A stretch of 64,000 nt of DNA, taken from Auanema rhodensis. Taxonomy: Eukaryota > Animalia > Nematoda. The DNA is taken from assembly GCA_964057225.1 (NCBI GenBank), contig OZ059896.1:8680001-8744000 (forward strand), read 5' to 3'. The position numbers and the translations under genes were made by a program. Shown in pieces: positions 1 to 64,000 of the stretch (position 1 is the stretch's first letter; every line of letters begins with the position of its first letter). Below the pieces are notes generated by a model. It had not been told where the DNA came from and searched no databases. It worked only from the letters and a program-made list of their open reading frames with translations.

Positions 1-43
1 GAAGAAAATAATTAAGACAAAATTATGAAGTATATCGACTTAC

Positions 44-221
44 CGTTCTCACCAGGAAATCGCTCTTGGTTCAAATTAACACCTGATAACTCGGCGTCGT
101 ATGTCCTATTTGATAACTTCTGTTGTACTACGAATGAATATACAGTATATAAAAACCCTAGGCATATTAGGTATTGAACAACACTAACATATCTACGACT
201 AATATAACGGCTTAACTGCAT
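44..221 (-). CDS. First exon of a type II membrane protein, probably a polypeptide GalNAc-transferase (gly family); continues off the window edge
   Basis: TTTCAG acceptor at 236-231, ATG at 221, MQLSRYISRRYVSVVQYLICLGFLYTVYSFVVQ (short tail plus TM), then FPGENG resembling the ppGalNAc-T stem motif PGE(N/M)G; GTAAGT donor at 43. Confidence 0.55.
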
Positions 222-281
222 CAAGCCTTGCTGAAACAATATTTTTAAGTTTATAACAAGAGTAAAGTAAGGGAAATTATT

Positions 282-378
282 AGTTCATGAAACATTGATA
301 ATGCCACGCGGCAACACACGTTCATACAACTAATGAAACAGGCCCTAATGCAAACAGACACATTTGGGTGGGACCTGG
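282..378 (-). ncRNA. Candidate two-hairpin structured RNA between rpl-18 and the downstream gene
   Basis: CAGGUCC/GGGCCUG and AGUU-UAUGAA/UUCAUG-AACU stems with internal loops; G-U pairs favour the minus strand; no clean H box. Confidence 0.3.
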
Positions 379-623
379 CAAGAATTTAACTAATACGTCA
401 GTGATTATTATGTCTCCCAAATTTTCTAATATTCTACTATAAGTGTCTTCTTTATAGCTTTTCGATTTTAAATTACAAGCCCATTTCAGAGCTATAGCAA
501 CCAAAACCAAGTATTAAAGTGTGTATATACGCAAAAAAGTATGAACATATAATATTGACAAGTTTATTACGGTGCCTCCGTCGCGAAACATCGCAAAAAC
601 AATAACAACGAACAATAGTTGAT

Positions 624-1372
624 TTAGTTCTTGTAGCCCCTGCTGGCTCTGCGACCACGAGCTCTCTCGAACTTTCTTCCCTTTGATCTGACGTATGGCT
701 TGGTGTGACTGTGAGGTACTCCAGGAGCAGGTCCGAAGTGCTTCTCAGCTTCACGAGCCTTACGGGGTCCCTATAAATATGAATATAAGTTTATAAGCAA
801 AAATATAAAATTTACCTGGATGAGAAGGGTGTTTTCTCCCTTAGGGGCACGGATGGCGAGCTGGTCAAGGGTGATGATTTCTCCACCAGCCTTAAGGATA
901 CGGGCACGAGCGGTGTCAGTGACTTTAAGGGCAGCCAACTAAAAACTTTCAATAAACAAAAATAATCCTTAAACATGAAACTAACGGTGATCTTGGGAGT
1001 TTTGTAGAGACGAGCATCATCAGTAACAGTGCTCAAAGTAACAACGATCTTGTTGTCATTACCCTTCTTGGCCAAGATTCTGGCAATACGAGCAATGGAC
1101 ATTGGGGCACGGAATCTTCTGGACATGAAAAGTCTCTTTTGGATGATCTCGTTGAATTTAGCTCCAGTGCGACGAGCCAAATATCCGTAGACCTATATTT
1201 TACCAAAATATATTCATACAACAACTTCGAAAGCTTACCTTAGCCAAAATTCTGACATATGGATCTTCACTTCTTGGGGCCGTACGGCGAACCTTACGGT
1301 CATGCTTGTGATTGATGTCAATACCCTAATATAGGAAATGAATTGGCATATACATACAAAAAAACTCACCAT
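624..1372 (-). CDS. rpl-18: 60S ribosomal protein L18 (eL18), multi-exon
   Basis: Spliced [26 protein letters not shown]...[37 protein letters not shown]; ATG-only first coding exon at 1372-1370; AATAAA about 568-563. Confidence 0.98.
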
Positions 1373-2797
1373 GACGAAAAGCTACAAGCTTTCGGGATAC
1401 CCTAAAGCAAAAAAACCATTATAATGCATAATTATAAACACGATAACAAATATATGAAGAGTTGCTAACAATCCAAAGCAGATATACGTAAATTAAATAC
1501 TCACAAAACAGAAAATCTTTTAAAAAAAGGGGGCATAAATTTGGGATTCAAGGGTATTTCTACTATGAAAGTGTTGAATGGGTTACTGTAAAATGACCTT
1601 CGTGGTGGGACCAAAAATTTAACTTTGACGCCCTTGAAACATTTGAAAACTCAATTCAATAAAAAATTATTGTATACTGGAGCATTGTAAAACCAACTAT
1701 TTACCAAGGAATTAAACAATATAACATTTTAACATTTATCCTAGAATACTACAGAATTGCAGGTCGCAGCGAGTCCTTAGATTTTCGAGATGAGTTAACA
1801 GTGGTAGCAAATATAGTGCAGCTATTATTTTTAGAAGTTTGGATAGAGGGTCTTGGTTTATAATAAATTTAATTTAAAGAAACCTCTAAGAATAATCATA
1901 CTAAGCCAATAAACTTGCACTTGGGCTGTACTTTCTTGCAGGTTGAACCGAAATTCCAAAATGATCCTTCCACTCCTTGTTCCAGTTTTTATTTGCTTTC
2001 CAACCATTCTTCTGAATTCATAGTCTGTTTTAGTTCAGTTATCTGAGCTCTAGCTTCAGCTAGCTTTAAATATTATTTTTTTCCATGTACCTAAGATATT
2101 CATGTGGGTCTTATTGGAGTTTATATAACTAATTTTATTTCGCAGGTTGTTGTTTAAAAGTTCTATGTGATGCTTGTAGAAGTTGAAAGAATACTTCATG
2201 AGTTAAAATAACAACTATGTTATGATGTTCAGTTTACCTTGATTCTTATTTTATCACAGTCTAATCGCAATATTGAGACAGCATCTATTGTTTAAATTCA
2301 GCCTTTGCCTTTACTCTCAGTGTTGCAATAAGACTAGTTCTATTACCCCCAGTGTAGAATAAGAAAATGGAATGACCCACTTCTCAATTTTGTAAACGCA
2401 TTATTATGTGTGAGCATAGAATATATTGCGATTTTACAATATCTTACTACATTGCATTTTGTCCCACTGAAGCTTGTGAATTCAGCATTATAGGAAATTT
2501 TCTAGGCTACCTCCATGTGTTTAAAAACTACCTTAGTAACCACTTTTATGGAGTTGAGAGTGCCGTCTTATGAAAGATTTGTTGTCGCTTGGCAATTAAT
2601 GTCTTTCTCGATTTTTAAACTTGCAGATGTACTTGATATCAGCAAGTTAAGGCGCACTTCTCACGATATTTAGTTTTTTCTCGAAAGTGGTATTTATCTC
2701 ATTTTCTTTGTTGCTTTCTGTTTCCAATCCTATCCGCCATTTGTTTCCTTCAGCTTTTTTATAACATTGAAAATCCACATGCGTGTTACAGTTAGCT

Positions 2798-5700
2798 ATG
2801 CTAGATACTCTCTCAAACAGGACATGCTTCATTTGTGGTCAAGCCTGTCTCAATGATGCTCTATTATTTGTACATTTTCAACAAAATCATCCTAGAGAAT
2901 TGCTCACACTGTGTTTCAAGGTTTGTGAATGTCTCATTATTGCAATCATTTTGTTCTCTATTAGCTTGTTGGGAAGCTAAATCAAAATGACCAAGGAACT
3001 GTCGTTATTGATGAAGAAGATATTACTACAAAACTAAAAGCAACTAAATACTCCCTTAGTAATATTGATGATATACTAGCGCATTCCCTACATCAAGAAC
3101 CACGATCCAGAGCAAAAAGCTTCACGTCTGGCAGTTCGGATAGGCGAAGAAAACGAGTTAGACGTTATGCTCATCCAGTATGGTCTTACTTTGAAAGAAT
3201 GGATCGGTTTGACTGCGTCTGTTTATTATGTAATGGAGTTGTCCGGTCTGCTTGTTCTACTAACTTAAGCAGACACATGAAAAGGTATATTTTTTTTAGT
3301 TGATATGATCGAACAGTGTATAAAAAATCTAATCAAAGATCACTGAATTGATTCTCAATCACTTTCTTTCGCTAGTTCTGAACTATTTCACAGCTCATTT
3401 TGACTTTTTATGTAACTATTTATACTAATCATATTTCGAGAGGTTATTTTTCAGGCATCACCCGGAAACGGCGCTTCTGATGTGTCGCACTCGCGAAGCG
3501 TTGTTACTGTCCGACACATCATCGGATACCGACGAGAGCATGAAAGTTTTGGATAGCGATGAGAAGAAAAGAAGAAAAACGATAGAAGATCAAGTTGGAC
3601 TACGAGGACGACGACAGTACATGGGCGGATCCGATAGCCAGAGTCAATCGGACGGCCTGACCGTCCCTGCAAGATTATCGACAGAAGGCAAAGACCCATC
3701 TCTTCGTGTTGATCACTACCCACATTTCCACAACGACTCTGAGTGCCAGCAAGAATCTATTAAGCAGCTACTATTATTATCAACCACTCTTGACACTCAA
3801 CAGACACCTCAACGAAAGGACTTGGACGAAGACGAGAATATTTCGGCTGGTGTAGCTTGCTCAATTCCCAAGGAGAACGTGAATACATCTGTAGCAACAG
3901 ACATTACACGATTACTTCTTAAGAAGCGAACGATGAGCACATCAGGAGCCGTCGGTTACCTGAATAGTACTACACCCGCCCCTATACAATTAGGTTCGGC
4001 GGCTGCTTCCAGTACATCTTCTCCGTCGGCTCTTCCGTTGATTTACCAGTCCGGAAATCCGTTTATGAATGATAGTAGTATAAGCCCTTCTTCTGCTTCT
4101 ACCACTACTTCCTCGTCCAGTGCTTCGTCATGTGTCTTGAATCATGTGTCGGTTCCTCAGGCTCCAAATTCTGGGGCTGTATTATCTTGTCCTGTACCTC
4201 TTCATCCGTATTCTTTGGCCCCTGTTCAACCGCCGGTTGTTACTTCAACCTTAACTCTCGATTTATCGTCCCCTTGGTGCTCTTTTCCTACATATCCTGA
4301 TATTCGTCACATTGAGCAAGTTTCCTATGATCATGACGTTAGTATCAATTGTTAATTAAAAGTTTTTGAATTTAAAACATAATATCTTGTAAATATATTG
4401 ATTATTTCTGAATTTCAACACAGAATATCCAAAATTTTGAATGCATTCTCTAATAAGTTTGTTAGATTACTTAATAGCTTGTATTCAAATATTCCAAATA
4501 AACAATAATTGTAATTGTTCGTTTCCTTTCAATGCTCATTTTTCATTTAGATTCCGTATACTAATATTGGCACGGAACCAAAAATTGATCAAATGAAGTA
4601 TGATTTTGCTGATTTAAGGGCAAAACAGTTTGAAGAAACTCGATTGTATCATAAGGTGCTTTTTTCGTTTATTTGTATATATTCTAGTGAATTATTCATT
4701 CCAGCAGCAAGAGATTGTAAACTTATCAGCAAAAGAAAATGGAAAACTTTTCGAGGAGAAAGACGATGTCTCAGATAGATCTGCTCAAAATTCTTCAGAC
4801 ACTACTCCTCCTGCTAAACGTGGACGACCAACTGAAAATCCATGCTGGAGTTATTTCATACGTTTGGATGATCAAAATGTTCGCTGCCGTCTGTGTACAA
4901 AGGTTAATTTTCATTCAAAGTATTTTTTTTAACGAATTGAAACTATTCTCAGTTGTGATTTTTGGAATTTTATTTGTTGATTCTTATCTAACCATGCATT
5001 ATGTCGGTCTTTTACCAAACCAGGCTACTTGTTGTCCGAAAAGTGGGCTATAGTTTGCACCTAAACACTAAATTGAAAACCAGAGATACGATATAGAGGT
5101 CAATTAACCATATCGAATTTTTTTGAAACATTTTATTCCAAATTAGCTCCAGAAACATTAAAGTTAACTATATATATATATAAATATATATGTATATACC
5201 GTATTCAATAATGGGTGTGACCTCTCTCATCCCCCTAAAATGGTAGATATATCCTCTACGGTAATTCGACCCACTTACGAGATTAGATCAATCCAAGCAG
5301 CTGAAGCACCAAATCTCTCAGTAATCAACATTCAGCTTTGTTCCCTTTTCATTATACCTGAATCACTTCGACTTTTGAAACTTTTTTAATCCAAAAAACG
5401 TTTTCTTCTCTTTTCGTTTATCAGTTGGGTAGAGCGAACTTTTCCAGATAGTCGTTGAGGTCTCGTGATGCATCTTATTTCGAAGCAAAAAGAGTTGAAT
5501 CGGGTTAGGCCTACAGATTGCCCGAGGGCGCACCACCAGGTTTCTGGGCTTTGTTCTAAGAAACATACCACCTTCATTCTCTTTCAACCGAATTTCAAGA
5601 ATTAGTTTTCTATTATTGATTTATCGGCGATTGTTTAATGAAAAGACAAGAAAGATATCTGGGAAGAAGACAGCTAATGGCCTTGATAGCAAGTTGAAAC

Positions 5701-6737
5701 ATGGAAATTGACCTAATTCGGATAGAAAAAGGACTCTTATCCATCTTTAGGTTAAATAGAACAGCAAATAAGCAACTTCAAGAAACAGAGAAAAATTATC
5801 TGAAGTTGTGGGTGAAAACCGAATAACCTTGTTTATCTTTATAGGTCGTAAAGTCGGCTTGTGCCACCAACATGACCAAACATTTGGAGCGTCATCACCA
5901 TCAAGATTATCAGCATTTGATTATTCAAATCAAGCAATATAGGTAAAGTGAAAGACAACTTGTCTCATGAAACTAACGGCACTATTAGGTTTAGAACTCA
6001 GAAAGGACCCAATATACAACATAATACTTCTGATCAAAATCATTTGAGTTCTAATATCATGAACTCTGTAAATCCTGTGAAGACAGAAATTTTTAACGAC
6101 ATCTATGGCACAGGATTTGATACTACAGAACATGTATTCCGTAATTTTGGAGAGTATGAAAATACTGTAAAACATTCAAAACATAAAACTTAGTAACTTG
6201 TGTTATTAAGGAATCAAACGGATGGCAAAGAACTACATGGTCAGGGGTAAACCAGTGGCCTGCCCATCCTCATGATTTGACTTCCGCATCAACAGAACAA
6301 GAGACGAATATTTCTCGCACACATAGTAAGTCATTAACAGATTCATACTAGGCATCTAAATATATGATTTCTTCTATCTTGCATTGCTTCAGATATGAAC
6401 ATAGTTACAAAACCTCATCAAGTCACAGAGTGGGCACAAGTTGCTCCACCTGTTTCCGGTAATACTCGATCGGGAGAAAAGGCATACCTTAAAAGAAATA
6501 GGTAAGGCTTAACGAGAAATCATAAAATATGCCAGTATTTTCAGGAAAACTGAACATCCCGTATGGGAATATTTTAAGCGAACGGCCGATGGCAACGCCC
6601 AATGTACAATTTGTGCTGGAATAGTGAAAAGCCCCTGCTCCTCAAACTTTATGCGTCATCTTATGCGTCATCATTCTACCGAATATAATAATGTATATGT
6701 AAAATGGGTTGAGAAACGGGGTCCTAATAAATTTTAG
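2798..6737 (+). CDS. bed-3: BED zinc-finger transcription factor (one C2H2 plus three BED fingers), bed-3-like
   Basis: CFICGQ...HFQQNH; BED motifs HPVWSYF...CLLC...STNLSRHMKRHH, NPCWSYF...CRLCTKVVKSACATNMTKHLERHH and HPVWEYF...CTICAGIVKSPCSSNFMRHLMRHH; long Ser-rich exon 3455-4319; no transposase domain seen. Confidence 0.8.
5169..5198. repeat. (TA)n microsatellite in bed-3 intron
   Basis: tatatatatatataaatatatatgtatata. Confidence 0.8.
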
Positions 6738-7217
6738 GAACAGTCTTCGGTATAACACATAATCTGCTTTCACGGGTTCACAACTCTTTCTGCCCCTTAC
6801 TTCTAATTTCTAATAATAAAATAATATTTATACCTATTTGGTACATCAGAAAACCTTTCTATATCTTAATGTGCAATTGTTGTAAACTTTCATAGTCATT
6901 CCATTCACTGTCTCATATATCTTACGTTTTTAATTTTTCAGATAGCTTTCTTACCCAAGTTTACTAAATAGAAAATTATCTTAGTTATTATTCATAAAAC
7001 CCAAAAAACCATATAATCTTCGACTATATATATGTAAAGGGTATTCATTCGCTTATTACCTCATTTATATATCTAACGGTGCCTTCCCTTAAAGATTTCA
7101 TATACTTCCACTTTTCTGATTTGTTGTCATTTTTTTATAATAAAATGAACATATAAGCGCTGAAAAATCATTTCATACGTTCAGAACACATAACAAACTA
7201 CAATTTGAATGAGAACA

Positions 7218-8742
7218 CTAGTTTGCTTTGGTTTTTAAAAGATTAGCGTCGCGACCAGCCCGATATTGAAGAATTCCTTTGCACTTGTGTACCAGATAAT
7301 CAAGCTTAATATTATACCACAGGAAACGAGCGAAAAAGTCATAATTGATCTCAGACTTGTAAGCGTATGGAGTTCCCTCATATGGCTTCAAAACATCCTT
7401 AATTCCCTGAGTAGCTTCGACGAGATGGTAGTGGGGAATTTTGTTGAAGAAATGATGAACGACATGGGCTACAATGGATGATGTATGAAGCTAAACATGA
7501 AGAAATATATCCATACCATCTGTGATGTTGTGCATAGCGTTATCTAATCCAAAGCCATATGTGCGATCGATAGTTTGAGTTTGTCCACGAACGAAAGACC
7601 ATTCATCGTGTTCGTAAACCTAAATATCATAAAAATTAAATATAAACAAATTGATAAGAATGACTGACCTCAGCTTGTTCATCTGTGTGCTGTAAATAAG
7701 TGACAATAACTAGCATGCATCCATAGAAGGAAATTGGAATTGCATAGTACTTGACGAAAGTGAAAAGATCAGATCCACAAATCAAAAAGGCAATCTGATG
7801 TTAATTCATTGTATGCAAGAAAAAGATAAGTAACATACGTAAGCACATGCTGCACAGAGAGCACCACTGACAACGCATTGAATGCGTTCTTGATTGCTCT
7901 TAAAGAGTTTTGAATAAGGCCAGAAATGAGATCCATCACTGTACCCGAACACAGTATAAACTGGGAACCATCCAAAATAATAATCTTTTAGTATGATGTA
8001 ATTAATATTCACTTACTTTACCCAACCAGAAAGTGGGAAAGCATTAAAGTGCTTCATCCAGAATGGCCAAGTAACCCAATGTTTTTCTTGATTCCAAGGA
8101 TGCCCCATGTCCTTATCAATATGATTGGTGAACTAAAAAGTAAAAATAAAAAGCACATTATAATAAAAAATGTTACGGTATGATGCAATTTGTGACTTTT
8201 TTGCCAGGGAAAATATGGAGCTAACAAAGGTGCAAATGCAATATGTCCACAAATGTCATTAATAAGCTCAGACTCGGAAAACGATCCATGAAGGCAGTCA
8301 TGTCCAACAACAAATAAAGAAAAACCAAATACACCCATAAGGCAATACCTAAAACCACACCATAGTTCAGAAAATAGTTCAAACCCTACCAAGAAAATAG
8401 ACCAAAGAGTCCTCCATAATATTCGAAATAAGAGACAGTAAAGAAAAGTGCAGTAAGTATAGCGTAGTCCTAAATACAAATAATAAAAAAAATAATGAAA
8501 TGCAAAAAAAACCTGAACAAGATATCTTAAAGAAGTAGTAAGATTTCTTTCGAAGCAATGCTTGGGGATAGCACGTCGGAAATCATCTACTGACGGCAAC
8601 TTTGGCCGGTCCTAAAACATCCCCAGTTACACGAATAATAATATATACTAGTACTAACCTGACTCTTAAGAGTTTCAGTGGCTCTATCAGCCTGATCCTT
8701 TAAGGGTCGGACGGTAACCCCGTCTGCGGCATGAGCTACCAT
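7218..8742 (-). CDS. fat-1: Omega-3 fatty acid desaturase (FAT-1/FAT-2 family, FAT-1 type)
   Basis: MVAH start; His boxes HDCLH, HKLHH, HVVHH; [29 protein letters not shown] and [10 protein letters not shown] match FAT-1. Confidence 0.9.
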
Positions 8743-9850
8743 ACCTGAAATTGTAAAAAGTTAAAACAACTGAATTTTATAAAAAAAACTAAAATGAACA
8801 GAAGGAAAAGTTTAAAACTCGCGAATATAAATATGAAAATTCAAACTAAAGCACAAATAACGTTAAGACGCATCTAGCATTTTTCCCAATATGTTACAGC
8901 GACACCAGAAATGCGTCTGCTGGGCAGATCTGGCCATTTTGATAAGATTTGTACTTTGAAAGAAAACGAAAAAAGGTATAGAAGGACAAGAAATATCAAG
9001 TACATATATTTTATTAACAGTTATTTTCACTGAAATTTGAGTTTCTATGAAAATAAAAATATTCAATACATCTTCTGATATAAAAATATTTTAATGCTAG
9101 TTTTTTTGCGAAATATAGACTAAGCTTGACCAGAGCAACTGAATTGGTTAAACAAGAAGAAGGGGCAAATCTGACAGGAAGTAATAGATGAGAGCATTCA
9201 AGAAAATAGAGTGAAGAGCAAATAGAAAAAATGCTTCGAAAGAAGAGTGTTGAAAGTCAGCGTAGCAAAAACGCCCGGACACAGCTATTGCGTGTTCTCT
9301 GCTCTAGTTGAACCCGTTAGACCAAAGGCCGAACTTTAGCAGACATTTGTTCCCAAATTTTAGATGATAGATTCTAGAAAAGCGTTTCCTCAAAAAGAAT
9401 GGAAAAGCATTGATTTTTTCCTTTTATTCGTCTAATTCGCCCAAAAAAGGTTCAAAATAGAAAGAAAAAATTAATCACTGCGTAAGTGTGCTTCCCAAGG
9501 TTAACAAGGAAATCAGTATTAAAATCTTTTAGAAAACCAGGAAAGGAAAACGATAACCTTCTAATCTATTGCGCCGTATGCCCTATAGCACCTATCACTC
9601 TTTGCCAAAGTTATTATCTTATATTATAAAGTGCATCCAAGAAGTATTTAATTTTCCGAGACCTGACAGTTAACGATCATGTTAAATTTTGAACGAGTGA
9701 AGTTCTGCACCCAGTGTATAATGAGATCACGTTACAAGTACAAAACTTTTAGTCTTTGATATTTAATCTCATTTAGTTTCTTAAAATCTAAAAAAATATT
9801 ATTTTTAATAAATAAGTATTTATTATAAGATATATAGTACGAGTATCTAT

Positions 9851-11060
9851 TTATTGTGTTTTTCCTGCAGCCTTGAGATATTTCTTTCCTCCTTTATCAA
9901 TATATGACTCCTTGTAGAACCTGTTTTAAAAAAATAAAAAAACGCAAATATATGAAAAACTAACTGAATCCAAAGAGCGAAGTATGTTACTAGCATGAAA
10001 ACTCCTAAGAACCATCCCTTGAAAGTTACAGCATACTTTTCAGCAGATAGTAAACTTGCAACTCCAACATGCAATTGAGCTGCGATAGCAATAGCAAACT
10101 AATAGAATAATAATGATTATAACTTCTAATTTATAAAATATTTACCTGAACCATCTGACCAGTTGTGATAATTTGAGCTAGATGGGCTGGAACATGAATT
10201 TTAAGAGATTTTGCAAGGTAATATCTATAAATATAAATTTTCGAACTAATTTTCATTATAATCTGAACTTACGAATACATAAAGGCATGAATGATATAGT
10301 TCATCCATACAACCCAGAACATATGAGCATTGTCCTCGTGATAGCAAACAAGAGCATAATATCCAGTGAAGGCATGATGATACCTATTCAATAAATCATG
10401 TTAGTTAATGCTTTGTAGTTAATTTTTTGTTACCAATGCATGAACATTAAAGGTTTCTTTCTTAATACGATAAAAATGGTATCAATCAACTCAGGAATTT
10501 TGGAAAGAACCCAGAGCAAAACCCAATATCCGCATGATTTATCTGTCTGAAGTTCAGAAATATGCAGATGAACGTCTAAAAAAAGCATATTTGAAAGAAA
10601 ACTGAATTGTAAATCAGTACGTCCAATTCCTTTGTCAGCTACTACTCTAAGAAAAAGTGGGAAGGTGAATAGGAATCCAAGAAGTGAAAAAGTTGCTAGA
10701 ATTCCATTCCATATATTTAAAGGTACTAAAATTTTAAAATTATATCCAAATAAATGTTTTTTATATGAATTTCTCACATTGAAGATCAAAAGGTTTTCTA
10801 TCTCTCATATAGTATTTAATAGAGAAAACCACTGCCATATAAGCAACAGCTAACTTGATAGAAAAAGTTTCCAAGCTTAAGCAATAAGCTTTTGCTTTTT
10901 CATAGTTAAATTCATCAAATAAAATGGACAAAGTAGATACCTGAAATTAGGATGCTTCAAACATTTATTTTAAAATAATTCAATTTTTTATCTCATCAGG
11001 AGGGAGTATGACATATAACAGAATCACCGGAAAAAAACTTTTAATACTAACCTCAGCCAT
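9851..11060 (-). CDS. elo-5: Fatty acid elongase ELO-5 (monomethyl branched-chain FA)
   Basis: [77 protein letters not shown]. Confidence 0.92.
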
Positions 11061-11118
11061 TTTTTGATGACAGAATTTCAATTACCGCCAGATTAAGCAT
11101 ATAGAGGTACTTGATTTT

Positions 11119-11157
11119 CTTATATAGGTGAGTTAGAGTGGTCCCATATCACCCCAC
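11119..11157 (-). promoter_or_regulatory. elo-5 core promoter: TATA box and canonical SRE-1
   Basis: TATATAAG on minus strand at 11126-11119; exact ATCACCCCAC at 11148-11157; E-box CACGTG at 11222-11227. Confidence 0.65.
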
Positions 11158-12102
11158 ATCATCAAAACAGCTGACAAGAAATTTGTTGTCAGGAGATAAG
11201 CCTCATCTGTATGGAGATGTTCACGTGTATAATGGCAGGTACGGAAGAAGGTATACATAACTGAATGTTTCCACTATGAAAATGCTAATGTAGTAAAGTT
11301 TCGTAAATGTTCAAAGCATAAGTATTTATAACATTGTTCCTTTTTTAGATTATAGTAACAGTACCAATGATGCTTTATTCAAAATATTTTAACAATCAAT
11401 GGCAACAATATTTTCATATGGGCAAAACAAACTAGTGCATAAGCCTTGCATAAGGATTTAGATGTCATAATATGTGTAAAATACATTGTTAAAAACTTTG
11501 TATCTATTAAATATGTTTTCTGATTTTTTAAATTAATTTTTAACTTAATTCCAATGTAAAATTTTTACTTCTACTGATTTAGTTACCTCTTATCTCATCA
11601 CCCTTTTCTTTGATATGGTGCCATCGTTAATTCTCAATAAAATTTCTTACCATCACAAATTGATGAAAACTCACAATCTATTGTGAGAAAATAATAGTAA
11701 TTTTGCAATGAAAAACTTTTCTTCAATAATATTATATCATTACAAGAAATAAATGCATAGGTATGATGGATCATTCACTGCTGAAAACGTGGCGTACCTT
11801 TATCTTTTTCATTTTTCCCTCTAATCAACAAATTTGCAGAGAGAACTTTGTTCTAAAGTGAAACTTTGTACGAATTATAAGCACGATATGGCCCTGTAGC
11901 TGTCAGCAATTTTGCAGCAGGTCCGTACTTTGTACGAAATTATTCTTATCTATGTGCTAATATTTTCCTGAGATTACCGTACCACAAAACAAAATAAGAA
12001 AACAACAATATTATTATATTCTAGTTAATACATCATTATGACAATTTTCGTGAACACTACGAGCTCAACAGTAACTTAAGTAATCTTTCGAGAATAGAGT
12101 AT

Positions 12103-13097
12103 CTATTGGTCTTTCTTCTTAATTTCGGCATTATATTTCTTTCCACCTCCTCTCATATATGATTGGTAATAGAAGTTTCCGAATAACGCAACATAAGAGA
12201 TTTCCATAGCCAAGCAGAACCAGAAGACCGTATCAGAACAGCTTATCTGTTCTCCAGCAATATAGCGTAAATATCCTACATGGAAGAGAATAAAGTGGGT
12301 AATAATGAACTGCAAGAGTTGAAGAGTTGTTATGTTCTGTGCAATCCAGGCTGGAACTCGGACTCCAAATGATCGAAGCATATAATATCTAAAGAATGAA
12401 ATTCATGCAAAATTCTGTTTTCTACTATAAAGATCTCACTTACCCATACATAATGGAATGAACTGAGAAGTTCATCCATGTAATCCATGAGTTGAAAGCA
12501 GTGTCATGTACATAGGAGTACATAGCATAGTTCATAGTTAAAACATGGTGATACCTATAATTAATCTTATTTTGAAAATTTTCAGTAATAACTAACCAAT
12601 GTAAGAAAATGAGTGGCTTTTTTCTAAGAACAATGAAGAATGTATCTCCAAACTCGGCTACCTTACTCATCACGAAAATCCATGTCCACCATCCACATGC
12701 ACCTTCGAAGAAATCACCCATTTGTGAATAAGAAGCTGAATTTTTTCGATGTGAGGAAGTTCACAAAAAAATACATACAAACAATTCCTCTTTTATTTAT
12801 TTCGTTAAGAATTCCAAATCCTGTTATAATTCCTCCTAGTGTACTGAAAATAGCCAAGCAAGCATTCCAAATGTTCAATGGGGTTTTAAGCTAAATATTT
12901 TAAAGATTGTATTTAAACAAGTACTGATGGTTTACCTCAAAAGGTTTTCTATTAGCCATAAAGTGCTTAATAGAGAAAATGGCTACCATATAACCAATGG
13001 ATATTAAGAAACATGGATATGTCACTGAAGAAGTGTAAGCTTTAGCCTTCTCATAACTGAAAGATGGTGAAGCAGCTACTTCCCAAAATGTTGACAT
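12103..13097 (-). CDS. elo-6: Fatty acid elongase ELO-6
   Basis: [88 protein letters not shown]. Confidence 0.93.
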
Positions 13098-13747
13098 CTA
13101 CAATTGTATATGATTAATATCATCGAGAAGAATAACATCTTTGAAAATCTTCAAATCAAATAATTGAAAGACAGAATCCATCGAATTGGTGTAGATAGTA
13201 TTGATAAGGTAAGATGTTCCATAAGATCGGCCTTATATGGGTTTTACTTATCAACTGTACGGGTGGTTCCACTAGTCAGACCTCAAACGTGCCATATTCG
13301 TTTTATGGTCACCAATGTTCATGAAGTATCAATAAACAAAGAAGGGAGAAGTAAGTGTTAAGACTTATATCTCACATCATTAAACTGCAATTTTAATGTA
13401 AAATCTATAAATTAAATTAAAACTCTGTAATTTCACTTCATGTCGATAATATCGTAGAAATACTTCTTTGTCATTTAATATTTCACTGTTCAAGTTTCTG
13501 GCAAGTTTTAGTTATCATTTGGTTAAACGAAAAAATGTTTTATTATTCTCTTTCTTTTACAAATGTTAGTCTTAGCCACATCATTGTGAAATATATGCTT
13601 AAATTAAAGGGCGGTAACTAGTTAAAGTACCATTATATGTAAATATGATGCTAATTGTAGTGCTTAGTTATTAGTTATTTTTGAGATTATAAAATTGGCA
13701 TTTTTTATTATTGTTGCATTTTGAACACAGTAATTTTTACAGTCATA

Positions 13748-15815
13748 TGTCCAAAAAAACGTTTATTCCTAAGTGGAAGCCAGGCTATAGCTTAGGGAAT
13801 AACAGCGGTTTTATTAGTGAATCCAAATTTCGACGACAACCGTCAAGATTTGATGGAATCGAAAATACAATGACCATACGAACTATCCATGAAGGACGAA
13901 GTTTGAAATTAAAACATGGCATACTTTATTGTTGATAAAAAATATTCGAGGAAATGGATTTGAAGCTGCACCTTGGATAACAGTAAACAATAACAATTTC
14001 TCCCAACCAAATGATTGCGAACTCACGGGAACCGTTGGTGATAACAATAGAAATATAAATAAGTTAACAAAGGTTAGTTCATTCTGGCAGCAAAAATACT
14101 ATTAATCTAGGGTCGCGTCACACAAAGAGTGGGAATGTTCAGAAATGCTAAGCAATCTCAAGTGATTTATAATAATGTCTCCTCGGCAGTTCGAAAAATG
14201 GTAATCGAAGGACATTTTTGATTGGTGTATTCTCCTAATTATATTCCTTAAAATTATCTCGTTTTCATTAAGGTTGATCGTGACATTGAGGAATTAATAG
14301 CACCAGAGTGTGATGTACAATGGGCTCCAAATATTAATGTGAGATATTTAAAATACACTGGTTATATAGATCTTATCTTATAGAATCCTTGTAATAATAT
14401 CAATAATAATTCTAAAGGTATTGATAATAACAATAATTGTAATAATTTCAACAGTAAAAACGTAGAAATGAATGAAAGAGAGGATGGGTACATACATTAT
14501 ATATATACAACCTTATAATTTATCTTTTCGATGTTTTCAGACTGTTTTATGATCACCAAACTGGTGCCAGACGGTCTCGAGCAAGGGGTAAATATGTTTA
14601 CCTTTAATTTTTATTTGTAAACGTATAATAATTGCAGAAGATTTTCCTCTGAACGAATGTGCACTAAATGTTCAGGCAAAGAGAGTCCGGTTAGTTATAT
14701 AATTATCTTTTGTTTATTATTCAACTATTTCAGGTACTGTGATCAAATACGGAATAACGACTTGAGTTCCTGCAATGTTAGTGAGAGTTACAGTTATGAT
14801 TTTATTTGTAGTTTTAAAGGGACCTGCTATAATAAGGAAACAAAGTGAAATATGCACTCCGAGTCACACACCTTACAATGAAGAGCTGTACGAAATTACT
14901 ACGTGTTTACGAAAACGTTGTTTACAAGCTTTCAGGATAGATCCGGTTGCTGATAATGAAAATGAAAAAAACGAAAAACTGCCATATCCATCAATTGCTC
15001 TATCGAAACGTATGTTAGCAACGCTGCCTGCTCTAGGACTTAGAGATGACGATCGCAAAGAGTAGGATGACTATTGAATATTTTGAAACAATAATTGTTT
15101 AGTTACGATACAGTAGCTCTGAGTATGATGACAGAAAGTATACGAAGAAGTGTGATAAGTGTTACTTCTGAGACTAACGTCAGTTTCTAACTTATTTTTT
15201 CAAACGTTGAATATTATAGATGTTGGAATCTTTTATGAATAAAACACAGGCTATAAATATAAGCTCTGCCGAGAGTCTTGATTCATTGAATGATGTAGAT
15301 GCTAACCAGCACGAATTTTTAATTCCCCCGTATGTTACCATTTTTTTTCTCGATTAAGCAATATTTTAAGTTCTCCTTTTATTAATGGAGTACGCTCATC
15401 AAGCCCACCACCAACTCCTCCTTTGGAGAAAGAGTTTAATCAAACTATAATACATTTGCCGTTCAATAATGATCCATCAGATCACATGGTAAGTTGTATA
15501 CTGTTTGTATAATGATCTAACCTTCTATTTCTCGCAGTCTGCTCATTTATCATCGAAGGGCTTAGAAGACGAGCAAGAAAATACACATTTTGTTAATATT
15601 GAAGGTACTTTATTTTGCTGTTAGTAGTAATAAAAAATATATTATTAGGTGGTGATGCAGAGATACTTTATGCGTACGAAGTGGAAGATGGGGATGAGAT
15701 AGTGGAAAGCCATTTTGCTACAGAAGGAGTCACTCGTTTTTGGCCTTTTGATGGTAACACTGGTTCTGTGGTTTTGCAATATCGTTTTAATTTCAGAAGA
15801 AGAAAGCTGTCATGA
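13748..15815 (+). CDS. Multi-exon protein of unknown function
   Basis: TTTACAG acceptor then ATG (MSKKTFIPKWKPGY); chain of short exons separated by about 40-nt GT-AG introns; ends FNFRRRKLS*; no recognisable domain. Confidence 0.6.
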
Positions 15816-17007
15816 AACAGACCAAGAACCGTCTGAAGCAGTTTACAACTGGACAAATGCTTGGCAAGAAAAAAGTTCATATTTTTAAATATGACAGTCA
15901 AATCCATATTGATCTGTGAATTATCTCAATATTATTTTAAAATATTTCTTGTATTTTTACTATACGTCTGTGAGTTAAAAGTAGCTTTGTTTCTTTGCCT
16001 AACCGATGTTTATTATCAGTGTGGCTTGATAAGCATTCTCAAATTATAGTCACACATCTGTCGTAAGCTGCAGAGTTGAAACTATTTGCAGAACATTTTC
16101 TACTGCTTCATCATATTGCTTTATATTGTTTTCAAGAAATAGATTCATTAAAATTTTTAATGTTTTTCATCATTGTTTATGTATTATTTAGGATCAATAT
16201 TTCGAAACGACTATTATGTTCAGGATACGTATCCTTAAGAATTTTAAATAATACAATTTTAAAAAATGGGATGAGGACCCTATACTTTACTACAATTTTA
16301 AAAGGATTTGGTAAATATAGAAAATGGTGTTGATATTAATGCATGTTCCAACTTATGCATGGAATTATGCGGTAAAATCTATATTCACGTTAATTTCTAT
16401 AAACAGATAGTTTTTGAAGATTCCTTATTAATTTGGATATTTCTTTCGTTTCGCAGTTGATAATATTACCGAAAATAAATCATTTGAAATCAGAACGAGA
16501 AAAATCAGGTATCAATGTTTCAGTTATTGTAGCTTTTAAATAGTATTATTTGATGGATTTTAGATATATCAATATATCTAAAATAATTGAGGCTTATAGA
16601 TGAGAAAAAACAGGGAAGATAATGCTAACGTTCCTATACAAATGCGTTATAAAAGTTGTCGAACAGTAGCATACTGAATTCAGATTGCAAATGTTCCTAA
16701 TTACTTTAGTTGAACATATTTATAAAGCTGAACTCGGCGATAGGATATGTACCTATTTAGGAAAAAGGTTTGAATCTAGTGCTTATGAATTATGCGAGAA
16801 CACATGCCAACTGATGAAGAAACTGTGTTTTATGACAGTTTCGTGCGAAACGCGGAGAGAAAATGAATAGTTTTTAACGAATACAAGAATAGATGATTGG
16901 AACACATGTTTATTTGAAAATTTAAAGAAATAAATTTAAAATTCGGGCAAATTATTTCAATGAAATAGACAATTTAACAGGGAACACTCGGAACGTGAAG
17001 ATCACAT

Positions 17008-17831
17008 CTATCTTCGCTTGCCGTATTTGTTCTTTCCACCTCTATGATTACGGCCCGGTCCACGTCCAGCAGCCAAATCTTCCTCATTCAAGAAAGAAGC
17101 ATCGTTATCAGATTCCTCCTCACCTGAAATGAAGGGTTAACACAGTATATATGCTATTATTTCATACTTTCGCTTTCTTCACTTCCACTGCCATCTTCAT
17201 CGTCTTCTTCCTCTTCTTCTTCGTCACTTCCACTAGATGGCATATCATCATCAGACTCTGCTTCCTCATCTTCTCCACCATTACCACCCATATCCTCTGA
17301 AAAAAAATAAATTCTACAGCTTTGATGTATCAAACGTACTGAACACAATCTCTCCCTCATCTTGCTCATCATTTTCATTAATTTTAGCATTTTCAGGAAG
17401 TTCTCCTTCGGCCTTAAGTCTGCGAGCTTCGTCTGGGGTGTATTTAAGGATAACATCAGCCTTAATAAGAAAAATAATTTGTGATACACTATTTAACCAA
17501 ACCTTTTCATCTTGATAATCACGAAGACCAATCAAAATAATATCTCCAGTATTGATCCACACCTTCTTTCGGAGTTTTCCACGAATATGACATACTCGCT
17601 TTTTACCGTCAAAACAAAATACATCTACTCGCCCGTTGCCAAGCATTTTTGTGACCTGTCCATATTCTAAAAACATTAAATTTTTATAAACAAAAGAGGT
17701 AAAACAATAAATTAATGAAATAAACTCAAACCTTGGCCTTGCTCTTTCTTATCCAGCTCTCTCTTCATAAAGTCATTCTCGTTCTTTCCTCTTCTGCGAT
17801 TTTTTCCTCCTTTTCCCTTATTCTTGGGCAT
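17008..17831 (-). CDS. eif-1.A: Translation initiation factor eIF1A
   Basis: [61 protein letters not shown]; long acidic tail ending [11 protein letters not shown]. Confidence 0.97.
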
Positions 17832-18729
17832 GTCAACCTAATTATCTAAAAATAATTAAGATTAAGCAGATACATTCAACAAGGAAAGAAAAAAAACAGT
17901 AGTCAGTAGACTTGAAAATAAATATCCTGATGCAACGAAAAACGACAAGCAAATTAAATGCAAAGAAGGCGTAGTTTCCTTGTAAACTGAGTACGCGCAC
18001 TGACAAAGAGAACATTGTCTAATGAAAATCTATTATCATTCAAGAACAGGGTATAAGGGATCAAATAATTAGTAAATGAATAAAATTCCATAGTTATGAT
18101 TTGGTTCAAATTTATTATCATATATTGCCACGTGCGTCTTTTTGTTATTTCTTTTGTACTATTCCAGGCTTTTCATTTAACTGGTTTTGTTGATATTGCA
18201 TGGTCGACTCCCAAACAATTTCAGCACGTGGTGACTATATTTCCACTGAGGTCAATATTTTTCATTATATATCGATCTATCAACTAATAAATAAAATTAT
18301 TTATATACATTTATAATATTTGACAAGTCTGAATTTTTTCTTAAGGCTGACGAAATTATTAGCCAATCTGACACCGTAAGACAGAATATTAAGGAATCGA
18401 ATTCTTATTCAACAAGTCTTTTATACAATTTTTTTGATCAGAAAGTGGGGCTTTTTTGTCAACACTACGAATTAGAAAAACCACAGGTAAAAAACACCTA
18501 CTATTTTAACCTATTTTTTTGTTATAGATCTTTCTTGGTGTAACCCTCTTGATTTTGTTGAGCTTGTTCATATTTTTTACCTTTCTATCTTGGGCTTATT
18601 ATAGACCTATTATTCTTAATTTTCATATCAAGGAAGAGTTAGCAAAGAGGCAAACTGAAAAAGATAAAAGTAACATACTTGATTGATATTATAACACATT
18701 TTTGTCACTACAGAAAAAGAAGAGTAACC

Positions 18730-20508
18730 ATGGACAAATTTAAGAGCTTCTTCAGAGAAAAAAAAGTTAATAAACATTTTAAAAAAACTGGACCTGGTCA
18801 ACGGTTATCTGATATTTCTCCTAGCTCTTCTCCAAATATTGTAACTGGAACGGCTCAGGTAAGTCATTTGTTTAAGGATAATGAAGATTGTGCTTTGAAG
18901 GGTGGTGTTGTTGACCGCATAGCTGCTTCTGATGTAGCTGCCCAGGCAGCTATAAAGCGTCTTTATAAGAATGACCCTTCTCAAGAGTTATCCTATAGTC
19001 AAAAAAAAATTCAAATGATGGTATGAAGAAAAGTTTTATATTCGTGATAATTTGAAATTTTCAAGGCAAAAAAAGAGTTGGAGGAGGAACGGCGCAAAAA
19101 TGATCCTTCGTACGGTATGCAGAATTTAACAATTTCAGAGCAAAGGTAAATGAATTAAAATTAGATACAAAATTTATAATATTTTTAGAGTTATCGATAA
19201 TCAAGAGTTTGAGCATTCTGGTGCTATTGAGCATGTTTTTTATTCTTGCGAGCTACTTGGTGATGATATCATGCTTTCGAAACCAGAGGTTAGACTTTGG
19301 AGTGGCTTTCAATTTTTTAATTTACTTTTTTTAAAGCTAACGAAGGCGATTGAACAATTTTTGCTGGAACAAGTTTCTTGTCCTGATGATGATAATGTTA
19401 TTCCGGCTGTGCTACTGATTTTCTCTGTTAATTCGCGAGCTCAACGAGAGGTATTCGTTAGCCAAAATGAAATGTTTTATTTTCTGTTAGGCTTGTGTGG
19501 ATATTCTCACCAAATATCTTCGGAACATTATTGAGAATCCAGAGGATCAGAAGTATTGTCGAATTCGAATGTCGAACAAAGCATATCAAGTATTGTTTGG
19601 CTTTTGTTTTGGAAAAATTACATTCTTAAGGAGAAAGTTAAACCTGTGACTGGTTCTTCAGTTTTTTTGAAGGCTGTTGGTTTTAAAGAGCATAATATTC
19701 CTCCTAAAGACGGCGAACCTCCAGAGCCATTTTGGGTGATGCCTGGAATCACAGATGGTTCTATATTTCTTTTTTAGTTATCATATATATAATTTCAGAG
19801 GTAATTGCTACCTTAGTTGGGGGGTTGGAAGCAATTCAAAACGGGCAGAGTGTACCTATCAAGGTTTCAAGAAATGCTTCCGTTAGTTTTTGTTTCTGTT
19901 TATGTATTTAATATGCATTTTCGCTTTACAGATTTTTTTACTAAAGGAAAATCAAAAAGTTACGTCTCCAAATCTTTCATCGGATTTTTATGATCTTACT
20001 TCGAGTGAAATTAAAAAGGAGCAGCAACTCAAAAAAGATGAAGTTGAGAGAATGTTAACATTACGTACAAAGGAAATGAGAGAAAGAGATGAAAAACTTC
20101 GTGATTTTAAGTATAAATACAGTCTTATACGCATACGACTGCCTGATCGTTTTGTAATTCAAGTTTGTAGCGATTTTTTTTCAATTTATCATTTCTATTT
20201 CTATATAGGGCACCTTTGGATGCTATGAAACGTTTGATACCATTCGGACATTTGTTTTTGAGCATTTGGCTCAAGAACACCACTCTGTTGAATGGAAACT
20301 TAAAGATCCTATTAATCTTACCAGATCATTAGATGAAAATAAGTAATATTACTAGTTTGGCTTGTTGATATCGATACTATTCAGAACAATTGGAGAACTT
20401 GGATTAGCCCCTGCCGCGGTTCTTCATTTGGAATGGGGTCAGCCAGTGATGGGTCCATCGCTGGAGCAACAGTTTATCGATCTCGCAAAAGATTTTTTGG
20501 AGGGATAA
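18730..20508 (+). CDS. ubxn-6: PUB and UBX domain p97/CDC-48 cofactor UBXN-6
   Basis: FKKTGPGQRL; PUB-like KYLRNIIENPEDQKYCRIRMSNKAY; MLTLRTKEMRE; UBX-like KYSLIRIRLPD...LGLAPAAVL. Confidence 0.92.
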
Positions 20509-20720
20509 AACGATAAACTGTCAGTTTTCAATCTGAAAATATATAAGGATACATTTGCTTTTTATTAATTTATTTCCCTCTCGTAATACTTTGTATCTTA
20601 TAATACCTATATTAAAGATTTGTAATTTGATAGAAATAAGTGTCTCGTGGTTTGAACCTATTCTATCTGCTTATTGAATTATGCTGCAATCTAGTTTATC
20701 ATCAAATTGCCTTTACAGTT

Positions 20721-21353
20721 ATGAATCCAACTACTGATAAGACAACATTGAGAAATGTTACGGGTGTTACAGGTGAGTATTGCTTCGTTGCCGTACATAA
20801 TCAGGGTTGCAGCGCCATTTTTGCTCTTGAATTCATCCAGACCTGAAATCGGACCTACTAAACAGTCTGGTATTTTATCAAGGTTTGTTTTTTTCATAGT
20901 TAGGAACTAAATAGGAGCATCATGCAGATTACGTAGCTTTCTACCTGAAATTGAACAAGCTAATAACGAGCTTGATTCAGAGAGTTGTTCTGAAGAAGTT
21001 ATTCAAGTGGGAAGCCATTGCTTACATCAAGCTAATTTCATTTATTTAGATCGAAAAAGTTGTGACTGAAGATAATTCCAGCTCATCAGATTCTGATTCT
21101 GATTCGGATTCTGATGTAGAACCTGAATCTATGAAAAGTAAAACTGAAACTCAGTGCATTCAAATGGATGTGAATTTATTCAAAGATCTTGGTGCTGTGG
21201 ACAATAATGATATAGCTGTATTTTCCCTATTCATATGCGATAAAACCAGTCTTTTTTCAGGTTGAGGATGTTGACAATGTTCCTATAGGATTTCAAGACG
21301 ATAAAGCAGAAGAACCAATCCCAAAAAAAATTATTGTTGAAGAATTACTCTAG
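20721..21353 (+). CDS. Small acidic protein, NOPCHAP1/C12orf45 (DUF4598)-like
   Basis: Spliced ILSRLRSFLPEIEQANNEL, SD repeat, CIQMDVNLF and KIIVEEL* fit the family pattern. Confidence 0.65.
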
Positions 21354-21462
21354 AAGAATGATCTCTCCTTTTGTTACATTGTTGTTGATCATGTTGAATT
21401 ATGATTGTTGTTTGTTATTTGTAATTATATAAAGTTCCAAACTTTCTTTTTCAGTTTTTCTT

Positions 21463-24400
21463 ATGGTTCTGTAGATTCTGAACTTCGATATCTACTATAC
21501 GTCTTTATATGTCGTTTACCCGTCGACTATTTAGAAAATTTTTCGTCTAGTCCGATTGTCTGTTCGAAGAATGTCTTTGATTACTGACGTTGATGTAAAG
21601 GCTGTTGAGCAACTTAAGGTTTATCATATGTGGAATAAAGCTCAGATTTCTTTTTAAGGATATATACAGTGATCTGTGTCAGGTCCCTATTGCTGCTTCT
21701 GGTCGCATAGTGAAAAATGGCTCTATAATGGAGGTTTACTTAATATCTGTGATTATTATAAAAAATTAATATGCTCAGGTGTCCTCTATTTGGGATAATA
21801 GAGCGCTAGCAATGAAGAAGTCAACTAGAAATCAACGATTAACTGTTTTGGAAAGAGCTGCTACAGGAAAAGAACATAAGGTTCTCGCTAGTTCCTCTTT
21901 ACCTTTGTTGAACTCAGAGTACGTTCTTAAAAAAACTAAATATGATATTCAATAATTTTTAGGGCTCAATCTGTTTGCTATTCTAAAAGTGGTTCTAAAG
22001 TTGCTCACCTTTTTACAGTCACAGAAGGAAAGGATAAAAAACAGTTCTTGAAAATTACAGATCAAAATGATCACATTGAAGTCCTTTGCACAGATTTAAC
22101 TTCTCAAAAGAAACATGGCCTTATTTATAGTCTGGGATCAGGTAAGCAACTTTTTGTTTCTCTTAACATTTGTTTTAGAGCCATTCGGAACTTTCCAATT
22201 CTCGAATGGAGAAGGACATGTTCTTTATTCGGCGGAAAGTTTGTCTAAGTCTGCACAATATTTCGATGGAGATTTGGACTGGTCCAACGAAGAAAAAATT
22301 TTGGAGAGCAATGTGGTATCTTAATCTGAAAGTTAGTAAAGCTGATTTTCATCTTTTCAGGGTGATAAGTATGAACTTAATGATTCTTGGGGAGAAGCTT
22401 GCTTTGACGTTAAACAACCTGTTTTGTGTATGGTTGATTTATCAAGTGGCAACGTAACGGTTTTAGACCAAATTGGGATTCATATTTCTCCAGGATATGT
22501 AAATTGAAAAGGGTTTAATAATATTTATTCGTACAATTAGGCAATTTGGGCTCCTGCAGATAAAGGCATCATTTTCTTTGGATTAGATAATGAACCATTC
22601 AAAATAGGAAAAATTTACTGCAATAACAGACCGTAGGTTAACATTTTCTTACTACTCAAACTTTGAACATATTTTAGTGGTGCCATGTACTACTATGAAC
22701 TCGAAAGCGCGAAGTTAACTGTTATTGGATCACGTGGTATAGCGGCTGAAAGTCCTATCTATAATCCTGATGGTACTACTCTCTACTATTTCCAAGTTAG
22801 ATTGCATTTATATATCTTAGTGTTTGTATCATAATAGAGAGCCGCTGATGGTCCCCATCAAGCTGTTTCCGAATTGGTTTCGGTACCTTGGCCTTATGAT
22901 GGATCCAAACCAACCACTGTTCTTCCTATTGTCCAAGAATGCAAGTTGGATGAATTCCCAGGATTTTCGTTTACCAAAGTAACATCTCGAGCTTTCACTG
23001 CTGATGGTGAGCGTCTGATTGTTGGAGTTGCTTGGAATAGCAGATTAGTAAGTATTACAATCAATAGTTTACGTCATTGAAACATGTAGGAAATTATCTC
23101 TGTTAACGTGAAAAATGGCAAAATTGCAAAAATTACCAATTTCGGTCAATGTCATGGCTCATGGCTACCACTTGATGTATGCGGAAATGATATATTGGCA
23201 GTTGTTTCTGCTCCCAACCGACCACCTACAGTGTTGTTTGGTTCCTTACCTGCAGCTGGAGAGGAAGAAAAAGTTTTCCTTACCTCTCATCTTAGAGTCG
23301 AAAAAATTAATTTAGATGGTCTGGACTCGTCTTGATAAGTGTAGTATAATGGAAAGAAAAAAAAATCTCTTAAATTATTCTTGGCATTTTGTGGGATTTC
23401 AGCGAGAAGGTTGTTTCCTAATTTTGTTTCATTATTTGTTTGATTTTTTCTTCAGATAATACTCCATATCAAGGAATTTTGATTTCACCAAATGAAGGAG
23501 AAAAGCATCCTCTAGTTGTTTATCCACACGGAGGACCTCATGGAATCTCTTTGGCGATGTCAGAAACAGTTATTTTCTTAGTTTTTCCTATAAAGAATTG
23601 TCTTTAGATGGCCTCGTCGTGATATCACTCTTTTATTGAATGCTGGTTTCGCTGTGTTATCCGTTAACTATCATGGATCCGTTGGCTTTGGAGATGACTT
23701 TGTTCGTTCGCTTCCTGGTCATTGTGGAGATTTAGATGTTAAAGATGTTCAAGTTTGTAAATATTAATTTTGAAAGTTTATATCTACTGAGTTCAGCATG
23801 CAGTCGAAACGGTTTTAGCAGGGGAACCCAATTTAGATTCTAACAAAGTTTTCTTATTTGGTGGTTCTCATGGCGGTTTTCTTGTTTCACATTTGATTGG
23901 GCAATATCCGGTAACTGTTCAAGCCTTTATGCTTTTGATCATTATCCAATACTTTAGAATTTTTACAAAGCATGTGTAGCATTGAATCCTGTCATCAATG
24001 TTCTTGCTATGCATGAAATAACCGATATCCCAGAATGGTTGATAACATATTACATTTCAATGTAATGCTTTCTTTAATTTAGGACTATTGTTGAAGGTAC
24101 TGGCCAAGAGCCTGATTGGAAAAAAGTATTAACCCATGACCAAATGCTCAAAATGTTTGACAGCTCTCCAATTGCTCATGTTGAGAAAGTATGATGTTTT
24201 CATTTTATTCTTTCCCATAAATAGAAAATTGCTGAAAGTTCATTTTAGGTTCAAACGCCGTATCTTCTTCTTATTGGAGAGAAAGATCTTCGTGTAGTAC
24301 CTCACTACAGAGCTTTCATTCGTAACTTGAAAGCCAGAAACATCCCATGCAAGTAATATACCAAAATAGCTGTCCCAAATCTACACATGTATTTTTAGAG

Positions 24401-24501
24401 TTTTGAGTTATCCACCATCTTGTCATCCTCTCGAAGAAGTCGAAGTCGAGGCAGATTATGCTATTAATATGGTTCGTTGGTTCCGTAAATACTCATGTTA
24501 A
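21463..24501 (+). CDS. dpf-5: Acylaminoacyl-peptidase (APEH, peptidase S9), DPF-5
   Basis: [17 protein letters not shown], nucleophile [25 protein letters not shown]. Confidence 0.9.
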
Positions 24502-25037
24502 ATAATGTACTTTATGTAAAAATAAATCTGTGATTTTTTGAAGTATCTATTTTTAAAAATTAAATTGTAAAATTATGTATTCATTTGTTTTTGTTTTCAA
24601 TAAATCATTATTGCTAAACACTGTGTTTACTAGCGCGCTCCATTTACAGCATGCCGTAATAGCATTAGAGCAGCGTCTGCTTTCTTGAAGGTAATCCGTG
24701 GAAAACATAAACTGGAGTTAAGCGTTTGATAAAATATTTTTTTTAATTTAATATTTTAAAAATCTTAATTGATTTAATCTTAATGATAAAAAAAAAACAA
24801 TGTTTTTTACAATGTATATTTTTTTGTTTGTTCCAAGTGGTATTATTTGAATCAATTAATGTTCAATGTTGTACTGGTCATATTTTTTTACTTAAAAAAC
24901 ATTGTCTTCTAGTAAAATGTGTTTGGATCGATACTGACTGATTCTTAAAATGCTTTCTCGTTTTATGATGTTTTTAATGCTATGTTTGATTGATTTTCAA
25001 CTGATTTAACATTATTTTTTTTAGTTTAAACTAGTGC

Positions 25038-28000
25038 ATGACACTACTAGCAGCAAGTTGTGAAGGTACTGGTTTAAATCCCATGTCCTTTAATGACCAT
25101 CATGGGAATCTGGGTATGCTTTTTTATATTCATTTCTACATTTCACAAATAAATATTTAGTACTGGATCGATTACGCTACCAAAGGGAAACTGGACGTTT
25201 CTGCGATGTTTCTATAGTCGTTAAGGATAAGCAATTTTGTGCTCATAGAAATATCTTAGCATCTTGCAGTCCTTATTTTGATTCTATATTTAAAGCAACT
25301 AAAGTAACTAAAGAACAGGTGTGTATTTGATTAAGTGTTTAATATTATTTAACTCATATAGGTCATTGTAAATTCAAATTCTCCTAAAGCATTCGAATTA
25401 TTGCTTAATTATATGTATAGTGGAAGTGTCGTTATTGATCGTTCAGCGGTTACTGAACTGTTAAGACTTGCCAATAATTTCCTGGTATTTCATTTTTTAA
25501 TAATAATATGATATTTCATTTTTTTCTCAGGTAACCAAGCTAAAAAGCTATTGCGCGGAATACTTGGATAGATATTTAGACGCTGCTAACTGTCTTTCTG
25601 TGAAAGGTTTAGCTACAAAATATAATTTACCACGATTATTAAAGGTTTTTACATATGGTATTATGATTTCTCTAAATTAACTCTTTAAGGCTGCGAATGA
25701 TTTCTTTGATGTTAATATTAATCGATGTCTTCTCGAGTCTGTAGATATTCTTCAATATACTATAAGCCATCTCACTAGTGTATTAGAAGATCCTAAATAT
25801 CAAGATGTTATCAATCCTGATGTTCATTTGAGGTAATTGTCTTAATTTTTTGAAAATGTATTACTGACACGAGTTTTGCGTTTTTGCTATTATGTTATTA
25901 ACCTTTACAATATTTGATATTTTTAGGCTTGTTATTCGTTGGATTGAAGTCGATATATCTGCTCGGGAAGGATATTTCAGACAATTATTGGATGCTTGCA
26001 ATATACGACAAGTAAATTTTTTCTCCCAACTTCATTTTTTCTGTTCATTTTTAGATCTCTACCAGTACCTTAGAAGATATTATAGACTACTCCTCTTTAT
26101 TGAAAGATAATCATAGGAATAGGCATTATCTATTAACTACTATGTAATGTTTTTACCAACATACATTTTTTATTTTGTTTTCTTAAGGCAAAAATTGGGA
26201 CTTCCTTTCGACAAATATCAACAACAATTAGTTGCATTAACCCAGCAGTTTGGTGATAATCCATTACCGGCAAAAGTTGTCCATGAAGAAGAAGCATTTG
26301 AGGAGGAATCTGGGTAATTTACATTTTATACAGACAACATTATTATTTTCATTTAGCGAAGATGATGTTGAAGACGAGGAAATGGAGGAGAGTCCTGTTG
26401 AAGGACAACCAGTGCCTAGTGAAATTGTAGTTGTTAATTTTTAAATATTGTAAAAAGTGTTTATTTTCCAGTTGGAAACGCCTGAAGCCGATGACGATGG
26501 AGGAGAAAAACCAAGGTTACGGCTAAAAATCAGTTTAGGAGCCTTTTCAGAAAGAAAAAAGTTAGTAAACTTTGGAAGCGCATCTTAATGTATATAATTA
26601 TAGAAGTAGAGGGGGAGAGAACAAACTCTTTCGAAGAGCAATTGCCAATTCTTATCAGAAAAAACGCGGAAGACCACCGAAAGAAACTCAAGGAAATGAC
26701 AGTAATGATTGAAAACTGTTTTGTTTCTAAATTTCTGTTTATAGTACTTCCAATCATGGACGATGAAGATATTGATGGAGTATATGCAACATCCACCCTT
26801 GAAGGACACGCAGTTACATATACTGAAGAAGATTTCTTAGATCCAGAAGAAGTAGACGATGGAGAAGACAACCCGGTATATATTTTTTCAACTTGTTATT
26901 TAGTTTGTGTTCACATATGTTTCAACGTTATATTTTAAAGGTGGAAAATGGTACATACAAATGCGGATTTTGCCGTTTTGCTTGTGTATTGGATGAGGTA
27001 AGAGCAATTTTAACAGAAGGCTATTTATTTATTGTTTTCTAGGACCTTGAAAAGCATCGTGCTCGTTCACATAACCGAAACACTATTTATTTATGCCAAC
27101 TTTGTGACTTTGATGCGCTTTGGAGTAAGCAATTCTTCGAGCATTGTCGCAAATCACATTGGGTAATTTCTTATATTTGGCTTTGAGTATATTTTGTTTT
27201 AGACTTCACCGCCTTACAACTGTGATCAATGTTCTTTTGTGGCTCCTAATAGGATTCAAGATTTGTTATGTCATCGATTAACACACAGTTAATTTTCTTC
27301 TATTGTTTAAAATTTATTGTATTTTATTGCAGCCCAAGAGAGATTCTTCAAGTGCGCAGAATGTGGGTTTAGATCTCGTACTAGAACACAGTTGTGGGCT
27401 CATGAACGTATGCATAGCTGGTTAGTTTTTGTTTTTTGCTTTCATGAGAACAACAAATAATTTCATATAAATGTTTTTTATTTGATATTTAGTTTGGATG
27501 ATCGTGCAATGCATTGCGAAGAGTGTGGTCGTGGGTTTAATAATGAAGCTTCTCTTCAAGTTCACCAGTCCACACATGACGAGCCTAGGTACTTATTTTT
27601 ACAAAATTATGCATCATGTTTCCAAATAGAACATTTGTCTGTGATGATTGTGGTTTTGCCTCTAACAACATTGATCATTTGAATGTTCATCGAAAGCAAC
27701 ATACTGGAGATCTTTGCTATTGTCATATTGGTCAGTTTATTTACTGATAATTTCTGGAATATAATATAAAAATATTTAAGAGGGCTGTGACTACGTTTCA
27801 CCAAAGAAGAGTCAATTGGCAGCTCATTTGCGAACACATATGGCGGTACGATCACACATGTGCAAGGTGTTTATATGTTACATTATATTGTTAACTGTAT
27901 TTGTTTTTAGATGTGCGGTCGAGGCTTTATTGAGAAATCTCATTTGGTTCGTCATGAACGTATTCATTTAACTGATAAACCATTTAAATGTGATATGTGC

Positions 28001-28856
28001 GATTATGCTTCAAGTAGAAGAGATAAATTGAAGGTATCTTAGATCTCACATTCATTATTAATATATTTCTTCTAGGAACATATTCTGAAGCATCATAATG
28101 GTAACTCCACCGGTACTAAGGGACATCGGCGGCGATACAGAAGAGCTCGACAATTAGCTGTTTTGACAGCTCAAGTATGTTGAAATATTTCGTTTTATTA
28201 TTATTTGCATATCTTCAGGCTAAACTAACTCCACAGGATGCATTATTCCGACCTATTCCTGCCTCAGAAAGTGTTTCCCAATGGGCTGAATCTCAAGCAA
28301 CATTTGGTCAAGCAGAAACATCTAGAACGTTTGATCAATCAGATCCTCAAGCTTCTTACCAGAACTCCGATCCTCAATCCTCATATCAACAAATAGAGCC
28401 TTCGACATCTTACCAATCCGTAAGTATGAGAATGATAGTGCATTATTTCATCTAAACATTCAGAACCAGGGAGAAACTTCAAATTTCTCTCCTCAAAGAG
28501 CATTTTCGGTCACTCATCAGCCTCCTCAAGCAATGGCTTCCTTGTCACCGGGGTCCATGTCTTTGATGAATGTTCATTTAGGTGGCTCTGATCTCATGGA
28601 TAAGCACAACATATCAGATCCACTGGCATCCCCCTTAGTTACACCTTCTCCCAGGTAATTCTTAGTTATTTAGTTTTTTAACAAACTTTTGATTTCTAGT
28701 TCTCCGTTACGATCAAATATTTTTATGGATTCTCATATGAATAATGTTGATGAAATCTCGAATATGCCTCCAGAAGCAATACATAGACCAATGAGTCTTC
28801 CTCCTTACGGACAGCAGCAGAGTCAGCAGCATATACAGCAAAGCCACTGGTGGTAA
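25038..28856 (+). CDS. eor-1: BTB/BACK plus C2H2 zinc-finger transcription factor EOR-1
   Basis: [35 protein letters not shown]; AT-hook KKRGRPPK; multiple C2H2 fingers including [18 protein letters not shown] and [19 protein letters not shown]; RPMSLPPY tail. Confidence 0.9.
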
Positions 28857-31310
28857 AAATTATTATTATGAATTTTTAAACTATAGTCTTCAACTTTTAA
28901 TCTGAGTTATTTTATACTTCCATTATCATTCTTTCTCCCCATTTCACACTTGATAATATACCGGACTTCATTGAACATCTCACTATTTGATCTTCATAAA
29001 CCCCATGAAGTCATTTGAATGAAGTTACCTCAAACAACAATGTGATTTTTTTTAAAAAACTGCCTTTTATGTAATTACAGACATAAGACAAATCAGTATC
29101 TAGTCTAGTTTTAACTTCATCCCAATTATTCATTATTCGTAATTATGTATCTTCTGTAACACCTTTTGCTTTCGATAATATTTCGGAACTAACAATGTTT
29201 TGATTTTCCTAGCTCTCTGAAATGTTTGTTCCCTTGCACCATACCCTTCATATATATTATTTAGAACTCCATTGTTTGTTTCTGGCTGTTTTTGACATTC
29301 TTACCTTTTATGGTTTATCCAGTATACGATGGTGGTTCTTTTTGATTTTTGTATATTTATGTTTTATCGTTAGCATGTCACTAACAATCGATGTATATAC
29401 TATGGCAGGTTCATATGTTTCCTTGAGTCAAGTTTCAGTGACAATAATAAAAGGCATAATTTTTTCTTCGACTTATTGCTATTAGAGAGACAGAGATGTC
29501 CACGGCCTGTCAAGTATTCCGTTTCCCCGTAATAAGCTAGACATGTTTCTTAATGAGATGACTAGGATGACAGGGTTCAGTGCTCTTCTTCCTTTTGGCT
29601 TTGCACCCAACTCAGTTTACCAATTCCAAAAATGGGAGGAGATTTGTATCGCTGCTTATACCATACTCATTGGTAGTTGTGTGTTTGTCGTCCGTCGGCA
29701 GGCCGAAAGATATTATGAAAACTGCTAGTATGTAAGTGCTTTGTTATTCGAATGGAACATTTCCGCCCATCTATTCCATTGATTAAGTTGTATTTTCTAT
29801 TGTTTATACTTCAAATTATAAGGTTTTAAGAGAAGAAACAAAATCATTGGTCTGGTTGGTTTTCCTTTGCTCTTTGATTCGTTTTTCATTTCTCTTGAGA
29901 TGTATGTTTTCTAATTAACAAGTAAGGTGTTTCTCTACACTCAAATGTATTCATTATGATTTATCATCAAAAGTTTATGAATCCTTGAAAATGTTAATAG
30001 TTTTCATTTATACTCAAGAAGGATACCTCTTTTTTCAGAAGTCCGTCTCGCTTCATTTATCTTTCAAAATCCATCTTACGTTTCGTTTTACATGAATATG
30101 AAATGCTGTGATCAAATGATTTCAACCTTTCTAATAACTCTGCAGCATGAATAGTGCTCAACTTGAAACTTGGTTTTAGTCTCATTCGGATTTTCTCAGA
30201 GTAAAGTAATACTATAAAATTAATTCTCATTTTTTACAACGTGTATAAACGATTCGCTTCTATTTACACCTTTCAGTTTTCAGTTCACGAACTATTCAAA
30301 AGTTCCGGAAATAACAGAATAACTATGAAATAAGTTTTCTATATTTCGATTGTTACCTAATTTTATACGGTCTTTGGTCTATCCATAATCAGCAACCTTA
30401 ACTTTGGAAACAAGGCATGTAAATATATATTTGCTCTTGTGCTTGAATCATCATTGCTTTTTATTGAAGCCTTTTAAAGTCTTTAGACAAAGTTCTAATT
30501 ACATTTATGTGAACTTTAGCACATTTACAATTGAAGGGCCGTTTCATTCTGATCGGTTCCCTGAATCTGATGTCTCTTGATTCGAACAACTGCAATTTCC
30601 TTTTCAAGTTTCTGACGCCATGCTCTTAGTTCTCTCCTAGTTTAAGAGGATTTTATGCAAGTATTTCGCCGATCTGTCTGTGCTGTTCACTTAATTGGCA
30701 ACGGCAAAATGTTTCAAATTAAGATGAAACAATTCTGAATATGAAATTCTGTAGCTCTCGACCCAGGTGTAAAATTCGGTTGAATGCACTGCAATTATTT
30801 GAACGGGGTAGGGACTATGCATACATATACATATGGGCACATGGAAGAATTTAAAAGTAGATGAATAGGTTCCAATTTTTTTCTCAGCTTACCCACCTTT
30901 TCCCTATTTGGTTTGTTGTCTCTTTCAATAGCTATGGTTTTCTTGTTTGAAATTATTTTCGGATTATTTCTGTAATATTTTGACCAATTTCTATTGTTGT
31001 TTCATCAATAGATCTTTGAACAAAGCTCAAGTCGAAATTCTCTTTATATTTTTTATTGTTTTATATAACATGAAAAAGGACGTGGAAAAATAGTATCTCA
31101 TTTTTGAAATTCGTGAAAAATTCGTTTTCTCTTCTGATGTTCTAATACCCATTACATACATGTTCATAACCTGCTAATATCTTTTTATTTTCTGTTGTAT
31201 TTTGGCTATTTTAATTATGTAAGTCTGTTATATTGAATACTTGACTAAAAAATGTTTTATATTGTCTTTTTTATTAAGCGTTTCCTACTAGTCATCATAA
31301 AGTGAAAGTA

Positions 31311-34300
31311 ATGCTCAGCAGGTGGTTATTGACAGAACGAGATAATAAAACTTGGTTAGGATGCACAATTTTTCTACAATGGCTTCTCATTCTGATTACT
31401 TTTTCAACAAATGTTCAGGCTGGAAGTAAGTTTTAAGATATATAAATAGCCTTACCTATTACAATCTATTGCTTTCTGAATAATACATAATAATTATATA
31501 GGCATGCATGTTCATATGCATGGATTTAAGAAAGAAGTAGAAAAACAGAGCCCTATGACTTAATTATACTGTTCTTTGTGTCCCTTTTCATGAAAAGTTG
31601 GAGGGTGATTTGTTTTTAAAGAATTTTTGGTCAACATTCCTTGCCCAAAGGTTTCCGTTCGAAACGGAGCTATATATGAAAACTAAGAATGACCAAGATT
31701 ATTCATAGGCAAAAGAACCTGGCTGAGAAATACTTCAGGCTAATAAGTAAAAAAAATCCAAAATAGTATTCGTGTTGCTTTTATCATGTAATATTATTTA
31801 AGGAGAAGCTTTAATGGATGATAAAGGAGAATTTCTGCCACACATACGACTAGCAAAAGATCTAACTGATCCAAGAAGGTTAATAGATAACGAGGATTTA
31901 AATTAAATTTCATAACCTTTAGATATGATCCTCGAGTTCGACCTACAGTAAATCATTCCATTCCAACTCAAGTTTCATTCTCTATGAGTTTATATCAAAT
32001 TCTAGCAATTGTATGTGAATAGTCAAAATTTCATTCAACCTATTTGCGCTAATTTGAATTCTAAATTTCAGAATGAAAAGCAACAAAATGTGGATTTGAA
32101 TGTTTGGGTAATTCAAAAATGGAAAGATGATTTTCTTGGATGGAATCCTTATCTTTATGGAATGATTAATACAACAATTCTGCCATATCAAGTCATTTGG
32201 TTACCAGATACTTACTTATATAACAGGTAGTTTTACTATAATGCAATAAATTTCAATAAGAAAAACAATAAAACATGAAAATAAATCCTATTTGTCTGTG
32301 TGTTTTAGAAATATTGTCGTTTGCTGGAGAAACTCTTTAGTCACTTTTGTTCTGACAAATGACAAATGAGAATTTATTATAACCTACATAGGCAAAAAGA
32401 AATTTATTTAGAATTGATTCTCTTTCATAAAATGTTTTTTTCCAGTGTTGTTATGAACCGGGAAGAAACTGAACGCTACATTAATGTTGTTGTTACTACA
32501 AATTTTTGGAAAGGCGAACGTGGTGCAGAAATTAAATTTATGTATCCTGCTCTATACAGAACTAGTTGTTTACTTGATATAAGGTTTTGAACAACATCTA
32601 ATATTACCGCATTGTTTCTTTTTTCTTTTTTTTAAGATTTTTCCCTTATGATCAACAAATTTGTAAGCTTACTATAAGTTCATGGACATCCTCCAAAAGT
32701 GATATTGATTACATGGCCGAATTTTCCAGCGTTAATCTAGATAATTTTTTACCAAATGAAGAATGGGTTGTAATCAGCTTTGATATAAATAGAGTAGAGG
32801 TATGTCTGTCAAATATGAAAATTTTTAAAAAATTTTCCAAAACATCAAAATTCAATTTTTAGAACTTTTGTCTAAATTACTTGAAAACACAAAAGTTCAT
32901 ATAATAACTTATATATATTTTTTTAGATAATAATAAATTATTTTCAGCAAAAATTCGTTTGCTGTCCTGAACCATGGGTTTTGTTGGAAGCATCTTTGAT
33001 TGTTCGTAGAAAACCGTTGTACTATATTGTTAACCTTGTAATTCCTACATCTGTTATTACAATGGTAGCTGTAACTGGATTTTTCACTGCTGCTTCTACC
33101 AGTTCAGAAAGGTTGAATTGATCAACTGCCGAAAATTCAACATATAATACTTTTAAGGAGGGAAAAACTTTCATTGGGAATTGATTCTCTGCTAGCTATG
33201 TCTATTCTGATGATGATGGTCTCAGAGCAGATGCCTACAACAAGTGATTATGTACCATTGTTTGGTAAATACATAGATAGAAGTGTATCAAAAACTTTAT
33301 AATTACATTTAGGATTATTCTATTTAACTATTATATTGTTAATTTTCGTTGGCACTATATTTACTGCTTTTATACTCAATGTACATTTACAAAAAATGTA
33401 TTCAAAGCCTGTCCCTCCAGCTATTTCATACTTTTTTTTCGCAAAAGTAATTTAATTTCCATACTAGTCAATAATCATATTTTTAAATTAAGATTGCACG
33501 TTGGCTACGCATGACCGCACCAACTATGCTTCTTGAACTTTGGGATGAGACAGGTGTGAAATTCGGCGACGTAGCAAAGAAGAGGAGAATACTACATCAG
33601 TCCACTGTATGTTGCTGAATTAAATTTTTATAGCCCAAATCCATTAAGCAAAGGTTTTTTGTGTTTTAGAAACAGAAGAGGCTGATTCCCAGTGTTTCCA
33701 AATGTGAATTATTAACAAAAGATACTTCAAAGTCATCCATTCGATCAGCACTAGACAACAATCCAATATCATACATAAGAGGGTAATAGACAATTATCAA
33801 TAGACAGTTTCACATCTATTTTTAATTTAAGATCGAGAGCGGAGGAGATTACGCAATCGACAGCTAGAAATAACTGGCAACGCTTAGCTGCTAAAGCAAC
33901 TGGCAAAACCTTTGGAAATACTGATGAATTAACAAGTAATAAACACAGCAAACAATTTTTTCATATAACCTTATTCTTATTCAGGCAACATACCGGAGCA
34001 ACTGAAAATTACAACAAGACACTCAATAATCAGCGGTGCTCCAAGCGAGCGTGTTCCGCCTCCAATCATGCACTGTGTTTCTGCTCTATCTGCCACAGAA
34101 AACTCTTTGTTGGAATCAAAATTAAAAAGAAGGTAAGGAAATTTTGTTTGATTACTTAGATAAATTTTAATCGTTACAGATATGCATTGGAATGGGAATA
34201 TCTGGCTACTGTATTGGATAGACTACTTCTAATAATCTTCTCCCTTCTAGTTTTCTTTGTTACGTTACTAATGATTGTGGTCGGAGAAGCAATGCACTTA

Positions 34301-34348
34301 TCATATGAGATTCAGAACAAGCTCCAACAAAACCAATTTGAAAGTTAA
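31311..34348 (+). CDS. Nicotinic acetylcholine receptor alpha-type subunit, DEG-3 subfamily (possibly acr-17-like)
   Basis: Signal peptide; YDPRVRP, WLPDTYLYN, Cys loop CLLDIRFFPYDQQIC, loop C FVCCPEPW (FxCC typical of the DEG-3 group), RRKPLYY, M2 EKLSLGIDSLLAMS, EWEYLATVLDR-M4. Confidence 0.92.
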
Positions 34349-34811
34349 GCTAGAAAATAGCACGGTTAACAGTTCTTCACTTTTTATTCTCCTGATAGGA
34401 AACACCTTTGATCAAAAAAATTAGACTATATTTGATTTTCATAATATAAAAACCTGCTTTATTAAAACAAAAGTTAAAATTTGGTTTTTATGGCGGCTCA
34501 ATCATAGCAATTTTCTTAATGAATACTGATGAACTATCTTTGCCATACTACAAGCATTGAAAGCTGATTTTGCTGTTTTGATTCATATTATCTCATTGTC
34601 AATCTAATAAGATGATTATTATTTAATAAATGGTTTTTAATTCAACGCCCAATAAGAAATTTTATAGAGGTTTTGAATAAAGGTTTGGAATGTACGGACG
34701 TATTGCGTGGGAGGTGTTTTGTTTACTTTCTTATAAGCAATCATATACAATATATGGTTTATGACTGATAAGCCTTTACTCTTCTCTGCATATTGATCGT
34801 GTCGAAGGAAC

Positions 34812-35349
34812 ATGACCCGCTTCGTTACTTTTCTCATCTCTTTATTAAGTTTTAGTGTATATTGTAAGTTTTCTAATTTATTAAATAACATCATTGCTAT
34901 CCTCTTAGTAAGTTTCGCGATTGAGTGTCAAACATGTGATGAAGAAGCGTGCCAGGATAGCACGAGATGGGTGATTGAAACTTGTCCTCCACGAACACGA
35001 ATGTGTTATAGATTTACAACAGGATACGGAAAAGGTACTTAATGATTAAAGTTCAACGATATGTATATGTATTTAGTGTTCCGCCGAGGATGTGCAAACT
35101 ACGATTGTCAGACCATTCCTGGTTTACCTGAAGGTTCCACATGCAACACATGCGATTCGGACAGGTGATTTTCTTACTCCGATCCTGTCATAATGCCAGA
35201 TTCCTGCAGAATTATTGTAAAAAAAATATTTCAGATGCAACGGGTATGTTCCTCATCGAGGAAGTCATGGAGCCGGAGATGTCTGGAATGCAGCAACCTC
35301 GTCGCTACATGCTTTTATCGCGCCGATTCTTTTCATAATTCTAGCATAA
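34812..35349 (+). CDS. Secreted, probably GPI-anchored Ly6/uPAR (three-finger) protein
   Basis: Four exons: signal peptide, IECQTCDEEAC...TC...MCY...RGC...DC...TCNTCDSDRCN (10 Cys ending in CN), then NAATSS plus hydrophobic AFIAPILFIILA*. Confidence 0.75.
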
Positions 35350-35598
35350 AAAAATTATTTTCATTATTCTTGCGGTGTTACGTAATATTTCTCAATCTTT
35401 TTATTTATGGTTGTTGTTTTAATATCTTGAAACCTTTTTTTATAAATACTTATGTTTTGCATATAACAGGTTCTGAGTATAACGTACGCAACAGTAGTTC
35501 TAGTAAATATCATGCTCTAATTTCATTCTACTGTTATTTACAATTTGCTGTAACAAGGTGGCTATGAAATTTAAAGCATAATATTTAGTTTTATTAAG

Positions 35599-37681
35599 AT
35601 GCTGAGTGATATTAAAAAACGTGAAACTAAAGAGTTCGAAAGTAAAGAAGGTGAACGGAAATCGGGTAAGAATAATTGTTATTGTTAATAACTTTGAAAT
35701 TATAGTGAAACTTTTGAACTGGACATCAAGAGGAATAAGTTGTCAAGGTGGCATTCGCCGCTACTTTTTTTCACCGGAAGCTCTGAATGAAAATTTAGAA
35801 TCATGTCTTCATTCCAAATTATTTGCTTTCGAAAACCGGGTTTGGAGTAATCTTTCTGTACTATCAGAGCTTTTGTTTCCAGTATGGAATTGTGTATTCC
35901 GATGAGTTGGTGGAGCTCTTTAATAACAGTATTCAAGAAATGAATCCAGTTGTTAAATTTCTTTTTGATAACGGAGATATGCCATCTGGCCGAGATATTA
36001 GTTTGTGTTAATTTTTTTTAAATATTGTACTCGCTAACATTTCAGTGAACGTTTGTAAAATGGATGCTAAATTTAATGTCTTAGCTTTAGTCGACTTATC
36101 ACTTATTCTCGGAGAAGTCTGGATGCTAATATTTTTATAAGTAGTGTCTAGTATTTAGATCGAGGAAACTAAAGAGATATTAAAACAATTAAAGAGAAGA
36201 AGTGATTTGTTTGATTGTTTATGGCACACAGATAACTGTAAGCATTTTCTTCATTTTATTAATATTATTACTAGCATTCGATAGGTTCTTCAATTCAAGA
36301 CTCACTGTTTTCTTATTTAACCATGATTAGCTTCAAAGCTAATTCTCGCTTCAAATCGCAAATAATTATGTCAAGAATAGTGTGTGATCTAATGCGTAGT
36401 CCTAATGCGAGAGCAATGGGAATTGCAACTCTATTTGAGGAAGGGTTGTACCTGTAAGAAATTAACATTCTCAAATATATCTTATTTTTAATTTTAGGGA
36501 TGCTTATATAATGTCTGCTGTTTTTGCTTCGAAAGATCTACATCAAAAAATAAAATGCCTGGTGGAATCAAAATTGGGTAATCTTTTACCTAATATGGCA
36601 TTTTTGAAGTAGGATTTAACTTTTCATTTTTTCATATACATTTCAAGTATTCTCAGTTCTCTCGAGAATTTTAAACCGGAAATGATAAGTGAAACCTCAC
36701 TTATTTCTAAGTTAACTAATTTAGAACCAGTTAGTTTTCACACTACTTTTAACAGTAATTTTTTTTTTTAGGTTTTGGCATATCGCTTTATTAAAATTTT
36801 TTCCACCGTTCTAGAAAATGAGAACGTGAACTTGGAAACTTTGATTGTTAGTTTTCGCATTAGGAATTGAATAATTATAGAATCTAAGGCTGGTAGAGTC
36901 AGCATTTCATCGTTATTCCAAACAATTCTTCTATCTGCCATTATCAAGGAAGATTTGAGCACGGCTCGCTTGATATTACATGATTTCTGGTCTAGCATCT
37001 CTGATTCTGTTTTATGCGATATGTTCGTGAAATTGGAACGAGTGTACTTTCGAGTACGATTATTGTACTAAAATCTTTGTACATTGTTTATTTTAGCAAG
37101 TCTTTCAAATTTTATGCGACACAGTAGAAATAATGAACCATATAACGAAATCAAAAACCACCTCAAGAAGTGTTATGTTCGATTATTCTAATAGCGGTAA
37201 GCGATTATCTTCTTTTCGGAACTAAGAAATGCTTTTAGGTTTATTAGGATCATTTGTAACTTTATGGCTTGAAAAAGGATGGCTCTGTGGCGATGTTAAC
37301 AACAATAATAATCAAACTCTAGTAGTAACTTCCACATCTATATTACAGAAATTTACTTCTTTAACTCAGGTTTTTTTTGTATTTGTCTGAAATCTATAAT
37401 GTATAATGTTGTTCAGGATCCTAAATTGAAATTTTGCATTAATTTCGCTTTGAGTATAATACGTCAGGAATCGTTTCCCATTAAAACAGAGCTTTCAGCT
37501 TTACAAATGGATGAAAATGAGAAAATTTATGCAATTTTCTTGTTACGAAAAAGTTCGTGAACATATATTTTAAAAAATATTCATATGATATTTTATAGAT
37601 TTTGTAAACCCTCTACCAGATAATGAAACTAGCCAAGCTGTATTTGAAAAACTTAATAGTGTTTTGTTGAATAATTTATGA
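35599..37681 (+). CDS. Multi-exon Leu-rich, probably helical protein of unknown function
   Basis: ATG after TTAAG; regularly spaced short GT-AG introns; ends VFEKLNSVLLNNL*; no domain recognised. Confidence 0.6.
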
Positions 37682-37817
37682 ATCTTGAGGTTATTGCATG
37701 TCTTGCTATGTTTTTGACTATCGATACAAATCAGAATACAACTGAATAAAAGTTTAATTATTGTTATAAGAGATTATAATTGAAGAGAACTTGTAAAATC
37801 AAATACTCGTGTTTTTT

Positions 37818-40800
37818 TTAATATTGCTGTATAGTTTCTGCATGTTTGTTACATTGTTTACTTGTAGCTTCGTCTACAAACAACGAAGAGCCTGGCAGTA
37901 CTGATCTCCTACGAATGTTCCGTAAGACTTTTTCTCCGCGTTGTTCATAATATGAGCGACTGGCAATCAAATATATTAGAAATTGAAAGAAATCTAAAAC
38001 TAACATGGCTTCCATATTGCTGGTTTCAATTCTTGTGCAGAAAGTTGGTGGAATATTTTGGAAGTTAGCATCAACATAACTTGTCAAGGAACCTATTGTG
38101 GAATAAATAGAAGAGATAGAATGTTCTACTTTTTGGTCTTGAATAATTTTCAAAGAGGAAAGGAATGTAGTGGAAGTACTGAAATGATCTGTTTGTTACG
38201 AATAGTTTTAATTAATTACTTTAATGTTATAGCTGTTGCTGACTCTTTGTTCCACAAAGATATTTCACAGGACCCTAAGATCTTTATTGATGTAGCTCCA
38301 AGAGAAATAAGCTCGGTGGATAATCCTGACAAAAGAGGGAAACTTGCTTTTGCAATTCTCAATGGAACATTTCCCTACAATTTATTTATCAAAAGGATTT
38401 ATAATATGTAATGATGCACCTCAAACGCTTTGAGAGTTTGCCCATCTGCATTCCATACAGCTGACATCATTCCTGTAGTTCCCTAAATTTGTTTTGTATT
38501 TTAGGCTTCAAAATTATATTACCTTGAAAACTGATACTTCTGGTAAAGCGTGTCCTAGGATGTTCAAACGTATACTAGCTTCAGGCTCAACTTCAAGATC
38601 GGTAGAACTTTCTTTCACAAATCCATCCACTCCAGCAGAATTTATCGAAAGCTGAAGAGACAAGTTTAGATTCCAAATCCCAATCTTACTTACTCCGAAG
38701 AGCTCTTGTTTAAACTTTCTTCCTTTGGTCATTACGACTTCGAAGTCTGTCGTTTTGAAAATGCCTTGATCAAATTCAACACTGGATTGCTTCTCGATTT
38801 GATATCCAGCAATATCTTGAATTAGATTTATGAAGATTGTGATTTGAAGACTTTGAAATACTAACTCTTAAGAATACTCCAATTAGCATTTGAATCAGCA
38901 TTCAATGATTTATGAATGTAATTAGCGCGGAAAACTTTGAAAGCTCTCATTCTTCTCCAGTACTCCATTTTCTATAAGAATTAAAAAAAAACTAGCTTCA
39001 GAATATTAGGGTTTACCAATTCGTCTTGCAAATTGCTTGCTAACACAGCTTTATAGAAGTATTGCCATTTTTCAGGATCATCTGGGAATAATGTTTCTGT
39101 TCTCAGAATATGAGTACCAATATTTTGTTGTTCTGGTAGAGATCTAAAAATTATTATTAGAAATACGATTTTTTTTTGAACCAACCTGATTAAAATATCA
39201 GTAGCCAGTTGCGATTCCAGTACACTTGTCTTCTGAGGGCAAGTATTGCGGAAAAGTTTCAACAGAAGTCCCGTAAGCTTTAAAATTTATAATATAACGG
39301 TGTGGAAGACAATGGAATTCTTCTACCTGGGACTCATATTGATGATGATGAGTTTTCTTTATCAAACGTAAAGCTGCTACCTGTTGCTTGGAAGTTGCTG
39401 AGTTATTGCAGAGATACTTTTTAGCTACTTGATAAGCACTATAAACATCAATAATTTGAAAAATATAAGATATCTATCTATACCTGTTGATTGGAAGGTT
39501 ATGAAGTACATTTAAAGATTGATATCGACAATCATCTGTCGTACAATTAGTGATAGTTGCAATGAATTTGTTTACAATCTTTGAAAATATTATCCAAAAT
39601 TACAATGATAGGAAAATTAACTTACAATATTTTTACCTTTATTGCATTCGTTCCAGCTGCTAGGACTTTCTTCACATTTTCTTTTCAAAATAGAACTAAT
39701 GGCATTAGCTATTTTCCAAAAACTTTTGTTTCCAGTTTCTTCATTCAGCCAATACTAAACAATTAGAAAAGCAATTTAACTAGTTTATCCATATAGACTT
39801 ACCATGAGTTGCTTGTGCCAACTATGATCATTGCTCAAAGATAATGCTGCAGTAAAAAGATAATCATCTATAAAAATTGGTCCTTCAATCAAAAGATGTT
39901 CACGAGCAACTTTCAAGCTTGTTTCAGTTCCCAAAGATCCCAAAATATTTCCAATAACATGTCTGAAAAATTATTATTCAAACACGTCAGTTCTAGTAAG
40001 ACTTACAAAACTGGCTCATTTTCGGGATTTAATATAATATGTTTCCAATCTTCAGGAGTTACATCGTAAGCATAATGTACAAGTTGTGCGTAAAGTAATG
40101 AATGTTGATCACAAGTATGGGAATCACCCATATCAAACAGATGATCTCTGTACTTTTCCAATATGTTAACAAACTAATCACATTATTTAAATTTTGTCAA
40201 AGCATATCATGCTTACCTTATTTTCAGATTTGATACCAAAATGCATGCCTTCATACAATCTATGACCCACATGTTTTCCTTTAAGACTGACTGCACATTG
40301 ATGAGCATTGTACTCCGATTTACATAGTCGGGGTACGTACAAACGAGTTCGATTAGTTATTTCGACATATAACCTGAATTAATATAACTTTGATAGATAT
40401 GTATGCTTTACTGATACCTGCTTTCCAATTGAAACCCATATTTAGGGTCAAGTGGATTACGCAACTTAGCTAGCTCGATTGCATCAATGATTACGATATC
40501 AGCATCAACTTTAGTATTTTGCCTATTAAACAAAAATGATTTCAAGCATGTAAAATACAAAACCTATAGAAGACCTCCTGAGAATACTCAACAGCTTCAA
40601 GTCCAGCTATTCTAGTGAAATTTCTATGAAACAAATGGGATTTTAGATATATTCAGCTAAGTTATACCTGGAGTTTTCATTACCAACCTTGCAATTGTTT
40701 ATGTCTCTTTTAAATTTTTTATCTGCTGGTCTTGAAAATTTAACGCTACATTCTCCAAAAACAGTGGGCTGAACAAAATATAAATTAATATGAATGAAAA

Positions 40801-41475
40801 ATGATACATACCACAACTTGGTTATCACCTTCTCCGTGTAAAGCTGGAGTATAAATGGAACTTACTATACCCCACAAGACATTCCAAGTGGATTCCGCAT
40901 TCGGATGTTCTCTACAAAGAACACAAAACTTATTAATTCTATTATATTATCTATATCACTAACGCGATGTCAATGTAAGCCGATTCTAAATTATTGCCAC
41001 CTTGAGTGAATGCTACTAGAACAGGAGGAAGGTTATTGCAGGGTCCTGTCTTACATTCTGTGATCTTTAAAGAAAAGTTTTATTTTAATTTAATACTTAT
41101 TAAAAACTTCGAAGCGGGCAAGAATATTTCCGTCTAAATCATAATGTAATGTGTGAAAAGAAAAATTTCCAGTTGTTTTAAGAGAAGGAGCATTGTCCTT
41201 GTTATCCAGATCTTGATATAAAACAGTTTCAGTTTCAAATTTGTAGTCCACTTTGATCAATCTTAAGAAAAATAATGGAATATACATACACATTAATGTA
41301 TGCAGTTCTACCTAGTGTGCTCTATTTCTTCGGTAGGTTCGACATTATCTAAGTTTATAGACAACTTTTCATCAGCATAAATGCCTATAATTATAAAAAA
41401 ATGAATATTAATAACTTTTATTAAACTGTTCTTACCTACAAAAAGAAGGAATAATACATAATTGAGCGACCTCAT
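37818..41475 (-). CDS. dsc-4: Microsomal triglyceride transfer protein large subunit DSC-4
   Basis: Signal peptide; vitellogenin-N-like DYKFETETVLY...GNFSFHTLH; PTVFGECSVKF; NILGSLGTETS; CTRIET...VLPGSS...CNKH. Confidence 0.85.
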
Positions 41476-42282
41476 TAGAGGTTAAGAACAAAACTGAGTT
41501 GCAATGTAGAACGACTGCCTTATCAGTGCGTGACACTAAGTATACGTTGACAAACAGAAGAGCCTATTGCCATCTAACACTGAATGATTAAAAAGCCAAT
41601 TGACATAGCTTCTCTATCTAATGTTGGCAATGAAAATAAAAAGATAAAACATTGGAGGAATATCCGTAACCTATAGTAGCCGTACATAAACTAGTTCCTT
41701 GCAAAGTGCTATTATGAAAGAACACATTAAGAGTTCAGATTTTTCATTACTATATTTGAACTTATGTTGTAGCCAATGTAGCTACACCTGCTATATCAGC
41801 GCGTGGATAGTACACCTTATCTATGAGCAGTTGTCCCTTTCTATGATGTTCTAGGAAATTCGTAAGATAATAATCAACAAAAATATGAATATTCGCATAT
41901 TTTATCCATTTAAATAAAACAATAATAAATGGTATTTACATATAGAAAATCAATCACGAGCTGTATTTTCAATATTTTCAACTTTGTGCTGCATATAGCA
42001 CACATAATACGTCTTCATTATTACAATGTAGATACATTCACAATTAATAAAATTTGTTAGAGGTGAAAATCATGTAAATTATGAATATAGAATAAGAAAT
42101 TGGTGGTTATTGCAGTAAGAAATATTATTGAAGAATATATATATTATGAAACGTGCGAAAGGTAAGCCAATACGAATAATATACAAAGAATGGAAAGACG
42201 CTGTTAAAAATTATTAAATGATCTGTTTATAAATCTATAATAGCTATATATGCTTTATACCCACATTCCAAATTTAAAGAAT

Positions 42283-43628
42283 TCACCAATCAGCTTTACT
42301 GAGATCCATTACTGGGGCAAACCTCTTTAGCTTCGCAGTGAAAACACTGCTATCTTCTTGATCTCCATCTTGCTCATAATCAGAGTCACTTTCATCAGAG
42401 CTTCTTCCGTGAATTCCTGACGATCTTCTGATTGTTGCAACACGAGATGCGATATCTTGTCCAACTTTATCAGACACAGAAAACCGAGACATACGGCTGG
42501 TAACTCTATCAATATCATTACGAGAAATCGCGTATGTTATTTGATCCATTAAGCCCTTAAATAAATTCAAAATAATTCGCTTCCAAAGATAAACCATACT
42601 TGTTTTCTCTGTTGACACTGTTCAATTTGACGAAGTGCTTTTTCAACATCATGAAGGGCAGAGGAAATGTTAGAATTCATTTGAATAATTCCTCCAGCCA
42701 TACTTTCAACTTCATGCCACTCGTCTTCAAAATCTGCCCATGAGGTTGAGCTAGCACACTTTTCACGCAAAATGAGGAGAGCCTAAAGAAAATAAAGATT
42801 AATATAGTTTTTTATTATTATCTGACATCTTCAACTATAGCTACTTCTTCATGACTGCATTGTTGGTTACGAAGCTTACAAAATAAGTTAGTGAAACGCT
42901 CATCGGTTACTTGTTTAATCTAAAAAATTAGTTAAAGTCACTTTTCTTCTTTTTTTTAATTACTTTTGTTGGTAAATACAGTTTGGTTATATGAAAACGA
43001 TGTTTTGATTCCATAACACAATGTGGGCATACCAAATGAGACTCAGCCTGAATATAAAATTGTTTAAGAAAATTAAAAATTAAACACATACCAGATCATA
43101 ATTATGAATGCGTATACCATCAACCAAATTTTCTACAACCTCATTAGGAGTGCACTTGATACAAACTCTAGCATGACGGGGATGCAAGCATAAACTGCAT
43201 TCAGAACATTGCCAACTTTGTTCAGGTTCATCAAAGAAAAGCTATAAGCAAAGAAATAAAGTATAAGTCTATTAGACGTCCAACTTTTTCTTTTGATCCC
43301 CCGTTTGAAATTGTTGGAGTATATTCGAGTTGAGATTTCAAACAGTGATTTGTGGGGAAAGCATAAACAGAAAATCCCATCCCGCATTCGTCACATTGAG
43401 CAAACCTATATGATTATACAAAAAAAGATAGGCTTTTAAAAAAATTACTTTTTAAGTTTGAGTTCTTTAAGGCACTCTCTACAAACAGAATGTCCACATG
43501 GAGCAACGTGAGGTAGACGTCTCTCCAAGTCTAAAGAGAAATTTGAGATTAAAAAAACTCGAAAAAGAAAAAGTTAAAACCTTACCGTATGGATTTTTAC
43601 AAAAGGTACAAAGAATAGCTTTGCTCAT
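42283..43628 (-). CDS. RING-finger protein with a second Cys/His cluster and coiled coil (TRIM-like E3 candidate)
   Basis: CTFCKNPY...PHVAPCGHSVCREC...CDEC; second cluster CSEC...CIKC...CPHC...H; helical C-terminal region. Confidence 0.75.
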
Positions 43629-44029
43629 TCTGCAACCGTTTCTATGAAACAAAAATGTTAGACTGACCAATATAGAAAATTGTTATGTTTTGAAGAAAGG
43701 TGGGTGGCGCGCAACCGTAATAGGACCTTAGGTTTTGGCAAATGCCATGACCTGTGGTCATCCCTTAACACTTCTAAATTGAGGTGCGAAAAGAAAAACT
43801 GATCAGGCAATTTTTAACGAGCCATATTCTCATGATTTACGATGTGTTCAAATCTATCTTTGGCTATTTTTTCTTGTTGAATTGTGTTCATAATTATTAA
43901 CTTGCAGTAAATTAAAAATAAAAACGAATTTTCAGGGAAAGATTGTTCATTCTCGATAAACATTTAAACATATAACAACAAACAAGATAACAATGATCAA
44001 CAATAAAAACGAACAGAAATATGACATTT

Positions 44030-46275
44030 TTAAGATTTGAATCGATCCAATACATGCTTTGGGCCCGTTTTTTCTTCCTTCTGCCCTCTTCCAAAGTATT
44101 CCTTCTCCATTTCTTCCTTCTCTTTGTTGCGTTCGACGCGAATATCTCCTTTGACTGTATTCTTTCTGAGCTCCTGAAAAATTTTTTTTTTCATATTTTC
44201 TTCATGTAATTCATGCCTTGTGGTATCCCTTGGAACGTCCTCGCATTTTGTGCTTTGGAGTATATTCGATTTGAACAGGACGGACATATAAAATTTTCTT
44301 TCTTTCTTCCATTGCATCTTCCAATAAGCTTTCATTAACACGGTTAATGTCATTGGGGTCAAGACATATAAGCTCAGGTTGAAGCTGAAATAATTAAGTT
44401 ATTAATATTAGCCTTAGCGTGAAGAATTACCTTATCAAGCAACTGTTTAACTTCTCTTTCTTTACGTTGGTTCTTCGTTTCGTAAGGATTGGCTCTCAAA
44501 GCATCTACATTAGCTTCTCCGCAACCTGAGAATAAAGTTATGATTTTTCACAATAAAAACATTAATTTTTACCTGGTACTAGCATACTTGTGAACCCTCC
44601 AGCATGTCCAATACCGAGCACATCTTCATATGGCACAAATGCTAAGCCAGTAACTGGCCCAGCACATCTGTGAACAACGTAAGGATCTCTAGTTGTTCCT
44701 AAGTGCATGTCAGTGAAAACCTGAAAAACATTTTCAATTGAATTTATAACTAAATTTGTTTTTACTTGAACAGTGTTTCCAATTGCACATGCCACAGTTT
44801 TTCTCTGGCTGACAGCTATATTAGATAATCCAAAAGGTAATGAATATGCATGTAATTGTCTATACATACGAACATCCCAAACTCTTAAAGTAAAAGAGGA
44901 ATATATATCGGGTGAAACAGCAGATCTTACCTTAACTTTCGATCCAAACCACTGGTGTACATGTAAGATCCACTATCATCTACAGCAAGCCCTTGAATAG
45001 AACCTGGATGGCATAGAAGCTTCACTAGAGGCTCCTTTTCGTTAGGCGACCACAATGAAACAGTTCCTTAAAACATTGTTAGAAAAACAGACAAATTCGA
45101 GAAAAAACCATTGCCATGACCAGTGTGAATAATAGCATTTGCCGGATTTTGGCACATAACATCCAGAGGGCCAGATTTGGTACAGAATGACGATACCATT
45201 TTTCCCATAGAAACATCCAAGAAATGAAGCCATGAATTTTTTGACTAAAACATAAAATTTAGCAAAAACAATTGTTACATAATGTTACAAACCCCAGCAG
45301 CAAGAAGGAAATGACGAGGTAAAAATTCTAAACGATTAACTTGAGGTAGTGTTTTAACACAATGCAATTCAGTTCCCATGTTATCATAAACATATGTATA
45401 ATGCTTTTGAGATACAGCATAAATGTTCTCTGTATGTAACCAACTGAAAAAAAAGATGATAGCAAGCTAAGACACTATAAACATACGAAACATCACGAAT
45501 ATATTCCATAACATTTGTTTCGCAGTGCAAATTCTTCGTTTGCCAATCCAAAGAAGCAATGTGTCCTTTTTTGCCACCTAATAGTAAGTGTCTTCCATTA
45601 TTAGTATAAGAAATTTTATAAGGCCCATATTGAGGAAGATTTAAATCAAAATGCTAAACAAATAAATAATAAAGTGATTTAAATTGAAGAATATTACCTT
45701 TGAAGCACTTGCCAAGTCAACAGCTTGGGCAATTTCTTTCTGACGGATTGTGTAAGTAATTTCTCCATTTTCAGTTTCTAAGTAACCTTCCTACAGAGAA
45801 AAATAAGTTTTCTAAGAACGAAAACATTTTAACCTCTTCTTTGTTTAGAATCTCAGCTCTGGCAGTGGTTTCAGCGCGGTTTACAAATGCCTTTTTTTTA
45901 TTAGCAAACTTTTGCTGATGAAAATTACTACGCATGGCCTTAGGTTCAATATGACCAGCACCTGAAAATTATTATTACACGTCGCTATTATCTATATATA
46001 ATATATAATACCTGTATCATGCTTTTTAATACGGGCTGGATCAACAGGTACAACGTCAGGAAATTTATCAGATGCTTTAGGCTTTCTATGAAAGAACTAT
46101 ACTTTTACTCAAGATTCTGTTGTACTTACTTAGGGAAATTCCCTTTTTTTATAAAATCTGATTTTCGTTTCATTGTCAAATACTTTTTATATTCTATTCT
46201 ATTCATACTTCGTTGAGATACTCCCTCAACAGGAGTTTCATCTTGGGCGACGTATTTCAAAACCTCCGTTGACAT
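44030..46275 (-). CDS. wdr-46: WD40/BING4CT SSU processome protein WDR46/Utp7
   Basis: [91 protein letters not shown]. Confidence 0.93.
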
Positions 46276-46747
46276 TCTTAAAAATCGAATAACAAAACAT
46301 ATGAAAACAGTTTTGATAATATAACGAGTGGTTCAAACCAATATAATAATGAAAAAATGACATTTTATTACAAATTATTTAGAAAAAAAAAAGATTACAA
46401 ATTTTTTAATAAATAAGAGCTGAACCCTAAAACATTGAGCCGGTTAAATCTATCAAGTAATCTTAATAATGCACAGCTAACAATTACAAGAAAAAATTAC
46501 AGCTACTTTGGGTATCTGAATCACAGTTTAATACCAATGAACGCAAAAAGTTTGAAAGAAAAAATAATAAATAAGTGTCATAGGGAGCAAAATTTGTTTT
46601 CCCCGTACACCAACATACCAGACTAATGAAACACGAAACACGACTAGTCTTAGGTATTAATATATTGAATGGCTGGGCAAGAACAATAGGGAAAACCCTC
46701 GATCTTAATTGTATTAATCATAAAAACACTAAAATAAAATATCAACA

Positions 46748-49700
46748 TTAGTTATTAGAAATTTCTCGTTTGATATGTTGCAAGAACTCTATGTATGAAT
46801 GCGAAGATTCACTGCGATCGTCAATAAGCTTCCTCACAAATAGTTCACGTTTGGGAGAATCCTCTCTGAAAGTATTCACTGAGCATCAAAAATAGAGAAA
46901 ATACATACTTTACTATTATGACTGGCCCTAAATAGAATTTTTGACTCGTTATATGCTTCAAAAATACGAAGAACTTCTCAGATACCGGGTTTGCTAGCTC
47001 TACTATGGACTGAAAAAAATGGAAAGATAACAATAGATTCAAAAGGGAAATCAATAACCTCATCGATTTGACTGAATTGGCAACCAAACAGATCCTGTAG
47101 TAGTTTGGGATCAGAAGCTGACGATACGTATAGAAACAGGGATGAACCAGCTTCCATAAGATAAACACCATCTCTATTAATATGCTCAAAGCTCAATGGC
47201 AAATAAGGGGGCCATTCGTCATTTTCGTACTAAAATAATTATTTTTTAAAAGTATCATGGGCGCTATTACCTGTGCTATTTCATTTATTCTGTAGAGCTT
47301 TGGATAGAATTCTGAGAGTATCTGCTCAAGAGGAGAAAACCTTAAATTCAACATGGCTCCAACACGATCATCAAGGCGAATACTTCGGCCAGCCAAGAAA
47401 GCGTTCTAAAAACAGTAATAAATAAATTTTATACAATGAAGTTCTAACATGTTTGAGCATGGCAAGAGCAAATAGAGGATACATTCGAAGATGACCCTCT
47501 CTCGGAGCAAAAAGATTTCCTCGTCCAGCGCATGTTTTTTGATAAGCGCCCAAAGTATCCACTACTGCGTTAACTATTGCTTCTCGAGAATCAGAAAGTG
47601 GGCTTCCAGTCATCGAACGTTCAACACCTTCAAGAAGAATAATATGTATCATTATAAAGTGAATAATTATTACCAATTTTTGACAATAACGAAACAGCAG
47701 CTTTGACATCGAATGATGAGTAGATTTTCTTCATATCAGTAGTTGTGGGCAGGCATATTGTATGCACTCTAATACGGCGATCACCCTTGCTAGATGTGTA
47801 CAGCAAAGCAGCTTGAAATGAAACAGTTGGCCCTAACTTTTCTTCCAAATTCACCTAAATATTTTAAAATATAATATATGTAAATAAATCATACAAAAAT
47901 ACCTGAACTGCAATAGCAGAATCTGGATTAACATTAGCAAGGGCTAAGAGATCGGTAGATCGTAAGAAGAAGTTACCATAGAAAGATGATAATCCAAGCC
48001 CTTTGAATTATGCTGATAAAAAAGACATTTCATTTACAATTACCTCGAGAACAGCGAATTCTAAGAACAGCTTCAAATCCTATCTTTCTAGTCAAATATC
48101 TACCCAAAATCTTCTCAAACCGTTTCACCTGAAGAAACATTTATCATTATATAAATATGTATTCTCTTAAACCTGAACAGTATCATTGAGACAATGGTAG
48201 TTCGGGAAATAGTAAACGCAACCCGTAGAGAACTTCGAAACTTCCGCTAAATAAGTTATCATTACAGAAAATCAACAAAGGTAAAACTTACATAGAGTAG
48301 CAATATCCGAGTACTGACTATTAAACATGAACAAATCTAGAGCGATTTGATGCCCAGTACAGTCAAGTGAAACCCTCTTGAAAAAATCATTCGCAGGACC
48401 AAGATTTTGTACATCCGAAGCAGCTCTTTGATTAGGGTCTTCCCGCGACGTTAAAGCACCAGGACCTATAGTTGGCAGTGTAGCTTGGAACAACGATATT
48501 CGTCCTCCAACATCGGCCTATTAAACATATATATATACAATGCATAGTTAAAGAAAAAATTACAATCAGCTCGTGAGCAATATTGAGAGCAGCTCCTAAA
48601 CAATTTGAAGAGCTAGACGGTTTCTCAAAAATCTGTGGAATCTTTTGGATAAAAGAACGCAAGCTCTAGAAAATCATATATATATATATATAAAAAAGAT
48701 AAAACAATAAGCACCTCTTTATTTTTCTTCAAAGAAACTAGAAGTCCGGCATTTGAGGGCAAAAACATTTCTAAAAAATAGAATATAAAAAAAAATCAAA
48801 ATTGTATGAAAATACCATCGACATCATCGACAATTAACTGTTTTGGTGGTCGATTACCATTTGAAGAGAATTGGAAGAAATGAATATTGGAATCTACACC
48901 GATAAAAGCCAGCTAAATCAGAAATAATTATATATTTAAATATCTTCTTTTTACCTGAGTTCTATCATCCCCAGGTAGCACGTCTAGGTTAATGAGAAGT
49001 TGTTCTGACAAGGTGTAAAGATAACCTGTAAAACAACATTTTTGAGGAACGAAAAGAAATACTTACCAGATTCTATGGCGGGTGCACTAACGTCAAAAAC
49101 AAAAACGTATACAGCCGGCTGTGGAGGTCTCAACTGCAATAGAATTGAAAATTATAATTAATAATTAAAAATTAAAAAGAAAAACAGATACAAGGACCAA
49201 AAGAACTAAAAAGCCGTGCTATACAGAGGTTGCCGAGGCTAAAGTTGCCATCAAACAACTAACCTCATTTATACCTTCTAGGTTTTTCCGTACAGGCTAA
49301 AACATCGATTGTTATTCTACTAACGAAACAAAAAAATCATGAAGTAATATGTGAAGTTGAAGGAACGCAAGATAAATTGTAGCAACTAACCATATATTCC
49401 GAAGGGGCGATGAATTCAACAGTTGCATGTTGGATTTCAGGGCGATTTACAGGATCTCCGAATGTTTTAGTTGAATGATCCCAGCAGAAATCATCGCGAA
49501 CTGAAAAATAAAAAAAATTAAATTTTGCACTGAAGTTATAAGCTTACGTTCATTAGATCTGCCACAAAGATTACATTTCCAATGTCTGTTATCAGGCATA
49601 TACACAAAAGGATTAATATATGTTCGACAGTATTTACATCTTACGATAATAGAGGTTTGGATTATATTAAGATTCTATGATGAAAACTAGAATAAAATGA

Positions 49701-51234
49701 AATAATTGTTAAAAATACCTTCATATCTCTGAATGGATGAAGAGTAAGACCAAAAGGCAGTCTACTTTTCTTGAGTAGCTCTTCTGTCTGAGGAATAGCG
49801 TTAAGAGTGCTTCGAAACACACTATAACATCATAATAAAGTTTAAAATGAAAAAGAAAAGGTGAAACCTTGGATCTACTCTAGCTTTATTATTAGCCATT
49901 GTTTCAGGAAGATCATAAGCAATTTCTTCATTGAAATGTTGTATAACATTACGATCTGTCATTAAATCCACGAAATTACTCACAGGAGCTTGCCCAGCCC
50001 AATTATTAGGTTGATTTGAAATATTCTAAATAAAGAATTATTATTTTGCTGACGATACAAAAAAGCACCATTTGACCAAAAGCTTGTTGCGTTTGAGAAT
50101 ATCCCATTGCATTGGTATGTTGATACCCTGGAGCGGGTTGGGCATAGTTAACAGCATGATTAGGAGGGATGCCAGGAGCACCTTAAATTTAAAAAAATGT
50201 AAATACCTATGTAGACAACAAACCCTGCATGTTTGGAGGCTGGGAATTCGATGAAACCGGAAGATTTTGGACAGGCACCTAAAAATGACACATCATAGTT
50301 TGATGATAGTAGTGTTAACTCACATTTTGAAGTTGGGGAGTATAAATAGAAGAACTCGGCTGATTTGGTAGTCCTCCACTAATATTAGGAGTACCTGGAT
50401 GTACACTCGGGGGGAAAGAATTCACAGGAGGTTGAGAAGCCGCTAGATTAGGAGTTTGACTATACGATGGCACCGTAGGAGTTGCAGAAGTCGTAAATTG
50501 TGCTCCCGGAGGAGAGGAATGTTGACCGGTAAAAGGCATTGGTGGCATCGCAGGAAATCCCTAAATTAAACGTTTTAATTGTCGTTAAAAAAATTTAAAA
50601 ACCTGAGATGCTGCGCTTGGGTAATGAACAGAAGGCGGTCCAGGTTGGGGCGGTCCCTAAGAAAACATGAAATCTTTATAGGCTTATCAATAAACTTACA
50701 GGTCTAACAGCTGACCCATTAGGCGTCGTAGCTACAGGAGCATTTTGTTGCAAGTAAGGCTTAAATGCTGAGGGTTGCTGGTTTGATCCTGCTATTGGAT
50801 GATTCTTAAAACATTTAACGTAAAGAAAATGGTTTAAAATAAATTTAAAATTTTCACAAGAAAATTAAAATTGGTAATAAAAAAAATACTACAAACTAAA
50901 ATAAAAACAAACAAGCAAACTAAAATAAAAAACATAAAATACAAAAAAACTTACTAAGCGAGGTTGAGGCTGTGTAGGAAACGCAGGTACACCATTAGCA
51001 GCAACTGATGGAAATGCTGGAGGTTTAAAAGTTTGTGGTGGAGGTGCGCTAAAAAATTACATATTTTAGGGATTGAAAATATAAAAAAACTAGCCTATTG
51101 TTTACAGAAGGTGGAGGGTTTTGTGAGTTAGGAATTTGCCCAGGAGCTGGATATGGATATGGATTTGATGGCTGTACATAGCCTAGCTTCTGTGGCCACT
51201 CCCCTGTTCTGTTCCCAAAATTAGGATCTGCCAT
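46748..51234 (-). CDS. sec-24.2: COPII cargo adaptor Sec24 (SEC24A/B type)
   Basis: Pro-rich N-terminus; LPFGLTLHPFRD; zinc finger CKYCRTYINPF...CNLC; EFIAPSEYMLRPPQP; GFEAVLRIRCS; FQAALLYTSSKGDRRIRVHT; SYIEFLQHIKRE. Confidence 0.93.
48677..48692. repeat. (TA)n microsatellite in sec-24.2 intron
   Basis: uninterrupted TA run. Confidence 0.8.
49264..49296 (-). CDS. Candidate 33-nt cassette microexon of sec-24.2 (PVRKNLEGINE)
   Basis: TTTTAG acceptor, GAG|GTTAGT donor, phase 0/0 and stop-free, inside an unusually long (about 256 nt) intron. Confidence 0.6.
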
Positions 51235-51657
51235 ACAATCTCCAAACAGACCCTAATATTATAAAAAAAATAATCAATAAAATGAAAATTAGAATACGAA
51301 TTTAAATAAAAATAATATTATTATACATCTTTCAGCCGCTTGGCAACGGTGGTGACGGGGAAATTTTCTAATAAGCCGTAGTCCTGCCACGATTGTTTGA
51401 ATATGGTGGCCAAACGATAACAACTTTGAATGAATGGAAGAGGTCGATATAGTGGTATTTCTTTTCATACTTCTTGACTTACTTTATTTTATTTTTTATT
51501 TATTTTTAAATTTTTTATTCAAATATAAATAAGCATAATGTATAGAGCATTTTATAATATGCAGGTTTTAAATTTTGAAATCTATTCTTTAGCGTGACGC
51601 TTCGTGAGCGGTCGTGCTTATAACGTCTCCATATTTTCAGGCTCCCATAATTGCGGA
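51235..51657. promoter_or_regulatory. Bidirectional promoter/outron region shared by sec-24.2 and ccr-4
   Basis: Divergent ATGs at 51234 and 51658, about 420 bp apart, each preceded by a splice acceptor. Confidence 0.6.
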
Positions 51658-54600
51658 ATGCAAAACGGGGAGTCAAAGGAGAATGGGGAGTATAAGGAAC
51701 ATTATGGAAGTGGAGCTGGTCTACCTTTGACAAAGACTGACAAGAATGATGGGAAGAAGATGCTTACTAATGGTTAGTCTATGTATTTGTCATCAAATAT
51801 TTTTGTCTCAAATTCTTTTGAAAATTAATAGTTTTTTTTAATGTAGGTTTAACGAGAACTCATCGGCTTTTAACAGAAGAAGAAATAGCACAAGGGAAGC
51901 CTGCTCGGTGGACCGAGTTGGAAATTCACGGTTTTTATAAGCTAATTTTTAATTTAATTTTTTTTTTGAAGGACGAGTTAAAAACCTTTCAAGTTCATTG
52001 TGGAGAGTTCAAAATCTTTCAGCTTTGTTTTTAAATGGAAATCAGCTTACTAAGGTTCCAAATGAGATTGCTCAGGTTTGTTTTCTTTAGTTCATATTCT
52101 CTTAATTTAATATTTAGCTTCGAAATTTGACTATGCTTGATTTATCACATAACAAACTGAGGACTTTACCAGCCGAGCTTGGTGATATGATTTCTCTTTG
52201 TCATCTTTATTTAAATCATAACCAGCTTCGAGTTCTTCCTTACGAGTTAGGAAAGTTGTTCCGGATCCAAACACTCGGTGAGTGGAACTGTTTTGTTTAG
52301 TTTTTTATTCCATTACTTTCTTTGCTATCATTGTCTTGTTCAAGATTTTTATATTGGACAATCTTAATTATTATTCGCTTTTTTCGTCAACATTTGATTA
52401 GTAAGCAATCACGAATTTGCTTATCACTCGCTACAGTTAAATCAGTGATAATGTTATCTTCTAAAAACTTTAATCTTCTAGTACTGTCAGTAGTTAATAT
52501 TGACAGTTTTATAAAAATTGTTTTTTACAAGCACTGGCTGTCTAGTAGTGAAAAAAAAGTATATGAATTACGTAATTTATTAAAATATTTCAGGATTACA
52601 AGGAAATCCTCTTTCTCCGGAAATTAATAAGATATATCATGAAGCTAACGGATCTTCAAAGCTTTTGCAGTTCTTACTTGATCATTTAGCCAGTAAGTTC
52701 ATTTTAGTTTTCTTCATGTTATTTCTATGATGATTCGTGCTCTCTTTCTCCGTTGTTGTCTCCAGAACGCTTCTTTTAGTATTTATTTGCTTCTGTTTTC
52801 TGAATCGTGAATAGCCTTATTGAGTTTTGGCTAGTTTCTCTATCTGTCTAGGGTATATGTGGCGCTCGCGATGGGCGGGACGCGGTCTGTTGCCGCGTTA
52901 TTTACCACAGAACGACTAGACCCCGCCTCTTAGGGTGCTATCATTGTATTGGCGTGGTGACTACTAAATTTTCTTCTTGCAGCTGCTCTCTGTCATAGCA
53001 CCAGCGTAGCTTTACCTTGTATTCATTTCCCCCATTGCCCTCATTTTTAGAATATCGAAATGTCCTGTTAATTGCTCGGTGCCCGTTATGTCGGACTGTA
53101 GTCGACACGGGCACCTCCGAACGGAGAGACAAAAATCGTGTTCTGAAACTACCTCATATTCTTCCTCATCATCTAGTTCACCTGGCTGCTCTAAAGAATG
53201 TTCGAATGGAGTTAAAGGTATTGGAAAACGCTATGCGCGAAGAGCCAAACGCTGGGCTGAACTACAAAATAGACGTAGCGGTACAGGAAGTGGACAAAGA
53301 AATTCTGGTCCACCTGAGCCTCCCCGAGTCTGTGATTTCGTCGAGCTAGCCCGAATGGGATCTGGCATTCTGCAAACCAATGAATCTAGTCATTTTTATT
53401 TGCCATCGGCGGGTCGTCGCTCTTTACCTTTTTCTATACTACAACCTCGTCGGCAAGAATATCAAGTATATTATCCTTCATATGAGCAACAAAATCAGCC
53501 TGTATACGTAACCAGGCGAACTAATGATTGTGGACAACGTAACTATATTTCTGTATATCAAGCGCCACCTGAATTGACTGTATATCCTGTACAAAATTCT
53601 ATATTTTCGACTGGTAATAAAATCGATCGGTCTTCTTTACTTCTGTCTGAACCCTCTTCTCCGGAATCACTTGACACACTCTCATTATTGACTGCGGATC
53701 TTGGTGCCACGTCTATATCGTCTCCAAGTTCCTCACTAAGTACTTCCTTCTCTAGTCAAGAAGCTGAAGATTTCCTACCATATTCACGTGTTCGTCATCT
53801 CTCTTCGGATTATCATGGTAATCAATTTATTGCTAAACGGTTTTTCTTAGTTAAACGAATGTACGAATTGTTACTAACTTTATTCATCACACCCCAATTT
53901 ATTAAAAAAGATTATTTTGTGCAAACTTGTTTCTAGCCCTATTTTGTAATTAAAAGCTTAAAGCTTTGCATTATTGTTGTGGTGTCCTTGGTTTCGGAAA
54001 ACCATTAGAGCTATGTCCCAATGACCTAGACTCACGCAAATCGTCCTGATGAATTTGTTCCATTTTTCATTGTATGAGGCTCGCCCTTGACTTTTCCGTA
54101 TTTGCTTCAAGAGGAATAGGTTTGGATTATTTTCTAGACTTGGCATTTTCAAATTGATTTAAGTTTTGAAAAGGTTGCGTGAAGAAACTGGGCTTTCTCA
54201 AATTCCATGAAATGTTTTACTAATGGAACAGACTGTCGATTTTTCCTTTTATGGGGGGATAAATATCTCTTTATTTCTGGGTTCTGAAGGTTATTGCTTG
54301 ATCGTGAAGCCGCACTTTCAAAGCAGCTCGCTCTTTTATCTCTCCTCTTTCGGTCCGATTCGTTTTCCTTTGATGGGTGTTCTGCGAACAAGAAAATGCT
54401 TGTCTGCTTAGGAGAACAGTGAATTAAACCAAAAAAAAAAATGAATAAAGCAAATATAGCATAAGTCAATGCAAATATTTAAATTTGATATAATGTTTTC
54501 AGTTAACACTCATCCTCCACCGGATCGTAATTGGGTTATGATAAGACATGCAGATCCTGATCGAGCAATAGGTTTGTTTTAATTTTCTAATCACTTTTTC

Positions 54601-57516
54601 TAAATGTTTCTTCTTATTTACTGCAAAACATTGTCAAGTTTTGTGTTTACTATGTTGTTTCGAATTTCTATGCCTATCATACATGTGGCTTTACGGTGGA
54701 ACAAGGCTAAACGTGTTTCTCTTTAGTCAGGCTTCTGCGCTAAAGTAGGGCCAGTTGCAAGCAAAAGCTGCTGTTGACTATTTTGTCATATCCTTATTAG
54801 TTGAATAATTTATTGAGAAAAAAGTTCGAATTCTTGAAATATACTTTTCATATCTATCAAAGTTTTTAATTATCATGTTTTTTGAAACCAAATCGGAGCT
54901 TGATATGAATTAAATAATGTTTATTCTCTGGAAAAGTATCAAAACTAGATGTCTATAATTTCAGCGACATTCACAGTACTTTGTTACAATGTGTTATGCG
55001 ACAAATATGCAACTGTTAATCAGTATTCATATTGTCCGTCATGGGCTTTAAATTGGGAATATCGTAAGGTGAACATCATGAAGGAAATACGAAACTATGA
55101 AGCAGACATCATTACGCTACAGGTTTGTAAGCATCTATTATTCCTGCGTCGCTAGGATCCTTCTTAAGCTTAAGCTAATCCGAACTTTTCTTTTTCCTCA
55201 CTGCTAGAATTCTAGATTTTTTGATCGATTTCTTTTCAAATATATATTCTTGAACATGTTTTCTTACTAAACACTTCTGTAATAGTATGGAAAGGAATCC
55301 ATATGTTTTATTAGAAATGTTTTCTCTATATCTTTGAAATATTTATTTTAAAATATTTTAAGTGTATTGTCATTCATAATGTTTTTCAAAATGTTATCAT
55401 AACATTTTTCAGGAAGTCGAAACTGAACAATTCCATCTGTTATTCCAACCAGAACTAAAGAGTCTTGGGTACAGTGGTATTTTCTCTCCGAAGTCTCGTG
55501 CAAAAACTATGAGCGAAGAAGAACGAAAGTATGTTGATGGTTGTGCCATATTCTGGAAAGCTGATAAGTGGGTTTTGCCTAATTTCTTTATTAATTAAAA
55601 ATATTCCTTTATTTTGCTGATTTCCAAGGCTCTTTGCATTATATTGTTAGCACTACGTGTCTGGGGAAACTACGTTGTCGCGCAAGAAAAGTGATGATGC
55701 GTGTGGGGATGGAGATTGCAAAGCAAACTCTAGAAGCGTTCCGTCAACACCTTTTGTTATGACCGTTTTCGTGTAGATCCTTTTTCGTGGGGAATCCGTT
55801 TCCTTCTGAAGGAAGCGGTGACACTGTAATCGCTTAGATACCTGAGACGATATAAGTGTTATTTTCAAATGTTTTTAACTCTAACAATCTAATGCAAAGA
55901 ACCTTGGAAAAGTTTAGAAAGGGGTTATAATTATAGTAATTTATATACTCAATACAGAAAGCAGACAAAAATTTGCTTTTTAGGTTTGAAATGGAAAAGC
56001 AACATCTGATCGAGTTTACATCATTGGTCATGAAAAAAGCCTCGTCATCTGAACATATGCTTAATAGAGTTATGCCTCGCGATAATATTGCTCTTTGTGC
56101 TGTTTTGAAGATCAGGGAAAATGTATATCCAAATAGTATGTATTTTCTCTTTGGTTTGTGAAAATATCCAATTTTGTACTAGGGCGAGTTGGAATGAATG
56201 CTACCGATAATGTGGTCGGCAGTCCGCTGGTCGTTTGTACTGCTCACATTCATTGGGATCCGGAATTCTGCGATGTTAAACTGGTTCAAACTATGATGCT
56301 GGCTCATGAGTTATATAAGCTTGTTGAAGAGGTGTACATTATTTCACTTTATTTTTTTACCGATTTGTTCCAGGTAGCAGAACAGTTTCACATTACAACA
56401 CAGCAAACACCTGTTCTGATATGCGGTGATTTGAACTCGCTCCCTGATTCTGGTTAGTTTTTTTCTGAACTTACTCTATGCTTTCAATTATGACTGCTTT
56501 ATCACTGGCTTGATTTCATTTCGTAGCATTGAATTTGAAAACAGAGCACTGAATGATTTGTATGCTCATATAATTCGGTGTATTTTTCCATTTGTTATTA
56601 TTGGCTTAACTATATAATAGACAAATTGAGAATATAGCACTCCTCAAGAAGATGAGCTGTGCTGGTGTCAAACTGTTTGTTCACGTTCCTTCTGCTGAAG
56701 CGTGGATCGTGTACGAGCTCATAAGCGGCAAAGTCTGCATCTCTTTCTATCCTTTATGTTTGCACTCTTTATTTGGTTGCGCATGTCGTGTCGCACTTTT
56801 CACGAAAACGAGAAGAGCTAGAAGAGGGATACGGTCCACTTCCGAAAAAAAATTTTTTTTTATTATTTTTCCAAGCAAGGGAGGGTGGTCTGGGGAGCAT
56901 TTCTCTTAATGTTTTCATTATGCTTAGTAATAAATAAGTGTTCTTTTTTTTTCCTTATCTTACTTTTCCAATATTTCAGTAAATGTGACTTATTTTTAGG
57001 TGTTTTTGAATTCTTATCTCGTGGAAAGGTTTTCCGAGGACATCAGGACTTGAAGGGATTCCGAGATGATAACACATTAGAGAAATTCTCATCTTCTTGT
57101 GATCCCACAAATCTTATGCATAATTTGCGGCTGGAATCAGCTGTTGATCAAAATACAATACCTTTCACGAATTATACGTATGTTTATATTTCACGAATAT
57201 TTCTTAGTAGTGCTTGTAGGTTGGAATTTAAAGGAATGATTGATTACATTTTCTCAACACCACAATCTCTGGCACGGCTTGGTATTCTTGGATCTTTCGA
57301 ACAATCATGGATTGCCAACAACAAAATTCTTGGTTTGAAGTTTTTCTAACTCTTTGGATTTATTTGATATTTTCAGGTTTTCCTCATCCTCATGTTCCAT
57401 CTGATCATGTTCCAATTATGGCTCAATATGCCATAATACCAACAAGTCATCAAAGAAATCATCCTCCTGTACACAATCCTCACAATTCAATGATGACCAT
57501 GGGCTTTCAGCGGTAG
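51658..57516 (+). CDS. ccr-4: CCR4 (CNOT6/6L) deadenylase, LRR plus EEP nuclease
   Basis: LRRs (LDLSHNKLRTLPAELG, LQGNPL); FTVLCYNVLCDKYAT, ADIITLQEVE, HIHWDPEFCDVK, CGDLNSLP, IDYIF, PSDHVP. Confidence 0.97.
53088..53817 (+). CDS. Candidate alternative first exon of ccr-4 (about 243 aa, Ser-rich/basic) giving an LRR-less isoform
   Basis: TTTTTAG at 53050, ATG 53088, long open frame, donor CATG|GTAAT at 53818 in phase 1, matching the phase-1 acceptor at 54502. Confidence 0.7.
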
Positions 57517-60500
57517 ACGTCTGACTAATTGGTAGTATTGTAGTGTATGTAGCTTACCTTGTATAACCTTTATTCTATTTCCGACGGTTGGGTGTTTTGC
57601 ATCTCTTGGATATAGCCACTTACCTAGTCGTGCGTAGCTATTTCCACTTGTATTTGAAATCTTTTCTTCCTTTCTACGAATCTCTGTCCCATTTACATGT
57701 CCTCCCTTATCCTTATATTCTGTGATGTTGGCTCGCGGGTCGGTCTTCGGGGCGCTGTCTCTCTCATCCAAGTTGTGGTTCTAGCTCTCTACTTGACCGC
57801 GCCTTCAACCATTTTTTGATATGTTATAACGTTTTATACCTGTCATCATCAATAGATATGTATTGTAGCTAGCAGCCTATAGTATGGCATACACTGGATG
57901 TATCAATACTCCTCTTCAGGTGTAGGTATTCCCGGTTTTCCCGTAACTATTCATACTGTAAATCCCCAAACAATACAAGGCTGAATACGATCCTCAAACA
58001 AACAAATTTCAAAAATTCGGAATAAATCTGTGGACTGCATTGCAGCATACCTAGGCGCCATTTTCAATTCCATTTCTTTTGGTAGCTTCCTTCGAACCCC
58101 GTTTAGACTTGTATTTCGTGTGTAGAATATGTTGAATAACATGAACAGAATCATGAAAGGCTCTAAAACCTCTACATCACTTTTCACCGTGTTAATTTTA
58201 TAATTATATTCTACTTAACTATTCAAACTTATCAAGGATTACTATCAGGTGTTATTGTTGTAACACTCTAAATATACTAATTATCAGATAGTCACTGTGT
58301 ATAGTACTATCTTGATTCTTATTTGATACCCATTTTTCTTGTTTTCTTAGAAAGTTTGAGGTGACTTCTGTTCTGTAATACATCCATTGACATACATACA
58401 CACTCCCGGCCGATGCACCACTATTTATGTTCCGAAATAATAGAACAATAAAAATATATAAAATATTTATTAATTTGATTTAATGCGACTGCTCGTCATG
58501 AGTTTATAATGAGAGACTGTTAGAGACATTGTTGTTTGCTTCGCGTGAATTTACATGTCATGTCTTCTTTTGTTCGCATACGCCCCGCTTTTCTCAAATT
58601 GAACTTGAAAAAAATGTTTGATAACAGCGAACATTGTATTATTTCTTGATACATTTCTGCTTTTTCGTATTTCTACGAACCACTAGGTACATGAAAAAAA
58701 TCAACTGTAGCTCTTTCTGTTGTGATAATTTTGAGAGTAGCGGTGATCCGAATCGTGCAGTGCACGGCGTAATACTACCTCGTACCCAGTATAAATACGT
58801 TCTGGGTTTTGCTTTGGCCCCCTTCCCCGTAACGCATTTTGTCATTGTCGTCTACAAGAGCAGAACTAGTCGAATATGGGTATTTTCCACTGGTTTGCTG
58901 CTTTTTTTTTCGTCGTTTTCGTCGTCACTGACACTTACTGCCTATTTGCACGTTTTACACGTTTTTTTTCTGAGATACGTCCCTTAGTCCCGCAACTTGC
59001 ACCAGACCCAGCAAAATCACCTTACTCCCTCTTATATAGCCAACTCCATCTTTATTTTGTCTATTTTACTTGGTTATATGTTCTATATCCGGGCCCACGA
59101 ACTAACTGATGATATCATCATCTTGTCCCTTTTGTGCATTTTCTTCGTATTATAGAAGACGGTATCTTTTTAATTTTCTCCTTTTCACGTTGTTGATTGT
59201 AGCTTGCTTTTGCGCTTGTAATGCAATCCTGAATGTATTTCACCTTTCTTGATTCGTTAAAGTGCACTTAACTTTGTTTATATCTGCTCGATGAATTAAG
59301 TTACCGTCTCACTGAAGTGAAGTCGATGGCATGATCTAAAAGTAATAAAATTTGAGTTTATATTTGTTCTCTTTTCTTCATATAAATATATACCAGTACA
59401 TGGAAATATTATTAATAATTTTCATTTTAATTTGTGTGCGACGTGGGAAATTTTGTTTTCATTTCTATGGTAATGCGTGAAGCTCAAATGAAATGCCGAA
59501 TAGTTGTAGTATTATGAACAAGTAAAGCCTTCAATTATGGAAAAGCTGAGGTTTGAATCAGAAAAATCTTATTTTATTTTAGTAGAAAGTACAAAGTAGT
59601 ATTTGTTAATTGTTTAATTGTTAAAATGTTATCATTTACAGTGATAGCAATGTTGACATTTGTTTTTGAAAATATGAAATAATTTGCTACATCATGAAAT
59701 ACTTGATATGAGTAATGTTCATTGGCAATATAAATTGATAATAAAGAAGAAATATACGGTTAAAGAACAACAAAAAGCAGAGTAGATTGCTTTTATAAGA
59801 AAAACTCACTAAATTATAATAAATAATTAGAATCAATATCCAATAAAAATAGAAAAAAAGGAATACCATCATATCTTATCTCAATCTTTTATTTGATTTT
59901 ATTATGTCTTTGATGCATATATACAACTAAAGGAAAAACAATTTAATGGTTAAAATATTTTTTTGAAAGGGTACAAAACGCCAGACAAGCTTGAGAGGTG
60001 TGCTAATCGAAAGAAGAAATGGATATATTGGAAAAAACTAGATCAAGTTTAAGTATTGAGATAAAAATGATTTAAAGATCCCTGTGCATAGTTTCTGACA
60101 AGTTACTTTCATATATCTAATATATAATAATAGAAAAACAAATGATATAATATTATACTTTAACTAAACAATTGCATATTACATTTATTCATGTTTTGTC
60201 TATTTCTAGTTATAAAACACATCAGACAAAAGATTTCCATAAGAGGAACAAGCTTGATGTTTAAAAGCTTGTTAAGTATCTCATAATTGATGGCTAAATC
60301 TGAAATGTTAAAGATTTCTTTAGATTGTTTCATAAATTCTTTATTTTTTAAATAAAAAACACCAACGAATAATATTAGAAATGATGTTCTTACAATATAT
60401 TTTGTACTACTGTTTCTATGTTTTTTTTTAATTTCAAAAACAAAGTAGAAGTTATGATTTTTTTAAAATTATTTATTTTTATTAAATATATACAAATGAC

Positions 60501-60929
60501 TGTTGTTTTCAAGTGAACAATTGGTTTTTTTTCAGATAAATGTATCTTGAAAAAAGAAAAAAGATATCTGATGTGAAGGAAAAATCATTTTCGTTTTCAT
60601 CTTATGCCAGAAAAAGTTATAAATGATTTCACAATGTAAATGGATTATTGCTTCAATTCCAAATAGGGGAACTAGCTTTTTATATGAAATAAACGTTCAC
60701 AAAATCGTTGGAATGGCAAGAGTTTTTCCCATTTTTTTTCAGTTGTCATTATGAATTTGTCTTTTTTTCAAATCTTTATCATGACTTTTCTGTCACTAGT
60801 TAAACGAAAAGCAGATGATCAAACAAATCCTTTGTATTGTAAAGATATGATGCATAGAGGTGAAAGCCTAATTCCAAATCATTTTTTGGCATTTCACTTG
60901 TGCAGCAGAGAATTGCTTAACATCAGAAT

Positions 60930-63440
60930 ATGCTTTTGCTCGGTTTCCTTTTACTTCCAAGCTTATCTAGTGCAGACTCATCTGAACTTATAAGATCAAA
61001 AAGACAATCTTACTATTATATATGCGGAGTATATCCTAACCAATATTATTCCATTTACCGTAAGTTTTGCTATTCTTTCTCTGTTTCTAATAAAACGAGA
61101 CGTCAATAAAGAGGTTGAGTACATTTCATAAACGGTTTCAGCTTGCGAATATTATAATCAACCGGGAGGTGGACAATGCATGAATGGAGGTACAAAGATT
61201 GGTGTTGGATGTTATTATGACTATCAGGTACAGATTTCGATTTCGGAAACAAAATTAAATAATGATGTTATGATTATAATATTGATTCTTTGCAAAGTGG
61301 AACTATAAAAGTATAACAATATCAAGATATATAGATAGAAAACAACAACTAAATGTTTTTTTTGTATACAAAGAAAATGAACTTCTGAGGTTTCGTTCCC
61401 GTAACTGAAATGGATATAATTCTACATTCTCTATCTCTTTGTTTCTAATACTATTCATAACTCTCTGTGACTCTCTTTGTTTTCTCCTATAACTTGAACT
61501 TTCTAACAGATTCAAGCCAAACCAGTTTTCCTATTGAGTTGATATGTAGTGGTAGTAATAGTATTTACTATAACGAAATTTCTTGATTCTGGAAATGACA
61601 TACATATGTGCGTTTGGCATCAACGTGAACAGTGCTTAAGAGAACACAAGATGATATTATGATGAGTACCTCTACATGTAAGACATGAGAATAGATAGAA
61701 ATCATTTGTTTACATAACAAATGAAAGTCTTTTATTCATTCTCATTTCCCGTTTTCTCCAGATTATTCATTGTTTCCCGATAGTTCTCATCATTGTTTTA
61801 TCATTTACTTCTCTATTATGATATTTGCGTTGTTTCGAAGATCAGAGAACTAGGCAAGGGAACCACAACTTCAATTTTATTCTCAAAAAAAATAAAAAGA
61901 AAAAGGGAAAAGATAATGCCGCTACATCATCCGATGAAAAGATCAGATTCATGCATACGTAGAATAGGAACTATAAAACCAGAAAACTGATTATAAAATA
62001 GTGATATGGTATAATTAGAACTTCGAAAAAGCTAAAATCTATATTTTTTCTGCTGTGAAAGTTGCCAATATTTCAAAACCTTGTTTCATACAGAAGAAAG
62101 AAAGCTTTTATTGATATTTATCTTAGCAATAATATATGAGAAAGTAAGAAAAAGACATATGAGAGATTATGTTTCAAAATTTCTAGAATATTATCTGAAT
62201 TTGAGAAAAACGTAAAAGTATTCGAATAATATTTTATACATAGCCATAGAAGTAGTAAAGAGCTTTCAAATTGCGTAATATACCCCACTTCTCCTGTAAC
62301 AACTTACTAATAATAAATTGAAAATAATTGACATTCGACATGTTTATGAGTAATTTAGATATAAATTCATCTGAAAATTAACAAATATTTTCAAAATATT
62401 CAGAAACAATTGAAATATTTTAGTGTACACCATATGCAAATGGAAGGGCTGTTGTATGTTCTAACTATTGTTGCTGTACAAAACCTCAGGCAACAACTCC
62501 ACCAAATCTTGGAAATTTAGGTAATTTAAATGATTTTGTATTTTAAAACCTAACAGTTGACTGAAAATGTATACACTCATAATACTACATCAAATATATT
62601 CAGCATTTTGTCACAATGGTCAAAGATCTAATGTTCGATGCAACTCAAATGCTGGATGTAGCACTGGACAGACGTGTATGAACGGATTATGCTGCTCAAC
62701 TACTGGAAATGAATGGCAAGGTAGACAAAATTACAAAAAACTTATTCAACAACATATTGATAATGTTGGATTATCATTGACGAAGTAAAATCAAGCCAAC
62801 GTTTGAAAATCTTAAGATAATGCATATAGTATGTATAATCCTACTTTTAATCCAAATACGTATATATGTGTGTAAACATTAGTAGATTTTATGTTATTAA
62901 AAGATATCTTTAGCATGAATAATTCAAAATTTGAATCTAATTTTAGGAGCATGTGGAGGACTTGCAGCTTTATCCGTTTGTAATAGTAATTCTTGTGGAC
63001 AATATATCTGTTCAACATCAAATTTCTGCTGTGAATGCCAATATGGACGAACAAGTGGAATATGCACAAATGTATTTCAGATTTATATTTATTGATATAT
63101 AAGCTTTTATTTTCGAATTATGTTATGATAGAAAAGATATTGTTCAATATTTTACTTATTATTATTTTTTGCAGGGCTGTCCTTCGGGATATTCTTGTTC
63201 TAGCAACGGTTATTGCTGCCCATTCTGTCCAAACGGTAATTTGCTTTCATTTTTTTAATTTTTGAAAATATGCTTATACTTTAAAAATACCTAATTAAGT
63301 TTTTTTTTCTTGAAATTAGTATAAAAACAACAATCATTGTTTTTTCTATTGCAGGACAAGCTCCATTTGGAACATGCTATAACGGTCAATGTGCTGCGGG
63401 ATATACCTGTCGAGCAGGAAACATCTGTTGTAATTCATAA
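60930..63440 (+). CDS. Secreted Cys-rich repeat protein (nematode CC/DC-domain-like) with RSKR propeptide site
   Basis: Signal MLLLGFLLLPSLSSA, RSKR, then repeats such as CSTGQTCMNGLCC, CPSGYSCSSNGYCC and CAAGYTCRAGNICC. Confidence 0.8.
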
Positions 63441-64000
63441 TAAAATATAATAATTACATGTGATAAGAATGCATTGAAGCTTTATTACTAGTCTTTTACC
63501 TCTTTACGTCATGACTGATAATCATTTTTGGATACTTTTGTTTACTTCCGTTTATTGTATTATAAGAAAAATAATATTTTTATGTCAGTTGTAGCTGATT
63601 ATACGAGAAAATTGTAATAAATCTTATGATAACATTAATGTTTTTCATTCAATAACATATAATCTATTTCTTTCCATGCATAATGAAAGCTGAAGTAGAA
63701 AAATATTTCCTGTGGCTTCATCTAAAAATGGTTTTCACTTCTTTGTTTCGATTCGAATTCCCTTTTGATGAGATAAATAAAATATGAAAAGCAGATCAAC
63801 TGATTGTTATTACTTTATAAATTAGAATTTGATCATTTGAAAAAGAAAAAATAGTTATAATAGTTATACAGATGTATTCATATGTATCTAAGAGGAAATG
63901 TTCATTTACAGTTTATTCTTAGTTATTTTCAATGAAATAATAATTGATATCATTATTCCAAGAGCTTCAGCTCAAATTATATATTATATAATTTATAGAG

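Follow-up and report, generated by a model that had tools for sequence, protein, structure and literature searches.

EEP deadenylases that lack an LRR are known from a number of organisms and include Nocturnin, ANGEL1/2 and PDE12, the yeast proteins Ngl1-3 and the CCR4s of plants (PMC3870282). CCR4 binds CAF1 through its LRR, which keeps the enzyme on CCR4-NOT (reviewed in PMC3870282), and the LRR-less enzymes just listed are believed to work apart from the canonical nuclease module (PMC3870282). Among nematodes, products with an Exo_endo_phos domain and no LRR are annotated in Caenorhabditis angaria (CAI5447297.1, 628 aa), Steinernema hermaphroditum (KAK0398026.1, 597 aa), Pristionchus fissidentatus (663 aa), Pristionchus mayeri (653 aa) and Ostertagia ostertagi (582 aa), and Ancylostoma ceylanicum has both isoforms annotated at one locus, the LRR-less isoform being Y032_0587g345. 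All of these are automatic models named 'hypothetical' or 'poly(A)-specific ribonuclease', for which no functional description was found in the literature.

The orthologous gene of C. elegans is ccr-4 (ZC518.3), with isoforms a, b and c. The isoforms CCR-4a/b are named in PMC5389717 and ZC518.3c is named in PMC4232591; no discussion of an LRR-less isoform was found in the literature on C. elegans ccr-4.

In the current analysis a window of 64,000 nucleotides from the contig OZ059896.1 of the nematode Auanema rhodensis has been considered, the plus strand of which, from about 51.6 kb onward, encodes the nematode ccr-4 gene, a deadenylase of the CCR4/CNOT6 type. This gene very probably has two alternative 5' ends, the internal first exon yielding an LRR-less nuclease isoform and the second reading frame that overlaps it being a matter of chance. 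The features of the locus, with the evidence for each in brackets, are as follows.

51658..52692, plus strand: 5' exons of ccr-4, coding for the N-terminal part and the LRR domain (Pfam, PDB search, RNA joints)
52693..54502, plus strand: intron of the canonical, LRR-containing mRNA, 1810 nt, housing the alternative first exon (GT..AG joint 52692>54503 in all four runs)
52865..53087, plus strand: transcribed leader upstream of ATG 53088 (contig starts and continuity across 53050)
53051..53349, plus strand: overlapping +1 frame of 99 codons, open here and judged non-functional (translation, shuffles, relatives, RNA joints)
53088..53817, plus strand: coding part of the alternative first exon, 243 codons and 1 base, with a phase-1 donor (RNA joint, homologues)
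53818..54502, plus strand: intron of the LRR-less mRNA, 685 nt (GT..AG joint in all four runs)
54503..54571, plus strand: shared exon, xNTHPPPDRNWVMIRHADPDRAI, which accepts the donors of both first exons (two joints converge on 54503)

The exons of ccr-4 were searched one by one, and longer relatives were reached through database proteins. Exon 52127-52273 has LRR_8 and LRR_1 matches in Pfam and corresponds to residues 84-130 of CNOT6 in the search of the PDB. RNA joints at 51772>51847, 52075>52118 and 52277>52594 connect the 5' part of the gene, and the last LRR exon (52594-52692) ends in a phase-1 donor with its GT at 52693. On the other side of the large intron the joint 54571>54965 leads from the shared exon into the EEP nuclease exons, which start from 54965. 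Exon 54967-55119 is most similar to residues 31-81 of CNOT6L (3ngn; E = 8e-22), followed by CNOT6 and yeast Ccr4 (4b8c), whereas ANGEL2 and PDE12 score far weaker, and the Pfam family PF03372 (Exo_endo_phos) is matched on this side of the gene. The join 52692>54503 keeps the frame (...DHLA-I-NTHPPPDRNW) and gives the ordinary CCR4 architecture. The gene is placed in the CCR4/CNOT6 type on these grounds, its EEP nuclease being closest to CNOT6, CNOT6L and yeast Ccr4 and its LRR and nuclease lying on one mRNA. The intron between the two domains had been singled out, in an earlier sequence-only reading of this DNA, as 1.8 kb long among introns of about 45 nt; it is the largest in the gene, but not a lone outlier, the other introns of ccr-4 measuring 316, 393, 290, 416 and 547 nt.

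That reading had further proposed that the intron holds a segment of dual use behind an acceptor at 53050. Cis-splicing from the LRR exons would read it in one frame into an LRR-only protein, and its use as a first exon, from ATG 53088, would read it in another frame onto the nuclease. The elements themselves are all present in the DNA, namely the donor at 52693, the AG at 53050, two open frames, a uORF of 3 codons and a donor at 53818 leading onto 54503. In frame 0, a run of 243 codons starts at ATG 53088 and leads to a phase-1 donor, the exon ending at 53817, and the acceptor of the following intron ends at 54502. Both first-exon donors (52692 and 53817) are in phase 1 and are spliced to the same acceptor (54503).

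The RNA data are assembled contigs of near-identical sequence from four runs (X1-X4) of one study, which are read as RNA because they are spliced at GT..AG sites throughout the gene; the comparison with them covered 5,901 nt of the window. Assembly drops rare variants and short tips, and the RNA nature of these contigs is inferred from the spliced joints. The joint 52692>54503, from the LRR to the nuclease, occurs in contigs with depths of 406, 46, 63 and 286 in the four runs, and the joint 53817>54503, from the middle exon to the nuclease, in contigs with depths of 23, 69, 76 and 14. The proposed use of the segment with ATG 53088 as a first exon spliced onto the nuclease without the LRR is borne out by the latter joint, which is seen in all four runs. 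The contigs of the middle exon reach upstream to 52865, 52995, 52948 and 52924 (X1-X4), that is, they begin 55-185 nt upstream of 53050 at four different places, and have no upstream joint in any of the four runs; all of this evidence is at the level of contigs and comes from one study. No RNA was found over 52693-52864 in the contigs of the four runs. Since the middle-exon contigs run unspliced and continuous across 53050, the exon acts like an alternative first exon whose 5' end lies within the intron. The LRR-less isoform is accordingly characterised by an exon that is nested in the intron and spliced in phase, by its own 5' end at the contig level, and by a product carrying the conserved motif and downstream blocks described below.

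The contig depths of the LRR exons and of the alternative first exon stand at 406/23 and 286/14 in X1 and X4 and at 46/69 and 63/76 in X2 and X3. The ratio differs by about 25-fold between the two pairs of runs and suggests a sample-dependent choice of promoter; contig depth is a poor measure, and the difference is recorded as a lead. Use of the middle exon as an in-frame cassette, with the LRR donor spliced into frame 0, was also considered and rejected: every AG in 52981-53130, inspected by hand, leads into the wrong frame or to an immediate TAG at 53007, and no such joint was seen. The gene model of Heterorhabditis bacteriophora fuses the LRR in frame to the alternative exon and ends in the intron, and the C. 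angaria annotation has two genes in place of one ccr-4, the first for the LRR (234 aa) and the second for the nuclease (628 aa; locus region 1501-12023). Both look like errors of gene modelling caused by the nested first exon; the fusion in H. bacteriophora, if real, would point to use of a cassette exon in that species.

No Pfam family was matched by the 243-aa product of the alternative exon. A word search with it matched the model of H. bacteriophora (50% identity) and two anonymous contigs, and a search with the C-terminal part of that model led to proteins of Ancylostoma ceylanicum, Heligmosomoides, Ostertagia, Oesophagostomum, Pristionchus and Anisakis; a word search with residues 45-110 of a database protein (P0006) added only a second Pristionchus protein. 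A profile search of 1.84 billion representatives gave 24 proteins at E<=1e-3, all of them of this N-terminal family, and its named members add Caenorhabditis angaria, C. auriculariae, C. nigoni, C. remanei, Diploscapter pachys and Steinernema hermaphroditum. All members that carry a name come from nematodes, and on these searches the region appears to be confined to nematodes, in which it spans clades III, IV and V. The motif of the alternative exon is carried by the C. elegans congeners C. nigoni, C. remanei, C. angaria and C. auriculariae. One of the C. elegans ccr-4 isoforms is likely to be the LRR-less form.

The hallmark of the family is a nearly invariant motif, GKRF[AV]RRA[KR]RWAELQQ[RK]R, at residues 46-63, in which 15 positions are invariant in the alignment. 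Weaker conserved blocks lie around RRSLPxSI, NEYG..xxISVYxxPPxLTVY and LSLITxDLSxTS. The strongylid proteins all start with MSDG, and the closeness of the A. rhodensis start, MSDC, supports ATG 53088 as the initiation codon. The order of the last LRR exon, the alternative exon and the first exon of the nuclease side is the same in A. ceylanicum and P. fissidentatus. An AlphaFold model built on the 24-sequence alignment is mostly disordered (mean pLDDT 57), with a helix at 45-65 over the motif (pLDDT up to 96), a hairpin at 139-158 and a short helix at 196-204. A disordered N-terminus with a basic helix and two short elements looks, in this model, like a set of linear motifs for interaction or localisation. 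The motif resembles a basic nuclear-localisation or bZIP-like stretch, and one UniRef entry of the family has been automatically named 'BZIP domain-containing'. A feature search of the ESM Atlas gave a single match of 0.75, to an unnamed arthropod cluster, which was treated as noise.

The annotated nematode products introduced at the outset are the closest known counterparts of this isoform. They share with it the GKRF..RWAELQQ motif and the later blocks, and in them too the N-terminal region leads into (V/I/L)NT.PPP and the EEP nuclease without an LRR, but outside the motif the identity to the A. rhodensis product is only 23-51%. The suggestion of the sequence-only reading that such an isoform may already be annotated elsewhere has proved correct, for C. 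angaria, Pristionchus, Steinernema, Ostertagia and Ancylostoma. The LRR-less isoform does exist in A. rhodensis; its kind is annotated in other worms, and no functional study of it was found. Nocturnin, ANGEL1/2, PDE12, Ngl1-3 and the plant CCR4s resemble it in having a CCR4-type EEP nuclease without the LRR that docks on CAF1. They are, however, products of separate genes, whereas the A. rhodensis isoform uses the nuclease exons of the canonical CCR4 by way of an alternative promoter, and the N-terminus that replaces the LRR is unrelated to theirs and restricted to nematodes.

A model with two 5' ends can be outlined from these observations. From the upstream promoter would come the canonical mRNA, with LRR exons and nuclease connected by 52692>54503. 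A second transcription unit would start inside the 1.8-kb intron, with RNA from at least 52865; translation would begin at ATG 53088, and the phase-1 splice 53817>54503 would lead onto the shared exon. The predicted product has a complete EEP nuclease in which the LRR is replaced by a 243-aa, largely disordered region with three short conserved elements, foremost among them the putative basic helix of the GKRF motif. As it is the LRR that docks CCR4 on CAF1, this isoform is probably unable to take the usual place in CCR4-NOT, and the conserved helix with the other short motifs would direct it to another partner or compartment. It is possible, though the proposal is a tentative one, that it represents an ancient deadenylase (clades III-V), separately regulated and acting outside the CAF1-tethered module, with the basic helix leading it to another partner or to the nucleus and with a choice of promoter that differs strongly between samples (LRR to alternative exon depths of about 18-20:1 in two runs and about 0.7-0.8:1 in two).

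The conservation of an isoform that keeps the nuclease and exchanges the LRR for a nematode-specific region with an invariant helix suggests that the CCR4 enzyme has a further use, either untethered or tethered in another manner. Should a deletion such as ccr-4(tm1312) take out both forms, the isoforms would not be told apart by the usual mutant phenotype, and isoform-specific alleles could therefore change the reading of ccr-4 phenotypes.

The leader of the alternative exon (52865-53087) is more likely to be a 5' UTR than an outron. It contains two upstream ATGs, at 52871 (20 codons) and at 53060 (3 codons), the latter being the uORF ATG-TCC-TGT-TAA at 53060-53071 already pointed out from the sequence, and an AG at 53049-53050 that follows a run of T and is unused or unproven as an acceptor. 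The segment 52865-53090 folds no better than its shuffles (MFE -54.2 kcal/mol, z = 0.29), and no Rfam match was obtained over 52600-54600 at E<=1. The GC content is 0.44-0.50 over 52850-53150 against about 0.32 in the flanks. Seen by eye, the GC-rich island at 52850-52950, just upstream of the alternative exon, holds GGGCGGG and CCCCGCC strings; in C. angaria the string CCGCCC is found at two places upstream of the alternative exon (about 5860-5930 of the locus sequence), and the strongylid loci have a conserved CACGCCCC block in common. These GC-box-like CCGCCC/GGGCGG strings and the strongylid CACGCCCC block may be elements of an internal promoter. Alignment of the upstream DNA revealed blocks kept among strongylids and no convincing alignment of these with the A. 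rhodensis window, and no conserved promoter element is claimed beyond the GC-box-like strings.

The overlapping +1 frame (KYRNVLLIARCPLCR...) is open from 53051 to its stop at 53347-53349 and remains open for 86 codons from ATG 53088. Among 20,000 synonymous-codon shuffles of the frame-0 protein, 5.2% show no stop in the +1 frame over 86 codons or more from the ATG, and shuffling the order of the codons gives P = 0.033 for this length. A run of at least 99 codons in an alternative frame appears somewhere in the exon in 16% of the synonymous shuffles. The shuffle value of P = 0.05 stands before correction for the many windows read. Two open frames do lie behind the AG at 53050, but the extent of their overlap does not exceed chance. 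In eight relatives the +1 frame extends 20, 0, 20, 81, 34, 22, 57 and 18 codons after the ATG (median about 21) and is closed 0-16 codons upstream of it, so that translation coming in from an upstream acceptor would soon end. Alternative-frame runs of 44-128 codons elsewhere in the exon recur in the eight loci (80-128 in most), and such open runs are therefore common in this sequence family. The +1 frame has its own first ATG only after the main ATG 53088, and the +1 peptide has no match in Pfam. On the explanation preferred here, the second open frame after the AG at 53050 has arisen by chance.

Three other explanations of the locus have been weighed against two alternative 5' ends. The most elaborate is that of the sequence-only reading, in which the AG at 53050 has a double role: cis-splicing would give the LRR with 99 aa, as a CAF1-blocking decoy or NMD substrate, and trans-splicing the LRR-less enzyme, the choice between them forming an autoregulatory switch through a dual-coding segment. 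Both frames are open, the AG follows a run of T resembling the nematode UUUUCAG consensus, and some automatic annotations elsewhere give LRR-only or LRR-plus-exon models. The cis joint 52692>53051 on which the LRR-only protein depends was, however, found in none of the contigs of the four runs, from which rare junctions can escape, whereas both other joints are present in all four; the contigs of the LRR exons and of the alternative exon are unbranched, and the former run straight into 54503. None of these contigs puts the +1 frame into a translated context. In each of the eight related loci a stop soon interrupts the LRR-only frame, and no T-rich acceptor before the ATG comparable to that at 53050 was found in the strongylid, Pristionchus or C. 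angaria loci. The idea of an LRR-only decoy made from a dual-coding exon fails in conservation, in comparison with chance and in the RNA, and the switch, left without support by the missing joint and the unconserved frame, appears to be largely refuted by the comparison with relatives; we consider it very improbable.

The division of the locus into two separate genes, one for an LRR protein and a downstream one for a nuclease starting at 53088, would follow the C. angaria gene calls, with their neighbouring LRR product of 234 aa and nuclease product of 628 aa. In A. rhodensis the joint 52692>54503 ties the LRR exons to the nuclease exons in every run, and with the higher contig depth in two of them; an LRR with a nuclease is also the canonical CCR4 architecture, as the CNOT6 and CNOT6L matches indicate. 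The two-gene explanation is already refuted for this genome by the RNA joints, and its probability is practically negligible. A less distant alternative retains the same LRR-less isoform and differs in its mature 5' end, which would be formed by SL1/SL2 trans-splicing at 53051, making the RNA of 52865-53050 an outron instead of a 5' UTR. An AG some 37 nt upstream of an ATG is typical of nematode trans-splice geometry, and that at 53050 stands at this distance in a good acceptor context provided by the T-run. The starts of the four contigs at four places are as tapering low coverage would give, and a 22-nt SL tip would probably be clipped in assembly, which makes the lack of loose ends uninformative. 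Against this, the upstream RNA is part of the same contig in all four runs, while the rest of the intron is empty or at a depth of 2-3, and an equivalent acceptor is absent in the relatives. Trans-splicing at 53051 is on balance unlikely, and two alternative 5' ends, with the leader read as a 5' UTR, remain the preferred explanation.

Two minor observations concern the surroundings of the alternative exon. Short RNA contigs (156-159 nt, depth 2-3) without joints were found within the intron 53818-54502, at 54224-54415, in three of the four runs, and could be remnants of pre-mRNA or a small separate transcript. The minus strand at 50315-51234, just upstream of ccr-4, has proline-rich and Q/S-rich open frames that look like exons of a divergently oriented neighbour gene.
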